From the NCBI GenBank assembly GCA_021805245.1, contig JAJZFS010000078.1, forward strand, positions 1-60,866: a stretch of 60,866 bases of DNA, in the 5' to 3' direction. Under the pieces are notes generated by a model, which had not been told where the DNA came from, did no database searches, and saw only the letters and a program-made list of their open reading frames with translations. Made by a program: the position numbers and the translations under genes. This DNA is from Pseudomonadota bacterium. Lineage in GTDB: Bacteria; Pseudomonadota; Alphaproteobacteria; Micavibrionales; UBA2020. Positions 1 through 60,866 of this stretch are shown in pieces. Positions within the stretch are counted from its first letter, which is position 1, and each line of letters begins with the position of its first letter.

Positions 1-78
1 GGTGTGCTGCGTGAAAAGGGCGATGATCTGACGCTCGGCGATCTGATCCGTGAAAGCTTGAAGGAGTTGAGCGCATGA
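1..78 (+). CDS. ruvA: Holliday junction branch migration protein RuvA, C-terminal fragment (runs off the window start)
   Basis: Frame 1 reads [25 protein letters not shown], resembling the RuvA domain III end; the stop overlaps the ruvB start (ATGA). Confidence 0.75.
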
Positions 79-1145
79 CCTCCGACGCACAAGTCCAGCG
101 CGAGATCGCGCCCGCCTACCAGCCGGAGAAAGACGGCGAGGAGCCGTCCATCCGTCCTCTGTCGATCGACGAATTCATCGGCCAGAAAAAATCCCGCGAA
201 AATCTGAAGGTGTTTATCGAGGCCGCACGCACGCGCAAGGAGCCGCTCGATCACGTTTTATTGTTCGGCCCGCCGGGGCTGGGCAAAACGACGCTGGCGC
301 AGATCATCAGCCGCGAGATGAAGGTCGGCTTTCGAGCCACCTCCGGCCCTGTGATTTCCAAGGCGGGCGATCTGGCCGCCATTCTCACCAACTTGCAGCC
401 GCACGATGTGTTGTTCATCGACGAAATCCACCGCCTCAATTCCGCGGTTGAGGAAATTCTTTATCCGGCGATGGAAGACCGCCAGCTTGATCTGATCATC
501 GGCGAAGGCCCGGCGGCGCGTTCGGTGCGGATTGATCTGCCGCCGTTCACGCTGGTCGGCGCGACGACGCGCTCCGGTCTGATCACGCGCCCGTTGCGCG
601 AGCGTTTCGGCATTCCCCTGCGCCTGGAATTTTACGCCGCGGAAGAACTGGCGGAGATCGTGCTGCGCGGATCGGGGATCATCGGCATGGACATCACGCC
701 GGAAGGCGCGTTCGAGATTGCCCGCCGTTCACGCGGCACGCCGCGCATCGCGGGCAGGCTCACGCGCCGTGTGCGGGATTTTGCCGCCGTGGACAAAGTC
801 AAAAAGGTGGACGCCAAAATTGCCGACGCCGCGCTGTTGAAACTTGAAGTGGACAAGCAGGGGCTCGATTCCATGGACCGCCGCTACATGAACTGCATCG
901 CCGAGAATTACGCGGGCGGCCCTGCGGGCATCGAGACGATTTCCGCCGCGCTCTCCGAACAGCGCGACGTTCTGGAAGAAACGGTCGAGCCGTATTTGAT
1001 ACAATGCGGGCTGATTATCCGCACGCCGCGCGGCCGCATGATTTCCGACAACGGCTACAAATACCTCGGCCTGCCGCCGCCGACAAACACCAAAGACCGG
1101 CAGATGGCGTTGATGATCGATTTGCCCGCGGGTGAGGAACTATAA
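75..1145 (+). CDS. ruvB: Holliday junction DNA helicase RuvB
   Basis: GPPGLGKTT Walker A, FIDEIHRL Walker B, GATTRSG, RGTPRIA. Confidence 0.98.
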
Positions 1146-1551
1146 CGCCGTGGCCGCCCATGAACTGAAAATTCGTGTATACTACGAGGATACCGATGCC
1201 GGCGGCGTGGTGTACCATGCGCGTTATCTCGCTTTCGCCGAGCGCGGCCGCACGGAAATGCTCCGTGCGGCGGGCTATGAACATGCGCCGCTCCTGAGCG
1301 AGAACGGGACGGCCTTTGCCGTTGTCGCGGCGGATCTGCAATACAAGGCACCGGCGCAGCTTGACGATGAACTGACCATTAAATCGGAGATCACGCGGGT
1401 CGGCGGCGCGAGTATGGAAATAAAACAGGATATTTTTTGCGATGACAGGTTGCTGACAGAAATCAAAGTTACGCTAGTTTGTGTTGATAGCGCTTTCAAA
1501 GCTGTTAGATTGCCGGCAGAGATAAAAAAGATATTCGATTCAAAATCTTGA
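1132..1551 (+). CDS. ybgC: Tol-Pal-associated acyl-CoA thioesterase YbgC
   Basis: [19 protein letters not shown] hotdog-fold motif; position between ruvB and tolQ; exact start uncertain. Confidence 0.93.
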
Positions 1552-1564
1552 GGGAGTGAAAACA

Positions 1565-2317
1565 ATGGTGGCTTTACCGGTTGCGGAGGCGTCTTCAGCG
1601 GTGCTTGCAGGGTCGCACGTGGCGCATGACCTTTCGGTCTGGGGGTTGTTTTTGCAGGCCGACCTGATCGTGAAGTGCATTTTGCTGATCCTCGTTTCGG
1701 CGTCGATCTGGAGCTGGGCGATCATCTTCGACAAGTGGGCGACGTTCAAGAGCCTGAACTCCAAAGCCAACAAGTTCGAGAATTCGTTCTGGTCGGGCGA
1801 GGCGCTGGAAAAGCTCTACAAGCGCATTCAAGCCAAGCCGGGCGACCCGATGGCGCGCACCTTCTGCGCGGGCATGAACGAGTGGAATTTGACCGTGGAA
1901 AGCGGCGGGGCGAACCTCGCCGCGAACGACCTGCGCGCCGGCTTGCAGCAGCGCATCGACCGCGTGATGGCGACCTCCATCAACCGCGAGATCAACTCGC
2001 TGGAAAAATACATGACGTTTCTCGGCACCGTCGGCTCGACGGCGCCGTTTATCGGCCTGTTCGGCACGGTATGGGGGATCATGAACAGCTTTTCCGCCAT
2101 CGCGGGCGCGCGGAACACCAGCCTTGCCGTCGTCGCGCCGGGCATCGCCGAGGCTTTGTTCGCGACCGCGCTTGGCCTTGTCGCCGCCATTCCGGCGGTG
2201 GTGGCCTATAATAAATTTTCGACGGATCTTGGCCGTTACGGCGACAGGCTGGAAGCCTTCTCCGCCGAGTTCGGCTCTATTTTGAGCCGCCATCTCGAGC
2301 AGCAAGGAAAACGCTGA
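1565..2317 (+). CDS. tolQ: TolQ
   Basis: [15 protein letters not shown] and [12 protein letters not shown] MotA/TolQ/ExbB motifs; ATG downstream of GGGAG. Confidence 0.96.
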
Positions 2318-2760
2318 TGGGCGTCAAACTTGACAGAGGCCGCCGCGGCAACCGCCGTGCGCACAAGGTAATGGCGGAGATCAACGTCACGCCGATGGTG
2401 GACGTCATGCTGGTGCTGCTGGTGATTTTCATGATCACCGCGCCGCTTTTGACGACCGGCGTCAACGTCAACCTGCCCAAGGCGCACGCCCGCGCGCTCA
2501 GCAAGCAGGACAACACGCCGCTGGAAATTTCCATCAACGCGGGCGGGCATATCTACATCGGCCAGACGCGCGTGACGATCGAGGAATTGAAAGAAAAGCT
2601 CACGGCCATCGCCAAACAGACGCCGGACAGACGGGTTTATATCCGCGCCGACCATCATTTGTCTTACGGGCAGGTGATGGGCATCATGGCGGTCGCCAGC
2701 ACGTCCGGTTTTAGCAAGATCGCCCTCGTGACGGACCCGCTTTCGGCGCGGGGGCGCTAA
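2317..2760 (+). CDS. tolR: TolR
   Basis: [25 protein letters not shown] motif and IRAD motif. Confidence 0.96.
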
Positions 2761-2766
2761 CATGGG

Positions 2767-3564
2767 ATGGTGACGCACATGCGGCGCACGTCGGTATACG
2801 CATCCATGGCTTTTCACGTGATGGTTTTCGTCATCGTGATCGTGGGCTTGCCGTTTCTGCCCGCCATCGTGCCGGACATGCCGACGCCGATCACGGTTGA
2901 TCTTGTCACCATCGCCAAAACAACGCAGACGAAAACATTCTCGCGCACGCCGTCCGTCCGGAAGCCAAAACCGGATCAGCCGCCGCCGAAGCACGAGACT
3001 CCAGCGCCGACCAATATGTCTTCCAGTGCCGTGGCTCCGGACGTTATGCCGAGGCCGCAAGACCGCCCGCCGCACAAGACCGTGGTATTGGACAAAAATA
3101 AGCTGCCGAAAAAAGTCAGAAAGAAAAGGGACAAGGCGAAGGTCGTTAAAAAGGAACAGCCGCAGGATTTTGCAGCCGTGTTGCGCAACCTCGAGGACAG
3201 CACGCCCAAGCCGGTGCAAAAAGCCGGGCAGAACGCTCCCTTGGGCGAACGCATGACGATGAGCGAGGAGGACGCGCTGCGCACGCAGCTGGAAAGCTGC
3301 TGGAACGTGCCGATCGGCGCAAAGGACGTAGAGAATATGTCGGTCAGCATCTTTATGGTTATAAACCGCGACCGCGTGCTGCAATCGGCACGCATCGTCG
3401 ATACGGCGCGCTATAATTCCGATCAGGTTTTCCGTGCGGTCGCGGACAGCGCGCTGCGGGCGGTGCGCAACCCAAAATGCTCGCCTTTTGACCTGCCGCC
3501 TGATAAGTATAATATCTGGAATAACACGACAGTGACTTTCAACCCGAAGGATATGTTTCAATGA
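2767..3564 (+). CDS. tolA: TolA-like (TonB-family) energy transducer
   Basis: N-terminal TM with SxxxH, Pro/Lys-rich linker, C-terminal CWNVP...SALRAV...FNP domain; lies between tolR and tolB. Confidence 0.85.
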   Translation: MVTHMRRTSVYASMAFHVMVFVIVIVGLPFLPAIVPDMPTPITVDLVTIAKTTQTKTFSRTPSVRKPKPDQPPPKHETPAPTNMSSSAVAPDVMPRPQDRPPHKTVVLDKNKLPKKVRKKRDKAKVVKKEQPQDFAAVLRNLEDSTPKPVQKAGQNAPLGERMTMSEEDALRTQLESCWNVPIGAKDVENMSVSIFMVINRDRVLQSARIVDTARYNSDQVFRAVADSALRAVRNPKCSPFDLPPDKYNIWNNTTVTFNPKDMFQ

Positions 3565-4898
3565 AACTCCATAAAGGCTGGCTGGCCGTTTTCGCCGTTC
3601 TCGTTTTTTGGGGCGCGGGCATCGCGCCGGCGCGCGCCGATCTTCATCTCAACGTCAACAGGGGCACGGTCAACCCGTTGCCGATCGCGATACCGGATTT
3701 TTCGGGCAGCGTGAGCAGCGACCCGACGTTGGGGCATGATCTGGTGACCGTGATCTCGAACGATCTCGACGGCTCCGGCCTGTTCAAGACGCTGGACCCG
3801 AAATCCTTCATCCAGCAGGCGAAGGACGCCGCGACCAATCCCGACTTCAAGTCATGGGGCACTGTGGGCGCGCAGGCGCTCGTCACCGGCACGATCAGCA
3901 CGACGGGCGGCGACCGCACGCGCGTCGAGTTCCGCCTGTGGGACGTCGAGTCACAACAGCAACTCGTTGGCATGGCCTACATGACGACGCCGACGAACTG
4001 GCGGCGCATCGGGCATATCATCGCCGATTCCATTTACGAGCGCATCACCGGCGAGAAGGGCTATTTCGACAGCCGCATCGTCTATATTGCGCAGACAGGG
4101 CCGTACGGCGAGCGCACGCGGCGGCTCGCCATCATGGATCAGGACGGCGCCAACGTCCATTATCTCACCAACGGCGACGCGATCGTGCTGACGCCGCGCT
4201 TTTCGCCAACGCAGCAGCAGATCACTTATATGGCTTATTACAACCACAAACCGCGCGTGTATCTTTATAATATCAGCACGGGCGCACAGCAGGTGCTGGG
4301 CGACTTTCCGAACATGACGTTTGCGCCGCGGTTCTCGCCGGACGGCAGCAAGGTCATCATGAGTCTCTCCGACAACGACGGAAACAGCGATATTTACACG
4401 ATGGGTACCGACAGCCACAACGTCGTCCGCCTGACGCATACCGATTCCATCAACACCAGCCCGACCTATTCGCCGGACGGAAAATATATCGCTTTCGAAT
4501 CCGACCGCAGCGGCTCGCAGCAGATCTACGTCATGAATGCCGACGGTTCGGGCGCGCACCGCATCACCTTCGGTTCGGGGCGCTACGCATCGCCGGTCTG
4601 GTCGCCGCGCGGAGACCTGATCGCTTTCACGCGCATCTATAAAAACGAATTCTACATCGGCGTCATCCATCCCGACGGCACGGGCGAGCGGCTCATCACC
4701 CACGGCTTCGACGTCGAGGCGCCCACCTGGTCGCCGAACGGGCGCGTGCTGTGCTTCTTCAAGGTCGTGCCGACGGGGCCGCACGGCGAGGGGCGTTCGT
4801 CGCGTCTTTATACGATCGACCTGACGGGCTTCAACGAGCACATGATCAAGTCGCCGACGGATGCGTCCGATCCGGCGTGGTCGCCGCTGAACAAGTAA
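3561..4898 (+). CDS. tolB: TolB beta-propeller protein
   Basis: Signal peptide, PIAIPDF N-domain, repeated P.FSPDG/P.WSP PD40 motifs, terminal SDPAWSP. Confidence 0.97.
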   Translation: MKLHKGWLAVFAVLVFWGAGIAPARADLHLNVNRGTVNPLPIAIPDFSGSVSSDPTLGHDLVTVISNDLDGSGLFKTLDPKSFIQQAKDAATNPDFKSWGTVGAQALVTGTISTTGGDRTRVEFRLWDVESQQQLVGMAYMTTPTNWRRIGHIIADSIYERITGEKGYFDSRIVYIAQTGPYGERTRRLAIMDQDGANVHYLTNGDAIVLTPRFSPTQQQITYMAYYNHKPRVYLYNISTGAQQVLGDFPNMTFAPRFSPDGSKVIMSLSDNDGNSDIYTMGTDSHNVVRLTHTDSINTSPTYSPDGKYIAFESDRSGSQQIYVMNADGSGAHRITFGSGRYASPVWSPRGDLIAFTRIYKNEFYIGVIHPDGTGERLITHGFDVEAPTWSPNGRVLCFFKVVPTGPHGEGRSSRLYTIDLTGFNEHMIKSPTDASDPAWSPLNK

Positions 4899-4924
4899 AT
4901 GTTTTTCATATCATTAAAGACGGC

Positions 4925-4951
4925 TTGAAATGGCGATAAAGGCCGTTTCAA
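4925..4951 (+). terminator. Stem-loop after tolB (possible terminator)
   Basis: TTGAAATGGC-gataaag-GCCGTTTCAA inverted repeat; no good U-tract on the + strand. Confidence 0.35.
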
Positions 4952-5020
4952 AAAGTCGTTTCAATATGGGGGCATTTTTATTACAAATAATACCCTGAAA
5001 GATAACCCGAGGACAAAACG

Positions 5021-7684
5021 ATGGCAGACGACAAAACCCCTATGAGCGAGACCGAAAAGAAATACTACGCGGAATGGGAAAAATCCGGCGTTTTCTCCTC
5101 CGACACGAAGAGCAACAGGGCGCCTTATTGCATCCCCATGCCGCCGCCGAATGTCACCGGCAGTCTGCACATGGGCCATGCGCTGAACATGACGCTGCAG
5201 GATATTCTCAGCCGCTACGAGCGCATGCGGGGGAAGGATGTTCTCTGGCAGCCGGGCACGGACCACGCGGGCATCGCGACGCAGATGGTGGTCGAGCGGC
5301 TGCTCGCCAAAGACGGCAAAACGCGCTACGACCTTGGCCGCGAAGGCTTTCTGGAGCGCGTGTGGGAATGGAAGAAAGAGTCGGGCGGGATGATCACCAG
5401 CCAGCTCCGCCGCCTCGGCGCCACGCCAGACTGGAGCCGCGAGCGCTTTACCATGGACGACGGTTTGAATGCGGCCGTGCGCAAGGTGTTCGTGCGGCTT
5501 TATAAAGAGAAGCTGATCTACCGCGATAAGCGCCTCGTCAACTGGGACCCGAAGCTGCACACCGCGATTTCCGATCTCGAAGTCGAGCAGAAGGAAATCA
5601 AAGGCCATATGTGGCATTTGCGTTATCCGATCGAAGGCGATGAAAATCGGTTTATCGTCGTCGCCACCACGCGTCCGGAAACGATGTTCGGCGATACGGC
5701 GGTGGCGGTGCATCCGGATGACGACCGTTATAAAGACCTCGTCGGCAAGAACGCCATCCTGCCGATCGTGGGACATCCGATCCCGATTATTGCTGATGAA
5801 CATGCCGACCCTGAAAAGGGCTCTGGCGCGGTCAAGATCACCCCCGCGCACGACTTCAACGACTTTGAAGTCGGCAAGCGCCATAACTTGCTCAAGATTG
5901 ATGTGCTGGATGAGAACGCGAAGATGAACCGGAACGCACCGGAAGAATATCGCGGCATGGACCGCTACGACGCACGGAAGAAAGTCCTCGCCGAGCTGGA
6001 AGCACAGGAGCTGATAGAAAAAATCGAAGATCACGTTTTGCAAATGCCTTACGGCGACCGCTCCGGCGTGGTCATCGAGCCGATGCTGCTCGACCAGTGG
6101 TATGTGGACGCCAAAACGCTGGCGGAACCGGCGATCAAGGCGGTCGAGGACGGCAAGACGCAGTTCATCCCCGCCAACTGGACGAAAACCTATTACGATT
6201 GGATGCGCAACATCCAGCCGTGGTGCATTTCGCGCCAGATCTGGTGGGGGCACCAGATTCCCGCGTGGTTCGCTGAAGACGGTTCTATCTTTGTCGAGGA
6301 AACTGAAGAAGAAGCTTATGCTGCGGCGCGAAAGAAATTTGGTAAGGATGTTCAATTGTGGCGCGACCCGGACGTTCTCGATACGTGGTTCTCCTCGGCG
6401 CTGTGGCCGTTCTCGACGCTCGGCTGGCCGGAGGAAACCGAGGCGCTGAAGCGTTATTACCCCGCCGAAACGCTGATCACCGGCTTCGACATCATCTTCT
6501 TCTGGGTCGCCCGCATGATGATGATGGGCATTCATTTCATGGGCGACGTGCCGTTCAAAAAAGTTTACATCCACGCGCTTGTGCGCGATGAAAAAGGCCA
6601 GAAGATGTCGAAGTCGAAAGGCAACGTCATCGACCCGCTGGGGCTGGTCGATGAATACGGCGCGGACTCTTTGCGCTTCACGCTCACGGCGATGGCCGCG
6701 CAGGGGCGGGACGTCAAACTGTCGGCGCAACGCGTCGAGCACACCCGCAACTTCACCACCAAGCTGCGCAACGCCGCGCGCTTCTGCGGCATGAACGGCT
6801 GCACGCTCAATCCGGCTTTCAAGCCGGAAAGCGTCAGGAATGTCGTCAATAAGTGGATTATCAGCGAGCTGGCCGCGCTGACGAAAGATGTCGCCGAAGC
6901 GCTCGACGTGTACAGGTTTAACGATGCGGCCTCGCACCTTTACCATTTCACTTACGATTTGTTCTGCGACTGGTACATCGAATTCACCAAGCCGCTGCTG
7001 AACGGTGACGACGAAGCCCTGAAAACCGAGGTGCGCGAAACGACCGGCTGGGTGCTGGACACGCTCCTGCAACTGCTCAACCCCGTCATGCCGTTCGTGA
7101 CCGAGGAGCTGCATGCGCAACTGCGTGGCAAAGAGAAAACCGACAAAAACGACTGGCTGATGGTGCAGCCGTGGCCGGAATTGGGCGGGGAGGTCGTCGA
7201 TCAGGAGGCGCAGGAGGAGATGAACTGGGTCATCCGGCTGATCTCCGGCATTCGCAGCGTCCGCGCCGACATGAATGTGCCGGCGGCGGCCAAAATCAAG
7301 ATGCTGCTCAAGGGCGCCAGCGCGGCCAACAAGCAGCGGCTCGAAACCTATAACGACATCATCTGCCGCCTCGCGCGGCTGGAATCCGCCGCCATATCGG
7401 AGGAGAAGGTGCAAAAAGGCTCGATCCAGATCGTTCTGGATGAAGCTAATATTATCCTGCCGATAGCGGACGTTGTTGATATTGAACAGGAACGTACGCG
7501 CTTAAAGAAAGAAATCGAGAAAGTCTCGCAGAGCATTGAAAAAATTGATAAGATGCTCTCGAACCCAGGCTTCCTCGCCAAGGCACCGGAAGAGGTGGTC
7601 GAGGCGCAAAAGGAAACCATGCGCGACGCCGAAAACGTCCGCGCCAAACTCCATCAGGCCCTGAAGCAGCTCGAGGCGGCTTAA
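5021..7684 (+). CDS. valS: Valine--tRNA ligase
   Basis: PPPNVTGSLHMGH (HIGH), KMSKS, WCISRQIWWGH, C-terminal coiled coil. Confidence 0.98.
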   Translation: MADDKTPMSETEKKYYAEWEKSGVFSSDTKSNRAPYCIPMPPPNVTGSLHMGHALNMTLQDILSRYERMRGKDVLWQPGTDHAGIATQMVVERLLAKDGKTRYDLGREGFLERVWEWKKESGGMITSQLRRLGATPDWSRERFTMDDGLNAAVRKVFVRLYKEKLIYRDKRLVNWDPKLHTAISDLEVEQKEIKGHMWHLRYPIEGDENRFIVVATTRPETMFGDTAVAVHPDDDRYKDLVGKNAILPIVGHPIPIIADEHADPEKGSGAVKITPAHDFNDFEVGKRHNLLKIDVLDENAKMNRNAPEEYRGMDRYDARKKVLAELEAQELIEKIEDHVLQMPYGDRSGVVIEPMLLDQWYVDAKTLAEPAIKAVEDGKTQFIPANWTKTYYDWMRNIQPWCISRQIWWGHQIPAWFAEDGSIFVEETEEEAYAAARKKFGKDVQLWRDPDVLDTWFSSALWPFSTLGWPEETEALKRYYPAETLITGFDIIFFWVARMMMMGIHFMGDVPFKKVYIHALVRDEKGQKMSKSKGNVIDPLGLVDEYGADSLRFTLTAMAAQGRDVKLSAQRVEHTRNFTTKLRNAARFCGMNGCTLNPAFKPESVRNVVNKWIISELAALTKDVAEALDVYRFNDAASHLYHFTYDLFCDWYIEFTKPLLNGDDEALKTEVRETTGWVLDTLLQLLNPVMPFVTEELHAQLRGKEKTDKNDWLMVQPWPELGGEVVDQEAQEEMNWVIRLISGIRSVRADMNVPAAAKIKMLLKGASAANKQRLETYNDIICRLARLESAAISEEKVQKGSIQIVLDEANIILPIADVVDIEQERTRLKKEIEKVSQSIEKIDKMLSNPGFLAKAPEEVVEAQKETMRDAENVRAKLHQALKQLEAA

Positions 7685-7719
7685 AGGCGACGCTTCCACT
7701 ATCTCGATCAAGAGGCGTA

Positions 7720-7744
7720 GTGGATACCCGCTTGCGCGGGGATG
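7720..7744. repeat. Degenerate REP-like palindrome (TGGAT-CCCGC...GCGGGGATG type)
   Basis: GTGGATACCCGCTTGCGCGGGGATG hairpin, resembling the REP units common after alphaproteobacterial genes; single copy in this window. Confidence 0.5.
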
Positions 7745-7798
7745 GTATTTTTATTCATAATTGCGATAAAGCGCGCTTAAGCTCGTCGTGCAAAAATT

Positions 7799-7902
7799 TG
7801 CGGGCAAATGCGGACAGTTTGCAGACAGAAGCGGGTCTGATACAGGCAAATGCGATATAAATACGGGTGGTTTGCGGGCAAATATAGCCAAATGCGGGCA
7901 GG
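7799..7902 (+). repeat. Helically phased degenerate direct-repeat array (10 units of 10-11 bp, consensus TRCGGGCAAA)
   Basis: Units start at 7799, 7809, 7820, 7830, 7841, 7851, 7862, 7873, 7883, 7893; mean spacing 94/9 = 10.4 bp. Confidence 0.75.
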
Positions 7903-7918
7903 GTTTTTGCGCTTTTAT

Positions 7919-7937
7919 ATGGTTAATTTGATATTAT
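7919..7937 (-). promoter_or_regulatory. Near-consensus CtrA box upstream of dksA
   Basis: Minus strand reads ATAA-N7-TTAACCAT (one mismatch to TTAA-N7-TTAAC). Confidence 0.4.
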
Positions 7938-7958
7938 GTCATACGCATTTATGGCGGC

Positions 7959-7987
7959 TTGTGAAATGGCGCGGGCGGCATTATAGT
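7959..7987 (+). promoter_or_regulatory. Sigma70-type promoter of dksA
   Basis: TTGTGA-N17-TATAGT, 33 bp upstream of the ATG. Confidence 0.55.
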
Positions 7988-8020
7988 CTTTGAATCATTA
8001 TATAAGACAGGAAATTAGCC

Positions 8021-8464
8021 ATGAGCTCTCTGCCGGAATCATCGTCCACCATTCTCCCGCCGGATTACCACCCGAAGGAAAAAGAGAAATTCATGAACCC
8101 CGTGATGCTGGAATATTTCCGGCAGAAACTGATGCGCTGGCGCTCCGAACTGCTGGAAGAGTCCAACGAGACGATCAAGGAAATGCAGGAGGACAACCTG
8201 CAAAAACCCGACATCGCCGACCGCGCTTCGGCCGAGACGGATCACGCGCTCGAGCTGCGCACGCGCGACCGCGAACGCAAACTGATTTCCAAGATCAACG
8301 CCGCGCTCGAGAAAATCGACGAGGGTACGTACGGTTACTGCGAAGAAACCGGCGAGCCGATTTCCGTCGCGCGTCTGGAAGCGCGCCCCATCGCCACGCT
8401 CAGTCTTGAGGCGCAGGAACGTCACGAGCGCAAGGAGCGCACGCAACGCGACATGCGTGAATAG
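8021..8464 (+). CDS. dksA: RNA polymerase-binding transcription factor DksA
   Basis: DIADRA (DxxDxA) tip and YGYCEETGEPI..ARLEARPIAT, the single-Cys alphaproteobacterial type. Confidence 0.96.
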   Translation: MSSLPESSSTILPPDYHPKEKEKFMNPVMLEYFRQKLMRWRSELLEESNETIKEMQEDNLQKPDIADRASAETDHALELRTRDRERKLISKINAALEKIDEGTYGYCEETGEPISVARLEARPIATLSLEAQERHERKERTQRDMRE

Positions 8465-8466
8465 AC

Positions 8467-9438
8467 ATGGCGCAGATGACGCCTCTGCTTGTTTTTATTT
8501 TTCTTATCCTGCAGTTCGGCATCGGATATTCATTGCCGTATAAGGCGGGCTATAAGCCGATTTTTTACCGCTGGGTGGAAGATGCGGGGATTGACCTTGA
8601 CCGCCGTCTGAACCGTCCGGGGCGTCCGCAGTCCGTGCGCATAGTGCGCGGCGCGATGGTCGGCGTGGTGATGGGGCTTGCCGCTGTCGTGATCGGGCTG
8701 GCCGTGCATTACGTGGGACGCAGCGTATACGGCTTTTTCGCCCAGCTTTTGTTTCTGGCTTGCTGCGTCAATTTCATGACGCCGATAAAAGTCGCGCGCG
8801 AGGTGCTGAAGAACATAGAGGATTTGCCAAAGGCCAAGGCGTCGTTGCAGCCTTATCTGCACGAGCCGCTGGAACATGCGGACGGTCATACGGTCATCCG
8901 CAGAACGATTGAATTCATCGCGTTTTCATTCAACAGGTTTCTGCTGGGGCCGGTGTTCTGGTTTCTGGTGGCAGGGCCCATCGGCATGGCGCTGTATGTA
9001 ACATATTCGGCTTTGCAGCACGCGTTCGGCTTGCCCGACAAACGCCGGAAATATTTCGGCCAGTTCGTGCGCGGTGTGGATATATTGTTGAATATCGTTC
9101 CGGCGGCGTTGAGCGTTGTTTTTATAGCAGCAAGCGGGCTTTTCGTGAGGCGGGTCAATCCGTGGAACGAGGTCGTATCAATCGTGCAGCAGAGCCGTGC
9201 GGCAGGGCTTGTTTATCGGGAGTGGCTGATGGCGGCCATGGCAAACGGCCTTGGCATCGCGCTCGGCGGCGCTGTGCGATACAATGAAAATTATGTTGAA
9301 AAAAAACCCTGGCTCGGTCCGAAAGATGGCACGGCGCGCCTGATGCCGGATGATTTGTTGAGCGCGACGCACCTTCAATATGTCTTCTTATTATACATAT
9401 CCGTGATGATTTCCATCTTTATGATAATTGGACTATAA
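8467..9438 (+). CDS. CobD/CbiB/AmpE-like membrane protein (divergent)
   Basis: Multiple TMs; GPVFWFLVAGPIG, LNIVPA and AAMANGLGIALGG resemble CobD/CbiB motifs; starts 2 bp after the dksA stop. Confidence 0.6.
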   Translation: MAQMTPLLVFIFLILQFGIGYSLPYKAGYKPIFYRWVEDAGIDLDRRLNRPGRPQSVRIVRGAMVGVVMGLAAVVIGLAVHYVGRSVYGFFAQLLFLACCVNFMTPIKVAREVLKNIEDLPKAKASLQPYLHEPLEHADGHTVIRRTIEFIAFSFNRFLLGPVFWFLVAGPIGMALYVTYSALQHAFGLPDKRRKYFGQFVRGVDILLNIVPAALSVVFIAASGLFVRRVNPWNEVVSIVQQSRAAGLVYREWLMAAMANGLGIALGGAVRYNENYVEKKPWLGPKDGTARLMPDDLLSATHLQYVFLLYISVMISIFMIIGL

Positions 9439-9672
9439 TTACATAAAAAAATTAAGCTTGAAATTAAACTATAAAAATATCCATGACCTGGATAATAAGC
9501 ATATAAAAAAAATATTTATCTTATATTAATTATTCACCATTTACCTATTGCGTCAAAATGATAGGATGTTTGTCGAATAAAAACAGCTTCGATTCCCGAT
9601 ATGTTTTCCGGCCGTGAGGCCTTGTTTTCGAAACACTGTTTTTATTGACTACGCTTTAACCTTTAAAACGAG

Positions 9673-12600
9673 ATGACGCGTATGGCTGGAATGGAAGATA
9701 GAAGAAATATTGACAGTATTCTGCGTGAACCGCTGACGCGTCACAGGTTTCTCCTGAACAGCAAGATACGCGCAGCGCAGGCGCCTGAGGACCCGACGCC
9801 GTTTACGCTCGACGATTTAAAGGAATTTGCCAACAGCATTCCCACAAAAGATCCCGAATTCAAGGATGAAATCAAGAACGTCATAGATGCCATCCAGGCG
9901 GGCAAGGCGCAACAGCCGCCGCGTTTCAATACGCCGGAAACCCAGTTGCTCTGGGGCGCGGGGCTGGCCTACCTCAAATTGACCCCCGATACTCTGAAAA
10001 CATGGGATCCGGCTGTGGAAACCGGAGAGTTGAGCGGCACAGGTCTATGGAAACAAATTACCGGAACGCGGACGGCTTATCAGGAACTGCTGCTCCATGC
10101 GCAGCACGTCCGCGAAGCTTTGCGTGACAAGAACACCAAATACGCCTGGGGTGAGCCGGGCAGCGGATTTGCCTTCCGCCGCCAGAAGAACGTTATCGAT
10201 ATTGACTTGATGCAGACGATGATCGTCGGCTTCGAGCACGCCCGTGCCGACGTCTACCGTGAAATCGGCCGCGCCCTGCTGACGGTGAGCTATCCGCGCC
10301 GGATGCAGAAAGTTTACAACCTGATGCAGCCGCTGCTGCAAAAGTCGCGTAAGGCCGCGGCGAAAAAGGGTCCGGAACTCAAGCCTGACGAATACAAAAA
10401 GCTGCGTCTTTTAAGCGCCGAATGGCAGCTGCGCAGCATGATGTTCGATGCGGCGGAGGAGAACGTCGCCAACAGGTTTGTCTCCAACATCGGCCTGCAG
10501 GAGCTGCAAGACTACAGTGTGTCGATCAACAACACCGCCGTCACGCAACGCGCGACGGGTCTGACGCGCCTGCCGCCGGACAAGAACGCTTCGGAAGAAC
10601 TGCGCCGCTACATGAACCTGTGCAACGCGGTGCAGTTGAGCTTCTTCCAGAACAACGGCCTGTTCGAGGATACGGCTGCGGGCTGGAAGCGCGTCGGCGT
10701 CGATCCGGACATGGTGCGCAAGACGGCTACGCTGGCGCAACGGCCTGCCGGTGCGAAGGAAGATACGGACGGCGTGGATCATGCGGATTTCAAACATCTG
10801 CGCGAACTGTGCGGCGGTCCCGACGGCCTCGAAAACCTGCAGCCCAAGGCGCACGAGCGTCTGTACGGCTGGAGCAATATGTTGGGCCGTGTCAAGAGCA
10901 TGGATCAGCGCCGCAAGGAAGTCATCGACACCATATGGGATCTTTATGCCGAAGACCTGATCAAGAATATTCTGGAGCAGGTCAACGATCAGGTCGACCA
11001 GCAGCTGAAGGATGCAAAAGACAAGCAACAGCAGCAGGGTGAGGACGGCGAGGAAGGCGACGAGCAGGACGGCGAGGAGCAGGACGGCGAGGAGCAAGAC
11101 GGACAGGGGCAAGGCCAGGGTCAGGGCAAAGGTAAAGGCAAAGGCAAGGGCCAAAAAGGTAAAAAGAGCAAAGAACACGGCAAACAGCAAGGCGAGCCGC
11201 AGGATCCGGACGATCTGGATAATGACGGCGAAGGCGACGAGAACGAAGGCGACGAGAGCGAGGACGCCGACGGAGAAAAAAGCGACCAGAAGGGCGATAG
11301 CCCTGAAGGAAAGCTTGGCACCGAGAACGAAGATTCCGTTCCCGTTGAAGGCGCCGGCGATATGCCCAATGTTGAAAATCCGACTGAAAATCCGGAAGAC
11401 GAAGTCGATCCGGATGCCAACGGTCAGGATGCCGACGGCGAAGGCAAGGACGGCGAGGATCTCGATGATCTTGAAGACGCCAATGACGATGGTTCCGGCG
11501 ATGCCATGGACATGGACGAGCTGGAAGACCGCGCCAATGAGGGGCAGGACGGCGAAGACGGCGAAGACGGCGAAGACGGCGACGATGCCGATGGCGAAGA
11601 CGCCGACGGGCAAGGTCAGGGCAAAGGCAAGAAAAAGAAGAGCAATAAGCGCACCAAAAACGGCAAGCCGAGCAAAGGCGCCGGTAAGGGCGAGGGCAAA
11701 AGCCTGGCCGATCTTGCCAAGCAGGACTGGACGAATTATCCGGAGCGCATCAAGGAACTGGCCAGCCATATCAACCGCGTCCGCCTGATCTTCAAAAAGA
11801 TCCAGGAAATGCAGATGCAGACGCAGATCACCAAGTCGAGGTCGCTGGAGATTCTGCCTCAGGACGGCGAAGTGAAAGACCGCTTCAATGTCGAGGCGCA
11901 TAAAGATCTCACGATCAAAAAGGCCATGGGGTCTGTTGAAGAAGAGGATCTCAAGCGTTTCCACAAGGACGAGAACAAGCTCACGCCTGCCGAAGTCGAT
12001 ATCGTTATCATGATCGACGGCTCCGGCAGTATGGATATGGCATCCGGCGCGCTGAAGGGCGTCACCCCGCTGCAAAGCGCGCTGCAGGCCGCCGCTATCC
12101 TTTATGAAGCGGCTGCGGGCAAGGACATGCATATGAATGTCTATGTCGGCATGTGGGGTAACGACAAGCCGCCTATTTTGATTAAACCCGGAGATGACCG
12201 CGTCAAGGTCGGCCAGGCCATGGAAACCATGCGCAAAGGCCTCAATTCCGGGACGGAATTTGCACCCGCCGTTCCAAAGGTCGCGGAGACGATCAGTGAA
12301 CACAGGGGCAAAAGTGGAAACCTCTCCGGTTTCACGCATGTGTTGGTGATTTCTGACGGGGACGCTGTTGACGAACTGCCGTCCAAGGACAAAATCGCCA
12401 CCATGTTCAGGTACTCGGACAAGGTGACGTTCGACGTTGCGATCATCACCGCGCAGAAAGGTACTTCCATGGAGAAAATGGCCAAAGGACTCGGGGCAAA
12501 GAAGCCGCACCAGCAGGTCGGCGTTGTCCTGGGGAAAGACCCCAACGAGGTGCCGATGGCGATTGTGGGACTACTACTCGAGAAGGTTCGGAAATGTGGC

Positions 12601-12678
12601 AGTTTCAAAGCCATTCCGAGCAGCAAGAAACGGCGAGACATGAAAAAAGCCCTTAACAAGATGGATCCAAAGAAATGA
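9673..12678 (+). CDS. Large vWA-domain protein: degenerate zincin-like N-terminus, acidic/basic low-complexity linker, C-terminal vWA
   Basis: MIDAS residues IDGSGS (12016-12030), GTEF and ISDG; ~230-aa D/E/G/K-rich linker; REIGR...FDAAEENVAN in the N-terminal part. Confidence 0.85.
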   Translation: MTRMAGMEDRRNIDSILREPLTRHRFLLNSKIRAAQAPEDPTPFTLDDLKEFANSIPTKDPEFKDEIKNVIDAIQAGKAQQPPRFNTPETQLLWGAGLAYLKLTPDTLKTWDPAVETGELSGTGLWKQITGTRTAYQELLLHAQHVREALRDKNTKYAWGEPGSGFAFRRQKNVIDIDLMQTMIVGFEHARADVYREIGRALLTVSYPRRMQKVYNLMQPLLQKSRKAAAKKGPELKPDEYKKLRLLSAEWQLRSMMFDAAEENVANRFVSNIGLQELQDYSVSINNTAVTQRATGLTRLPPDKNASEELRRYMNLCNAVQLSFFQNNGLFEDTAAGWKRVGVDPDMVRKTATLAQRPAGAKEDTDGVDHADFKHLRELCGGPDGLENLQPKAHERLYGWSNMLGRVKSMDQRRKEVIDTIWDLYAEDLIKNILEQVNDQVDQQLKDAKDKQQQQGEDGEEGDEQDGEEQDGEEQDGQGQGQGQGKGKGKGKGQKGKKSKEHGKQQGEPQDPDDLDNDGEGDENEGDESEDADGEKSDQKGDSPEGKLGTENEDSVPVEGAGDMPNVENPTENPEDEVDPDANGQDADGEGKDGEDLDDLEDANDDGSGDAMDMDELEDRANEGQDGEDGEDGEDGDDADGEDADGQGQGKGKKKKSNKRTKNGKPSKGAGKGEGKSLADLAKQDWTNYPERIKELASHINRVRLIFKKIQEMQMQTQITKSRSLEILPQDGEVKDRFNVEAHKDLTIKKAMGSVEEEDLKRFHKDENKLTPAEVDIVIMIDGSGSMDMASGALKGVTPLQSALQAAAILYEAAAGKDMHMNVYVGMWGNDKPPILIKPGDDRVKVGQAMETMRKGLNSGTEFAPAVPKVAETISEHRGKSGNLSGFTHVLVISDGDAVDELPSKDKIATMFRYSDKVTFDVAIITAQKGTSMEKMAKGLGAKKPHQQVGVVLGKDPNEVPMAIVGLLLEKVRKCGSFKAIPSSKKRRDMKKALNKMDPKK
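11035..11700 (+). repeat. Coding low-complexity repeats in the vWA linker (DGEEQ 15-bp, DGE 9-bp, GQ/GK 6-bp units)
   Basis: GAGCAGGACGGCGAG repeats near 11062-11102, GACGGCGAA x3 near 11548-11574, two GQGQG(K)GK runs. Confidence 0.8.
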
Positions 12679-15557
12679 CGAAAAAAATGGAACAAGACAC
12701 ACAGCTCCTTAAAACAAAAATCAAGGACTTGATCGTTGATGAGGGTTTCCAACGGAAGGAAGCCCGCAGACTGCTGGGCGAGAAGGCCACGGAAGCCGCC
12801 GTCAGAAAAGAGACAGAGCGCCGCATGGAACGCGCGCAGGAATTGTCTGAAAAGCTGATCAGGCCGCTGGGCACGACGTCGCGTCCCTACCCGATGTGGG
12901 GCTCCCAGCGCGTTGATTACAACGGCCATTCGAACCTGGAGCAGGTTTTGTCCAGGATCGCGGACGATAGCAACCCGATGAAGGTCTACTCCGAGCGTCC
13001 TTATGCGCAAGTCATCGCCATGGCCTATTGCGACATGCCGGTGCCGAGCATGTTGCCGCTGTTCTTTGACGGCCTCGAGCGCCGCAAGCCCGAAAGCACC
13101 AACCGCACGCAGATGATGATCGGCGATCCGGGTGCGGGTAAATCCTTCATGGGCGCCCTGCAGGGCCGTATGCGTTCGACGAAGCCCGTCGAAGTGTTCG
13201 ACTGCGGCGGCAAGAACATGAACGAACTTCTGTTCGAAATGGTCCTCGATTTCGGCGCGGGCGATGCTCTGCCCAAGGCCGTCGACAAGCGTCTGCAAGC
13301 AGGGTCTCTGGAAGCGCTGTCTCTGGCGAAGCTGAAGCAATTGCCGACGGGAGCCGTCACGCTTGACGATGACAGCAACATCAAGTCCGTCGACTGGAAT
13401 TACTTCAAGGGTAACGCCAAGCCCCAGGACGTCGAAGCTGCGTTCGCCATCCTGAAGGATGTCGCCCAGATCGAAGGTCTCGACAATGCCAGCGGCAACA
13501 TGCTGGGCATGAACTCGCAATACGGCCCGCTGATCCGCTGGTTCATCGAAGGCCGCGAAGGCGTGCTGGACGAGTACAACAAGTCCAAGGAAGGGTCGGA
13601 CAACGGTCTGCAAACCGTTTGGCAGTTCCTCAACGGCGAAACCAACGAATGCACGGTTGAAAACCCGCTGAAGAACAAAGACCTGACCAACGGTCCGTCG
13701 TCCTTCACGTTCCGCCGTGACGACATGCAGGCGGGCTTCTTCGTCACCCTGACGGGTAACAAGACGGAAGACGGCCTGACGACGCGCAGCCTGAACAAAT
13801 CGGTTTACTCGCGTCTGTCGCCGCAAACGCTGCCTGACCCGACGGAAGCCGACTGGCAGCACCGTATCTGCCAGATGATGTGCGGCGTGCCTGTGTCGAC
13901 GCTGTACAACGTCTTCAGAGAACAGGCTGACGAAAATCCGAAGGAATTCGGCCAGTGGCTGATGCAACTGAGAAAGACCAAAGCCGAACTCGAAGGCGTG
14001 CCTGTTCCTGAACTGCAGGAAACGCTGCTCGAAAACTGGAGGAACGTCGTTAACTCTTCCCGCAAACTGGCACGTTTCTACAGCGAATGGTCCGAAATGA
14101 CCAACGCCGAAAACCTCATGACGACGGGCAATACCGATCTGATCGAGGAAGTGGACGAAGAATACTCCAAGAAGGAAGGCATCGACTTCCGCAAGATCAA
14201 GCAGCACCTCGAGGCGGCTCTGCCGATCCGTCCCCGCATGCTGCCTGAGGATGCGGAAACCAAGGCCGATTTCAAAAACTTCATGGAACAGCCCAAGCTG
14301 GGCGAGAAGGAGTACGAAAACCCGTCCGTGGCTTTCGGCACGCGCCTTGTCGATGTTCTGGACCGCATGGTGTTCGAGAAGTCCGAAGCGATCGGCAAGC
14401 ACAAGCTCTATGAGAAGCTGCAAGCCTCTATGGGCAATGCCGGCCTGCGCGATATCGTGTTGCAGGACGGGGCGCACAGCTTCCAGCGTTCGGTGGAAGA
14501 AGACCTGAACGTCAGCGTCTTCGACAGCACCGACGTGGGCAAGAGAGCCGCCGCGGCGCGCAAAGTGTTCTGCGATTATATCCGTCAGGTTGATCCGCAG
14601 ATCGTTGAAGCCGATGACGACAAGATCATCACGATCGCGCGTCTGAAGAGAGCCTTGCAAACCGTCGGTGACAATAACACTGCGGAATCCAAGGAACTGT
14701 TCATCGTCAACCGTGACCATGAATCTCTGGGGGCTTTCCCGCTTGCGCGCGCCAGGATCGAAGATATGGCCGCTTATCCGGAAGGCACGGAAGAGGTCGA
14801 GCTGTCCGTCAGCGACATTGTCAGCCATGAAGACTTCATGGCGGCACTGGCCCTGCCGACGGTGAGCGCGAAAAACCTCGACGCGGTCTGGGATACGAAT
14901 ATCCGCACTTTGTCCGAGCGGATTGAAAAAGAACACAATCCGCAAGAGGCAGCGCCGGAGAAGAAGTCGAGCGCGGACGAAATCTTCAAGATCACGGAAA
15001 ACCGTTCCGAACAAGGTCTTGCAACGACGACGTTGCGGGTGATGTTCAAAGACGCCGCGGGCAAGGAGAGTGATGTCTCCGTGCACATCGTCTTGAACAA
15101 AAACCGCAACAAGGCTCTGATCGTCGGCGAGAAGGTTCCGACCAAACTGCTGTCGGCCTTCAAGGAAGCCGGTATCATCCACGTCGACCGCCATGCGCCG
15201 AACGCGAAGGCCAAAGTCGATGCGGCTCTGACCGACCTGACGCGCGGGACGCGCAATCCCGAGCTGACGAAGCGCCATCTTGCAGATGCCTTCAGGTTCC
15301 GGAACGACTTTGATCTGGGCGATTTCCTTGTCGAGAAGAAGGCCATCACCCCGGCGGAACTCAAGGCCGCGCGCGAAGAGCTGAAAAACGTCAACGACTC
15401 GGAAGCGAAGCTGGACGAAGTCCTGATCAAACAGGGCGTCATCACAGCCGCGCAACTGGCCGAGAAGACGAAACTGTCCGAGATGCTTGTCGATGACAAA
15501 ATGGGCATGCTGTACGAAAAGTATGTCGTTAAAGACAGGAAGAAGCCGGCAATCTAA
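12675..15557 (+). CDS. Large MoxR/dynein-related (AAA_5-like) AAA+ ATPase with C-terminal MshEN-like repeats
   Basis: GDPGAGKS Walker A, VLDEYNK Walker B, VTLTGN sensor 1, LNKSVYSRL Arg finger; ATGA overlap with the vWA gene. Confidence 0.82.
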   Translation: MTKKMEQDTQLLKTKIKDLIVDEGFQRKEARRLLGEKATEAAVRKETERRMERAQELSEKLIRPLGTTSRPYPMWGSQRVDYNGHSNLEQVLSRIADDSNPMKVYSERPYAQVIAMAYCDMPVPSMLPLFFDGLERRKPESTNRTQMMIGDPGAGKSFMGALQGRMRSTKPVEVFDCGGKNMNELLFEMVLDFGAGDALPKAVDKRLQAGSLEALSLAKLKQLPTGAVTLDDDSNIKSVDWNYFKGNAKPQDVEAAFAILKDVAQIEGLDNASGNMLGMNSQYGPLIRWFIEGREGVLDEYNKSKEGSDNGLQTVWQFLNGETNECTVENPLKNKDLTNGPSSFTFRRDDMQAGFFVTLTGNKTEDGLTTRSLNKSVYSRLSPQTLPDPTEADWQHRICQMMCGVPVSTLYNVFREQADENPKEFGQWLMQLRKTKAELEGVPVPELQETLLENWRNVVNSSRKLARFYSEWSEMTNAENLMTTGNTDLIEEVDEEYSKKEGIDFRKIKQHLEAALPIRPRMLPEDAETKADFKNFMEQPKLGEKEYENPSVAFGTRLVDVLDRMVFEKSEAIGKHKLYEKLQASMGNAGLRDIVLQDGAHSFQRSVEEDLNVSVFDSTDVGKRAAAARKVFCDYIRQVDPQIVEADDDKIITIARLKRALQTVGDNNTAESKELFIVNRDHESLGAFPLARARIEDMAAYPEGTEEVELSVSDIVSHEDFMAALALPTVSAKNLDAVWDTNIRTLSERIEKEHNPQEAAPEKKSSADEIFKITENRSEQGLATTTLRVMFKDAAGKESDVSVHIVLNKNRNKALIVGEKVPTKLLSAFKEAGIIHVDRHAPNAKAKVDAALTDLTRGTRNPELTKRHLADAFRFRNDFDLGDFLVEKKAITPAELKAAREELKNVNDSEAKLDEVLIKQGVITAAQLAEKTKLSEMLVDDKMGMLYEKYVVKDRKKPAI

Positions 15558-15573
15558 GGCTTAGGAGGAGTAC

Positions 15574-15918
15574 ATGACGGGTGAGGGACGTAAAACGCCC
15601 CCCCCCGCCGCTCTTCTGGAGAAAACCGCGTCTGTTGCCGCGCAGCAGAACGCCATGGAGCGGGGATGCAAGTTCCTGCCACACGGCAGCCGGTTGTTTC
15701 CAGTCGAGCAGGGGTGGGAAAGCACGACGATCAGCCGTGACGAGAACGTTTCCGTTGTCAGCACTTTGCTGGAACTTGAAGAGACCATGCAAAGCGCCGA
15801 TGCGAAGGTTATCTTCATCCCGATAGATGCGTTGATGACGGATGCGGATATCGAAAAGATATGCCAGAGAAACGCGACCGTCAGAACGTTCTTCAAAGAA
15901 GTCAAAAAAGGCGAATAA
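15574..15918 (+). CDS. Hypothetical protein, third gene of the vWA-AAA operon
   Basis: Strong AGGAGGAG RBS, start 16 bp after the ATPase stop, followed by a stem-loop; no recognisable motif. Confidence 0.7.
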   Translation: MTGEGRKTPPPAALLEKTASVAAQQNAMERGCKFLPHGSRLFPVEQGWESTTISRDENVSVVSTLLELEETMQSADAKVIFIPIDALMTDADIEKICQRNATVRTFFKEVKKGE

Positions 15919-15934
15919 CCTTTACATCTTTTGT

Positions 15935-15969
15935 CACAGGGCAGGCCGCGATGCGCGGCTTGCCCTGTG
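15935..15969. terminator. Long stem-loop between convergent genes
   Basis: CACAGGGCAGGCCGCG-atg-CGCGGCTTGCCCTGTG, 16-bp stem with one G-U pair. Confidence 0.65.
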
Positions 15970-15986
15970 CGCATATTTAAGATGCG

Positions 15987-16817
15987 TCAAAAGCCTTGTA
16001 CGGCCCTGAAAGGCGAAAGCGCGATGTGCGGCGGAACGAGGCAGTCCGCGGCATCATAGGGAAGCGGCTGTCCGTCCAGTGTTTCGACCCGTCCGCCCAT
16101 CGCTTCAATAATGGCCTGGCCCGGCGCCACATCCCAGAAAGCGATGCGGCCTTGCGGTTTGGCCGTACAGAAGACAAACAGGTCCGCCTGTCCTTCCGCG
16201 ATTTGGCAGGGGCGGAAAATGCCTGTCTCCGTGTCCTCCCGTATGGGCTGATCTTTGAAATGCTCCGCAAGATAGTTTCTGATCTGCGGCAAATGGGCGT
16301 ATTTCTTCTGCAGTAAAATGCGCGGCACAGGGGCTGCGGGAGCGGTGCCGGCCGCAAGCGGGGTTCTTTTCCCGTCCGCGCCTGTTCTCGTGGCCGTGCC
16401 GCGGCCTGCGGCGCTGTAAAGCAGGTCGAGCGACGGATGGTACACAACGCCCAAAGCGGGTTTGTTGCCGATGACAAGGCCTACCGCCACAACGAAGCCA
16501 TCGGTTCTATCGATGTATTCCTGCGTGCCGTCGATGGGGTCGACCGTCCAGAAAGTGCCTGCGGAGAAATCGGGAATTTTTCCGTCGGCGACACGTTCCT
16601 CCGAGATGATAGGCACTTGCGGCGTAATTTTCTGTAATGCCGGAAGTATAATGTTTTCCGATGCAATATCTGCATCCGTCACGTTGCTGCCGTCCGCTTT
16701 CGCGTAGACTTTGGCGCGGTCATACAATGCCATGACCGTGTGACCGGCCTGTCTTACGATCTGTTCGACGGCGGGGAGGAGATCTTGCGGGGCAGGATCG
16801 GACACTACTTTGTTCAT
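15987..16817 (-). CDS. cysQ: 3'(2'),5'-bisphosphate nucleotidase CysQ (inositol monophosphatase family)
   Basis: KADGSNVTDAD, ISEE, WTVDPIDGT, WDVAPG. Confidence 0.88.
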   Translation of the reverse strand: MNKVVSDPAPQDLLPAVEQIVRQAGHTVMALYDRAKVYAKADGSNVTDADIASENIILPALQKITPQVPIISEERVADGKIPDFSAGTFWTVDPIDGTQEYIDRTDGFVVAVGLVIGNKPALGVVYHPSLDLLYSAAGRGTATRTGADGKRTPLAAGTAPAAPVPRILLQKKYAHLPQIRNYLAEHFKDQPIREDTETGIFRPCQIAEGQADLFVFCTAKPQGRIAFWDVAPGQAIIEAMGGRVETLDGQPLPYDAADCLVPPHIALSPFRAVQGF

Positions 16818-16911
16818 TTCTATTCAAGCATAAAGGGTTATATTCTTTTCTTAGCACATTTTTAAAAAATGAAATAGCAGCGGAGAAAAACAGAGGAAAT
16901 ATCCGCTTCTG

Positions 16912-16920
16912 TTATCCACA
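16912..16920 (+). promoter_or_regulatory. Perfect DnaA box
   Basis: TTATCCACA in the cysQ / zapA-operon divergent intergenic region. Confidence 0.45.
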
Positions 16921-16957
16921 GGGCTGTGATCAATGCGCTCTAAAATTTTTATATCAA

Positions 16958-16986
16958 TTGACGTGAGGCTGCAGGAATTTTATGCT
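16958..16986 (+). promoter_or_regulatory. Sigma70-type promoter of the DUF4164-zapA operon
   Basis: TTGACG-N17-TATGCT. Confidence 0.6.
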
Positions 16987-17033
16987 GAGATCATTACAAA
17001 AAAACATTCCATCGAAGTGAACAGGGATTCGCC

Positions 17034-17252
17034 ATGAAATCTGCACTGAAACCAGCCCTAGAGAATCTGGATAAGGCCTTGGGGCACCTTGAGATAGCTG
17101 TTGAAAAACGCTTTCAGTCCATTAAAAAACAGAAGGTGGAACCGCAACTTGATTTGAGCGCGCGCAACGAACGCGAAGTGAATCGCAAGATCGCCGCGAA
17201 GCTCGACCAAACGATCAACCGTCTTGAAATGCTTTTAACCGAGGAGGCATAA
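17034..17252 (+). CDS. Small coiled-coil protein upstream of zapA (DUF4164/ZauP-like)
   Basis: 72-aa helical protein ending KLDQTINRLEMLL, in the conserved position before zapA. Confidence 0.7.
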   Translation: MKSALKPALENLDKALGHLEIAVEKRFQSIKKQKVEPQLDLSARNEREVNRKIAAKLDQTINRLEMLLTEEA

Positions 17253-17256
17253 ATCC

Positions 17257-17643
17257 GTGGCTGAGGTAACAATCTATATCAACGGACGTTCCTACGACAT
17301 CTCCTGCGATAACGGACAGGAAGGCCGCATTGTCGATCTGGCGACCTATATTGACGAGAGACTGCAACAGATTTCGCGCGCGGGCGCCGCATACAATGAT
17401 GCGCACTTGATGGTCCTGACAACTCTGGTGCTGGCCGACGAGCTTTTTGACGCCCGCGAAGGGCATGTGCCTGCATCGGCGTTGCGCGCCACGCGCGGGA
17501 ATGCCGCCGCTGCGCCGGTGGCCGCGCCTGCGGTGCCGCAGCCAGCCATTGACCGCGAGGAAGAACAGGCCGTCCTGAAAGTTCTGGAGCAGATAACCAA
17601 GCGAATTGAAGGGGTTGCCACCCGCGTGATGCAGGCCTCCTAA
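17257..17643 (+). CDS. zapA: Cell division protein ZapA
   Basis: VTIYINGRSYDISCDNGQE and LVLADEL motifs; followed by 6S RNA and ygfA. Confidence 0.92.
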   Translation: MAEVTIYINGRSYDISCDNGQEGRIVDLATYIDERLQQISRAGAAYNDAHLMVLTTLVLADELFDAREGHVPASALRATRGNAAAAPVAAPAVPQPAIDREEEQAVLKVLEQITKRIEGVATRVMQAS

Positions 17644-17650
17644 GAGTTTG

Positions 17651-17679
17651 TTGCTTCTCCGCGCTTGTGCGCCTATAGT
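17651..17679 (+). promoter_or_regulatory. Sigma70 promoter of 6S RNA
   Basis: TTGCTT-N17-TATAGT, ending 6 bp before the predicted RNA 5' end. Confidence 0.7.
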
Positions 17680-17685
17680 CATTTC

Positions 17686-17849
17686 CGGAAGGCTGCTGCA
17701 GAGTTCGATAAGACAGCACTGTCCCAGAGGCCGATGATCGTTAGATCGGGAGCCGTCCCTGTTCAGACCGTGGTCTGATTATATGGCGCCCCCCTGTTTT
17801 ACAGGGCCTAGCGGATAACCCCGTCGACGGCTCAGGTGGCAGTCTTCCG
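17686..17849 (+). ncRNA. ssrS: 6S RNA
   Basis: ~165 nt between zapA and ygfA; the ends pair (CGGAAGGCTGCT / GGCAGTCTTCCG); own promoter; conserved synteny. Confidence 0.88.
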
Positions 17850-17878
17850 CTTCTTTTTGTTTGAAGAGAAAGTCGCAC

Positions 17879-18454
17879 GTGACACTGCACCTCCCTACAA
17901 AACCGGCTTTGCGTCAGTCGTATCTCGAGAGGCGCCTGCAGATATTGCCGAACAACAGAATCGCCGCGTCGGAAGCCATCTGCGACAGGTTTTTTAAGGA
18001 TGTGCAGTTGGAGGCGGGCGCTCTCGTGGCCGGGTACTGGCCCGTCAAAGGCGAGGTGGATGCGCTGCTGATTTTGCGCGCGCTTCTGGCCAAGGGGCAT
18101 AACTGCGCTTTGCCGCATGTGGTGGGCGACGGCGCGCCGCTGCTGTTTCGCCATTGGGACGAGAACGTACCGATGATAACGGGCAAATACGGCCTTCAGG
18201 AACCCGTGGCGGGCGATGAGGCGGTCATGCCGGATGTTTTGCTGGTGCCCGTGCTGGCGTTCGATGCGCAAGGTTACCGTCTCGGTTATGGCGGCGGCTT
18301 TTATGACCGCACGATCGTCCGTTTGAAGAAGCAGAAGCCTGTGCGGACGATCGGACTGGCCTATGAGATGCAGCACTACAAAGAAGGCTTGCCGCATGAC
18401 GCAAACGACATCAAGGTGGATGTCATCATAACAGACGGAAACATATACACATGA
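17879..18454 (+). CDS. ygfA: 5-formyltetrahydrofolate cyclo-ligase
   Basis: LVPVLAFD..GYRLGYGGGFYDR; start uncertain (GTG 17879 chosen). Confidence 0.93.
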   Translation: MTLHLPTKPALRQSYLERRLQILPNNRIAASEAICDRFFKDVQLEAGALVAGYWPVKGEVDALLILRALLAKGHNCALPHVVGDGAPLLFRHWDENVPMITGKYGLQEPVAGDEAVMPDVLLVPVLAFDAQGYRLGYGGGFYDRTIVRLKKQKPVRTIGLAYEMQHYKEGLPHDANDIKVDVIITDGNIYT

Positions 18455-19272
18455 GGCTGCTTTTTCTGGGAGACATTGTCGGACGTGACGCGCGCGATGA
18501 ACTGATGGCGCGTCTTCCCGAACTGCGCACCCGATACAAGCTGGATGCCGTGATCGTCAACGGTGAAAATGCGGCGCACGGTTTCGGCATCACCGCCCAG
18601 ATTTGCACCGATCTTTACAAGGTGGGCGTGGACTGCATCACGACCGGCAATCATGTTTGGGACCAGCGCGAGATCATCTCCTACATTTCAGGCGATCCGA
18701 AACTGCTGCGTCCGGTCAATTTCCCCGAAAGCACGCCGGGTCGCGGCACGTATATCATCGAGACGGCGCACGGCCACAAGATTCTTGTCGTGAACGTGAT
18801 GGGCAGGCTGTTCATGGACGCGCTGGACGATCCTTTTGCCGCCGTCGATAAAATCTGCAATACGTACCGCATGGGCGCGCAGGTGAATGCCATCGTCATC
18901 GACATGCACGCTGAAGCCAATAGCGAGAAAATGGCCATGGCGCAATATTGCGACGGCCGCGCATCCTTTGTCGTCGGCACGCACACGCACATCCCGACGG
19001 CTGACGCGCAAATCCTGCCCAAAGGCACCGGCTACCAGACGGATGCCGGCATGTGCGGCAATTACGACAGCGTCATCGGCATGGATGCGCCGACCGCCAT
19101 TCACAGGTTTACGCGCAAGATGCCGGGCGAACGGCTGCGTCCCGCCGAAGGCGGGCCGGTGACGCTGTGCGGCACAATGGTCGATATCGAGCCGTCTACG
19201 GGACTGTGCAAGGCTATCCAAGCCTTTAGGCTTGGCGGAAGATTGTCACAAGCCCTGCCTGCGGAAACATGA
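18451..19272 (+). CDS. YmdB/TIGR00282 family metallophosphoesterase
   Basis: GDIVG, NGENAAHG, TGNHVWD, DMHAEA.SEK, GTHTH. Confidence 0.93.
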   Translation: MRLLFLGDIVGRDARDELMARLPELRTRYKLDAVIVNGENAAHGFGITAQICTDLYKVGVDCITTGNHVWDQREIISYISGDPKLLRPVNFPESTPGRGTYIIETAHGHKILVVNVMGRLFMDALDDPFAAVDKICNTYRMGAQVNAIVIDMHAEANSEKMAMAQYCDGRASFVVGTHTHIPTADAQILPKGTGYQTDAGMCGNYDSVIGMDAPTAIHRFTRKMPGERLRPAEGGPVTLCGTMVDIEPSTGLCKAIQAFRLGGRLSQALPAET

Positions 19273-19288
19273 TTATTTGAGAGGTCAC

Positions 19289-19771
19289 ATGAAAACATCC
19301 AAAATATTGATGAATGCCGCTATTTTCTTCTGCATCGCATTGGGGGGCGTGTTTTATTTCTCCCACAGAGCGCACGGCGAAATCCACACCCAAGAGCTCG
19401 TGATTGTCAGCCAGAACGGCGTCAAACACGATTTTCGGGTGGAAATCGCGGCCACGCCGCAGGAACAGGAGATGGGGCTGATGTTCCGCACAAAGATGGC
19501 GCCGAACCACGGCATGCTGTTCGAGATGAACCGGACGGCGCCGGTCGTCTTCTGGATGAAGAACACGCTGATCCCGCTCGACATGCTGTTTGTCGCGCCC
19601 GACGGCGTGATCACGCATATTCACGCGAATGCGATTCCGCAAGACCTGACGGCGATCCCGTCCGGCGGGCCGGTCAGCGGCGTCATTGAAATCAACGGCG
19701 GGCGGGCGAAAGCGCTCGGAATCGCCGTTGGCGACAAGGTGCTGCATCCTTATTTCAATGACGTGAAATAA
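19289..19771 (+). CDS. DUF192 family protein
   Basis: N-terminal signal/TM, GLMFR, FWMKNTLIPLDMLF, VIEINGG. Confidence 0.9.
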   Translation: MKTSKILMNAAIFFCIALGGVFYFSHRAHGEIHTQELVIVSQNGVKHDFRVEIAATPQEQEMGLMFRTKMAPNHGMLFEMNRTAPVVFWMKNTLIPLDMLFVAPDGVITHIHANAIPQDLTAIPSGGPVSGVIEINGGRAKALGIAVGDKVLHPYFNDVK

Positions 19772-19772
19772 A

Positions 19773-20288
19773 TCAGGCTTTTTCTGCCGCCTTTTTTTGC
19801 AACGGCTTGGCGTAGCGCGAGAATTCTTTCACCACATGCGCGTAGACCGTGCGCTTGAAAGGCACGGCATATTGCGTCAGCTCGTCGAAGGGCACCCATT
19901 TCCAGTTGCCAAACTCCGGCTCGTCGTGGGTGGTCAGGTCTATTTCGTCGTCGGTGCCGAGAAAGCGCAGGGCGATCCATTTTTGCCTCTGGCCGCAGTA
20001 TTTTCCGTCCCAGAGCCTGTCGCTCAGCGCGGGCGGAAAATCGTAGCATATCCAGTCGTGCATCATGCCGAGGATCTCCGCGTTGCGCGTGCCGATTTCC
20101 TCTTCCATTTCGCGGAAGACGGCGGTTTCCGGCTCTTCGCCTTCGTCGATGCCGCCTTGCGGCATTTGCCATCCGTTGGGGTTGTCAAGCCGCTCGGCGA
20201 TCAGGACATGACCCTCGGCATTGAACAGGACAATGCCGACGCCCGGCCGGTAAATCTTGGAAGGTTGGGTGTTCCCGTTTTCCGGCAT
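19773..20288 (-). CDS. rppH: RNA pyrophosphohydrolase RppH (Nudix)
   Basis: YRPGVG, WQMPQGGIDEGE...REMEEEIG Nudix box, GQRQKW. Confidence 0.95.
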   Translation of the reverse strand: MPENGNTQPSKIYRPGVGIVLFNAEGHVLIAERLDNPNGWQMPQGGIDEGEEPETAVFREMEEEIGTRNAEILGMMHDWICYDFPPALSDRLWDGKYCGQRQKWIALRFLGTDDEIDLTTHDEPEFGNWKWVPFDELTQYAVPFKRTVYAHVVKEFSRYAKPLQKKAAEKA

Positions 20289-20289
20289 G

Positions 20290-21357
20290 TCAGGGCTGCC
20301 TGAGTTGTGATTGCGGGGGCGGCACTGCTGCGGACGCGGCGACGGGAGATGATGGCGCGCCGGCGGCGGCGACGGGGGCTGCCACTGGCGACTGAGCCTG
20401 CGGAATATAATGTTTTTTATGTCTCCAGATGGTCTTCAACGGTGCCAGGATGATCCCCTTGGCGGCGAGGCCGTCGGCCCATGACTTTAGAATATTGAGC
20501 GTGACAGGATAGGGCTGGGCGATGCCGATGGCGTAGCCATACTTGTGCGCGTCCTGTTCCAGTCGGGAGAGCTGGTCGCTGATGGCGTCGTCTGTGGGTA
20601 TTTTATCTATGCGCAGGTTCGCCTGCAGGAAGGGAAGGCCGGTTTGCGCGGCGGTGGCAGGGGCGGTGGAATCTTCGATGCCGGGCGTTTCAATGAACAT
20701 GGCGTCGTTTCGGCGCAGGGTCGTGAAGGTGGAGGAAAGCCTCTTCTGGTCGGTCAGGTAGCGCGAGCCCATCATGTTCATGACGCCGTCTGTGCCGTCG
20801 CCACGGGAGAGCAGCCACTCAAGGTTGGCGTTGTTGACCTTGTCGCTCAGACGCGAGGACAGGGCGCGCGGGCCGGGATCGTTCCCTGGGTAGTCGGACG
20901 TTTCCATCGGCACAAGCATGAGCGCTTCGTGGTTTGCGGCTACCGCCTTGCTGACCCATGAACGCACGTCGTCGGCGTAAGGCGAGAAAGCCAGTGTGAA
21001 CTGTGCGGGCAGGTCTTCAATGGCCCTTTGCGTTTCGAGAGAAGACAGGCCGAGGTCGGAAACGATGATGGAAATGTATGTCTTGCCGTCATCGGCGACG
21101 GGCGGGAGCGTGTTGGCCGGCGTCGTCGCGGGGGTGGCGCTGGAGACGCTCGTGATTTGCGGCGTCGTATAAATGTTCCTGACTGTGGCCGTCACGGAAG
21201 GAACCTCCGCCCGCAGGCTTTCAAGAGTCCGCCCGGCTTGCGTCGAAATCCATAGGGCGCACAAGACCATCAGCAGCGCGTAAGCGGCCAGACCCTGAGT
21301 GCAACGCTTTTTATGCGCCGCAGGAAAAGATGACCATATTTCAGTCCATCTTTTCAA
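20290..21357 (-). CDS. Divergent polysaccharide deacetylase (YibQ family)
   Basis: TM anchor, IIVSDLG, TLAFSPY, VPME..YP..DPGP, NMMGS; follows ctpA. Confidence 0.88.
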   Translation of the reverse strand: MKRWTEIWSSFPAAHKKRCTQGLAAYALLMVLCALWISTQAGRTLESLRAEVPSVTATVRNIYTTPQITSVSSATPATTPANTLPPVADDGKTYISIIVSDLGLSSLETQRAIEDLPAQFTLAFSPYADDVRSWVSKAVAANHEALMLVPMETSDYPGNDPGPRALSSRLSDKVNNANLEWLLSRGDGTDGVMNMMGSRYLTDQKRLSSTFTTLRRNDAMFIETPGIEDSTAPATAAQTGLPFLQANLRIDKIPTDDAISDQLSRLEQDAHKYGYAIGIAQPYPVTLNILKSWADGLAAKGIILAPLKTIWRHKKHYIPQAQSPVAAPVAAAGAPSSPVAASAAVPPPQSQLRQP

Positions 21358-21367
21358 CTTGCGCTCC

Positions 21368-22744
21368 CTATTTGTTCAGTTCCTGGTCGCGCGTGTGCTT
21401 TTCCTTCGCCGGAGACGTTTTCGCAGGGATGCCGGTGGTGTTGGACTTGTAAAGGGATATTCCCTGCAGAAGGTCGACGGCGCGCAGCAACTGGTAATCC
21501 GCTGCCAGTTTCTTGTCTTCGTCCACGCTGTCCTTCTTTTCCTTGACAGGCGTGCCATCCGGGTTTTTGAGAGCGCCCCGCAGATCGGATTCGTGGATCG
21601 TCGGGAACGGATTGTCGTCGGCCACGATCTTGGCAGGCTTGATCACGATATCCGGCGTGATGCCTTCCGCCTGAATGGAGCGGCCCGACGGCGTGAAGTA
21701 GCGTGCCGTCGTCAGTCGGACCATGCCGCCGCCGGGAACGTTAAACAGCGTTTGCACCGAGCCTTTGCCGAAGGACTGCGTGCCGGCGATGATGGCGCGG
21801 TGGTTGTCCTGCAACGCGCCGGAAACGATTTCCGAGGCCGAAGCGGAGCCGCCGTTGATCAGGTCGACGACGGGCAGGCCGTCGGCCATATCGCCCGGCG
21901 TGGCGTAGTCGGCGCGGTCGTCGTCGGAATTACGGCCGCGTGTCGAGACGATCTCGCCCTTGTTGAGGAAATCGTCCGATACGGCAATCGCCTGATCGAG
22001 CAGGCCGCCCGGATTGTTGCGGAGGTCAAGAACGTAGCCGATCAGCTTTTTACCGGCCTGTTTCCTGATGTTTTTAAAGGCTTTGAGCATGCCGGGCTGC
22101 GTTTGCGCATTGAACATGGTAATGCGGATATAGCCGACGTTGCCGTTGATGACGCGGTACTTGACCGATTTGATCTGGATCACGGCGCGGGTGAGGGTGA
22201 TTTTAAGAGGCGCTTTTTCGCCCTTGCGGATGATGGTCAGCAGGATTTTGGAGCCGACCTTGCCGCGCATCTTGCCCACGGCGTCGTTCAGGCTCATGCC
22301 GGTGACGGGCTTGCCGTCGATTTCGATGATCAGGTCGCCGGACTTGATGCCCGCGTGCGCCGCCGGCGTGTCGTCGATCGGCGAAATGACTTTGATGACG
22401 CCGTTGGCCATGGTGACCTCGATGCCGAGGCCGCCGAATTCGCCGGTGTTTTCGACATCCATCGCCTTGGCTTCCTTGGCATTCATGTAGGAGGAATGCG
22501 GGTCGAGGCTGGAGAGCATGCCGTTGAGCGCGTATTCGATCAGTTTCTTGTCGGACATGGGGTCGACGTAATCCGCCCGCACCATTTCGAAAACGTCGCC
22601 GAACAAATTCAGTTGTTTGTAAGTGTCGGTGCTTGCGTCAGGACTTTGCGCGGCGCCGCTTGCTTCTGCGATGACGGCGAGCGAAGTGCAGGCCAGCATA
22701 ATGGCGGCGATGATGGCGACGAATTTGAAGGACTTTTTATTCAT
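21368..22744 (-). CDS. ctpA: S41 carboxy-terminal processing protease CtpA
   Basis: PDZ domain, DLRNNPGGLL, SASASEIVSGALQD, FGKGSVQ. Confidence 0.95.
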   Translation of the reverse strand: MNKKSFKFVAIIAAIMLACTSLAVIAEASGAAQSPDASTDTYKQLNLFGDVFEMVRADYVDPMSDKKLIEYALNGMLSSLDPHSSYMNAKEAKAMDVENTGEFGGLGIEVTMANGVIKVISPIDDTPAAHAGIKSGDLIIEIDGKPVTGMSLNDAVGKMRGKVGSKILLTIIRKGEKAPLKITLTRAVIQIKSVKYRVINGNVGYIRITMFNAQTQPGMLKAFKNIRKQAGKKLIGYVLDLRNNPGGLLDQAIAVSDDFLNKGEIVSTRGRNSDDDRADYATPGDMADGLPVVDLINGGSASASEIVSGALQDNHRAIIAGTQSFGKGSVQTLFNVPGGGMVRLTTARYFTPSGRSIQAEGITPDIVIKPAKIVADDNPFPTIHESDLRGALKNPDGTPVKEKKDSVDEDKKLAADYQLLRAVDLLQGISLYKSNTTGIPAKTSPAKEKHTRDQELNK

Positions 22745-22746
22745 GG

Positions 22747-23922
22747 CTAGCTTTTTTCCTGTTTCAGTTGTGCAAGCAATAACCCCTGGGGATTGATCGG
22801 CTTCCCGTTATGGCGCAGTTCGAAGTAGATCCGGGGAGAGCCGGACGTCTTTGCCACTCCGACGGGCTCACCGGCCGCAAGAGACGCTCCAACGACAGTG
22901 TCGATGTGCGCCAGTCCGGTAATGAGGCTATGATACCCGCCCTTATGCTCGATAATCAAGATTTGCTTGTATTTTTGGAAGGGGCCTGCGAAGCGGACGA
23001 TTCCGGCAAGAGGCGCGACAACACTGGCGCCGGGACTTGTGGAAAATATGATGCCTTCGCTGCGCGCTCCGAGTTCGTTCTTCTGGCCGAAGGCAGTGAA
23101 TACTCTTCCACTCACAGGCATGATCAGCTGACCGGGGCGGTGGGCCCTTTGGGCCTCATGCTCATGCTCAACGTTTCTGTCATTCTGTTCTTTTAATTTA
23201 AGTCTTCTAACTAAGTCTTCGAGATTTCTGGATTCTTTTGTAAGTTTGGCAACTTCCATTTCCTGGGCACGGCGCTGATTTTCCGTACTTTGATAAAGTT
23301 TTTGCCGTGCAGCCAGCAGGAGGGTGAGGGCGCTTTGCTGTTTGTTCAGTTGTTGCGTTTGCGCTGTTTGCAGTACTTTTTGCTGCTGGATGGAATCTTC
23401 TATTTTCTTAATTTCACCAAGTTCTGCCTTGAGCAGGCTGGCCTGCTTTTGCAGGCGCGGCATGACCGATTTCATAACCAGAGAGGCGCGGGCGGCATCG
23501 ACCGGGTTTGCCTGCATCAGCATGTCCGGGGTTGTCATCTGCGAATACTTCCTGATCGCGGAAACAAGCCCGCCCATGGCCTGCTGGTCCTTATATAATT
23601 TTTCCACGACCAGGCTCTTTTTCTGCTCGAGGTTTTGCAGCGTCTCGCTCGTCTGGGAGAGGTCGTCCTGACTGAGGCGCAGGTTTCTTGTCACGCGGAC
23701 GAGGTTTTTTTTCAGATCGGAGACCTGCGCGTTCAACTCGTTTGACTTGTGGGTGAGCATGGCGTGGGCTGTCTGCCGCGCGATGATCTCGTTGCGGATA
23801 TTGTCGGCTTTATTGGTGTAATTCGTGATATTGCAGAGTGCGGAAACGGGCGACAGCAAGACAGCGGCCACAACGCCCGTGCGGAGGAGGAAAGTAAGGC
23901 GCTGTCCTTTCGCTATGTTCAT
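22747..23922 (-). CDS. envC: Murein hydrolase activator EnvC-like (coiled coil plus degenerate M23)
   Basis: Signal peptide, long coiled coil, LIIEH..GYHSL and IYFELRHNGKPINP; start placed at ATG 23922. Confidence 0.85.
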   Translation of the reverse strand: MNIAKGQRLTFLLRTGVVAAVLLSPVSALCNITNYTNKADNIRNEIIARQTAHAMLTHKSNELNAQVSDLKKNLVRVTRNLRLSQDDLSQTSETLQNLEQKKSLVVEKLYKDQQAMGGLVSAIRKYSQMTTPDMLMQANPVDAARASLVMKSVMPRLQKQASLLKAELGEIKKIEDSIQQQKVLQTAQTQQLNKQQSALTLLLAARQKLYQSTENQRRAQEMEVAKLTKESRNLEDLVRRLKLKEQNDRNVEHEHEAQRAHRPGQLIMPVSGRVFTAFGQKNELGARSEGIIFSTSPGASVVAPLAGIVRFAGPFQKYKQILIIEHKGGYHSLITGLAHIDTVVGASLAAGEPVGVAKTSGSPRIYFELRHNGKPINPQGLLLAQLKQEKS

Positions 23923-23933
23923 CCACCCACCGC

Positions 23934-24386
23934 CTATTGTCTGTGATACGGGTGTCCGGCGATAATCTGCTGGGCACGGTAAAGCTGTTCTAACAGCATA
24001 ACGCGAACCAGCATGTGAGGCCACGTTTGTTTGCCGAAAGACAACAAAAAGCCTGATTTTTCGCGGACCTGATTATCGAAACCGTCCGCGCCGCCGATCA
24101 GAAACGTGACAGTGTTGGCGGGCGCGCTGTCCTGCCAGCCGGAGAGCTTTTTGGCGAAGGCGGGGCTGGCGAGCGTTTCTCCCCGTTCGTCAAGGGCCAC
24201 GACGAGAGACTGCTGTTTTTCAAGTTCCTGCAGGATGAGGGGCGCTTCCTGCGCCGATGTCGCGCCTTTGGGACTGTTAATCTCCTTAAGACTGACGTCC
24301 CATTTCATGCGTTTGAGGTATTCTTCGCACAGCTCTTTGGCCGGAGAAGCTTTTTGCCGCCCGACGGCGATAATGCGGATTTTCAT
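23934..24386 (-). CDS. rlmH: 23S rRNA pseudouridine(1915)-N3 methyltransferase RlmH
   Basis: LDERG, FLIGGADG, TWPHMLVRVMLLEQLYRA..I..GHPYHR. Confidence 0.96.
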   Translation of the reverse strand: MKIRIIAVGRQKASPAKELCEEYLKRMKWDVSLKEINSPKGATSAQEAPLILQELEKQQSLVVALDERGETLASPAFAKKLSGWQDSAPANTVTFLIGGADGFDNQVREKSGFLLSFGKQTWPHMLVRVMLLEQLYRAQQIIAGHPYHRQ

Positions 24387-24887
24387 TTAAACCGACTGGT
24401 AACGCGTATAGTTCACCGTCGAAAAATCCCCGCCCCAGAGCTTTTCGAGGTCGTAAAAGGCGCGTACTTCGGCGCGGAAGATATGCACCATTACATCGCC
24501 GGTGTCGATGATCGCCCAGTCGCCGGATTCCAGCCCTTCGACGCGCGCCTTGATCTGGCGGTCGTGGTTGAGCTTCTCGCGCAGGTTTCGCGCCAGGGAG
24601 GCGACGTGCCGCGAAGAGGTGCCGGTGGCGATCACCATGTAATCGGCGATTGACGTCTTGCCCTTCAGCGGTATGCAGACGATATTTTGCCCCTTGTCGG
24701 CATCGAGAGCGGCGGAGATGAAATCCTGCAAGCTTGCAGGTTTCTTGGCAGCGGCTGGCTTGGCGGATTTTTCAGCGGCCTTTTTAACAGGCTTTTTGAC
24801 GGCTTTTTTAACGGTCTTGGAGGCTACGGCCTTTTTGGCGGGAGCCTTCTGATTTTTTTTTGCAGTCGTCGCCTTCTTCGTTTTCAT
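24387..24887 (-). CDS. rsfS: Ribosome silencing factor RsfS (Iojap) with a Lys/Ala-rich N-terminal extension
   Basis: ADYMVIATGTS.RHV and W.IIDTGDVMVHIF..EVR.FYDLEKLW. Confidence 0.94.
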   Translation of the reverse strand: MKTKKATTAKKNQKAPAKKAVASKTVKKAVKKPVKKAAEKSAKPAAAKKPASLQDFISAALDADKGQNIVCIPLKGKTSIADYMVIATGTSSRHVASLARNLREKLNHDRQIKARVEGLESGDWAIIDTGDVMVHIFRAEVRAFYDLEKLWGGDFSTVNYTRYQSV

Positions 24888-24910
24888 AGCCGGAGTATAG
24901 CGTACACGGT

Positions 24911-25498
24911 TTAAGTCCGCAACTTCCTTGTTTCCCGAATAGCCGTCGCCGACTGGCTGTTCAGGGGGATGTGCAGTATCGTCCAGGCGGGCAGGCGGCA
25001 GGTTTTGAGGCGCAGGGCTTCGTCTTGCGGCAAAAGACGGCCGCGGAACCGTTCCAGCGCCCGGCAGGACTTGATGTTATTGCCGCGCGGCGGGCGGTCG
25101 AGGACGGCGACGGGGACGCTTTGGTAGATTTTTTCCCATTCCTGCCAGCGGTGGACCTGCAGCAGGTTGTCGGTGCCCATCAGCCAGACGAAGCGCGTGC
25201 GCGGGAAGCGTGTTTTCAGCGCGGTGATCGTGTCGGCGGTGTAGCGGGTGCCGAGATGCTGCTCGATGTCGGTGACGAAAATGCGCGGATGCCCGCCGGC
25301 GATCTTTTGCGCGCTCGCCAGACGCTCCGCCAGCGGCGCCATGCCGTTGGTCGATTTCAGCGGGTTTTGCGGGCTGACCATCCACCAGACGGCGTCCAGT
25401 CCCAGCAGCTTCATCGCGTAAAGGCTGATATGCAGATGTCCTTCATGTGCGGGGTTGAACGACCCGCCGAGGAGGCCAATGGTGCGTTGGGGGATCAT
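24911..25498 (-). CDS. nadD: Nicotinate-nucleotide adenylyltransferase NadD
   Basis: GLLGGSFNPAHEGH, WLMGTD, SATAIR; start placed at ATG 25498. Confidence 0.95.
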   Translation of the reverse strand: MIPQRTIGLLGGSFNPAHEGHLHISLYAMKLLGLDAVWWMVSPQNPLKSTNGMAPLAERLASAQKIAGGHPRIFVTDIEQHLGTRYTADTITALKTRFPRTRFVWLMGTDNLLQVHRWQEWEKIYQSVPVAVLDRPPRGNNIKSCRALERFRGRLLPQDEALRLKTCRLPAWTILHIPLNSQSATAIRETRKLRT

Positions 25499-25517
25499 GT
25501 TTGCCCGCCGCGTAGCG

Positions 25518-25934
25518 TCATTCAACTTTACGGACACGGTTTGAATAGTCTATCGTCCCGTCGGGAAATGTGAGATGCCACACTTCATAGCCCGTAAAAT
25601 TGAACACCTGGAGCTTCAGGTTGTCGGTGAACTCGAACGTCAGATCGGAACTCTCTTTTTCAAGTCTGGCGGCGACAACGACTTTTCCTTCCAGTTCGTT
25701 TTTCGCTTCCGTGAACACATTGAGCGGCATGGGGATCCCGTATTTCTGCTCATAGTCAAAATTGCAGAGTTTGTTTGTGCCGTTTTTTATGATGCGCCAA
25801 TAATCGCTTCGCAAAACCGTCCCCTGCGAAAATGTGACAACCAGAGAAACAAAGTCCCCTTCAACATACTTCCCCGCAACAGTGACAGAACTGTCTTTCA
25901 GCTTCTCGAGCGCCGAACTAAGCTTCATTTCCAT
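25518..25934 (-). CDS. Hypothetical protein (possibly DUF6188-like), AT-richer than its neighbours
   Basis: 138-aa ORF between putA and nadD; pattern WRI...LEGK.V...SDL.F.F...L.V...YE.W.L..PDG recalled from DUF6188. Confidence 0.6.
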   Translation of the reverse strand: MEMKLSSALEKLKDSSVTVAGKYVEGDFVSLVVTFSQGTVLRSDYWRIIKNGTNKLCNFDYEQKYGIPMPLNVFTEAKNELEGKVVVAARLEKESSDLTFEFTDNLKLQVFNFTGYEVWHLTFPDGTIDYSNRVRKVE

Positions 25935-25969
25935 ACTCTATTTTCGTTAAATAACATACGTATAATTTG

Positions 25970-28900
25970 TTACACCTCTGCCAAGGATACCAGCGTTGTG
26001 TTCCCACCGGAAGCGGTAGTATTGATGCTGACGCTTTTTTCTGTGGCAAAGCGGAAGAGGTAGTGCGGCCCGCCGGCTTTCGGGCCGGTGCCGGAGAGGC
26101 CTTGCCCGCCGAACGGCTGCACGCCGACGACTGCACCGATGATCGTGCGGTTGACGTAGCAGTTGCCGGCGTTCACGCGCGCGCAAGCCGAGCGCATCTG
26201 GTGGTCGATGCGCGTGTGGATGCCGAAGGTGAGGCCGTAGCCCGTGGCATTGATCTGGTCGATCACGCTATCGATCTCGCCCGCCTTGTAGCGGATAATG
26301 TGCAAAATCGGGCCGAACACCTCGCGCTTCAGCACGTCGAGCGACGCGATTTCATAAGCGCGGGGGGCGAAGAACGTGCCGTTTTTGCAGCCTTCCGGCA
26401 TTGTGACCTTTGCCAGCGGCGTCGCTTCCCTGTCCATGCGGGCGGCATGTTCCTCAAGGATAGACAGCGCGTCCTTGTCGATGACGGGGCCGATGTCGGT
26501 CGAGAGCTTCGCCGGATCGCCGAGAACGAGTTCCCGACAGGCGCCGTCAAGCATCGTGATGACCTTGCCGGCGATGTCTTCAGGCACGAACAATACGCGC
26601 AGGGCGGAGCAACGCTGTCCCGCCGAGCGGAAAGCGGATGTAATCACGTCGTCGACGATCTGTTCCGGCAGGGCGCTGGAATCGACGATCATCGCATTCT
26701 GTCCGCCGGTTTCGGCGATCAGTGTCGCGATGGCGCCTTTGCGGCTGGCGAGCGTGCGGTTGATCAGTTGCGCGACTTCGGTCGAGCCGGTGAAGCAGAC
26801 GCCGGTGATGCGTTCGTCCGCGACCATCACTTCGCCCGCGAGTTCGCCCTTGGCGGGCACGAAGGAGAGAACATTCCTGGGGATACCGGCCTTGTACAGC
26901 AGCTCGACGGCCTTTTGCGCGATGGCGCAGGTTTGTTCCGCGGGCTTGGCGATGACGGCGTTGCCTGCCATCAATGCCGCGGAAACCTGCCCCATGAAAA
27001 TTGCCAGCGGGAAGTTCCACGGGCTGATGCAAAGGAACACGCCGCGTCCGTGGAACGAGAGCAGGTTGGCCTCGCCCGTCGGTCCCGGCAGCGTGAGAGC
27101 TGCGCCGAAGTGTGCGCGGCCTTCGACGGCGTAATAGCGGCAGAAATCCACCGCCTCGCGGACTTCGGCAATCGCGTCGGGCAGGGACTTGCCCGCTTCG
27201 CGCACGCAAAGCGAGGCGAACTCGGCCGTATTTTCTTCCATCAGATCCGCCATGCGCTCAAGACAGGCGGCGCGGTCGTCCGCGGGGGCGCTGTCCCATG
27301 CGGGGAAGGCATCATGCGCCGTTGCGAGTGCCAGTTTCATGTCCTCTTTCGTCGCCATCGTCACCGTGCCGACTTCGCGGCGGTTGTCGACAGGGCTGAG
27401 GATTTTCTGCGAGCTGCCGATTTTGGTCATGCCGTTGATCAGCGGCGCGACGGCATAGCGCTGGCTGGCAAACGTCTCGACGTCCTGCAGGAACTTCGCG
27501 CTGACGTTCGTGTTGGCGAATTCGAGACCTTTGGAATTCTTGCGCGCCGTGCCGTAGATGTCGGCGGGCAGGGGGATTTTCGGGTGCGGCTTGCTCTCCA
27601 GCTTCTCCATGTAGAGCACCGGATCGGCGATGATGTCTTCCACCGGCACCTTGTCATTTTGCAGGCGGTTGACGAAGCTGGAGTTCGCGCCGTTTTCGAG
27701 CAGGCGGCGGACGAGATAGGGCAGCAAGTCCTGATGGCTGCCGACGGGGGCATAGACGCGGCAGGGATACTTGCCGTCTTCAAGCCCGACGATCTGGTGA
27801 TAGAGCGGCTCGCCCATGCCGTGCAGGCGCTGGAATTCGAAGTCTTTTTTGTTTTTGCCCGCAAGTTCGATCAGGGCCGCGACGGTGTAGGCGTTGTGCG
27901 TGGCGAACATCGGGTAGAGAATGTCGCGCCGTTCCATCATCTTCGCCGCGCAGGCGAGATAGGCGACGTCGGTCGCGTTCTTGCGCGTGAAAACGGGATA
28001 TCCGGGCAGGCCGTTGACTTGCGCATACTTGATCTCGCTGTCCCAGTAAGCGCCTTTGACGAGACGCAGCATCATGCGGCGGTTGCTGTTCTCGATGAGG
28101 CCGATGAGCCAATCCAGCGCGCGGCCGGCGCGCTTTTGGTAGGCCTGCAGCGCGAGGCCGAAGCCTTCCCAGTCTTTGAGTTTGGGATCGGGGAGAACGT
28201 TGCCGATGATGTCGAGGGTGATTTCAAGCCGGTGCGCTTCTTCCGCATCGACGGTCATGCCGATGCCGTAACCGGCGCACTTCCGGGCCAGTTCCAGAAT
28301 TTTCGCGGAGAGCGCGGGCACGCAAACGTCGCGATGCGCATATTCGAAGCGCGGGTGCAGGGCGGAGAGCTTGACCGAGATGCCGGGGGACATGACCACG
28401 CCGCGTCCGTTGGCGGCCTTGCCGATGGCGTCGATGGCCATGGCGTAGTTTTTGAAATAGCGCTCCGCATCTTCCATCGTGCGCGCGCCTTCGCCGAGCA
28501 TGTCGAACGAGTGGCGGTAGCCCATCTTCTCGGCGTCAGCGCCGCGGGAAAGTCCTTCCTCGATCGTGCGGCCCATGACGAACTGCTGGCCCATGATCTT
28601 CATGACATGCAGCATGGCCCTGCGGATAACGGGTTCCCCCATGCGGGGGATCAGGCCTCTGGCTTCGTCTTCGACGTCGCTGATGACCTTGCCGGTCAGC
28701 ATCAGGGCCCATGTCGAGGCGTTGACGAAGAGGTCGTGGCCTTTGCCGAGGTGCTGGTTCCAGTCGGCACCGCTCATCTTGTCGCGGATCAGCAGGTCGG
28801 CGGTCTCTTTGTCGGGAATGCGGAGCAGGGCTTCGGCAAGGCACATCAGCGCCACGCCTTCCTTGGTGGTGAGGCCGAATTCCTGCAAAAAGCTGTCGAG

Positions 28901-29080
28901 CCCGCCGAATAATTTCCTTTTGGCGCGGACATTCTCGACCAGTTGTCTGGCTGTGCCGTTAATGCGTGTTCTGGCGTTGTCGTCAAAGCGGATGGCGGCG
29001 AGATATTCTTTCACGGCGGCGTTTTCGTCGAGGTGATAGGCGTCGTTCATACGCGTCATCAAGGCGGAGAGATCATTCAT
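25970..29080 (-). CDS. putA: Bifunctional proline dehydrogenase / P5C dehydrogenase PutA (no RHH domain)
   Basis: DMLGEGA, RLVKGAYWD, FATHN, RRLLENGANSSF, ISPWNFP, AETGG, SAGQRCSA, REVFGP; start may be 29110. Confidence 0.97.
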   Translation of the reverse strand: MNDLSALMTRMNDAYHLDENAAVKEYLAAIRFDDNARTRINGTARQLVENVRAKRKLFGGLDSFLQEFGLTTKEGVALMCLAEALLRIPDKETADLLIRDKMSGADWNQHLGKGHDLFVNASTWALMLTGKVISDVEDEARGLIPRMGEPVIRRAMLHVMKIMGQQFVMGRTIEEGLSRGADAEKMGYRHSFDMLGEGARTMEDAERYFKNYAMAIDAIGKAANGRGVVMSPGISVKLSALHPRFEYAHRDVCVPALSAKILELARKCAGYGIGMTVDAEEAHRLEITLDIIGNVLPDPKLKDWEGFGLALQAYQKRAGRALDWLIGLIENSNRRMMLRLVKGAYWDSEIKYAQVNGLPGYPVFTRKNATDVAYLACAAKMMERRDILYPMFATHNAYTVAALIELAGKNKKDFEFQRLHGMGEPLYHQIVGLEDGKYPCRVYAPVGSHQDLLPYLVRRLLENGANSSFVNRLQNDKVPVEDIIADPVLYMEKLESKPHPKIPLPADIYGTARKNSKGLEFANTNVSAKFLQDVETFASQRYAVAPLINGMTKIGSSQKILSPVDNRREVGTVTMATKEDMKLALATAHDAFPAWDSAPADDRAACLERMADLMEENTAEFASLCVREAGKSLPDAIAEVREAVDFCRYYAVEGRAHFGAALTLPGPTGEANLLSFHGRGVFLCISPWNFPLAIFMGQVSAALMAGNAVIAKPAEQTCAIAQKAVELLYKAGIPRNVLSFVPAKGELAGEVMVADERITGVCFTGSTEVAQLINRTLASRKGAIATLIAETGGQNAMIVDSSALPEQIVDDVITSAFRSAGQRCSALRVLFVPEDIAGKVITMLDGACRELVLGDPAKLSTDIGPVIDKDALSILEEHAARMDREATPLAKVTMPEGCKNGTFFAPRAYEIASLDVLKREVFGPILHIIRYKAGEIDSVIDQINATGYGLTFGIHTRIDHQMRSACARVNAGNCYVNRTIIGAVVGVQPFGGQGLSGTGPKAGGPHYLFRFATEKSVSINTTASGGNTTLVSLAEV

Positions 29081-29298
29081 GGCTGGCTGCTCTTTTCCTG
29101 CATGTTTCATGGGAAACCTCATTTTTTGCGGTGCGGGTTGTTTGTATTTATACTCCCTTTATTTGGCTTTGACCATGGTATGATTATGTAAATAAATGTA
29201 CTATTCTTACGTGGATTTCATAAAAAAGTTTGCTTATTTATAAATACTTGTGCTATATTTTATGCAAACTTAATTTACGAAAAATAAGAAGAAATACA

Positions 29299-30264
29299 AT
29301 GAAGAAGCCATCTCGATCAAAACCGCAACCGCATGACAAAAATGCGCGGGAATTGCAGAAAATGACCTTTTCCGGTTATTTGCAGCAATTGTTCGGGAAG
29401 ACGTCTGCGGATAACGTGCTGGAGGTCTTCGACCGCCTTGGCCTGCCTGCGCCGCGCAGCGGCAAGGAGTTTCTGGCGGGCGCGGAGGGCGGCCTTGTGT
29501 TTCTCAATCAATACGGGCTGGTCATACGCATCGAGCATTCCGACCCTGAAAACGGCCGTTTTGGCTGGAGCAGGGTGGATGACAGCGGATGGGTTCTGCG
29601 CCCGCTGGCGGGAATCGAGGCCGGCCATGCGCATGTGGAAATCTGCCCCGGCTGCAACCTCGAGCAAGACGCGCGGAAAATCGATTATCTGAAGAAACGC
29701 CTGGAGGAGCAGCGTATCGATTTCTGGGACAGGTGGCTGGTGAATATCGGCCGTGTTCCCGTCTGCACGGAGCGGTTTCCCGAGGGCATGCCGGTCGTGA
29801 TCGACAGGCTGGCCGTCTGTGCGCTGACGGAAAGCGCGGAGCCTGTTGCCAAGGCGCTGGCGCAGGAGGCGCAGGATGCAGCGGAGGTGCAGGAGACTTT
29901 ATATGCGCCGCTGCGTGCGGCGCTGGATGAGGCCTGGCCGGATAAAGAGGGACCGGCGGACGCCAAGAAGATGCAGACGTTCTGGAAGCTGTGCGCGCAG
30001 TATGTGGCTGACGGCAAAATGGTCGCGGGCTGGAATCAGGCCGAGATCGGCGTTTATTACAAAACGGACATCGTTATAAACGTGGCGAAGACCTATGGCG
30101 CACGCCTCATGTATAAGGCCCACAAGCTGATCGGAGAAACGCCTCCTGCCACGCTGGGCAGCCGTTTTGGGGAAAAGGCGCAGCCGGAAGAACAGGACAA
30201 CATGCCGTCCGGCGGCCATATGGCTTCAAAGCACGGAGACGGCGGCAAGCGTCCGAAACCGTAA
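29299..30264 (+). CDS. Hypothetical protein with minimal protein-kinase-like motifs and a basic C-terminus
   Basis: FLAGAEGGLVF, LVIRI, VEICPG, FWDRWLVNIG (D-x4-N), PVVID; AT-rich upstream region. Confidence 0.6.
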   Translation: MKKPSRSKPQPHDKNARELQKMTFSGYLQQLFGKTSADNVLEVFDRLGLPAPRSGKEFLAGAEGGLVFLNQYGLVIRIEHSDPENGRFGWSRVDDSGWVLRPLAGIEAGHAHVEICPGCNLEQDARKIDYLKKRLEEQRIDFWDRWLVNIGRVPVCTERFPEGMPVVIDRLAVCALTESAEPVAKALAQEAQDAAEVQETLYAPLRAALDEAWPDKEGPADAKKMQTFWKLCAQYVADGKMVAGWNQAEIGVYYKTDIVINVAKTYGARLMYKAHKLIGETPPATLGSRFGEKAQPEEQDNMPSGGHMASKHGDGGKRPKP

Positions 30265-30270
30265 CGGTCT

Positions 30271-30744
30271 TCAGTTCATTTTTTGCGGGAGGTCTTTGAT
30301 CGCCTGGTCGACCAGCTTGTCGCCGTGTTTGGCCATGGCGCCGGTCAGCAGGTGTTCCGCAGCCGCAGCGGCGATGTCTGCCGCCTGATGGCGCAGGTCC
30401 TGCACGGCGGCGGCCTCTGCACGGGAGATGCGTTCCATCAGCATCGTTTCGTGCCGTTTCAGGCTGTCTGCGATATCCTGCTCGACCTTCTTTTTCATCA
30501 CACTGACGGTTTCTTCCGCGTTTTCGATGATCTTTTTCGCGGTTTCGACGGCATCGTCTTGCTTCTTTTTGTAATCGGCAAGGAGCTGTTCCGCTTCGGC
30601 TTTCAGGCGTTCGGCTTCTTCAAGATCTGCCTTGATGCGCGCGGTGCGGTTATCGAGCGCGTCGAGCAGGGGCTTCCTGCCTTTTGCCCAGAGGGCGCCC
30701 CAGACCAGAAGCGCCGAAAACAGGATCCATATTTCCGGGTTCAT
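30271..30744 (-). CDS. atpF: F0F1 ATP synthase subunit b
   Basis: N-terminal TM, LD.R..RI..DLEEAE, coiled coil; operon position. Confidence 0.9.
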   Translation of the reverse strand: MNPEIWILFSALLVWGALWAKGRKPLLDALDNRTARIKADLEEAERLKAEAEQLLADYKKKQDDAVETAKKIIENAEETVSVMKKKVEQDIADSLKRHETMLMERISRAEAAAVQDLRHQAADIAAAAAEHLLTGAMAKHGDKLVDQAIKDLPQKMN

Positions 30745-31334
30745 GCCGCATGCTCCTTCAGGGCTGTTTCGACCGCGCGCTTTGCGTCCGCTTCGTCGAC
30801 GCTCAGATTGGCGACCTTTTGCGTGATGTCGGCGGCGATGCCGGTCGCGATCTCGGTCATGGAGCCGAGCGCTTCCGTTTTCGCCTTGGCGATGTTGCGT
30901 TCCGTATCGGCCAGACGCTTGCGGGCTTTTTCGGCGAAGGCCGATTGCTCTTGCGCGGCTTTGGCGCTTGCGTCGCGCGCTGCGGCGGCCATGGCTGTGG
31001 CGGCCTTTTTCTGCGCTTCGGCAAGAGATTTCTCGTACGCCTTTTTGACCTTTTCCGCTTCGTCGTTGAACTGGCCCGCCTTGTCGAGGTTGCTGTCCTT
31101 GTGGGCTTGGCGGCGGTCAAGCGTCTCCCGTACGCGGGGCAGGGAGATTGCCGCCATCACGACATAGATCAGGGCGAAGCTGACAGCCAGCCAGAAAATC
31201 TGGCCCGGATAGGTGCTGGCGTCCATCTGCGGCAAGCCGCCGCCCCCGCCGGCACCGCCATCACTGGCGAACGCCTGCGCGGCAGGGAGCAAGCCGGCCG
31301 TGACCGACAGCGCTATGAAGGCCGTACGCTTCAT
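30741..31334 (-). CDS. F0F1 ATP synthase subunit b'
   Basis: GLPQMD.STYPGQIFWL..SF..IY, the alphaproteobacterial b' pattern. Confidence 0.9.
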   Translation of the reverse strand: MKRTAFIALSVTAGLLPAAQAFASDGGAGGGGGLPQMDASTYPGQIFWLAVSFALIYVVMAAISLPRVRETLDRRQAHKDSNLDKAGQFNDEAEKVKKAYEKSLAEAQKKAATAMAAAARDASAKAAQEQSAFAEKARKRLADTERNIAKAKTEALGSMTEIATGIAADITQKVANLSVDEADAKRAVETALKEHAA

Positions 31335-31345
31335 CTTCCCGGCCT

Positions 31346-31576
31346 TTACTTGATGCCGTAGACGACGAAGAACGCCATGCCGAGCGCGTAAATGGCGATG
31401 GATTCGATCAGCGCGAAGTAAAGGATGACGTCCTTTTTGATGAGGGGCGCGGCGGAAGGATTGCGGCCCAGCGCGGTAACGACGTTACCGAACAGGATGC
31501 CGAGACCGACCCCGGAACCGAGAACGCCGACGGCTGCGATGCCCGCGGCGAGAATTTTTGCTACTTGTACGTCCAT
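31346..31576 (-). CDS. atpE: F0F1 ATP synthase subunit c
   Basis: G-rich helix, RNP loop, essential Glu in ALIES; AGGAG RBS before ATG 31576. Confidence 0.95.
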   Translation of the reverse strand: MDVQVAKILAAGIAAVGVLGSGVGLGILFGNVVTALGRNPSAAPLIKKDVILYFALIESIAIYALGMAFFVVYGIK

Positions 31577-31604
31577 GATAGTTCTCCTTTTTGGTTGTTT
31601 TTCT

Positions 31605-32351
31605 TTAGTGTAATTCCACACCGTCCTTGAGGTAAACGCAGGTCAGGACGGCGAAGACGTGGGCCTGAATGAGCGCGACCAGGCATTCCAGCGCCATCAG
31701 CAGCGTGTTGACGCTGAAGGTGACGGCGGTGAACAATTTCATGCCGATGCCGAGGGCGATCATCGTGACGCAGAAGCCGCCGATCAGGCGCATCAGCATG
31801 TGTCCCATGACCATGTTGAGGCAAAGACGTATCGAGAGACTGACGGGGCGCGACAGGTAGGAGATGATTTCGACCGGAATGATGAAGGGCGCCATCACGA
31901 TCGGCGTTCCCTTGGGGAAAAACAGGGAGAAGAAATGCAGGCCGTGCTTGGCAAAGCCGAGCAGCGTCGCGAAGCCGACGACCAGCGCCGCCAGCGCGCC
32001 GGTGACGATGATCTGGCTGGTGTAGGTATAGGCAAAGGGAATGAGCCCGAAAAGATTGCCCATCAGCACCACCATGAACACCGTGAAGACGAAGGGAAAA
32101 TATTTCCGCGCCTCGTCATTCAAATATTCTTTGGTGAGGCCGAAAATGCTCTCATAGAGAATTTCGCTGACGTTTTGCCAGCGGCCGGGAACCAGCGCCT
32201 TGCGGCGGACGCTCAACGTCATGAGCGCGATCGTCAGCAACGCGCCGGCGATCATGAACGCCGAGGATTGCGTGAAAGGTATGTTCAGAGATCCGGCATG
32301 CAGCGGAACGAGGGTCTTGAGGCTAAACTGCTCGAGAATATTATCTGACAA
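31605..32351 (-). CDS. atpB: F0F1 ATP synthase subunit a
   Basis: VPGRWQ, NLFGLIP, RPVSLSIRL..NM..GH, IQA.VF; TTG start. Confidence 0.95.
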   Translation of the reverse strand: MSDNILEQFSLKTLVPLHAGSLNIPFTQSSAFMIAGALLTIALMTLSVRRKALVPGRWQNVSEILYESIFGLTKEYLNDEARKYFPFVFTVFMVVLMGNLFGLIPFAYTYTSQIIVTGALAALVVGFATLLGFAKHGLHFFSLFFPKGTPIVMAPFIIPVEIISYLSRPVSLSIRLCLNMVMGHMLMRLIGGFCVTMIALGIGMKLFTAVTFSVNTLLMALECLVALIQAHVFAVLTCVYLKDGVELH

Positions 32352-32362
32352 AATATTAATCC

Positions 32363-32707
32363 CTAACTGCGGTCCTTGGTTGTATCTTCGGCCTTTTCCG
32401 GCTCTTTTTTGCTCTTTTTGTCTTCGTTCGCAGTTTCCTGCGTTTGCAGTCTTTGCATCCTCATAACGCCGGAGACGAAGCCTAAAAACAGAAAGGCAAT
32501 CATCCCGAAAGGTTGGATGCCAAGCCAGCGGTCAATCCAATACCCTAAAAATACGCCAACCGCAATAGAAGCGATGAAGTCCGTTCCCATGCGCAGCCCG
32601 GCATTGCTTTCCATCGACATGCCCGATTTGGGCAGGGGAGATTCCGCCGGCGGCCTGTCTTTGGCTTCCTTGATTTTGCGGGCGAGTTCCTCTGGAGACT
32701 GGCTCAT
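32363..32707 (-). CDS. atpI: AtpZ/AtpI family protein
   Basis: Two TMs with GYWIDRWLG..P; first gene of the F0 operon. Confidence 0.85.
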   Translation of the reverse strand: MSQSPEELARKIKEAKDRPPAESPLPKSGMSMESNAGLRMGTDFIASIAVGVFLGYWIDRWLGIQPFGMIAFLFLGFVSGVMRMQRLQTQETANEDKKSKKEPEKAEDTTKDRS

Positions 32708-32755
32708 ATGGTACTCTTGCGGCTCGGCACTTCGGTTGCTTGGACAGGCGCCCGC

Positions 32756-32784
32756 AACCTACAAATAGCGGCTTGAATTGTCAA
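32756..32784 (-). promoter_or_regulatory. Sigma70 promoter of the F0 operon
   Basis: Minus strand TTGACA-N17-TAGGTT. Confidence 0.65.
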
Positions 32785-32842
32785 TAAAATTTATAGCGGA
32801 GCGGATGTGCGGCAGATGGGGTCGCTCTTGTGTTATGGATAT

Positions 32843-33418
32843 TTAAAAGCTGACGCCCGTCGTACGCTGCAGGAGGACGTTGAAGAGCGATTTGTCCTCG
32901 TACTGGTTGACGTCCTGATTGCCGTCGATCTCGGCCTGCAGCAGCTTGCCATGATCGAAGATCAGCACGAGCTTGAGGACGTATCCCGTCTTGTTAACGC
33001 GCAGCGAGCCGAATCCCAGCGAGCCGCTGTCGTTGAGATTGGAGTAGGGCAGATAATAGCCGGTATATTTCATAAGCTGATGTCTGAATTTATCCAGTTG
33101 CGCGGGCGATCCTTGCACGATCGAGTTGCCGTAGAGGCTGGTTTGCACTTCGGGCAGGCTCATGCGCGAGAATTTATCCTTTGATATGGAGATTTCCTTG
33201 AAGACAGCGGCTTCGGTCATGCCGGGATGAAGCTCGGCGGCGCGCTGTTCCATATCCTCTTTACTTTTGAAGAGATTCGAATTGATGTGCTGGTCACCGA
33301 CCGGGATGCAGGAGGTCAAAGCAAGTACAAGAATAGCGGCGGCAAATACTCTGATTTTATTGAATAGAATCCTTGCCTCTTTATTTGTAGAACATACGTT
33401 TACGGTTTGTTCCCGCAT
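32843..33418 (-). CDS. Hypothetical lipoprotein
   Basis: Hydrophobic stretch ending in an LTSC lipobox; LHPGMTEAAV resembles an SmpA/OmlA-type start; exact start uncertain. Confidence 0.65.
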   Translation of the reverse strand: MREQTVNVCSTNKEARILFNKIRVFAAAILVLALTSCIPVGDQHINSNLFKSKEDMEQRAAELHPGMTEAAVFKEISISKDKFSRMSLPEVQTSLYGNSIVQGSPAQLDKFRHQLMKYTGYYLPYSNLNDSGSLGFGSLRVNKTGYVLKLVLIFDHGKLLQAEIDGNQDVNQYEDKSLFNVLLQRTTGVSF

Positions 33419-33469
33419 ACTCCCTCACTAAAAAACCTGTGGGTACAACTATAATATGACATAATAACA

Positions 33470-33485
33470 TTAATATGCCATTAAC
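33470..33485 (+). promoter_or_regulatory. Consensus CtrA box
   Basis: TTAA-TATGCCA-TTAAC in the lipoprotein / EamA divergent intergenic region. Confidence 0.55.
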
Positions 33486-33626
33486 GGGTAATTATCCGTA
33501 CGATATCAATGCTATAGAAAATATATTTCAGATCGCGTAAAGTCAAAAAAGTGCTTTAGGCGCACCGCATCTATCCATAAAATTGCTGCGGCGCAATATC
33601 GTTTTTGAGTCAATGAGGCTTTGGAA

Positions 33627-34076
33627 ATGTTGTCGTCGCAAACCCCCTGGGTTTATCCGTCCATGCTGGCGGTCGCGCTCTGGGGCGTGTCGGCGTTTCT
33701 GCCGAAGCTGGCTTTGCGGCAGTTGCCGCCGTTGCACATGACGGTTTACTCCAATTGTTTTTTCCTGCTGGGCTGCGTTGCGTTGCAGGCGTTTTACGGC
33801 TTCCATGTGCAGTTCAACGCGCACGGCGTGCTATTGGCTGTGCTTGTGGGGGTCACCGGCACATTGGCGCAGATTCTCTATTATATTTCCCTGCGCACGA
33901 ACTCTCTGACATACAACGTCGTGATCACCTCGCTCTATCCGGTCGTGGCGACGCTGCTGGCCTATTTGTTTCTCGGTGAAACGCTGAGCGCGCGTCAGGC
34001 GGCGGGCGTGGCGCTCGGTATTTTGTCCCTTTTGCTGATGGTGAAGGCGCGTGATCGCAAAACTGAAGGCACATAG
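33627..34076 (+). CDS. Single-domain EamA/DMT transporter
   Basis: LWGV..FLPK, ITSLYPVV..LL...FLGE.L; five predicted TMs. Confidence 0.88.
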   Translation: MLSSQTPWVYPSMLAVALWGVSAFLPKLALRQLPPLHMTVYSNCFFLLGCVALQAFYGFHVQFNAHGVLLAVLVGVTGTLAQILYYISLRTNSLTYNVVITSLYPVVATLLAYLFLGETLSARQAAGVALGILSLLLMVKARDRKTEGT

Positions 34077-34479
34077 CGGCTTTCTGCTGCCGCTGGCGGC
34101 GCTGGTATTGTGGGGGGTCTGGTCGTTTCTTCCCAAGATGGCGATGCAGTCGATGCAGCCGAACAGCGTCCTTTTATACGAAGCCGCGGGCGGCGTGATG
34201 GTCGCGCTGCCGCTGCTGTTGTTCATCAAGGGCGGCCTGTCGCGGAATAAAAAAGGCATCAGCCTCGTTCTCTTCGGCAGCAGCCTCAGTATCGTCGCGA
34301 TCTTTTGCTATTACATCGCGCTGCGGGGCGGTCCGGTCGCGACGGTGGCGACCATCACGGCGATGTATCCCGTCGTCGGCGTGGCGCTGGCGCGGATCTT
34401 CCTCAAGGAAAAGCTGACCCGCTGGCAGTGGGTTGCGGCGCTGCTGGCGATGGTTTCCGTGTACCTGCTGGCGGGTTAG
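34051..34479 (+). CDS. Single-domain EamA/DMT transporter (paralog)
   Basis: LWGVWSFLPK, ITAMYPVV...LARIFLKEKL. Confidence 0.88.
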   Translation: MIAKLKAHSGFLLPLAALVLWGVWSFLPKMAMQSMQPNSVLLYEAAGGVMVALPLLLFIKGGLSRNKKGISLVLFGSSLSIVAIFCYYIALRGGPVATVATITAMYPVVGVALARIFLKEKLTRWQWVAALLAMVSVYLLAG

Positions 34480-35309
34480 GCGGCCTTATCCCATTTCGGC
34501 GCGATGCCTGCGGGGTTGACGATGCGGCCGTCCGGACGGGCGAGGGCGAAGATCTCGTTCATCTCCCCGTCGCTTAAGGCGAAGTCGAAAATGTCGAAAT
34601 TCTCGCGGATGTGTTTCTCGCTGCCGGCCTTGGGGATGGCGGCGACGCGCTCTTGCTGGATAAGCCAGCGCAGCGCGACCTGACCCGTCGTCTTGCCGTG
34701 GGCTTTGGCGATTTTGCCGAGCACGGGGTCGCCCGCGATCTTGCCTTGCGCCAGCGGGCAGTAGGCGGTGAGGAACATCCCGTGCGCGCGGATGTAATCG
34801 AGCAGCGGTTTTTGCGAGAGATACGGGTGATATTCCACCTGATTGGCGGCGAGGGGCGCACCGATCTTCTCGACCACTTCCTTCATTTGGGGAATGGTGT
34901 AATTGGAAATGCCGATCAATTTGGCTTTTCCGGCGTCTTTCACGGACTGCAGCGCTTTCATCTGCTCGGCGAAGGGCGCGGGCGACGACGGCCAGTGGAT
35001 GAGCAGCAGATCGACGTAATCCGTCTTGAGCTTTTTCAGGCTTTCGTCGAAGGATTTTTGCAGTTTGCCTTCGGCGGCGTTGTCCGGCCAGATTTTGGTG
35101 GTGAGGAAGATGTCTTTGCGTTTCACGCCGCTCGCCGCGATGGCCGTGCCGATGTCGGCTTCGTTGTTGTAGAACTGCGCCGTGTCGATATGGCGGTAGC
35201 CGACCTCGAGCGCTTTGGAAACGGCGGTCTGGCAGGCGTCGCCGGTCAGCTTGTAGGTGCCGAAGCCGAGGGCGGGGATTTGCGTGTCTTGTGCCGTGAT
35301 GGTGATCAT
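34476..35309 (-). CDS. Aldo/keto reductase (DkgB-like)
   Basis: GYRHIDTAQFY, DLLLIHWP, IGISN, NQVEYHP, AIPK. Confidence 0.94.
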   Translation of the reverse strand: MITITAQDTQIPALGFGTYKLTGDACQTAVSKALEVGYRHIDTAQFYNNEADIGTAIAASGVKRKDIFLTTKIWPDNAAEGKLQKSFDESLKKLKTDYVDLLLIHWPSSPAPFAEQMKALQSVKDAGKAKLIGISNYTIPQMKEVVEKIGAPLAANQVEYHPYLSQKPLLDYIRAHGMFLTAYCPLAQGKIAGDPVLGKIAKAHGKTTGQVALRWLIQQERVAAIPKAGSEKHIRENFDIFDFALSDGEMNEIFALARPDGRIVNPAGIAPKWDKAA

Positions 35310-35327
35310 GTCTTTCTCCTGAAATCT

Positions 35328-35729
35328 CTATTCCGTCGTTTTGCCGTCGAAGTGTTCGTGATTGGCTTCGGCGTCGTCTTTGGTTTTGTGGATCGTGCCG
35401 TCGATATGCTCGGGCGGGCCGTAGATGGTGTAAAGGTGCAAAGGTTCGGTGCCGGTGTTGATGACGTTATGCTCTGCGCCCTGCGGAACGATCACCGCGT
35501 CGTCGGGGCCCACTTTGTGGCGGGCGCCGTCGATCCACACTTCGCCTTCGCCTTTTTCGATGCGGAAGAACTGGTCGCGGTCGTCATGCACCTCCGCGCC
35601 GATATCGCATCCGGCGGGCAGGGTCATCAGGACGAGCTGGAGGTTATGCCCCGTGTAGAGCACGCGGCGGAAATCCGTGTTGTCCTCGGTCAGTTTTTCG
35701 ATATTTCTGCAGAAGCCTTTCATGTGCAT
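35328..35729 (-). CDS. Cupin domain protein
   Basis: IGAEVH..DQFF..E.G and VPQG..HNVIN.G..PL.LYTIY.PPEH. Confidence 0.92.
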   Translation of the reverse strand: MHMKGFCRNIEKLTEDNTDFRRVLYTGHNLQLVLMTLPAGCDIGAEVHDDRDQFFRIEKGEGEVWIDGARHKVGPDDAVIVPQGAEHNVINTGTEPLHLYTIYGPPEHIDGTIHKTKDDAEANHEHFDGKTTE

Positions 35730-35791
35730 GCCTTTCCTTCAATGTCGCCATTTATAATAGCTATACATTTCGGGCGGGCAAGGCAAAAGGG

Positions 35792-35977
35792 CTATACGAT
35801 GATGTCTAAAAGGATGCCGACTTTATAACTTTTGCACACATACGTATCTTTGGTGACGGGGGATTGCCAATAACTGACCGTATCCGGCGCGCCGCTCGGC
35901 TTCACCTTGACGATGACCAGCGAGGTGCGCTGTTGTCTCATCAGAAAATTGTTGGCAGGCGGCGGCAATATTTTCAT
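35792..35977 (-). CDS. Small hypothetical protein (61 aa)
   Basis: ATG preceded by AGGAG; fills an otherwise empty gap on the same strand as its neighbours. Confidence 0.5.
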   Translation of the reverse strand: MKILPPPANNFLMRQQRTSLVIVKVKPSGAPDTVSYWQSPVTKDTYVCKSYKVGILLDIIV

Positions 35978-36107
35978 GGCTTCTCCTGCAAACAGGAAAA
36001 GCGATTGCGGCCTTTTGCGCTTTGACGGGTATCAATGGCGCGATTTTATGCTGGGGGAATGTGCCGGAAGAAGAACGTTTTGCGATTTATTATAGAGTGA
36101 GATGTTA

Positions 36108-36869
36108 TTATATTGCTTGATATGCGGCTTCAAGAGATTTTTGTATATTTTCATACGCATCATAGAATTTAAAGTAAATATCACTGTCGAGATTTATACT
36201 TACTACTAATCCTAAATAATGAGACGGGTCTTTATTGCCGCCCCCTGTTAAATAATGCATTCCCTTGCAATCCCTTCCTAATATAATTGCAGTGGAAATA
36301 TCTCGTTCACTGATGCCTAATTTTCTTTGTAAAGTTTTAGCTGATACGCTTGTTATATGAGGATTGTAATTTATTAGTTGCTTTATATAGCGGATAATAA
36401 CATCAAGCTGTTCTGGGATATGTGTCTTGAGGTCGGCATTATATATTCCGAATAATGTTATGACGTTATCTTCTGATGTTCCTATAGATGGATTTTTAAG
36501 CTTTATTAAACGGTGATCTATATTTTTATAATCAAAGGCTTCAGAAATCCCCTCACTTTTTACAAGATCCTTTTTGAGGACATGTGCGGGGATTTGTTCT
36601 CCTCTAAGAAAAGCCTGATATACTGTATCAAACCATGTTTGTTGATCTTGCGTTAAAGATATTTTTGGCAGGGTTATATAATTTTTGCCTGTATATTTAA
36701 CATCTGGTTTTGGAAAGTTTCTTTCAAGAAAGCAGGCCTTTGTCTCGTTAAATTTTCGTATAGTAAGTTTTTTGAAATGGCGTCCTTTCTCATAGAGAAA
36801 AGAAATGATAATGGTCGTGATTAAACCATTTATTACTCCCCATAAAATTTTATTTTCTAGAGTGTTCAT
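36108..36869 (-). CDS. AT-rich hypothetical protein with N-terminal TM and a possible winged-helix segment
   Basis: 253-aa ORF with markedly AT-rich codons starting 6 bp after the polA stop; VSAKTLQRKLGISERDISTAI. Confidence 0.7.
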   Translation of the reverse strand: MNTLENKILWGVINGLITTIIISFLYEKGRHFKKLTIRKFNETKACFLERNFPKPDVKYTGKNYITLPKISLTQDQQTWFDTVYQAFLRGEQIPAHVLKKDLVKSEGISEAFDYKNIDHRLIKLKNPSIGTSEDNVITLFGIYNADLKTHIPEQLDVIIRYIKQLINYNPHITSVSAKTLQRKLGISERDISTAIILGRDCKGMHYLTGGGNKDPSHYLGLVVSINLDSDIYFKFYDAYENIQKSLEAAYQAI

Positions 36870-36875
36870 TAATCT

Positions 36876-39656
36876 TCAATGCGCCTCAGCCCAGTTCTTG
36901 CCCCAGCCGGTGCCGACTTCGAGCGGCACGCCGATGCCCAATCCCGCCGATTCCATGATCTTTTTCACCAGCGCCTCGGTCTCGGCTTTCTCCTGCACCG
37001 GAACCTCGAACAGCAATTCGTCATGCACTTGCAGCAGCATCCTCGCGCCGAGTTTCGCCTCGGCGAGCGCGGGGCGGAGCGCGATCATGGCGCGCTTCAT
37101 GATGTCCGCCGCCGTGCCCTGCAGCGGCGCGTTGATCGCCTGGCGTTCGGCGAAGCTCTTCATCGGGCCCTTGTCGTTGATGCCGCGGATAAAGCATTTG
37201 CGGCCGTAGAACGTCTTCACATAGCCGTGCTTTTTCGCGTAATTTTTCGCGTCGTCCATGAATTTTTGCAGCTCGGGGAAGCGCGAGAGATATTTCCTGA
37301 TGTAGTCCGACGCTTCCGCGGGGCTGATGCCGAGTTGCTTGGCCAATCCAAACCCGCTGATGCCGTAGATGATGCCGAAATTGACCGCCTTGGCGCGGCG
37401 GCGGATTTCCGGCGTCATGTCTTTCAGCGGCACGTCGAACACCTGCGAGGCCGTCGCGGCGTGAATGTCCACGCCGTCATGAAACGCTTTTTTGAGCGCC
37501 TTGATGTTGCCGAGTTCCGCGGCGAGGCGCAATTCGACCTGAGAATAATCGACCGATAGCAGTTCATAGCCCTTTTCGGGAATGAAGGCGGCGCGGATCA
37601 TCTTGCCGTTGTCGGTGCGGATGGGGATGTTTTGCAAATTCGGATCGGACGACGACAGCCGCCCCGTGTTCGTGCCCGCCATGGAAAAAGAAGTATGGAT
37701 GCGCCCCGTCTTCGGCGTGATCGCGGCGGGGAGGGCGTCGGCATAAGTGCTTTTCAGCTTCGACAGTTCGCGCCATTCGAGGATTTTATCGACGATCTCG
37801 TTGCCGGCGAGCTGCTCCAGCGCGTCCGCGCTTGTCGACCATGCGCCGGTCTTGGTCTTCTTGCCGCCTTCCAGCCCCATCGCGCCGAACAGCACGTCGC
37901 CCATCTGCTTGGGCGAGCCGATGTTGAAGCTCTGCCCCGCGATGTCGTAAATCTGCTTTTCGTTCTCGACGATCTGTTTGGCGAAGGAGTTGCTGAGACT
38001 TTTCAGTTCCGCCACATCGACCTTGATGCCGTTATATTCCATCTCGGCGATCACGGCGGCGAGCGGGCGCTCCAGCGTTTCATAGACCGTGACCATCTGC
38101 TCCTGCGCGAGGCGCGGCTTGAACATTTTGTGCAGTTGCAGGGTGATGTCGGCATCTTCGGCGGCGTAATCCAGCGCCTTGTCGAGCGGCACAAGGTCGA
38201 ACGTCACCTGCGCTTTGCCCCTGCCGGTCACGTCTTCGTATTTGATCGTGTCATGTTCCAGAAAAGTTTTTGCCAGCTCGTCCATGCCGTGGCCGTGCGA
38301 GGTGCCGTCCAGCACATAAGAGAGCAGCATCGTATCGTCGACCGGCGCGATTTTGATATCGTAAGGGAAGAACATCTGCATGTCGTATTTTATATTGTGC
38401 CCGATTTTCAGCACGCTCGGGTCTTCCAGCATCGGCTTCAGGAGCTTCATGGCCTTTACGATAGGGATTTGGATGAGCTCCGGCTCCGGTTCTTTTTCCT
38501 TCATCGAAAAGTCGAAGCTTTCGCTATACCCCTCGGGGTTGCGGTGCTGCAGCGGAATGTAGCAGCCGTTGCCCGCCGCCGTGGACATCGAAATGCCGAC
38601 CAGCTTTGCCCCCGCGGGCGTCAGCGATGTCGTTTCCGTGTCCACCGCGACGAAGCCCGCCTCGATCGCCATGCCGATCCATTTTTTAAGCGCGGTTTCG
38701 GTTTGCACGAGTTCGTAGCCTTGCGCTTGCGCTTTTTCGTGTTTGGCAGGTGTGGGCGCGGCCGGCGCTTCATCGTTCGCCGCGCCGAATTTCTTTTCCA
38801 TCCGCGTCAGCACGCTTTTGAAGCCCTGTTCCTGCAAAAAGGCGAAGAGTCTGGCGGTATCCGGCTTTTTGACTTTGAGGTCGGCGAGCTTGAGCGGCAC
38901 TTTGGCATGGTCGTCGAGCTTTACCAGTTGTTTTGAAATACGCGCCATCTCCGCGTTTTCGAGCAGTGCGTCGCGGCGTTTCGGTTGTTTGATTTCGCCC
39001 GCGCGTTTCAAGAGCGTTTCGAGATCGCCATATTCGTTGATCAGCAGCGCCGCCGTCTTGATGCCGATGCCGGGCACGCCGGGGACGTTGTCCGTGCTGT
39101 CCCCCGCGAGCGCCTGCACGTCCACCACCTTGTCGGGCGTGACGCCGAATTTTTCCAGCACCTCGCTTTCGCCGATATCTTTATATTTCATCGGGTCGAT
39201 CATCCGCACGCCGGGGCGGACAAGCTGCATCAGGTCTTTGTCGGAGGAAACGATGGCGACGGGGTAGCCTTTTTCGTTCGCGAGGCGGGCGTAGGCGGCG
39301 ATCAAATCGTCGGCCTCGAAGCCTTCCATCTCGATCGCGGGGATGGAAAACGCCTCCGTCGCTGCGCGGATGAGCGGAAATTGCGGGATCAGCTCCGGCG
39401 GCGTTTCGTCGCGGTTGGCTTTGTATTGGGGGTAAATGTCATTTCGGAAGTTTTTCCGCGCGGCGTCGAAGATCACCGCGATGTTCGGCACGTGCATGTC
39501 GGTAATGAGTTTGACCAGCATGTTGGTGAAGCCGAGCACGGCGTTGACCGGTGTGCCGTCAGCACGGGTGAGCGGCGGCAGGGCGTGATAGGCGCGGAAG
39601 ATAAACCCCGAGCCGTCGATGAGAAACAGTTCGTTTTTACGGTCGTTTTCGTCCAT
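36876..39656 (-). CDS. polA: DNA polymerase I
   Basis: LIDGSGFIFRAYHA 5'-3' exonuclease, DTETT 3'-5' exonuclease, DYSQVELR, RRRAKAVNFGIIYG, QVHDEL; start placed at ATG 39656. Confidence 0.98.
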   Translation of the reverse strand: MDENDRKNELFLIDGSGFIFRAYHALPPLTRADGTPVNAVLGFTNMLVKLITDMHVPNIAVIFDAARKNFRNDIYPQYKANRDETPPELIPQFPLIRAATEAFSIPAIEMEGFEADDLIAAYARLANEKGYPVAIVSSDKDLMQLVRPGVRMIDPMKYKDIGESEVLEKFGVTPDKVVDVQALAGDSTDNVPGVPGIGIKTAALLINEYGDLETLLKRAGEIKQPKRRDALLENAEMARISKQLVKLDDHAKVPLKLADLKVKKPDTARLFAFLQEQGFKSVLTRMEKKFGAANDEAPAAPTPAKHEKAQAQGYELVQTETALKKWIGMAIEAGFVAVDTETTSLTPAGAKLVGISMSTAAGNGCYIPLQHRNPEGYSESFDFSMKEKEPEPELIQIPIVKAMKLLKPMLEDPSVLKIGHNIKYDMQMFFPYDIKIAPVDDTMLLSYVLDGTSHGHGMDELAKTFLEHDTIKYEDVTGRGKAQVTFDLVPLDKALDYAAEDADITLQLHKMFKPRLAQEQMVTVYETLERPLAAVIAEMEYNGIKVDVAELKSLSNSFAKQIVENEKQIYDIAGQSFNIGSPKQMGDVLFGAMGLEGGKKTKTGAWSTSADALEQLAGNEIVDKILEWRELSKLKSTYADALPAAITPKTGRIHTSFSMAGTNTGRLSSSDPNLQNIPIRTDNGKMIRAAFIPEKGYELLSVDYSQVELRLAAELGNIKALKKAFHDGVDIHAATASQVFDVPLKDMTPEIRRRAKAVNFGIIYGISGFGLAKQLGISPAEASDYIRKYLSRFPELQKFMDDAKNYAKKHGYVKTFYGRKCFIRGINDKGPMKSFAERQAINAPLQGTAADIMKRAMIALRPALAEAKLGARMLLQVHDELLFEVPVQEKAETEALVKKIMESAGLGIGVPLEVGTGWGKNWAEAH

Positions 39657-39734
39657 GGGCGCCGCCTTCCGGAGTGCATATGTGCTGATCATGGACACTA
39701 GGATGCACGGCGGGCGAGGATGAGTCTAGAGCTT

Positions 39735-40145
39735 TTATTTCTTGCGTTTTCCACCCTTGTCGCGGCTTGCGGTGACGAGGGTGTTGATCGCGTCCACATG
39801 CGCTTTGGAGGCTTTGCCGGGCTTTTTGACGCCGCGCGGCGTCGCTTCGCCGAAGTTGCCGGTCGGTTCGCCTTTTCCGCGCAGGCTTTCGAGCAGCGCG
39901 TCGCCGAATTCGTCAATGTCGTGGTCTTTCGGATTGATCTTTTTCGGTGTTGATCTTTGCTCCGGTTTGTCGATGTGGGCGAGGGCATGGACGATAATGC
40001 TGTGCATGTGCGGGCTGACGAGGCCGTAGAGCAGGCTTTGGTCTTTTTCCAGCCACGACATCAACAGGCGTTGCGCCTTGAGGTGGTTGCCGCCGGATTT
40101 TTCCAGCGCGTCCTTGACCCGTGACAGTGCGTATTCTCTACTCAT
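39735..40145 (-). CDS. Hypothetical protein
   Basis: GGAGG RBS, host-like codon usage, between mfd and polA on the same strand. Confidence 0.7.
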   Translation of the reverse strand: MSREYALSRVKDALEKSGGNHLKAQRLLMSWLEKDQSLLYGLVSPHMHSIIVHALAHIDKPEQRSTPKKINPKDHDIDEFGDALLESLRGKGEPTGNFGEATPRGVKKPGKASKAHVDAINTLVTASRDKGGKRKK

Positions 40146-40184
40146 AAAACCCTCCCTTAAACTCGCTCAATCAAGAGTGGCATA

Positions 40185-43100
40185 TCAGCAAAGTTCCGTC
40201 AATTCCTTCAAAATTTTGTGCGTGCCGCGCAGTCGTTGCGGCAGTTCGTCCCAGGCCTTGATAATGACGAGTTTCTGGTCTTCGGGCCGCAATTTGACCG
40301 TCCCCGGTTGTTTGGAAATATACTGCACCAGCTTATTAATATTGACCTTTGTGGACTGATGGAAGGAGATGAGCGCGCCTTTCGGGCCTGCGTCAATGCG
40401 CGCTACGCCGGCGATACGGCAAAGCTGCTTGATTTCCACAAGCTTGAGCAGATTTTCCACATCATCCGGAAGCGGGCCGAAGCGGTCGATCAGCTCCGCG
40501 GCGAAGCTTTCGAGCTCCTGCTTGTTGGCAAGTTCGGCGATGCGGCGATAAATGGAAAGGCGGAGGTTGAGATCGGGGATATAATTCTCCGGAATGAGCA
40601 CCGGCATGCCGAGGTTGATTTGCGGCGACCAGTGATCGGCTTCGGGAATAATCTTGCCGCCTTCCTTGGCGGCGGCGACGGCCTCTTCCAGCATTTCCTG
40701 ATACAGCTCGACGCCGATTTCGCGGATATGGCCGGACTGTTCTTCGCCCAAAAGATTGCCTGCGCCGCGAATGTCTAGGTCGTGGCTGGCCAGCTGGAAT
40801 CCTGCGCCGAGGGAGTCGAGCTGCTCGATGGCATGGAGGCGCTGTATCGCTGACTTTGTCAGCGATTTGTTCTGCGCGTAGGTGAGGTAGGCATAGGCGC
40901 GCTGCTTGGCGCGGCCGATGCGCCCGCGGAGCTGATAAAGCTGCGCCAGGCCGAACATTTCCGCGCGATGGATGACCATGGTATTCGCATTGGGAATGTC
41001 GAGGCCGGATTCGACGATGGTGGTCGAAAGCAGAACGTCGAACGCGCCGTCGTAAAACGCGGTCATTTTTTCCTCGATGTCCTCTGCGCCCATCTGTCCG
41101 TGCGCGACGACGATTTTGAGTTCCGGCACCAGCGTGCGCAGGTCGCGCTCAAGCTCGGCAATGTCGGAGATGCGCGGGCAGACATAAAAAGATTGCCCGC
41201 CGCGGTAATGCTCGCGCATGAGCGCGTCGCGGATCACGACGGGGTCGTAAGGCAGAACGAAGGTTTTGACGGCAAGGCGGTCGATCGGCGCGGTGGCGAT
41301 GAGGCTCAGTTCCCGCACGCCCGTCAGCGCCATTTGCAATGTGCGCGGGATCGGCGTCGCGGTCAGCGTCAACACATGGACGTTTTCTTTGAGTTGTTTC
41401 AGGCGTTCTTTTTGTTTGACGCCGAATTTCTGTTCTTCATCGACGATCAGCAGGCCGAGGTTGCTGAACTTGATTTTTTTGCTCAACAGCGCATGGGTGC
41501 CGATGACGATGTTGACATCGCCTTTGGCGAGGTCTTCACGGGTCTGGTCGGCCTCCTTCGCGGAAACGAAGCGCGAGAGCAGGGCGGTTTTGACGGGGAA
41601 GCCGTGGAAGCGTTTGGCGAATGTTTGATAGTGCTGGCGGGCGAGCAGCGTGGTCGGCGCGATGAGCGCGACCTGATGCCCGCTCAAAGCAGCGACGGAG
41701 GCGGCGCGCAAGGCCACTTCCGTCTTGCCGAAGCCGACATCGCCGCAGACCAGCCTGTCCATCGCCACGTCTTTGTCGAGATCGCCGAGCGCGTCCTCAA
41801 TGGCGCGTTGCTGGTCTTCTGTTTCGGGATAGGGGAATCCGGCGGAAAATTTCTCGTAGATTTCCGGCGCAAGCTGGATGGGGTCGGAATGGCGCAAAAT
41901 CCGCGCCGCCGCGATTTTGAGCAGTTCGTTGGCGAGCGCGAGCAGGTCTTTTTTGACGCGGGCTTTGCGTGCCTGCCACGCCGCGCCGCCGAGCTTGTCG
42001 AGCACCGCACCGGCTTCCGCGGAGCCGTAGCGCGAGAGAACGTCGAGGTTTTCTACCGGCACGAACAGTTTGTCGCCGCCCGCGTATATCAGTTTTAGAC
42101 AATCATGAGGAATGTTTTCGACAACGACGGTTTCCAGCTTGTCGAACCGCCCGACGCCGTGATCCTCGTGGACGACATAATCGCCCTCATGCAGCTGGCT
42201 GATCTCGAACAGGAAGGCGTCGCTCTTCTTCTTTTTCTTGGTCGTGCGCGAGAGGCGGTCACCGAGCAAATCCTGCTCGGTCAGGACGGCGAGGTCGGCG
42301 GTTTCAAAGCCGTGTTCAAGCCCGAGGATGGCGAGGTCGTATTTTGGCGAGGTGTAAAGTCCTTGCTCTTCAAGCAGATGCTTCAGGCGGTCGCGCGATC
42401 CGAGACTATAGGCGGCGATCAAAACTTTCTTGCCCAGCGATTTGATATGCGCCGCGATGGCGGCATAAAGGTCGGCGCCGGACTGCGCGCGGACATCGCC
42501 GAAATCACGGCCCTTGCGTCCGCCCGCGTCCTCTTGTTCAGGGGGCGGCGCGAACGGTGAAAAGTCGATGGTGTCGTAAGATCCGAGTTTTTTCTCCCAT
42601 TCCGCCTGCGGCACATAGAGCAGCGCCACCGGAACGGGGCGGTATTGCGCGGGCGTATCCTTCTGCTCGGCCTTGAGCATGGAGAGCCGTGCCTGATAAA
42701 GGTCTTCGATCTGTTGCAGCCGCATGTCGCGGGCCTGTTCGGCCTGATTGTCGAGCGTGATTGTCGCTTCCGGCATATAGTCGAACAGCGTTTCGAGGCG
42801 GTCGTAATAGAGGGGCAGCCAATGTTCCAGCCCCGCGTATTTGCGGCCTTCGCTGACGGAGTCATACAGCGCGTCTTCCTTGCGCACCGCGCCGAACAGT
42901 TCACGGTATTTGGTGCGGAAGTTTTCGATTGCCTCCGGCGTGAGCAGCACTTCGGAGACGGCGTAAAGATCGAGCGTGTCTTTGTCTTCTGTCGTACGCT
43001 GGCTTAAAGCATCGAAAGCACGGATATGCTCGATCTCGTCGCCGAAAAGGTCGATGCGCAGCGGCTCCGCGGAACCGGCGGGGAAAATATCGATCAGCCC

Positions 43101-43607
43101 GCCGCGCAGGGCGAATTCTCCCGCTTCGCGCACCGTTTCCGTGCGGTGATAGCCGTTGGCGGCGAGGAAGGTTTGCAGATGACGCACGTCGAGCCGTTCG
43201 CCCCTTTTGACCGAAAATGCAGAGTTTTTGAGCAGGTCGCGCGTGGGCACGCGCTGGATGACTGCGGCAACCGTGGTGAGGACGATCAGCGGTTTGTTAC
43301 CCTGCCAGTGCATGAGGCGGGCGAGAGTTTTCAGCCGTTCGCCCACCACGTCGGACGTCGGCGAGATGCGGTCATAGGGCAGGCAGTCCCATGCCGGAAA
43401 GCGCAAGACTTCCACATCCGGCGCGAAGAAGCGCAAGGTCTCGTACATCTGCTCGAAGCGGAGGTCGTCGGAAGCGATGTGGATGACGGGATGAGGGGCT
43501 TTTTTCGCCAGCCGCCCCAAAAAGACAGAATCGTACCCCTCCGGCACGCCAAAAAGGGGGTGTCGTTTGTGGATTTGCCGTTGCGGCGCAGGGCTTGGTT
43601 CAGTCAT
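40185..43607 (-). CDS. mfd: Transcription-repair coupling factor Mfd
   Basis: UvrB-like N-terminus, VVHEDHGVG (RID), GDVGFGKTEVA, DEEQKFG, TATPIPRT, QLRGRIGR, TRCF domain. Confidence 0.98.
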   Translation of the reverse strand: MTEPSPAPQRQIHKRHPLFGVPEGYDSVFLGRLAKKAPHPVIHIASDDLRFEQMYETLRFFAPDVEVLRFPAWDCLPYDRISPTSDVVGERLKTLARLMHWQGNKPLIVLTTVAAVIQRVPTRDLLKNSAFSVKRGERLDVRHLQTFLAANGYHRTETVREAGEFALRGGLIDIFPAGSAEPLRIDLFGDEIEHIRAFDALSQRTTEDKDTLDLYAVSEVLLTPEAIENFRTKYRELFGAVRKEDALYDSVSEGRKYAGLEHWLPLYYDRLETLFDYMPEATITLDNQAEQARDMRLQQIEDLYQARLSMLKAEQKDTPAQYRPVPVALLYVPQAEWEKKLGSYDTIDFSPFAPPPEQEDAGGRKGRDFGDVRAQSGADLYAAIAAHIKSLGKKVLIAAYSLGSRDRLKHLLEEQGLYTSPKYDLAILGLEHGFETADLAVLTEQDLLGDRLSRTTKKKKKSDAFLFEISQLHEGDYVVHEDHGVGRFDKLETVVVENIPHDCLKLIYAGGDKLFVPVENLDVLSRYGSAEAGAVLDKLGGAAWQARKARVKKDLLALANELLKIAAARILRHSDPIQLAPEIYEKFSAGFPYPETEDQQRAIEDALGDLDKDVAMDRLVCGDVGFGKTEVALRAASVAALSGHQVALIAPTTLLARQHYQTFAKRFHGFPVKTALLSRFVSAKEADQTREDLAKGDVNIVIGTHALLSKKIKFSNLGLLIVDEEQKFGVKQKERLKQLKENVHVLTLTATPIPRTLQMALTGVRELSLIATAPIDRLAVKTFVLPYDPVVIRDALMREHYRGGQSFYVCPRISDIAELERDLRTLVPELKIVVAHGQMGAEDIEEKMTAFYDGAFDVLLSTTIVESGLDIPNANTMVIHRAEMFGLAQLYQLRGRIGRAKQRAYAYLTYAQNKSLTKSAIQRLHAIEQLDSLGAGFQLASHDLDIRGAGNLLGEEQSGHIREIGVELYQEMLEEAVAAAKEGGKIIPEADHWSPQINLGMPVLIPENYIPDLNLRLSIYRRIAELANKQELESFAAELIDRFGPLPDDVENLLKLVEIKQLCRIAGVARIDAGPKGALISFHQSTKVNINKLVQYISKQPGTVKLRPEDQKLVIIKAWDELPQRLRGTHKILKELTELC

Positions 43608-43667
43608 ATTGCCCTCGTTGGTTCGCGCAGGACTTGTAGCATTAAATCGGGAAAATGGCCAGCTTTT

Positions 43668-44324
43668 TCAAGCCGCTTCCTGCCGGTCGCCGAACAGCGC
43701 CGTGCCGACGCGCACGTGCGTTGCGCCGTATTTGATGGCGGTTCCGAAGTCCGCGCTCATGCCCATGCTGAGTTGTTTTAACCCCACTTCGCCCGCCAGC
43801 TTGGCGAGCAGGGCGAAGTGCAGGTCGGGCACGTCTTCTTCGGGCGGAATGCACATCAGGCCGATGATGTTCAGCTTCAACTCTTTGCAGGTTTGGTACA
43901 GCGCGGGCAGATCCTTGGGCGCGACGCCGCCTTTTTGCGGTTCCTCGCCGGTATTGACCTGAATGAAGCAGGGCAGCTCGCGGCCTTGCTTGTCCATTTC
44001 TTTGCGGAGCGCCTGGGCGAGCTCCTCGCGGTCGACGGTCTCGATCACATCAAAAAGCGCGACGGCGTTTTTGGTCTTGTTGGTTTGCAAATGGCCGATG
44101 AAGTGCAGCTGGATATCGGGATATTGTTCGCGCAAGGCGGGATATTTCTCTTCCGCCTCCTGCACGCGGTTTTCGCCGAAGACGCGCTGGCCGTCTTTTA
44201 AGAGGTTTTCGACCTTGTCCGCCGTTTGAAACTTGCTGACCGCGACCAGCGTGACGGAATCCGGCTTGCGGTCCGCCGCCTTGCAGGCCGAAATAATGTC
44301 TGCTTTGACGTCGGCCAATCCCAT
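43668..44324 (-). CDS. yggS: PLP homeostasis protein YggS
   Basis: LVAVSK, FGENRVQE, HFIGHLQTNK, GLMCIPP, LSMGMS.D, VRVGTALFG; start placed at ATG 44324. Confidence 0.95.
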   Translation of the reverse strand: MGLADVKADIISACKAADRKPDSVTLVAVSKFQTADKVENLLKDGQRVFGENRVQEAEEKYPALREQYPDIQLHFIGHLQTNKTKNAVALFDVIETVDREELAQALRKEMDKQGRELPCFIQVNTGEEPQKGGVAPKDLPALYQTCKELKLNIIGLMCIPPEEDVPDLHFALLAKLAGEVGLKQLSMGMSADFGTAIKYGATHVRVGTALFGDRQEAA

Positions 44325-44325
44325 A

Positions 44326-45753
44326 TCAGCTCCCCGTGACAGGGGTGAAGGCGGTCGGCGCGGGGTCGACGACGACAGGATGTCCTTCCTCAATCTGCAG
44401 CACGGCGAGGCCGCGCTCCGAAAGCCCGCTCGGCAGGAAGCGGAAGATGCCGTCGATGCCCGCGAAGCCGCGCGGGTTGGTGATCCGTGACGCGGTATAA
44501 GCGTCGGCATCGTCCGGCGCCGAGCGCGCCAGCACGGCGGCGAGCGCGGTCGCGTCATAGGCGAGCGAGGCGAGGCGCATCGGCGGCGTGCCGAAGTCGG
44601 CCTGATAGCGCTTCTCGAAATTGGCGCGCAGCTTCGGGTCCGGCGCGGCGAACAAACCGCCGAAAAGTCCCGGACTGTTCATCAGCGTTGAATCGTCCCA
44701 CAGGCCGGTGCCAATGAACTTGATGCCGCTCGGCGTGCGCTGTTGATACGGCGGCGCGCCCCGCGGCAGCGGCAGATATTGCGAGATGCCGTTGTCGTTC
44801 AGCGTGGTGACCAGAGAGCGCAGGCCCTCGCTGCCGATCGGCAGCACCAGCGCGTTGAAGTCAAATCCGCCGCCGCTTTTGCTCTCGCTGGCGAAATCCT
44901 GCACATAAGACGTCAGCTCGATCTGGGTTGCGGGATAGCGGTAAATGCGCACCAGATCGGCGTTGCTCTTTTGCAGCGTGTTGATGACGATGTCGGCATA
45001 TCGGGTGTCGGGCGCGAAGACGGCAATCTTGCCGAAGCCCTGACCGGCGGCATATTGCGCGACGCGTATGACCTGCGTGAAGGGCAGGAAGCCCATGACG
45101 TAGGTATCGTCTCCGGCGAGCGTCCAGTCGGTGGTGAAGGAGATGATCGGCGTGTTGGTGGGATTGACGACCGGCTTGATGGCTTTCAGGTCGCCCGCGA
45201 AAATAGGGCCGAGGATGAGCGCGCTGTGCGCGTTTATGGCTGCCTGCGCCGCGGCGATCGCGCCGGCGGAGGTGCTTTTGGTGTCGCGCGGGACGAGCTC
45301 GAAGTTGGCGCTGCCGATATCGAACAAGGCCATCTGCGCCGCGTTGAGCATCGACTGGCCGAGGCGGGACTGCGCTCCGGTCAGCGGCAGAAGAATGGAA
45401 ACGATGATTTTATGAGGCGCCGCGGGGATGGCAGGGATGGGCTGCGCCGTGACCGGCGGCGTTACAGGCGCGTTCGGGGCCGCTGCGTTCGGCATTGGCG
45501 CGGCAGAGGGGGCATTCTGAGCCGCGGGTACGGTGGCCTGCGCCTCCACGGCCTTGCTTTGGTCGGAGAGAACCTGCCGCTGCCCCGGCGTTTGCCAGCT
45601 GATGTTGGGCATTACGGCGGGATTGCTGGTGACGATGCCCGTGTTGGCGGCGGCTCCCCATGGCATGTAGTAGCTGTTGCTGGCGCAACCGCTCAGCAAC
45701 AGGGCGGAGAAAAGGGTGATCACAAGGCGGGTTTTTGCGTATACTCTCAACAA
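44326..45753 (-). CDS. Penicillin-binding protein activator (LpoA/LppC-like lipoprotein)
   Basis: LSGC lipobox, ILLPLTG, ILGPIF, SLAYDA, GFAGIDGIFRF..G..ERGLAV; divergent from rsmI. Confidence 0.85.
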   Translation of the reverse strand: MLRVYAKTRLVITLFSALLLSGCASNSYYMPWGAAANTGIVTSNPAVMPNISWQTPGQRQVLSDQSKAVEAQATVPAAQNAPSAAPMPNAAAPNAPVTPPVTAQPIPAIPAAPHKIIVSILLPLTGAQSRLGQSMLNAAQMALFDIGSANFELVPRDTKSTSAGAIAAAQAAINAHSALILGPIFAGDLKAIKPVVNPTNTPIISFTTDWTLAGDDTYVMGFLPFTQVIRVAQYAAGQGFGKIAVFAPDTRYADIVINTLQKSNADLVRIYRYPATQIELTSYVQDFASESKSGGGFDFNALVLPIGSEGLRSLVTTLNDNGISQYLPLPRGAPPYQQRTPSGIKFIGTGLWDDSTLMNSPGLFGGLFAAPDPKLRANFEKRYQADFGTPPMRLASLAYDATALAAVLARSAPDDADAYTASRITNPRGFAGIDGIFRFLPSGLSERGLAVLQIEEGHPVVVDPAPTAFTPVTGS

Positions 45754-45765
45754 AGGAAGGTCTCC

Positions 45766-46653
45766 ATGGTGCGTAAGACGGTTTTAGACACAGATTCGGA
45801 CTTGCCGGCGGGGCTGTACATTATAGCCACGCCGATCGGCAATATAGAAGACATCACTTTACGTGGCCTGAGGATATTAGGAAAGGCGGATCTCATCGCT
45901 TGTGAGGATACGCGCGTATCCGGAAAGCTTACATCTTTTTACGATATTTCCACGCCGAAAACGCCTTATCACGACCATAATGCCGACGCGGCGCGGCCAA
46001 AGCTGCTCGCCATGCTGCGCGAAGGCAAGCGGATTGCATTGATTTCGGACGCCGGCATGCCGCTGGTTTCCGATCCCGGCTATAAACTTGTGGCGGCCTG
46101 CGCGGCGGAGGGTATTCCCGTGACCTGCGTTCCGGGAGCGTCTGCGTCGCTTGCCGCGCTCGCTTTGTCGGGGTTGCCGACGGACAAGTTTATGTTTGCG
46201 GGATTTTTACCGGTGAAACCGGCGGCGCGGCGTACGGCTCTGGCCGAACTCAAGGGCGTGCCGGCCACGCTGATTTTTTACGAAACAGGGCCGCGGCTGG
46301 AAAAAAGTTTGCAGGATATGCTGGAGGTTCTGGGAGATCGTCCGGCTGCCGTAGCGAGAGAATTAACAAAGAAATTTGAAGAAGTTAAAAGAAATACTTT
46401 ATCTAATTTATTAGAAATTTATGCGGGCGGCGGAGAGACGCGCGGCGAGATCGTCATTGTCGTCGGCGCGCCGGAAGAAGGCAGCTCAGGGGCATGGACG
46501 GAGGCAGATATCGATGCGCTACTGCTTGACATGATCAAAGGACAGGACATGAGCGTTAAAGACGCGGCTGCTTATGTAAGCGCGAAATCCGGCCTGAAAA
46601 AACGCGACGTTTACCAGCGCGCGCTGCTCCTGAACAAAAAGGAAGATAATTGA
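45766..46653 (+). CDS. rsmI: 16S rRNA C1402 2'-O-methyltransferase RsmI
   Basis: LYIIATPIGN.EDIT.R, CEDTR, ISDAGMPLVSDPG, ARELTKKFEE; start at ATG 45766. Confidence 0.96.
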   Translation: MVRKTVLDTDSDLPAGLYIIATPIGNIEDITLRGLRILGKADLIACEDTRVSGKLTSFYDISTPKTPYHDHNADAARPKLLAMLREGKRIALISDAGMPLVSDPGYKLVAACAAEGIPVTCVPGASASLAALALSGLPTDKFMFAGFLPVKPAARRTALAELKGVPATLIFYETGPRLEKSLQDMLEVLGDRPAAVARELTKKFEEVKRNTLSNLLEIYAGGGETRGEIVIVVGAPEEGSSGAWTEADIDALLLDMIKGQDMSVKDAAAYVSAKSGLKKRDVYQRALLLNKKEDN

Positions 46654-46997
46654 TGGCAGAAACATCTCATAGCAAGGGCTTATTGGCTGAACTTAAAGCA
46701 AGATCTTACTTGCGCTCCAAGGGGTTCCGTATCCTCACAAAAAGATTTAAAACTCCACTTGGGGAAATTGATTTTATTGCGCAAGATGGCAAGATTCTCA
46801 TCTTCGTTGAAGTGAAACTGCGCAAAACCAAGGAAGCGGCAGCGGAAGCCATTGATAAGAAGAACAAAAAACGCGTGCGCAACGCGGCGGAACTTTACCT
46901 TCAGCAGCATCCGGAGTACAATGACTTCGAGATGCGGTTTGATGCCCTGATCCTCGCGCCTGGTGCCTGGCCAGAGCATATTCCGGACGCTTTTTGA
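46653..46997 (+). CDS. yraN: YraN family protein (UPF0102)
   Basis: GEIDFIA, FVEVK.R, RFD, HIPDAF. Confidence 0.92.
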   Translation: MAETSHSKGLLAELKARSYLRSKGFRILTKRFKTPLGEIDFIAQDGKILIFVEVKLRKTKEAAAEAIDKKNKKRVRNAAELYLQQHPEYNDFEMRFDALILAPGAWPEHIPDAF

Positions 46998-47047
46998 TAA
47001 ATCATCGTTCAAAAGGCCTTGGGGAAGGTCGTTCGCGAGGGGGAGAA

Positions 47048-47689
47048 ATGCTTCAGCAAAAGCGTATGCGTTTTTTATCAGTCTTGCTGGCATCGGCTTG
47101 TTGCCTGCTGGCCGCGGGCTGCAGCCCGACAAGTATGGCGTTCGGATCCGCCGCGTCGATCGGCGTTGCGGCGGAGCAGGAAGGCGGCGTCACTGCTGCG
47201 GTCAAAGACGATGCCATCCAGCTTAGAATTGTCGATGCTTACATCCAGCATAATCTCAACCTGTTCCGCGATCTCAGTGTCACCGTCAAGGAAGGGCGCG
47301 TCCTGCTGACGGGATCCGTGCCCAATCCGGACATGCGGGTCGAGGCGGTGCGCCTTGCGTGGCAGGCACCAAACGTGAAACAGGTCTTGAACGAAATTGC
47401 GGTCAATCGGGGCGAGGGCATTTCCGGTGCCCTTGTCGACGGCTGGATCACCAGCAATATCAAGACCCGCCTGATGTTCGACAAATACGTGCAGTCGATC
47501 AACTACAACATCGATACGGTGGACGGCAATGTCTATGTCATGGGCGTGGCGCAGGATCAGAGCGAGCTCGAGCGCGTGCTGGCCTATGCGCGCAACACCA
47601 ACCATGTCCGCAACGTCATCAGCTATGTCCGCCTGAAATATCAGGACCCGAACCAAATGCCCGGCGTGGCATCGGGTAATAATGGTTGA
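47048..47689 (+). CDS. BON-domain lipoprotein (DolP/YraP-like)
   Basis: AAGC lipobox and two BON repeats (GRVLLTG.V, DG.VYVMG). Confidence 0.9.
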   Translation: MLQQKRMRFLSVLLASACCLLAAGCSPTSMAFGSAASIGVAAEQEGGVTAAVKDDAIQLRIVDAYIQHNLNLFRDLSVTVKEGRVLLTGSVPNPDMRVEAVRLAWQAPNVKQVLNEIAVNRGEGISGALVDGWITSNIKTRLMFDKYVQSINYNIDTVDGNVYVMGVAQDQSELERVLAYARNTNHVRNVISYVRLKYQDPNQMPGVASGNNG

Positions 47690-48563
47690 GGCGGACGCGG
47701 AAGATTCCGCCCCTTTTCAGTCGGCGGACGAGGCGCTTTCCTATCTCCGGCAGATCGGCGACCTTGCGGACGAGGATATCGTCCTTGCCGAAGCCGCGCT
47801 GGCGTTGGGATTGATTTTCCTGCCCGGCGTGCACGTTGACCGTTACCGCCAGCATTTGGCCAAGCTTTCCGGACAGGTGCGGGAGGAATACCACGCGCGG
47901 CTGCGTTTGGAAGAGAAGGACACGCTCGCCTTGCGTGTGCAGGTCCTGCGCAAGATCGTCCACGAGATGAACGATTATCAGGGCGACGATAAAAATTACG
48001 ATGACCTCCAGAACGTCAACTTCATCCGCGTTATGGAGCGGCGCAAGGGATTGCCTATATCGCTGGGCATTCTTTACATTATTCTGGCGCGCGGGATGGG
48101 GTGGGTTTGCGAAGGCCTCAATTTTCCGGGGCATTTTCTGGTGAGGATGGAAATGGACGGAGAGCGCGTCATACTCGATCCGTTCAAGCAGGGCCGCGAG
48201 ATGGACGCTGCGGCGTTGCGCGAGCTCCTCAAGTCCATCGTGGGCACAAGAGCGGAACTCTCGCATAACTATTACGATGCCGTTTCCAACCGCGAAATCC
48301 TGGTGCGGCTGGAAAACAACCTCAAGAAGCGCCTGATCGACGGCGAGGAGTACGCCGAGGCTATCCGCGCTGTGGAGGCGATCGGCGCCTTTTCACCGGA
48401 TGAATACCGTATTTATCTCGACAAGGGCGTGCTCTACGCCAAGCTGGGGCAGGGCGCACTGGCCGTGGAAGCTCTTGAAGCCTATATTGCCAAAACGCCC
48501 TATGCGCGCGAAAAACAGCAGGCGCACTTATTATTACAGCAAATAAAAGCATCGCTTGATTAA
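47682..48563 (+). CDS. SirB1-like transglutaminase-fold protein with TPRs
   Basis: RRKGLPISLGILY, G.NFPGHFL, ILDPF..G, RLENNLK. Confidence 0.9.
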   Translation: MVEADAEDSAPFQSADEALSYLRQIGDLADEDIVLAEAALALGLIFLPGVHVDRYRQHLAKLSGQVREEYHARLRLEEKDTLALRVQVLRKIVHEMNDYQGDDKNYDDLQNVNFIRVMERRKGLPISLGILYIILARGMGWVCEGLNFPGHFLVRMEMDGERVILDPFKQGREMDAAALRELLKSIVGTRAELSHNYYDAVSNREILVRLENNLKKRLIDGEEYAEAIRAVEAIGAFSPDEYRIYLDKGVLYAKLGQGALAVEALEAYIAKTPYAREKQQAHLLLQQIKASLD

Positions 48564-48643
48564 GGGGCAACTCGCCGGCTGACAAAAAACGGAGATTAAG
48601 GTATGATTTATAAGATGTTTATGTTTGAAAGAAGGATGTTGTC

Positions 48644-49093
48644 ATGTCCCTGATCACTTTGGCTATGCTTATCGCCCTGTCGCTGCTTTATATGACACGG
48701 TGGACGGTTAGAAAAGAGAATGACCCTTTGTTCAATCTGGTGGACAAATCGGACGGTTATCTCACTAAATTCGATGATTTTTTGAGGAAAACCATCCACT
48801 GCGATGCGCTGACGGCGTTCTTTATATATGCCATTGCGGCTGCGCTTTTCACGCTGCTGCTGCCGCTGGACCCTCAGGGTCTGCTCATCCGATTTTTCGC
48901 AAACGTGGTGGCCGCGTTGATGATATTGCCGTTCGTGGTCGAAAAGGCCGTTGTCAAATACAAGGATAAGGTAAATGCCGCCATCCTTCAGGAACTGGCG
49001 AACCTCGCCGCCTGGGTCGTGAGGAATGAGAAATATTTTACTTTCGTCGGCGCGGGCTTCGCCGTTCTGCTGTTCTTCGTCCTGTTTAGATAG
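48644..49093 (+). CDS. Hypothetical membrane protein
   Basis: Four hydrophobic segments; AAGGA RBS. Confidence 0.65.
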   Translation: MSLITLAMLIALSLLYMTRWTVRKENDPLFNLVDKSDGYLTKFDDFLRKTIHCDALTAFFIYAIAAALFTLLLPLDPQGLLIRFFANVVAALMILPFVVEKAVVKYKDKVNAAILQELANLAAWVVRNEKYFTFVGAGFAVLLFFVLFR

Positions 49094-49116
49094 TGCGTTG
49101 CGCATAAAAAGCCGCT

Positions 49117-49125
49117 CCCTTTGAC
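49117..49125 (+). repeat. Left target-site duplication CCCTTTGAC
   Basis: Identical to 50816-50824; the direct match runs on to 15 bp (CCCTTTGACAGGGGG), so the boundary is ambiguous. Confidence 0.75.
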
Positions 49126-49126
49126 A

Positions 49127-49224
49127 GGGGGTATAGTGTAAGGGCAGAGAGTTCCGATTTTTGACCACACGCCCAAAGATTAAGAAAACAACCCTTACCT
49201 TCTCTGGCAGGGGCTGTTTTCTTA
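49127..49224 (+). repeat. Left terminal inverted repeat
   Basis: Matches the reverse complement of 50718-50814 at 83 of 98 positions by hand alignment. Confidence 0.9.
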
Positions 49225-49231
49225 ATGATAA

Positions 49232-49333
49232 TATATCCAAACCCATCTTGTTGATATCAAGCATCATCCTGAAGCGCTTGATCAAGAGGCCACTGAAGAA
49301 CTGCTTGAAGTCATTCGCGCATATTTAAAGTAG
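49232..49333 (+). pseudogene. 3' remnant of an RcnR/CsoR/FrmR-family (DmeR-like) metal-sensing repressor
   Basis: Reads YIQTHLVDIKHHPEALDQEATEELLEVIRAYLK*; no start codon, in-frame TAA just before; directly precedes dmeF. Confidence 0.8.
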
Positions 49334-49342
49334 GAGATTACT

Positions 49343-50641
49343 ATGACTGATATGGAACCCCAGCCTGAGGTAGAATTACCAATTTTCCCACAAATTCATA
49401 GTCATGCTTTCCTGGGTGAGAAGCACGAAGGCTCGGAACGTCGGACATGGTCGGTAATCTGGCTTTGCGGCATTATGATGGCCGCCGAGATCATTGGTGG
49501 AAAATTATTCGGGTCTTTGGCTTTGATTGCTGATGGCTTACATATGTCCACTCATGCGGGTGCATTGCTACTGGCGGCCTTGGCTTACACTTATGCGCGT
49601 AAACACGTTCACGATGATAATTATGTTTTCGGTACAGGAAAGGTTGGCGATCTTGCAGGATATACAAGTGCAATCATTCTGGCTACGATTGCCTTGCTGA
49701 TCGGCTATGAAGCTGTCATGAGGTTTTTGAACCCCGTTGTAATTCACTTTAGCGAAGCTATTCCAATTGCCGTTCTTGGCCTTGCCGTTAATGTTGGAAG
49801 CGCATGGCTCCTCAGTGCTGGCGGCGGACACCATCACCACGGTCATGGGCATCATCATGACGATGATCGCAGCCATGACCATCACGACGAGACGCGCCGT
49901 ATCGGCATTGATCAAGGAATGTTGATCCTTGAAATCTTTGAAGATGGTATACCACCGCACTTCAGGGTACGCACAGAAAATATGAGAGTGCAAGCCCAAG
50001 ACTTGGCAATCGAAACAGTGCGCGCGGATGGAAAACGTGAAATATTTACCTTTGTGGATAAGGGGGGGTACCTGGAATCCCGTACTGAAATTCCCGAGCC
50101 TCATGAGTTTTCGGCAAAAATACATCTTACAAGTGAGACGGGGTCTCAAGTTTATCAAACCGAGTTTGAAGAGCATAGCCACGGTGCAGAGGATGGACGT
50201 ATACATGCCGATCATAACATGCGTGCTGCTCTTGTTCATGTCATGGCTGATGCCGCTGTGTCTGTTCTGGTTATCATTGGACTGTGTCTAGCCTATTTCT
50301 TTGGCTGGCTTTGGATGGATCCGCTTGCGGGTATGGTGGGAGCATGCGTCATTGCCAGTTGGTCTTATGGCCTCATGAGAGACACATCTGGCATTCTGCT
50401 CGACCGAAACCCTGACCGGAACATGACTAAAAATATACGTGCAGTCATCGAGTCCGAGGGTGATCGATTGACCGACTTGCATTTGTGGCGGTTGGGGCCG
50501 GGGCATATGGGGGCTATTCTGTCGGTAGCGACGGCTACCCAAAAGTCTCCTGGTTACTTTAAAACGCGGCTTTCAGGTTTTCAGTCATTATCTCATGTGA
50601 CCGTTGAGGTAGTGACGATAGCTGAACCTTCTCTTGCCTAG
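49343..50641 (+). CDS. dmeF: CDF-family Co/Ni efflux transporter DmeF
   Basis: SLALIADGLHMSTH, His-rich loop, DHNMRAALVHVMADA, DLHLWRLGPGH, LSHVTVEV; AGGAG RBS. Confidence 0.93.
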   Translation: MTDMEPQPEVELPIFPQIHSHAFLGEKHEGSERRTWSVIWLCGIMMAAEIIGGKLFGSLALIADGLHMSTHAGALLLAALAYTYARKHVHDDNYVFGTGKVGDLAGYTSAIILATIALLIGYEAVMRFLNPVVIHFSEAIPIAVLGLAVNVGSAWLLSAGGGHHHHGHGHHHDDDRSHDHHDETRRIGIDQGMLILEIFEDGIPPHFRVRTENMRVQAQDLAIETVRADGKREIFTFVDKGGYLESRTEIPEPHEFSAKIHLTSETGSQVYQTEFEEHSHGAEDGRIHADHNMRAALVHVMADAAVSVLVIIGLCLAYFFGWLWMDPLAGMVGACVIASWSYGLMRDTSGILLDRNPDRNMTKNIRAVIESEGDRLTDLHLWRLGPGHMGAILSVATATQKSPGYFKTRLSGFQSLSHVTVEVVTIAEPSLA

Positions 50642-50717
50642 GGCGTATATCACGTTACACATCCTCTTATGTATGCGCATGTGAAAACCATATATTTTCA
50701 GCACTCTCATGTACATA

Positions 50718-50814
50718 TAAGAAGACAGCCCCTACCAGTGAAGGTAAGGGCTGTTTCTCAATCTTTGGGTGTACGGCCAGAAACCGGAACTCTCTGGCCT
50801 TACACTCTACCTCC
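50718..50814 (-). repeat. Right terminal inverted repeat
   Basis: Reverse complement reads GGAGGTAGAGTGTAAGGCCAGAGAGTTCCGG...GGGGCTGTCTTCTTA, matching the left end. Confidence 0.9.
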
Positions 50815-50815
50815 A

Positions 50816-50824
50816 CCCTTTGAC
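50816..50824 (+). repeat. Right target-site duplication CCCTTTGAC
   Basis: Identical to 49117-49125; followed by the other arm of the interrupted terminator (AGGGGGCGGCCTTTTT). Confidence 0.75.
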
Positions 50825-50861
50825 AGGGGGCGGCCTTTTTGTCTTGAGCGCTCCGGGCTTT

Positions 50862-51131
50862 TTAGCCGCGCAGGCCGAGGCTGTCGATCAGCCCTTCATA
50901 GCGCTTCGGATCGACCGTCTTGATGTATTTCAGAAGGCTGCGGCGGTTGCTCACCATGGTGAGGAGGCCGCGGCGGCTGCCGAGATCTTTCTTGTGTGTT
51001 TTCATGTGCTCGGTCAGGTTCTTGATGCGGCCGGTCAGAATGGCGATCTGCACTTCCGGTGAACCTGTGTCCTTCGGCGTGGTCGCGTATTTCTTGATCA
51101 GCGCCTGCTTTTCTTTCTTCTCAATCGACAT
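50862..51131 (-). CDS. rpsO: 30S ribosomal protein S15
   Basis: [17 protein letters not shown]...HKKD..SRRGLL. Confidence 0.98.
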
Positions 51132-51151
51132 CGCATACTCCTTTTTAAGAG

Positions 51152-52084
51152 CTAGAGGTTGAACACGCGCACCGGATGCAGTTGAATGCCGTCCTTTTCG
51201 AGGAGAGCAAGCGGCTTGTTATCGCCGATGCCCAGTATGAGGTCCGTCATGTCGTCGATGCCCGCGATATCGAGGCGGCCAATATCCTGACGCGACAGAA
51301 GCCTGATGCTCTGGCCCTGCTTGATGCGGCTGATCTCGTCGTCCGTCAGGGCGAGGGCCGGGATGTCGTCCAGCACTGTCTCGACAGGCAACAGGTACCG
51401 ATCAGGGTCGGCAGATTGCACCATTTTCTCGAATACGTCCAGCGAAATCGCGCTTTCAGCCTCAAAAGGGCCTACGGCAAGCCTCCGGAGCGACGAAACA
51501 TAGCCAAAACAGCCCAAAATCAAGCCCATATCGCGGGCGAGGGCACGGACATAGGTGCCTTTGCCGCATTCCATCTCGAAGGTCGCCGTGTCGGTTGTGG
51601 TGCCGGTGAGGCGCAAATCGTAAATGGAAACGATGCGGGATTTGATCTCCACGTCCGCGCCGGCACGGGAAATATCGTAGGCGCGCTGGCCATCGATCTT
51701 GATGGCGGAGAACTTGGGCGGCGTCTGCTCTATGTCGCCGATGAACTGCGGGATCAGGGCGGTGATTTCCTCCGCCGTCGGGCGTTTGTCCGAGGTTTGG
51801 GTGACCTCGCCTTCGCCGTCGTCGGTGTTGCGCGCTTCGCCCCACGTTACGGTGAATTCATAGACCTTGTCGCGATCCTGCGCGAAGGGGATGGTCTTGG
51901 TCGCTTCGCCAAGCGCTATCGGCAGCACGCCGGTGGCGAGCGGATCAAGCGTGCCCGCATGGCCGAGCTTCTTCGCGTTGAGGATGCGGCGGATGCGGCC
52001 GATGGCTTGTGTCGATGTCAATCCTTGCGGCTTGTCGATATTCAGCCAGCCGTTGACGACGATGCCTTTTTTATTGCGGCCCAT
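51152..52084 (-). CDS. truB: tRNA pseudouridine(55) synthase TruB
   Basis: [39 protein letters not shown]. Confidence 0.97.
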
Positions 52085-52495
52085 TTATTCTTCTTTTTTC
52101 TCTATGTCGCGGCGCACGCGCTCCTGTTTCAGCAGGTTTTCGATGCGTTCGGCCTCGTCGAAGCTGCGGTCGATCTTGAAGGTAATGCGCGGGATGTAGC
52201 GCAGGTCGATCTTGGGCGCGATTTCGCTGCGGAAGTAGCCGGCTGAGCGGTTGAGCGCGTCGAGCGTTGCTTCCGCGTCCTTGCCGCCGAGCGGCATGAT
52301 GAAGGCGGTGGCGTTCTTGAGATCTGGGCCGATCTCGACGGCGGTGATGGTAACGCGATGCGCGTCCAGCAATGCGGGGTCGTGAAAGCTGCCGCGCTGG
52401 AGCGTTTCAACCAGCAGGTGGCGGATTGTTTCGGCGACGCGCAATTGGCGCTGCCCCGGCGGCGTCCGGCTGGCGTGTGATCGCGTTCTTCTCAT
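52085..52495 (-). CDS. rbfA: Ribosome-binding factor A
   Basis: RQLRVAE.IR, PDLKNA, LRYIP.I.F..D.SF. Confidence 0.95.
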   Translation of the reverse strand: MRRTRSHASRTPPGQRQLRVAETIRHLLVETLQRGSFHDPALLDAHRVTITAVEIGPDLKNATAFIMPLGGKDAEATLDALNRSAGYFRSEIAPKIDLRYIPRITFKIDRSFDEAERIENLLKQERVRRDIEKKEE

Positions 52496-52513
52496 GGTGT
52501 TGCTGCGCCTTCT

Positions 52514-54970
52514 TTAAGCCAGTTTGCGTTCGGTTTCTTCCATCTCGAAGGCTTCGATCACATCGCCTTCCTTGATGTCGTCGTAGTTTTCGAACGCCAT
52601 GCCGCATTCATAACCCTTCTGCACTTCCTTGACTTCGTCCTTGAAGCGGCGGAGCGTTTTGAGCGTGCCTTCGTGGATGACGACGTTGTCGCGCAACAGG
52701 CGGACCTTTGCGCCGCGGCGGACGAGGCCTTCGGTAACGAAGCAGCCCGCGATCTTGCCGGCCTTGCTGACGTTGAAGACCTTGCGGATTTCGGCGTAGC
52801 CGATGAACTTTTCCTTGACGTCGGGAGAGAGGAGGCCGCTGAGCAGCTGCTTCACTTCGTCGATGACTTCGTAAATGATCGAGTAGTAGCGGATCTCGAC
52901 GCCGTCGCGCTTGGCGAGGTCGCGCGCCTGCGGATTGGCGCGGACGTTGAAGCCGATGATCAGTGCCTTGGACGCATTGGCGAGCGTGACGTCGGATTCC
53001 GTGATCGCGCCGACGCCGGAATGCAGCACCTGCACCTGAACTTCCTTGTTTTCTTCGGTCAGCTTGTTGAGCGCGGATGCGATGGCTTCGACGGAACCGT
53101 GCACGTCGCCTTTGATAAGCACGGGCAGGTTCTGCGCGACACCGGCCTGAATCTCGCTGATCATCTGGTCCAGACCGCCGCGGCCTTTCTTGGTCTTGGC
53201 GGCGGCGAGGGCGCGCTTCCTGCGCAGGCGGAAGTCGGCGATGTTGCGTGCCTTGGCGTCGTCTTCGACGACGGTCAAATCGTCGCCCGCTTCGGGCGTG
53301 CCGGAAAGGCCGAGCACTTCGATCGGCTGGCCGGGCAAGGCTTCCTTTACCTGCTGGCCGCGGTCGTTGATGAGCGCGCGGACGCGGCCCGTTTCCGTAC
53401 CGGAGACGAAGATGTCGCCCTGTTTCAGAGTGCCATTTTGCACCAGCACAGTGGCCACCGGGCCGCGGCCCTGATCGAGGCGGGATTCGACGACGGAGCC
53501 GATGGCGGTACGGTCGGGGTTGGCGCGCAGGTGCAGGACTTCGGCCTGCAGCAGGATCGCCTCTTCCAGATCGGTGAGGCCTTTTTTGGTCTTGGCGGAC
53601 ACTTCGACGCACTGGCTATCGCCGCCCATTTGCTCGACGACGACTTCGTAGCTCAGCAGTTCCTGACGCACCTTGTTGGGGTTGGCGTCGGGCAGATCGC
53701 ATTTGTTGATGGCGATGATGAGCGGCTTGCCCGCGGCCTTGGCGTGGCTGATCGCTTCGACGGTCTGCGGCATGACGCTGTCGTCCGCCGCGACAACGAG
53801 GACGACGATATCGGTCACGTCGGCGCCGCGCGCGCGCATCTCGGTGAAGGCGGCGTGGCCGGGCGTGTCGATGAAGGTGATCTTCTTGCCGGACTTGGTT
53901 TGAATTTGATAGGCGCCGATGTGCTGGGTGATGCCGCCCGCTTCGTGCGCGGCGACGTCCGCGGAACGGATGGCGTCGAGCAGGGAGGTTTTGCCGTGGT
54001 CGACGTGGCCCATGATGGTGACGACCGGCGGTCGGGATTTGAGCTCTTCTTCCTTGTCTTCGACGCTGTGCGCGCCGAGTTCGACGTCGGATTCCTGCAC
54101 GCGCTTGAAGGTGTGGCCGAATTCCTGAACGATCAGCTCGGCCGTGTCGGCGTCGATGGACTGGTTCGCCGTTGCCATGATGCCGAGACTCATGAGTTTT
54201 TTCACGACATCGCCGAGCTTTTCCGTCATGCGGTTGGCGAGTTCCTGCACGGTGATGACTTCGGGAATGACCACTTCGCGGAACTGCTTGACTTTTTCCT
54301 GTTGTGCGGCGGCCTGCTTGCGCATGCGCTCGCGGGCGCGGCGTTGCGCGGCCATGGAGGGCGTGCGGCCTTCGCGGTCGCCGATCGTGTCGTTGATGAC
54401 CTGATGAACGGTCAGTTTTCCGCTGTTGCGGCGGTTGCGCGTAGTGCTGTTGCGCAGGCCCGGCCGTTTTTTGCCGAAAGCGCCGGCATCATCTTGCGTG
54501 TCGGCGGCGGGACGGCTGTAAAAATCGACCTTGCGCCCGCTGGGCTTTTTGTCCGCGGGCGGCGCGACCACGGCCGCCTCCGCGGCGCCGGGGGCGGCGG
54601 TTTCGGCCGTATTCGTCTCTATGCTTTCGGAGACGGCTTCTTCTTCTTCGATTTCCGGTGTCTTGATGACGAGCTTGGTCTGATAGGGGGTCGTCGTCGT
54701 TTCCTTCGGCGACTCCTTGGCCTGTTGCAGCGCGCGGACGCGGCTTTCGCGTTCGGCATCCGTCAAATGCAAGTCTGTATCGGAGGCGGCAGGTTTGGGC
54801 GTCGTGTCGGCGCTTGCGCCACGCTTCTTGCGGACTTCCACGGCGACAGGCTTCGAAGAGCGTCCCATCGCGACATTGTGCCGCTTCGGTCCGGCGCCGA
54901 GGGGCGCCTTTAGGCTCAGCGTTCCTTTTTTGTCCGGTTTCTTTTGCTCTTTTTCAGATTTGTCCGTCAT
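52514..54970 (-). CDS. infB: Translation initiation factor IF-2
   Basis: [23 protein letters not shown]2 C-terminal domains; start placed at ATG 54970. Confidence 0.98.
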
Positions 54971-54996
54971 TGTAAGCCGTTTCACTTTCCTAGAGA

Positions 54997-56547
54997 TTAT
55001 CCGTTGCTCGCGGTTTTGGCGTCGTCACCATTGGCGCCGTCAGCAGGGGGTTCGTCGGCAAACCATCCGGCGCGGGCCGTCATGATGACTGCGTTTGCCT
55101 GGGATTCCGTCAGTTTGTCTTCACCGACGATTTCGCGCAGCTCGTCGCCGGCAAGGTCACCGAGATCGTCCATCGTCTTCACGCCTTTTTCGCCGAGGAC
55201 GATGATCATGTCCTGCGTCAGGCCGTCGACGGCGGAAAGCTCCGCGCTGATGCCGATTTCCTTGGCGCGCTTTTCAAAAGCGTCTGTTTTGGCGCTGAGC
55301 CAGCTGGAAGCGCGGCGTTTCAGTTCCACTGCGATATCTTCATCGAAGCCCTCGATGCGGGCGATTTCGGCGTCGGAGGTCTCGACGATGTCTTCGATGG
55401 AAACGAAGCCTTCGACCACCAGCAGGTGGGCAATCACCTCATCCACGTCCAGCGCCTCGATGAAGAGGGTGGAGCGCGTCTTGAACTCGTTCTGGCGGCG
55501 TTCGGATTCTTCCGCTTCCGTCATGATGTCGATGTTCCAGCCGGAAAGCTGCGTCGCGAGGCGCACGTTCTGTCCGCGGCGGCCAATCGCCAGAGACAAC
55601 TGGTCGTCGGGTACGACGACATCAAGTCTCCGGTTGTCCTCGTCCATGACGACTTTGGTGACTTCGGCGGGCGAGAGCGCGTTGACGACGAAAGTCGCCG
55701 TGTCCTGCGTCCACGGAATAATGTCGATCTTTTCGCCCTGCAGTTCGCCGACGACGGCCTGCACGCGGCTGCCGCGCATGCCGACGCAGGCGCCAACCGG
55801 ATCGATGCCGCCGTCGCGGGAGATGACGGCGATTTTGGCGCGGGAGCCGGGATCGCGGGCAACGGCCTTGATCTCGATGATGCCGTCGTAAATTTCAGGC
55901 ACTTCCTGCTTGAACAGCTTGGCGAGGAAGTCGGCGTGCGTGCGGCTCAAAAAGACTTGCGGGCCGCGCGGCTCCTGACGGACGTCGTAGATGTAGGCGC
56001 GGACGCGGTCGCCGGTCTTGAAGTGTTCGCGGGGCAGGGCGTCGTTGCGGCGCATAAAGGCTTCGCCGCGGCCGAGATCGACTGTGACGTTGCCGTATTC
56101 CACGCGTTTGACCACGCCGGAGACGATTTCGCCCACACGGTCCTTGTATTCTTCGTATTGCTTTTCGCGTTCGGCGTCGCGCACCTTCTGGAAGATGACC
56201 TGCTTGGCGGTCTGCGCGCCGATGCGGCCGAAGTCGAATGACGGCAGTTCGTCGATGATGAATTCGCCGAGCTGGATTTCTTTGTTGATCTTCTTCGCGT
56301 CCTTGAACAGGATTTGCTGCGGCTCGAGTTCCGGCGTTTCGGGGTTGAAGGCCTCGACGACTGTGCGGTAGCGGTACAGCTTGATCTCGCCGGTTTTGCG
56401 GTCGATCGTGGCGCGGATGTCGTGATCGTAGCCGTATTTCGAGCGGCCGGCTTTCTGGATCGCCTCTTCCATGGCGACAATGACGATCTCGCGGTCGATG
56501 TTCTTCTCACGAGCGGCGGCGTCTGCGACTTGAAGTAATTCCTGCAT
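54997..56547 (-). CDS. nusA: Transcription termination factor NusA
   Basis: [14 protein letters not shown]1 and KH domains ([23 protein letters not shown]), C-terminal repeats. Confidence 0.98.
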
Positions 56548-56566
56548 CTCTTGTTTTCCTGTTCTC

Positions 56567-57091
56567 CTAGTTGGCTTTTTTGCTGCGTTGTTTCGGTTTT
56601 AAAAGTTCTTCTACGATAGTCAATTTGGCTTTTTCAATGCTGTTGAAAGGGATCTCCGTCTCGCCGTCTTCCGTGGCGATCAAAACGGATTTGCCTTTCG
56701 TGCCCTTCAGTATGCCGCGGAAGCGCTTGCGGCCGTCGATGGCGGGTTCGATCTCCACTTTCGCATCTTGCCCCGCGAAGCGGTCGAAGTCCTTGAGGCG
56801 GGTCAGCGGGCGGTCGATCCCCGGCGAGCCGACCTCGAGAAAGTAGGGCTTGTCTTCCATCACGTTCTCGACGTCCAGCACCACCGAGATGGCTTGGGAC
56901 AGCTTGCCGCACTCGTCGATGGTGATCGTGCCGCCGTCTTTCGTCTCCGGATTCCATGGCCTTTCCGCCATGATCTGCAGGGTCGGCTTGCCCGAGCCGG
57001 TGATCAGTACGCGCACCAGTTCAAACCCCATGGATTCGGCAGTCGGGGTGATGGCGTGTTCGATCTTTTGAATAAGCGGCGGTTTGTTCAC
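56567..57091 (-). CDS. rimP: Ribosome maturation factor RimP
   Basis: GFELVRV, Y.LEV.SPGIDRPL, GRKRFRG; start placed at GTG 57091. Confidence 0.95.
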   Translation of the reverse strand: MNKPPLIQKIEHAITPTAESMGFELVRVLITGSGKPTLQIMAERPWNPETKDGGTITIDECGKLSQAISVVLDVENVMEDKPYFLEVGSPGIDRPLTRLKDFDRFAGQDAKVEIEPAIDGRKRFRGILKGTKGKSVLIATEDGETEIPFNSIEKAKLTIVEELLKPKQRSKKAN

Positions 57092-57110
57092 GTCTATAAA
57101 ATTTCCTAAG

Positions 57111-57146
57111 CAAAAGGGCGGGCTCTTTTGAAGCCCACCCTTTTTG
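57111..57146 (-). promoter_or_regulatory. rimP leader hairpin (terminator-like cis element)
   Basis: Minus strand AAAAGGGTGGGC-ttcaaaaga-GCCCGCCCTTTTG just upstream of rimP, matching the GGGC...GCCC rimP-leader pattern. Confidence 0.75.
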
Positions 57147-57317
57147 TTAATGCCGACTACAGGCATATCACCTATATCAGCTTGGGATTTAGCAGGTTTA
57201 TACCGCCTGGAGAGGCCCTTTAGCAAGGTTTTTTTTCGCATTTATTAAGTCTTTAAATGGTCCTTATCGCTTTGTATTTTCATAATAATTAACATTTTTT
57301 TCCACCTCTTTCATAAT

Positions 57318-57333
57318 TTAATTATTTTTTAAC
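57318..57333 (+). promoter_or_regulatory. Consensus CtrA box upstream of the DUF2336 gene
   Basis: TTAA-TTATTTT-TTAAC; the region is AT-rich, so a chance match is possible. Confidence 0.55.
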
Positions 57334-57415
57334 ATAATTTGTATAAAGTTTTACTGGTAATTGAAATAACTATATACATAATTCGTGAAACGTTGCTATA
57401 ATAAGGAGTATAGGG

Positions 57416-58549
57416 GTGGTAGACGAACTTTGGAAGATTAGTGCTGCTGCGGCTCAAGCGGGGAGATTTGGCGGGATGGACTCGAGGCAACTTTTGCAAC
57501 TGGCGCAAGACACGACACCTCAGGGGCGTTATGTGCTGGCTAATGCGGTTTCCGGTTTTTTTGAAAATGACGAACTGAACGAGATGGAACACCGTCTTGT
57601 TGTCGAGATCATGATGCAATTGATCCGGCAGGCGGAGCTTGACCTGCGCGAGGCGCTGGCGGAGCGGCTGGCGGTTTTGTCGAACGTGCCGCCGGAGGTG
57701 GTGATCTTCCTTGCCAATGACGAGATTTCCGTGGCGCGGCCGATTTTGCGCCAGAGCACGGTTTTGAACGACGTGGACCTTGTCTGCATCATATCTTCGA
57801 AGAGCGCGGAATACTGGCGCTCGATCGCGCAGCGCCAGCAGATCAGCCCCGTGGTGGTCGGACGGCTGATCGATACGGGCGACGCGGGCACGGCGGTCAA
57901 CATAGTGGAGAACCCGAACGTCATGCTGCCGAAGAACAGCATGAAGCGTCTGGTCAAGACGGCGGTGACGTACGAGAAGCTGCAGGAATCCCTGCTGCGC
58001 CGTCCGGAGGTCGACAGCGATCTGGCGGCGGACCTGTACGGCTGCGTTTCGCAAAAGCTGAGATACGAAATTTCGCAGCGTTTCAAGATTCCGGCCGAGA
58101 GCATCGAGCTGGCGCTCGACAATCTGGTCGAGGAACTGTGCCGCGAATCGCGGGGCAGCGTGCACGTGACGCATGCCATGACGGCGCTGGCGCAACGTTA
58201 TCAGGAGCGGGGCGAGCTTTCGCCGAACCAGATGATCAAGACGCTGCGCCGCGGCCAGATATCGTTTTTCATCGCGCTGCTCGGCGTGAAGCTGGAGCTG
58301 CCGCCCGATGCCGCGCTGCATATCGTCCGCAAGGAAGGCGGCAAGCCCTTTGCGATCGCCTGCCGTTCGATCGGCATGATGAAGACGGAGTTCGCCTCGA
58401 TCTATCTTCTCAGCCGCCCCGCGCGGACCGAGGACAAGGTGGTCGACCAGCTGGAGATGGCGCAGGCGTTGAAATACTTCGACACCGTCCGCGACGCGGA
58501 CGTGATGCGCATCCGCAAGGAGTGGGCGCGCAATCCCGACGCCGTTTGA
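57416..58549 (+). CDS. DUF2336 domain protein
   Basis: R.ALAERLA...P...LA.DEI.VARPIL..S.VL...DL, IA.R..IS..V...LI..G; AAGGAG RBS. Confidence 0.88.
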   Translation: MVDELWKISAAAAQAGRFGGMDSRQLLQLAQDTTPQGRYVLANAVSGFFENDELNEMEHRLVVEIMMQLIRQAELDLREALAERLAVLSNVPPEVVIFLANDEISVARPILRQSTVLNDVDLVCIISSKSAEYWRSIAQRQQISPVVVGRLIDTGDAGTAVNIVENPNVMLPKNSMKRLVKTAVTYEKLQESLLRRPEVDSDLAADLYGCVSQKLRYEISQRFKIPAESIELALDNLVEELCRESRGSVHVTHAMTALAQRYQERGELSPNQMIKTLRRGQISFFIALLGVKLELPPDAALHIVRKEGGKPFAIACRSIGMMKTEFASIYLLSRPARTEDKVVDQLEMAQALKYFDTVRDADVMRIRKEWARNPDAV

Positions 58550-58551
58550 TC

Positions 58552-58803
58552 TCACAGCGTATACCATGTGCCTTTGCCGCGCCCGTGGCGGCGGACGATC
58601 CCGTCCGCGACGAGCTTGCGCAAATGGCGCTTGATCGTATCGCGTCTGGTGCAGGTTTCGTAGGCGAGCTTTTTGGCCGTCAGGCTTTGCTTCCTTTTCA
58701 GCCAGTAGATGATCTCCACCGCGACGGGATGCAGCGCGTCGCCTTTGCTCCCGCCGCTTGGGTCGCAATCTTGGGTTGAGGGGGTCAGATCGGTCTTTTT
58801 CAT
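58552..58803 (-). CDS. Small winged-helix DNA-binding protein (83 aa)
   Basis: LTAKKLAYET...RDTIKRHLRKLVADGIVRRHGRGKGTWYTL, resembling the wHTH at the C-terminus of Fic-family proteins. Confidence 0.75.
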   Translation of the reverse strand: MKKTDLTPSTQDCDPSGGSKGDALHPVAVEIIYWLKRKQSLTAKKLAYETCTRRDTIKRHLRKLVADGIVRRHGRGKGTWYTL

Positions 58804-58806
58804 GGT

Positions 58807-58950
58807 CGTATCGCCCCGCATTCCGCCGGTATGGACCCGCAAGCGCACCGCATCGCCCCCGTATGGCCCCGCACAAAACCGCAGGTTCCGCCAAACGGGG
58901 CGAAACGGCCTGAAACGGTTTCAGGCCTTGCGTAACGGGGACAAACGGCG
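58807..58950 (-). repeat. Helically phased degenerate repeat array upstream of the wHTH gene
   Basis: Minus-strand TRCG(G) cores at + positions 58807, 58817, 58828, 58838, 58849, 58860, 58870, 58880; then (A/T)AACGG at 58893, 58903, 58913, 58933, 58943. Confidence 0.7.
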
Positions 58951-59013
58951 GGCGAGGGGTGCGGAATGTTGCGCGGGCGGCGAAACGCAAAAGCGCCTCC
59001 TTTCGTTCGCGTC

Positions 59014-59058
59014 AAAATAAAAAAGGACCCGTCGGCGCGATGCCAGACTGGGTCCTTA
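59014..59058 (-). terminator. Intrinsic terminator on the minus strand
   Basis: AGGACCCAGTCTGGC-atcgc-GCCGACGGGTCCT followed by TTTTTATTTT. Confidence 0.65.
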
Positions 59059-59159
59059 CCTTTAGCACAAAGATGGGACGAACCCACCACATGAGCGGTT
59101 TCTATTCAATCATGGATTGTGGTGAGAGTCAAGACATATATATAAATACGGTCATTGGC

Positions 59160-60750
59160 CTAGGATACTTTCGCTGCAGAGAAAACACAAATATCGTTTA
59201 TAAGGTCAGACATTTCTTGAGGAACTTCGTCTACATGCATTGCATCAATAATTGCGGTAGGCGTTATATTAACCCCATATTTGCTTTGCAGGTGTACATT
59301 AATAGCACTAATGGCCTGCTTACCCGGTATTGCTAATAGTCTCCATTCGTAATTTTTCCAACGTTTCCCAAACTTCTTCAAAGCCTCTTCATTGGCCTGC
59401 GCTTCACTAATATATGAGGGATATTTTTTGCGGTAGTTTTTTATTGCATCTAGGAACTGTGCTGTTACATATTCCTTTTTTTCCTCCGCAAAAGTATTCA
59501 AAAATTCATTAATATCCATGTCATATTTTATATCGCAATTTTCTCGTTTTGCTTTATCGGCTATTTTGCGGGTAATCGCACGATCGATTGCACTGGGTAC
59601 AAGTAGAAAGTTTTCTATTTCTTTTCGGTCATGAATTTTAGCGTAGCTACAGATAGTCTTTATGTCTGAAGATATATGAGAACATTCTTCGTCGCATCTA
59701 TAGTCTTTATCCATTATAGCTGCAGCCAGAATTTTTCCGCCAAGTGTTTCTTCCATGCCATCTTTTAAACTGCGAATTCGTTCCGGATTAAAGCCTTCAA
59801 CTGGAACGACAGCAAAAGCACTTCTATTGCTTACGTTATTGACCTTTAACTTTTGTGCAAATTTTCCAAGGATTTGAAAATCTTTACCCTCAACGAATAA
59901 AGCCCTTCTTGTCTTCGCGAGTTGTGTCAAAATAGGATTGAGGTTTGTGCCTAGAGTTTTAAAAACATCTTCTAATTGCATTGGATTGTTTATACGGCGT
60001 GAAGATATCCTCTTCTTGCTAATAAGAATGATATCGTCAGGCTCTGCTTCGGTAATTATTTCGGTAGAGTGCGTCGCGATCAGAATGTCTGAACCCATAT
60101 TGCGTAAAATGCTGAGTAATTGACGTTGAAGTTCGGAATGTAGGTAAATATCAGGTTCATCAATCAGGAAAAGCGCAGCATCATTTGACTGAATAAGGTG
60201 TGTTAGCATTTGGCACCAGACTTGGAAGCCAAAACCGGCCCAGAATATTTCCCTTGGAATACGATCTTCTGGGCAAAACATGTGAAGTCTGGTTTTTCCT
60301 AGGAAGTGTTCTATTGTTGGCGGCTGGATATCCATGCCAGGCCAAGTTCGCTTTAATAGGGCTTGGAAGTCTTTAAACTTCTCTGGGTAATGGTACCAAA
60401 TATTTCTAAAGTTACGTGCGGCCTTATAATTATATAACGCTAATCTTGCTGCTTCTTTCCCAAATAATTCTTCGTGATGTTCTACGGGGCCTAGAATTGG
60501 TACAAAGCCAATTGGGCAGTTATAATTTTTTTTAAAGCTGCTCGGAGAATGTTGTTGTTTTCCTTGAGCGTCCGCAATGAGGTGACATGTGCCGTGTTCA
60601 GGAAAGTATAGTGTTAATTCATTTTTATTTGATAGGGTGAAATTAACAATCGCTGGTTCCGCATCATCATAGTTATAAAAAATGTTTTCTTCAGCCACTG
60701 AAATAGATTGTAAATGAATTTTATATCCAAAAACTTTGCCTAGCAGTCCA
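59160..60750 (-). pseudogene. 5'-truncated OLD-like ABC-ATPase plus TOPRIM nuclease gene (AT-rich)
   Basis: GFGFQ signature, FLIDEPDIYLH, IATHS, TOPRIM FVEGKD / DKD / KEIENF; frame open only to a stop at 60810-60812 with no Walker A; 5' boundary approximate. Confidence 0.75.
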
Positions 60751-60832
60751 CTGAAAAACCCTCTTTTTTGCTGAGGTTTCGCATCTTTTGGGATGTTTGT
60801 CTGATTTTTTCATGCGGGTGGGCTGATGATCG

Positions 60833-60855
60833 ACGCCGCATCGCGGCGTTTTTTT
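60833..60855 (+). terminator. Intrinsic terminator-like hairpin
   Basis: ACGCCGC-atc-GCGGCGT followed by TTTTTT. Confidence 0.55.
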
Positions 60856-60866
60856 GTTTTCGTGGC

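Follow-up and report, generated by a model that had tools for sequence, protein, structure and literature searches.

MoxR/vWA pairs are widespread, and few of their clients are known: cNOR, Rubisco, cobaltochelatase and fumarate reductase/LdcI. In NorQ/NorD, a MoxR AAA+ ATPase and its vWA partner support iron insertion into cNOR; CbbQ/CbbO is a Rubisco activase of the MoxR/vWA kind; and eukaryotic midasin/Rea1 combines an AAA ring, a D/E-rich linker and a MIDAS domain. The MoxR/vWA mechanism has been visualised only recently. The accessible parts of two reports describe NorD as an N-domain followed by a disordered linker, a vWA domain with a MIDAS, and a functional C-terminus (PMC9976466; PMC13036017).

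Here, we describe a three-gene operon from a Micavibrio-like alphaproteobacterium (Pseudomonadota; assembly GCA_021805245.1, contig JAJZFS010000078.1), which is, on balance, likely to be a lineage-specific, enlarged version of the MoxR AAA+/vWA remodelling machines (NorQ-NorD, CbbQ-CbbO, CobS-CobT). It lies in the window, the whole 60,866-nt stretch of DNA that was analysed; positions refer to its + strand. Literature searches on NorQ/NorD/VWA and on Micavibrio with MoxR/vWA/AAA found no paper describing such an operon, and the only related mention in the accessible part of the genome paper on M. aeruginosavorus is of a different, haemolysin-like protein that contains vWF.

A conserved operon among housekeeping genes

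Three co-directional genes are present in the ORF list of the window: gene 1 (9673..12678, +) encodes a predicted 1001-aa vWA/MIDAS adaptor protein (P0001), gene 2 (12675..15557, +) a predicted 960-aa divergent MoxR-class AAA+ ATPase (P0002), and gene 3 (15574..15918, +) a 114-aa conserved protein (P0003). Genes 1 and 2 overlap at ATGA (12675-12678), and the RBS of gene 3, AGGAGG at 15563-15568, is 5 nt upstream of its ATG. An initial annotation, made from the letters alone, had listed these genes, their lengths and direction, the overlap and the strong RBS, and all were located as described. In one database copy of the gene 1 protein, Met4 serves as an alternative start (998 aa).

The AT-rich region upstream and the closing 16-bp stem-loop of the initial annotation are borne out as well. 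The leader, a probable promoter region of 234 nt (9439..9672, +), has 29.5% GC, compared to 56.6% for the whole window, and a fold z-score of -1.48. A promoter scan places a sigma-70-like site with 10/12 consensus matches at 9410-9439; its overall yield, 4 sites vs 2.8 +/- 1.6 from shuffles, is not significant. Rfam has no family at E<=1 within 9300-16100, leader included. At the other end, an unstranded hairpin (15932..15973) between the operon and a convergent inositol-monophosphatase gene has a perfect 16-bp core with a 3-nt loop and folds at -39 kcal/mol (z -6.66; 0/200 shuffles fold as well). It is flanked by convergent genes, lacks a clear U-tract, and a terminator consensus scan stays at shuffle level; the hairpin is likely a terminator.

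The three-gene order recurs in 35/41 public loci, and three of the six loci that break it are contig ends. The vWA gene is upstream of the ATPase gene in 37/41; in the remaining four, the locus starts at the ATPase gene or close to it. The same order is seen in five paralogous loci: many relatives carry a second paralogous system, which the earlier reading had overlooked and which is absent from the window's own genome. All loci come from uncultured Alphaproteobacteria. The arrangement DksA-(CobD)-operon-(IMPase)-orf155-orf218-YmdB persists down to 38% ATPase identity, and the neighbours in the window (RuvB, TolB, ValRS, DksA, CobD-like, IMPase and YmdB) are housekeeping genes. The three genes are inherited together as a core chromosomal locus; the initial annotation had counted a failure of their homologs to co-occur against its reading.

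The composition of the operon is broadly host-like, with a slightly lower GC3 (0.67-0.75 vs 0.77-0.83 for ValRS, RuvB and TolB of the window), in line with the host-like codon usage claimed earlier. Because synteny is conserved, composition host-like and the neighbours housekeeping, the locus is taken as long-resident, and the persistence of synteny within one class agrees with the earlier view of a long-resident, lineage-specific system. The client is not encoded beside the operon: gene neighbourhoods yielded no candidate, and none of the client genes nor, Rubisco and ldcI/frd is among the annotated neighbours. PHROGs returned weak, unrelated rows only (E 0.023 and 6e-4).

Domains of the three proteins

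The gene 1 protein begins with an N-domain (aa 1-441; 9673..10995, +) of predicted zincin-like fold, whose HExxH is degenerate (R196-E-I-G-R200); the earlier reading had missed it. The top structural neighbours of the predicted model are M48/M13-type and mini-gluzincin peptidases. The HExxH position falls in a predicted helix (187-203) behind a three-stranded sheet, and E250, in the next long helix, is invariant. Canonical HExxH is found in 10/74 relatives, including all five paralog loci read, while the motif is R-E-I-G-R in the window protein and R-E-I-G-H in most orthologs; the whole DksA-linked clade has therefore lost the first zinc ligand. The complete gluzincin signature, HExxH in an active-site helix after a β-sheet plus a downstream Glu ligand, was not found.

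A low-complexity D/G/E/K/Q-rich linker follows (aa 445-690; 11005..11742, +), with 47 D, 47 G, 35 E, 28 K and 21 Q among its 246 residues; its DNA contains in-frame tandem repeats of 6, 9 and 15 nt, and its length varies between orthologs in the vWA-protein alignment A2. This acidic linker, as in the NorD/CobT/midasin architecture, had also escaped the earlier reading. The C-terminal part (11743..12675, +) comprises a conserved pre-vWA segment (aa 691-774), the vWA/MIDAS domain (aa 775-960) and a conserved basic tail. Pfam VWA_2 aligns with aa 777-896 of P0001 at E 1.2e-5 and 26.3 bits, against a cut-off of 27, and matches 19/19 aligned homologs (best E 9e-9). D782, S784, S786, T861 and D895 are invariant in all 19 aligned vWA proteins, which points to a vWA domain with an intact MIDAS, as the initial annotation had it. 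There are 55 gene 1 homologs of about 1000 aa, one labelled 'Mg-chelatase subunit ChlD' by its source; a PDB sequence search with P0001 gave no significant match.

Gene 2 encodes a single AAA+ module (aa 112-592; 13008..14450, +) whose lid is enlarged and which carries a ~100-aa insert between the two Walker motifs. K156 of Walker A and D299 of Walker B are 143 residues apart, close to the ~140 estimated initially. In a set of 101 full-length representatives of the family, the conserved positions are G155-K156 (101), D299 (98), E300 (100), N362 (101) and R380 (101), so the Walker motifs, sensor 1 and Arg finger named in the initial annotation are near-invariant, R380 being the putative finger. 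Walker B reads DE(Y/F)N(K/R), which we take to be the MoxR-like form. At 50% identity, the family forms 241 clusters in a search of 1.84 billion representatives.

Sequence comparisons with gene 2 are almost silent. Pfam (at E<=1), NCBIfam and PDB sequence models give no AAA match to P0002, and PDB sequence searches with P0002 and profile A1 give no significant match. Pfam AAA_5 matches 1/26 family members (E 0.17), other Pfam rows being scattered at chance level, and gene 2 is not among the 18 places that AAA_5 matches in the genome. Aligned by hhalign to the genome's own CobS and MoxR-like proteins, the ATPase profile recovers the P-loop at most, with a probability <=1%. Since no sequence method links gene 2 to an AAA family, the class assignment rests on predicted structure and motifs. 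In the AF2 model (pLDDT 78.6, pTM 0.70), an AAA+ α/β core with a lid is seen, its fold closest to MoxR members: NorQ and CbbQ head the lists of two structure comparisons, at 13-14% sequence identity in the structural alignment with NorQ, the whole-model searches covering ATPase residues up to about 610 only. The Foldseek check proposed initially thus had a split outcome, with no match at E<=0.001 for either model (whole ATPase, vWA N-domain) and NorQ/CbbQ first in the other comparisons. ESM Atlas gave no usable match for residues 600-960. The predicted model supports a MoxR-class AAA+ fold with conserved catalytic residues, a vWA/MIDAS gene is adjacent with an ATGA overlap, and the MoxR-type assignment made initially stands by predicted fold, with no sequence-model match.

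Near the C-terminus of the ATPase lies an MshEN-like insert of c-di-GMP-binding type (aa 881-930; 15315..15464, +), overlooked in the earlier reading and specific to the closest relatives of the window. It is present in 4/26 aligned ATPase sequences. NCBIfam NF053729 matches P0002 at E 1.5e-8 and 34.3 bits, below its cut-off of 38, and likewise, under the cut-off, 3/3 other insert-bearing members (E 3e-8 to 7e-8, 32-33 bits), whereas it matches 0/4 members without the insert; presumably, some canonical MshEN motif residues are absent. The window genome has 10 GGDEF matches. A c-di-GMP input via this predicted insert, new to this analysis, may be inferred from sequence.

Gene 3 is always directly downstream of the ATPase gene in the loci read, and its 114-aa product may be a dedicated third subunit or regulator. 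Its 136 homologs span 99-116 aa and lack Pfam domains; A23, A27, W48 and E109 are invariant. Pfam gives scattered chance-level rows only for all 17 small-protein members, and ESM Atlas scores of <=0.81 only, a level also attained by shuffled proteins in a third of cases. Complex prediction for the small protein, ATPase residues 600-960 and the vWA N-domain (score 0.00, mark 0.32) is evidence neither way.

Relation to known systems and alternative readings

The initial annotation would have yielded to a full-length or high-identity match to CobS/CobT, RavA/ViaA or NorQ/NorD; none was found, nor, at E<=1, any Pfam domain specific to the NorQ/NorD, CbbQ/CbbO or RavA/ViaA families in P0001 or P0002. 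The likeness to NorQ/NorD lies in the adjacent ATPase and vWA genes and in gene 1, which has the layout of NorD, as far as the cited accounts describe it, from the N-domain through the disordered linker and vWA/MIDAS to the C-tail. By contrast, the vWA gene comes first here, the N-domain of gene 1 is zincin-like, a third small gene is present and no nor genes are adjacent. The ATPase has 960 residues, compared to about 270 in solved NorQ chains, with an N-terminal extension, the ~100-aa Walker A/B insert, the enlarged lid and ~370 extra C-terminal residues, and its low structural-alignment identity to NorQ comes with no profile-level sequence match. Size and extra domains set it apart from CbbQ in the same way; Pfam, at E<=1, assigns gene 2 to no family, CbbQ_C included, and no Rubisco gene is among the annotated neighbours. 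The pair is indeed much larger and more divergent, as claimed initially, with an ATPase far larger than NorQ/CbbQ.

CobS/CobT shares the AAA+/vWA pairing and an acidic middle region in the vWA subunit, and hhalign aligns P0001 aa 690-825 with the genome's own CobT weakly and co-linearly (probability 17.8%). However, a canonical CobT (PF06213, E 4e-74) sits beside an AAA_5 gene on another contig of the same genome, and the Pfam CobT N-domain matches 0/19 vWA proteins and CobT_C 1/19 (E 0.28). Unlike in midasin/Rea1, one protein is the ATPase and another carries the MIDAS, with one AAA module per ATPase chain rather than six. DUF2201_N/DUF2201 proteins similarly join a peptidase-like N-domain to a vWA-type domain with DxSxS, but are about 410-440 aa without the long linker. 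PF13203 has no match in the window's own genome (2/61 class genomes matched), at E<=1, the families found in the 19 vWA proteins do not include PF13203/PF09967, and hhalign of A2 with three DUF2201 proteins aligns 14 columns at the MIDAS motif only (probability 2.8%).

That the genes form no functional unit, lying side by side by chance or as decayed ORFs, can be dismissed with near certainty. The region does hold long antisense ORFs, e.g., one of 1104 aa (12141..15455, -), but the 183 differences from L050, a 96%-identical locus, fall at + frame codon positions 1/2/3 in a ratio of 29/9/145; with substitutions mainly at third positions (145/183), the + strand is the coding strand despite the antisense ORF. 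This bias, the ~55 to 164 homologs detected per protein, the 241 ATPase clusters in an exhaustive search, the invariant catalytic motifs and the kept gene order led us to reject chance or decay. A chaperone that inserts a cofactor or metal, in the strict NorQD/CobST sense, and matures one specific metalloenzyme of the lineage seems unlikely: neither copy has a candidate metalloenzyme gene beside it, CobN has 0 matches in the 97%-complete genome, and the canonical CobS/CobT pair is present elsewhere in it. A CobD/CbiB-family gene directly upstream in many loci would suit such a role, as would NorQ and CbbQ as the closest solved folds to the predicted model and the weak co-linear match of the pre-vWA and vWA segment to CobT, but the CobD-like gene is not detected in several syntenic loci (e.g., L054, L061-L063 and L076).

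There are two further alternatives. The peptidase neighbours of the N-domain, the canonical HExxH in 10/74 relatives with all five paralog loci among them, and the invariant E250 could indicate an ATP-driven protease, a split analogue of FtsH-type AAA-metalloproteases in which the N-domain would cleave ring-captured or unfolded substrates; we give this little credence, as the entire DksA-linked clade, the window protein included, has lost the first zinc ligand, and the window's genome lacks the paralogous copy. No MoxR-class ring is known to thread its substrate. This fits the twisting model in the accessible part of PMC13036017. The other alternative, very unlikely, is a MoxR-vWA-centred conflict or anti-phage ternary system with the small protein as its third component: it has three components around a MoxR-like ATPase and a vWA protein, and a mostly inactive peptidase-like domain is fused to the latter, as in the systems of Kaur et al. 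2020, where the accessible text reports inactive peptidase domains on the vWA component, variable effector domains C-terminal to the vWA, a third component that is a VMAP, iSTAND, FtsH or β-propeller protein, and phyletic patchiness (PMC7159879). Here, the domain order is reversed, with the vWA C-terminal; no VMAP, iSTAND, FtsH or β-propeller partner is present, the 114-aa gene 3 product having no such domain; relatives show no effector diversification; a PADLOC search at E<=1 returns nothing for the three proteins; and the locus keeps its synteny and vertical descent amid housekeeping genes rather than being part of a variable island.

Proposed mechanism and implications

For the favoured reading, an enlarged MoxR/vWA remodelling machine, everything past fold class, motifs and gene linkage is our inference, by analogy with NorQD as set out in the accessible part of PMC13036017. 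The gene 2 ATPase would form a hexamer, and the vWA domain would dock on the ring with one element in the pore, the enlarged Walker A/B insert standing in for the helix-2 insert, which makes contact with the vWA finger. Hydrolysis of ATP would turn or pull the vWA domain relative to the N-domain, stretching the linker, and the MIDAS and the zincin-like, catalytically degenerate N-domain would grip the client at two points and thereby remodel it (PMC13036017). Within the genus of the window, the machine may also respond to c-di-GMP by way of the MshEN-like insert in the tail of the ATPase.

The ATPase/vWA family escapes Pfam, NCBIfam and searches of PDB sequences, and is therefore annotated 'hypothetical' throughout. 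The locus belongs to the core of a little-studied alphaproteobacterial lineage and is inherited vertically. The ATPase exceeds the usual size two- to threefold, the region of the helix-2 insert/vWA finger contact is greatly enlarged, and the MIDAS adaptor bears a peptidase-like domain that looks active in one paralog but is degenerate in the other; with these traits, the operon offers a natural test of how general the finger-in-pore and linker-stretching model is.

A bolder and improbable extension would place the family in a hitherto unrecognised class of its own, two-chain AAA+ machines confined to Micavibrio-like, small-genome, possibly predatory Alphaproteobacteria, in which a giant MoxR-type ring would drive a vWA-tethered gluzincin via a long acidic tether. 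The HExxH-intact paralog would be an ATP-gated protease, the syntenic window copy a pseudo-protease descendant acting as a client clamp, and the MshEN module on the ATPase tail a genus-level c-di-GMP switch. The operon may show how pseudo-proteases arise in MoxR/vWA machines, and the ATPase with its predicted MshEN-like insert is a candidate c-di-GMP effector of a new type; if the extended reading is true, second-messenger signalling would be tied to lineage-specific remodelling, e.g., in a cell-cycle or attack/attachment switch.

Operon architecture, coding strand and neighbourhood

The three genes lie on the + strand: gene 1 at 9673..12678 (vWA protein, 1001 aa), gene 2 at 12675..15557 (AAA+ ATPase, 960 aa) and gene 3 at 15574..15918 (small protein, 114 aa), where the initial annotation had placed them. 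Its other layout signals are also present: genes 1 and 2 share an ATGA overlap, AGGAGG stands 5 nt ahead of the gene 3 ATG, the 234-nt leader upstream of gene 1 has 29.5% GC vs 56.6% for the window, and a hairpin with a perfect 16-bp core (15932-15973; -39 kcal/mol, z -6.66) follows gene 3. The leader also holds a long inverted repeat just 5' of gene 1 (9575..9650; AAAAACAG...CUGUUUUU), with zero family matches in an Rfam search; folded as a whole, the leader shows no significant structure (z -1.48).

Long ORFs run opposite gene 2 (12141..15455, - strand, 1104 aa) and gene 1 (10411..12510, - strand, 699 aa). The 183 differences from L050, a 96%-identical related locus, fall 29, 9 and 145 times at + frame codon positions 1, 2 and 3, while codon positions 1, 2 and 3 of the antisense ORF take 139, 9 and 28 substitutions. 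The antisense distribution mirrors the third-position bias of the + frame, so both shadow ORFs are non-coding and the + frame is the coding strand despite the overlapping 1104-aa ORF. Composition and GC3 of the operon are near those of the adjoining housekeeping genes, in keeping with the host-like codon usage claimed for it.

Among 1.84 billion representatives, the ATPase family forms 241 clusters at 50% identity, nearly all of 780-1100 aa if full length. Of 41 related genomes, 26 yielded the ATPase. In the window's own family 20 of 24 genomes did so, as did all five from two more families of the order; the 11 searched from another five families gave none. Across the class it was detected in 7 of 201 sampled genomes, a count that takes in the window's own genome and one flagged unpublished. 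The 41 loci from the species-representative collection all come from metagenome-assembled genomes, titled Alphaproteobacteria, Micavibrio sp. (6), Rhodospirillaceae or Rhodospirillales (4), Bdellovibrionales (2) and a few others. One locus, L068 (ATPase and small gene, 56-60% identity), bears a Patescibacteria-group title, probably through misbinning or mislabelling, since all other loci are alphaproteobacterial.

Conservation of the three-gene order, which the initial annotation proposed to check, holds among these relatives. The vWA gene lies upstream of the ATPase gene in 37 of the 41 loci, the other four beginning at or near the ATPase gene, and the small gene lies 3' of it in 35. Of the six misses, three fall at contig ends; in the other three, all distant loci, tblastn at 1e-5 found none; in one separately fetched distant locus, a 116-aa homolog was located by ORF reading. 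DksA is encoded upstream in 24 of 41 loci, and most loci reaching far enough in the downstream direction carry IMPase, orf155, orf218 and YmdB there. This gene order is kept at ATPase identities as low as 38% (locus L023), which bears out the view of a long-resident, lineage-specific system. The two downstream ORFs conserved in synteny across most related loci, orf155 (17215..17682, - strand, 155 aa) and orf218 (17741..18397, - strand, 218 aa), belong to no Pfam family.

At least 11 further genomes from the family have a second ATPase copy, about 28% identical; the window's own genome has one copy only. The five paralog loci read (L026-L030) show the three genes in this order too, surrounded by other housekeeping genes, and the neighbours of neither copy are informative as to a client. 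In L024 (3204..5384, - strand), a locus from a more remote family of the order, a 500-aa ORF that matches no Pfam family comes after the small gene, and a gene for an ECF-type sigma factor comes next.

A divergent MoxR-class ATPase

In an independent fold search of 48,161 representative chains, the predicted ATPase model scored best with NorQ (15.0) and CbbQ2 (14.9), followed by dynein (13.7), Mdn1 (12.6) and McrB (12.0); this whole-model comparison covered the part between the N-terminal 110 and the C-terminal 370 residues. The roughly 250 aligned residues are scattered across model residues 112-592, and the AAA+ module therefore contains about 220 extra residues, with a block of about 100 aa in the stretch from Walker A (K156) to Walker B (D299) and a lid that is enlarged too in the model. 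The corresponding stretch of NorQ includes its helix-2 insert, which grips the vWA finger (PMC13036017). The residues assigned to Walker A/B, sensor 1 and a putative Arg finger are strictly conserved: across 101 full-length family representatives, G155-K156, N362 and R380 are retained in all, E300 in 100 and D299 in 98.

Sequence models miss this relationship. Pfam finds zero AAA family matches in gene 2, which is not among the 18 AAA_5 matches across the genome; among 26 family members, a single one matches AAA_5, at E 0.17. Aligned by hhalign to the CobS and a MoxR-like protein of the same genome, the ATPase profile yields a P-loop alignment at most; PDB sequence searches with the gene 1 and gene 2 proteins and with a family profile gave zero significant matches, and ESM Atlas gave zero usable matches for residues 600-960. 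Fold, motifs and vWA partnership agree, and it is on these, the fold being that of a predicted model, that gene 2 is placed in the MoxR class, although existing sequence models fail to recognise it.

Residues 881-930 form an insert present in 4 of 26 aligned ATPase members, the window protein and its closest relatives. In the window protein it matches NCBIfam NF053729, an MshE-related c-di-GMP-binding motif, at E 1.5e-8 and 34.3 bits vs a cut-off of 38. All four insert-bearing members match it (E 1.5e-8 to 7e-8, 32-34 bits, all below the cut-off), and none of four tested members lacking the insert does. Two of the four insert-bearing members weakly match the C-terminal part of PRK15489 (NfrB, which carries an MshEN domain). 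These matches, below the curated threshold, make a putative c-di-GMP input to the ATPase plausible, and for the window genus alone. Ten GGDEF-domain matches indicate that c-di-GMP signalling is present in the genome, a fairly rich repertoire for its 2.25 Mb.

The vWA adaptor and the small protein

The vWA protein has a four-part build common to 19 aligned homologs. An N-domain that is conserved (aa 1-441) leads into a linker of low complexity (aa 445-690), where 47 of the 246 residues are D, 47 G, 35 E, 28 K and 21 Q; then come a conserved pre-vWA segment with the vWA domain after it, and a basic, conserved C-terminal tail. The MIDAS is intact, as first read, with D782, S784, S786, T861 and D895 invariant. 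The only Pfam match is VWA_2 (aa 777-896), borderline in gene 1 (26.3 bits vs a cut-off of 27) and found in 19/19 homologs. Linker length varies between orthologs; short in-frame tandem repeats at 11030..11606, with periods of 6, 9 and 15 nt and encoding D/G/E/K runs, fit this variation.

Structural neighbours of the predicted N-domain are Ste24p, PepO, ECE-1, 3cmn, DUF885, an M48-like protein, Zmp1 and BepA, and jannalysin aligns over 102 of 104 residues to model positions 135-294. Positions 196-200, the helix after a three-stranded sheet, read H-E-x-x-H in 10 of 74 relatives, in the paralogous and most distant clades, R-E-I-G-H in the DksA-linked orthologs and R-E-I-G-R in the window genus. 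On this independent alignment support, together with the structural neighbours, the N-domain is read as zincin-like in shape; it was probably a metallopeptidase ancestrally and appears catalytically degenerate in the window. It is not detectably a DUF2201_N domain (the genome search gave no match, and hhalign against three DUF2201 proteins aligned the MIDAS motif only) or a CobT N-domain (no match among the 19 vWA homologs). The paralog vWA proteins keep HExxH and have an expanded N-domain, with about 50-90 aa inserted after alignment column 400 and, in L029 and L030, some 90 aa more in a second place.

The gene 3 protein has 136 homologs, all of 99-116 aa and unannotated, with A23, A27, W48 and E109 invariant; no Pfam domain was found in any of them, and Pfam gave zero matches to gene 3 of the window.

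Relation to known systems and a candidate mechanism

The acidic linker before the MIDAS domain recalls both CobT and midasin. The operon is not CobS/CobT: a canonical CobT (PF06213, E 4e-74, 616-aa ORF) is encoded on another contig of the genome, C76, at about 24664-27148 (L091, L033), beside a CobS-like 325-aa AAA_5 gene, and CobN gave no match. With zero CobN matches in the 97%-complete genome, the C76 locus is a CobS/CobT pair without its catalytic chelatase subunit. NorQ/NorD, CbbQO and RavA/ViaA are excluded by a neighbourhood without client genes and by the lack of family-specific domains in the operon. Gene 1 has the layout of NorD, which comprises an N-domain, a disordered linker, a vWA domain and a functional C-terminus (PMC9976466; PMC13036017). 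Nor is the operon one of the MoxR-vWA ternary conflict systems (Kaur et al.): these differ in partner type, domain order and synteny, the operon shows no diversification, and PADLOC gave zero matches for the three proteins. PHROGs gave zero meaningful matches.

The analysis shows a predicted MoxR-class fold with its catalytic residues intact, an intact MIDAS, the NorD-type adaptor layout and strict linkage of the three genes. By analogy with NorQD, the ATPase would form a hexameric ring and the vWA domain would dock with an element in its pore, the enlarged Walker A-B insert taking part; ATP-driven rotation would stretch the acidic linker, and the MIDAS site and pseudo-peptidase N-domain would hold the client. 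More speculatively, the small protein might be a regulator or subunit, and the MshEN-like insert might let c-di-GMP gate the machine.

Literature searches found no paper describing this three-gene system, and the database labels of the homologs seen are 'hypothetical protein' or a generic guess throughout. The system is of a known kind, the MoxR/vWA pairs, among which five features make it clearly a new variant: its size, its inserts, the peptidase-like domain of its adaptor, the dedicated third gene and a possible input from a second messenger. The subfamily is well supported, lacks annotation and offers several features that can be tested.

Follow-up and report, generated by a model that had tools for sequence, protein, structure and literature searches.

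The window analysed here, a stretch of 60,866 nucleotides of alphaproteobacterial DNA, contains a compact unit (49127-50814) inserted between an open reading frame (ORF) of 149 amino acids and rpsO, the gene for ribosomal protein S15. The unit consists of two long terminal inverted repeats, the 3′ stump of a repressor gene and an intact dmeF gene for a cobalt/nickel efflux transporter, and it is bracketed by a direct repeat. The element was found in a mine-drainage habitat. The features of the locus are as follows.

48644..49093, + strand: 149-aa ORF in the host flank, outside the element; no family match in Pfam or NCBIfam
49101..49116, + strand: left part of the host terminator that the insertion splits, with the A-tract and the 5′ outer half of the stem (from sequence and fold)
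49117..49131, + strand: left copy of the target-site duplication, exact 15-nt repeat (in-register analysis)
49127..49226, + strand: left terminal inverted repeat; its alignment covers 24 further ends (16 genomes or contigs); profile match E 2.1e-25
49179..49226, + strand: inner-half hairpin of the left end, an inverted pair with an A-run and a T-run at its sides
49232..49333, + strand: 3′ stump of an RcnR/FrmR-type (PF02583) repressor gene, last 33 codons and stop (49331-49333)
49343..50641, + strand: dmeF, intact, CDF-family Co(II)/Ni(II) efflux transporter of 432 aa (PF01545, E 1.9e-28; NF033827)
50718..50814, − strand: right terminal inverted repeat, with its hairpin at 50725-50754
50816..50830, + strand: right copy of the target-site duplication, exact 15-nt repeat
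50831..50846, + strand: right part of the host terminator that the insertion splits, with the 3′ outer half of the stem and the T-tract (from sequence and fold)
50862..51131, − strand: rpsO (ribosomal protein S15) in the host flank, outside the element (PF00312, E 8.7e-35)

An earlier, sequence-only reading of this DNA had described 49127-49224 and 50718-50814 as inverted copies, and a global alignment returns exactly its numbers: 83 of 98 positions are identical, and the 15 at which the two ends differ comprise 11 transitions, three transversions and one gap column. A repeat search resolves the match into two pairs of arms, 49127-49187/50754-50814 (61 nt, 84%) and 49186-49224/50718-50756 (39 nt, 90%). 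When the left arm is compared with the whole 2.25-Mb genome, only the right arm and one further copy, on contig C85, are recovered, and the E value of the right arm (3.4e-24) in a genome of this size places the resemblance far beyond chance; a profile search finds three ends in total in this genome. The conserved terminus is the outer ~50 nt of the left end, starting with GGGGTATAGTG, and the right-end terminus of the element is mutated (GGAGGTAGAG). The direct repeat, CCCTTTGACAGGGGG, is exact over 15 nt (49117-49131 and 50816-50830), so that the repeat reported earlier exists and the length of 9 (or 10) nt given for it does not stand; the last four or five G residues of its left copy are also the first bases of the left end. 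The GC content of the element is 0.479, against 0.573 in the 5 kb to its left and 0.611 in the 5 kb to its right, in keeping with the AT-richer interior noted before.

The inner half of each end folds into a hairpin, with an RNA fold of −23.3 kcal/mol (z −5.3) in the left end and −21.6 kcal/mol (z −3.0) in the right end, where the hairpin is a 12-pair terminator-like site on the minus strand. The stem is conserved family-wide, with changes on both sides at three pairs, and the structure looks like a bidirectional terminator. A scan of 48500-51500 against Rfam at E ≤ 1 gave zero matches; the ends do not correspond to a known RNA family. In the outer half of the end, positions 4-10 are predicted to pair with 35-40; these columns are near-invariant, and the pairing is hence uninformative.

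The interior had been read as holding only a repressor stump and an intact dmeF, and protein comparisons agree. Over residues 60-92 of a 92-aa metal-sensing repressor of PF02583, the stump (49232-49330) shows 61% identity (E 2e-14). Pfam gives no match for the 33-aa stump by itself, and its identity came from comparison with L053, another element of the same family, in which an end is followed by the intact 92-aa PF02583 repressor, a His-rich membrane protein and a CDF fragment; the stump matches the C-terminus of that intact repressor. The DmeF protein scores 469.6 bits against the DmeF equivalog NF033827 (cut-off 250; profile positions 2-308 of 309) and has an insertion of ~125 aa after its His-rich loop. 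It is the single DmeF match over the cut-off in its own genome, from which a parent dmeR and a second dmeF are absent. Cargo DNA is found in two of 301 genomes sampled from the order, this one included; the other, G006 (76% identity), has no ends near its dmeF locus in a profile search. A scan for promoter-like sites is uninformative, since four were found against 2.5 expected in shuffled sequences. The dmeF gene has lost its repressor, and its expression is probably no longer under metal control and of benefit in the mine-drainage habitat.

When 49101-49131 is joined to 50831-50846, one A-tract/hairpin/T-tract structure results (−23.6 kcal/mol). The element lies in the hairpin of this bidirectional terminator, and its duplication of about 13-15 bp has the hairpin at its centre. 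An uninterrupted terminator of this architecture, with no dmeF, occupies the orthologous spacer in four genomes of the same genus (G007, G004, G006 and G010), in which the 149-aa ORF beside rpsO is also conserved. The empty site that had been predicted next to rpsO is thus present in relatives as a plain terminator, and dmeF, which exceeds the cut-off in two of the 12 genomes of the genus, is an accessory gene there. A co-occurring relative in run X1 has a contig that links 49038 to 50864 with 130 letters between them; in X5, X6 and X8, parts of the stretch without contig cover were not counted as absence. Joints of opposite strands at 49166/50772 and 49170/50768 were considered as rearrangements and rejected: they are other copies of the end, with an outer part nearer to one arm and an inner part nearer to the other.

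The same ~97-bp ends bound elements of 10.5-11.3 kb in relatives and metagenomes. These full elements encode a Cas1-family integrase, a 245-aa protein, a helix-turn-helix (HTH) protein, an HNH nuclease, a family B DNA polymerase (PolB) and variable cargo. The G030 element (L029, 10.8 kb) has a Cas1 (PF01867, E 1.6e-41) and a 1033-aa PolB; the element of a Rickettsiales MAG (L047, 10.5 kb) has the same gene order and a PolB that is 65% identical, and a metagenome contig (L055/L058) holds an 11.3-kb copy. PF01867 is also matched in L030 (5.1e-42) and L047 (2.7e-39), and Cas1 is likewise found in L058, L056, L060, L050 and L068. The closest solved structure to this casposase is 6opm, the Methanosarcina mazei casposase (5.5e-22), followed by CRISPR Cas1 (4.2e-15); residues 64-374 align to residues 15-308 of the 431 in the 6opm chain, with ~30 residues after the aligned part. 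Relatives of the casposase number 1192 proteins at E ≤ 1e-20, and the best 120 of these 1192 are 45-100% identical.

The PolB proteins (1033 and 1025 aa) are divergent: they match PF00136 at 3.5e-06 and 3.4e-07 and PF03175 at 3.2e-05, phrog_1907 matches the 1033-aa protein at 4.8e-11 over residues 39-628, and a comparison by sequence with solved structures in the PDB found no relative. The HNH ORF (117 aa), of a kind typical of casposon families 2 and 3, reaches the Pfam HNH model at 0.019 only, matches eight HNH PHROGs (best 1e-06) and is 68-70% identical in L047 and L055. No DDE transposase family is matched among the scanned ORFs of L029, L030 and L047, and the proposed affiliation with the IS256/Mutator-like or IS4 families fails, given that the same ends bound elements with Cas1 and PolB. 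No site-specific integrase family was found by the ORF scan in any full element. Cas2 families are missing among the scanned ORFs of L029, L030 and L047, and PF09707 (Cas2) has no match in five casposase-bearing genomes, the same model having matched just one of 14 control genomes. We class this family of elements, which combines cas1, polB and HNH genes with inverted ends and 13-15-bp duplications, as casposons.

The left end is present in 19 of 61 relatives at E ≤ 0.001 and, at E ≤ 1e-6, in 19 of the 301 genomes from the order, the own genome being counted both times, and the end-consensus pattern occurs in 16 metagenome stretches and one IMG/VR contig. Conservation of the outer 50 nt extends over at least three named lineages, and in every case they mark the border of inserted DNA. 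Among the 301 genomes, 19 bear ends versus nine that bear a casposase. Neither a casposase nor a PolB was found in the own genome (an assembly of 115 contigs, 97% complete), no ORF or fragment similar to a core protein (Cas1, PolB or others) lies inside 49127-50814, and in the 11 other genomes of the genus the casposase is represented by just a fragment in one. Casposons often fail to assemble. The window element belongs to a series of internal-deletion derivatives of casposons:

G046: cas1 kept, polB lost
G024: polB fragments
M52: HNH and polB fragments
Pseudobdellovibrionaceae element: cas1 truncated
G007 (1.1 kb): 48-aa cas1 fragment, near-identical ends
G014 and the window element: no core remnant

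Each derivative seen has its own deletion and its own locus; none was found at two loci, nor was a second copy of the window derivative. The further end in the own genome, on C85, is a one-ended remnant (a solo end), and the empty site of that locus is present in G007. Because L053 has an intact repressor and metal exporters beside the same kind of end and sister elements display every stage of internal deletion, the repressor stump is best read as the scar of a deletion with one border at the inner edge of the left end and the other inside a cargo operon, and the idea of a captured gene fragment has to be abandoned.

With the end taken to start at GGGGTATAG, ten end pairs yield duplications of 13-15 bp, as for known casposases, in place of the 9-10 bp suggested before. 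The duplications are exact over 15 nt in three pairs, 14 nt in three and 13 nt in one, and extend over 15 nt with one or two mismatches in two; that of the window element, whose junction is irregular, is in this register 13 nt with one mismatch or 15 nt with two, the raw repeat being exact over 15 nt. The accessible text of the respective papers gives casposase duplications of 15 bp (PMC5137440) and 14 bp (PMC6977970) and states that the target duplication of casposons may overlap the ends (PMC4046053). An A-run of at least four nucleotides ends 12-24 nt outside 41 of 45 scored ends (it is missing at the other four), versus 8.3% of 20,000 random positions. In nine of the ten reconstructed empty sites, the centre of the duplication is at most 1 nt from the centre of a hairpin loop (−17.5 to −25.9 kcal/mol), G007 being the one site without a stable hairpin. 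The target sequences vary between loci, and architecture is the only feature that they have in common.

The original description of a single transposase-free inserted unit, with long inverted ends, a target duplication and dmeF as cargo, is borne out, and we consider it highly probable that 49127-50814 derives from a bacterial casposon and is non-autonomous, retaining neither cas1 nor polB. We infer that the casposase binds these ends, presumably at their outer ~50 nt, and prefers terminators as targets. At this locus, the enzyme would have joined the two 3′ ends (...TATACCCC-3′) to both target strands, ~14-15 bp apart and symmetrically about the hairpin dyad, and gap repair would have produced the duplication, the A-tract or T-tract 15-19 nt outside each end being a putative part of the recognition. 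The hairpin with its A-run and T-run inside each end may substitute for the split terminator and insulate the cargo. The 1.7-kb form would have arisen by an internal deletion of all DNA between the inner edge of the left end and codon ~60 of the repressor, in a cargo operon of the dmeR-dmeF type; we lean slightly toward a deletion at the present site. As no casposase was found in its genome, the element is now immobile unless the enzyme is supplied.

The timing of the deletion would be different if the element had arrived already deleted, as a mini-casposon that an autonomous copy had moved in trans with its casposase, much as MITEs or mobile insertion cassettes are moved, a variant to which we allow an appreciable, if minor, chance. 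The retention of both ends and of a clean flanking repeat is consistent with such mobility, as are the existence of short derivatives with near-identical ends (the 1.1-kb G007 element), the excess of end-bearing over casposase-bearing genomes and, according to the accessible accounts, the movement of engineered mini-casposons with a casposase supplied from elsewhere (PMC10359463, PMC5137440). However, the derivatives differ from one another in both deletion and locus, and the own genome has just three ends and no detected casposase. Trans-mobilisation is unsupported given that the cargo DNA occurs in two of 301 genomes, that the other copy lacks ends and that no second copy of the derivative was found.

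Mobile insertion cassettes, MITEs and Pack-MULEs resemble the element in outline, with a passenger between inverted ends and no transposase, but differ from it in that the enzyme is Cas1 rather than DDE, the duplication has another length, and the element would have arisen by internal deletion of a cargo-bearing element rather than by capture. An IS-derived cassette or a bacterial Pack-MULE analogue, with a DDE transposase of the IS256/Mutator-like or IS4 kind and a captured fragment of a host operon, would account for the long inverted ends, the flanking direct repeat, the lack of an internal transposase and a gene truncated at one end. It is nevertheless extremely improbable: between the same ends, other elements encode Cas1 and PolB, and no DDE enzyme is found among their scanned ORFs; the duplications measure 13-15 bp; no parent dmeR or second dmeF exists in the genome; and an intact repressor-exporter operon is the cargo of another element of the family. 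The analogy with Pack-MULEs drawn by the sequence-only reading does not survive these findings. The terminator-like hairpin within the ends and the occurrence of solo ends (C85) might instead suggest two events, namely a dmeF island that was later flanked by independent solo ends or miniature elements, or a REP-like, terminator-associated host repeat on both sides. This is very unlikely when a single 15-nt repeat brackets the whole unit and rebuilds one terminator, the terminator stands empty in four relatives, only two of the 12 genomes of the genus have a dmeF above the cut-off, and the conserved outer 50 nt border inserted DNA in every lineage. Insertion sites that are specific in kind would also be expected of an island integrated by a tyrosine or serine site-specific recombinase at a terminator att site, with the repeats as att-flanking sequences. 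That the full elements lack any integrase match, that the targets share architecture and no sequence, and that inverted ends with a 13-15-bp duplication imply transposition with staggered cuts make such an origin hardly credible.

Compared with previously described systems, the full elements resemble the M. mazei family 2 casposon MetMaz-C1, which, in the available descriptions, likewise combines a Cas1-family integrase, PolB, HNH, inverted ends and a 14-bp duplication (PMC6977970, PMC4046053). The integrated end in 6OPM, 5′-TATATCCC, bears a resemblance, which is not a test, to the consensus 3′ end of the present elements, TATACCCC. The differences are that the hosts are bacteria; that the targets are terminator hairpins rather than tRNA-Leu 3′ ends or the M. 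mazei intergenic site; that the ends are ~97 bp long and include a terminator-like hairpin; and that the fused C-terminal HTH, described in the accessible part of the source as essential in the M. mazei casposase (PMC6977970), is absent, a separate HTH gene following instead. Family 3 casposons (for example HenMar-C1 and NitAL212-C1) share bacterial hosts, Alphaproteobacteria among them, the intergenic position of all insertions and an HNH gene, as far as the available text goes (PMC4046053, PMC4779613). By description only, the NitAL212-C1 Cas1 has fused zinc-binding and HTH domains (PMC4046053), neither of which Pfam detects in the Cas1 of the present elements, and, again by description only, no terminator targeting is described for family 3 in the portions of the literature examined. 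The window element resembles engineered mini-casposons, which comprise ends and cargo only, with the casposase coming from elsewhere, and which, by the accounts accessible, integrate in vitro with a 15-bp duplication (PMC5137440) and translocate in vivo (PMC10359463); these, however, are laboratory constructs with a marker gene, whereas the window element is natural, with adaptive cargo and putative mobility. The one-ended remnant on C85 is similar to the solo-TIRs of M. mazei, reported in the accessible text as decay products of casposons at the insertion site (PMC4779613); the window element, unlike them, keeps both ends, the duplication and an intact cargo gene. For terminator targeting, for natural cargo-only casposons and for casposons in Micavibrio, Bdellovibrio, Rickettsiales or mine drainage, we found no report in a literature in which subscription journals and the family 3 supplementary tables were thinly covered.

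Casposons are regarded as the elements from which the CRISPR adaptation machinery evolved, and the few that have been described are mostly archaeal. We tentatively suggest, as one possibility, that the present elements represent an undescribed large lineage of bacterial casposons, whose casposase would read a bidirectional-terminator architecture (A-tract, palindromic hairpin, T-tract) and cut symmetrically about the dyad, whose ends would carry spare terminators, and whose deletion derivatives, dependent on a casposase, would ferry adaptive genes, in this case for Co/Ni efflux in mine drainage. Such an enzyme would duplicate a short palindrome beside an A-rich flank, which, if true, would be a natural counterpart of the CRISPR repeat and leader, and the lineage would offer a simple test bed for the recognition of a repeat-like target by a Cas1 enzyme. 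Public data contain hundreds of relatives of the casposase, and a bacterial lineage of this size would broaden the view of casposons, as would the symmetric palindromic target, the casposase without a fused HTH and the terminators in the ends. A casposon origin also accounts for the position of an accessory metal-efflux gene in this genome, between two housekeeping genes and with neither disturbed, and the window element illustrates that casposons can leave intact cargo behind once their own genes are gone. In the literature examined, casposase biochemistry concerns archaeal enzymes of families 1 and 2.

The two ends of the window element are inverted copies of each other exactly as the sequence-only reading had it: alignment of 49127-49224 with the reverse complement of 50718-50814 reproduces its 83 identities and 11 transitions to the base, together with 3 transversions and 1 gap. 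The interior (1.7 kb) is AT-richer, as also noted there (GC 0.479; the adjoining 5 kb has 0.573 to the left and 0.611 to the right). The inner half of both ends contains a strong hairpin with flanking A- and T-runs (-23.3 and -21.6 kcal/mol); this hairpin is conserved throughout the family, three of its pairs showing changes on both sides, and an Rfam scan of the element region gave no match. The element comprises the following features.

49117-49131: left copy of the exact 15-nt direct repeat CCCTTTGACAGGGGG (longer than in the sequence-only reading), its final G's being the first bases of the left end
49127-49226: left end
inside the element: repressor stump, the final 33 codons of a PF02583 (RcnR/FrmR-type) gene
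49343-50641: dmeF, intact, encoding a 432-aa CDF transporter (NCBIfam DmeF equivalog, 469.6 bits; cut-off 250)
50718-50814: right end
50816-50830: right copy of CCCTTTGACAGGGGG

The window element is an insertion into the terminator between a 149-aa ORF and rpsO. The sequence outer to both CCCTTTGACAGGGGG copies rejoins into a single A-tract/hairpin/T-tract terminator, and the predicted empty site downstream of rpsO is present in four genomes of the same genus (G007, G004, G006 and G010), in which the two host genes are adjacent, with only such a terminator between them and without dmeF. In metagenome run X1 (record 3), a relative present in greater abundance has a contig that joins both host genes, with 130 letters between them. 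DmeF scores above the cut-off in only two of the 12 genomes of the genus; the second dmeF, in G006, shows 76% DNA identity and lies at another locus, without the ends (L049, contig C11, 267882-272118). That locus borders AT-rich DNA (GC 0.30-0.39) with a 138-aa ORF, and the reading frame of its dmeF extends to 473 aa.

The left end has one additional copy in the same genome, on contig C85, and is found in 19 of the 61 relatives (E<=0.001, own genome included), in many cases as two inverted copies with 1-11 kb between them. Where this spacing is long, the copies bound casposons, transposons moved by a Cas1-family casposase. One such element, of 10.8 kb, comes from G030 (a MAG with the title uncultured Micavibrio sp.) and encodes a Cas1 (PF01867, 1.6e-41); a 10.5-kb element of a Rickettsiales MAG has the identical core order and a polymerase with 65% identity, and an 11.3-kb copy is contained in a 16-kb metagenome contig. 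Apart from Cas1, no transposase or integrase family was matched among the scanned ORFs of the full elements, and the initial likening to IS256/Mutator-like or IS4 elements is not supported.

Contents of elements bounded by these ends
G030, core: Cas1, 245-aa protein, HTH protein, HNH protein, 1033-aa family B polymerase
G030, cargo: Sel1, ankyrin and unknown proteins
G046: cas1 kept, polB lost
G024, M52 (an element-bearing record), Pseudobdellovibrionaceae MAG, G007: only fragments of polB, HNH or cas1
G014 and the window element: no core remnant whatever

The nearest solved protein to this casposase is that of Methanosarcina mazei (6OPM, 5.5e-22), in which a fused C-terminal HTH domain is essential, whereas the casposase here lacks this domain. 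Public data contain 1192 proteins related to the casposase here (E<=1e-20), annotated only as Cas1. For many of them (P0005-P0087), the longest contig measures 10.0-10.8 kb, as a complete element does; such contigs could be free or multi-copy forms assembling separately. The named records of the lineage are Micavibrio, Pseudobdellovibrionaceae and Rickettsiales MAGs. The Pseudobdellovibrionaceae fall outside the Alphaproteobacteria, and the lineage appears to span distant groups; Micavibrio, like the bdellovibrios, is predatory. In the Pseudobdellovibrionaceae-labelled MAG (L046, 9062-10977), ends of the same family bound an element of 1.9 kb whose cas1 is truncated.

Target duplications were measured in register for ten end pairs, the end being taken to start at GGGGTATAG. 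They are exact over 15 nt in three pairs, 14 nt in three and 13 nt in one; two more pairs match over 15 nt apart from one or two mismatches, and in the window, where the raw 15-nt repeat runs into the G's that begin the left end, the duplication is 13 nt with one mismatch. The 9-bp duplication originally proposed is thus replaced by one of 13-15 nt across the family. Casposase duplications of 14-15 bp have been described (PMC5137440; PMC6977970), and the overlap of duplication and end was noted in the first casposon description (PMC4046053).

The insertion sites are similar in kind, not in sequence. An A-run (>=4 A) ends 12-24 nt outside 41 of the 45 scored ends (four of which duplicate other rows), vs 8.3% of random positions, and 37 of these 41 runs end at 15-19 nt; one further end failed anchoring, the A-run being present by eye. 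When the empty sites are rebuilt, nine of ten place the duplication centre <=1 nt from the middle of a terminator hairpin loop; in the remaining site (G007), the A-run and the T-run are present and a stable stem is absent. A single IMG/VR contig with these ends also has a terminator as its insertion site, as does the C85 copy, whose hairpin is intact in G007 (L067). The C85 locus (L003, 1500-2270) has neither a right end nor the terminator's right half, and this copy is a one-ended remnant; beyond its end lies AT-rich DNA that contains a 204-aa ORF (phrog_13799, unknown function). In G005 (contig C46, ~20116-20405; L042/L017), an end whose terminus is degenerate adjoins rpsO within the gene, the match being limited to S15 residues 1-57 before the frame enters the end for ~13 codons; this junction would reflect truncation of rpsO, rearrangement at a casposon end or chimeric assembly of the MAG contig.

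The window element is very probably a deletion derivative of such a terminator-targeting casposon. The elements bounded by the ends form a deletion series that starts with full copies, and beyond an end on metagenome contig L053 lie genes for a complete 92-aa repressor, then for a His-rich membrane protein and part of a CDF protein. The stump in the window element matches residues 60-92 of this repressor at 61% identity and, with the deletion series in sister elements, points to deletion instead of the capture of a gene fragment originally envisaged. In the simplest history, a casposon with a repressor-exporter operon would have inserted into the rpsO terminator, and a deletion would then have taken out everything from the inner edge of the left end to the middle of the repressor gene. 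That this deletion occurred in place, after insertion at this site, is slightly favoured because no derivative is seen at two loci. The element could instead have been deleted before its last transposition and moved by a casposase in trans, a course of events that we consider somewhat less likely, with a precedent in engineered mini-casposons, which are mobile once provided with casposase (PMC10359463; PMC5137440). Across the order sample, the ends occur in 19 of 301 genomes (E<=1e-6, own genome included) and casposase matches in nine, five of these being full-length open frames; within the window's genus, seven of the 11 other genomes have ends, and one of these has cas1, as a fragment only. 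The 6.3-kb element of G046 (L030, contig C6, 1002-7271) retains an intact cas1 and only a C-terminal fragment of polB, its right end sharing only ~60 nt with the left and lacking the hairpin; by its gene content it would be a casposon no longer able to copy itself.

The sequence-only reading of a transposase-free cargo element at this site therefore stands, and its family, duplication length and capture do not. The window element resembles a mobile insertion cassette in how it works, yet belongs to the casposons: it is a natural cargo-only casposon derivative, with laboratory mini-casposons and the solo-TIR remnants left in M. mazei (PMC4779613) as its known relatives in kind. Although a relic, it points to a sizeable casposon lineage with a repeat-like target. 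In the literature searched, neither a terminator target with symmetric duplication, nor terminators built into casposon ends, nor this bacterial lineage itself was found, and the lineage (family 3 or new) is apparently undescribed.

No casposase or PolB was found in the window's own genome (97% complete), and the element is therefore stranded unless the enzyme is supplied from outside. Its dmeF is whole and the sole DmeF-class gene of the genome; with the repressor lost, expression independent of metal is likely. Promoter-like sites occur here about as often as in shuffled sequence (4 vs 2.5 expected). Contigs bridging the junctions occur in mine drainage metagenome runs of three studies (X1 records 2 and 5, X5 record 9, X6 record 19), one of which may itself be the source of the assembly, and survival of a Co/Ni exporter as cargo fits this habitat. 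The window DmeF is ~125 aa longer than the family profile, with an extra domain after the His-rich loop (residues ~183-300). This domain is 41% identical to the middle of the 348-aa His-rich membrane protein of L053 (10980-12026), which is the cargo of another casposon and has no family match; the two may share a soluble metal-binding domain.
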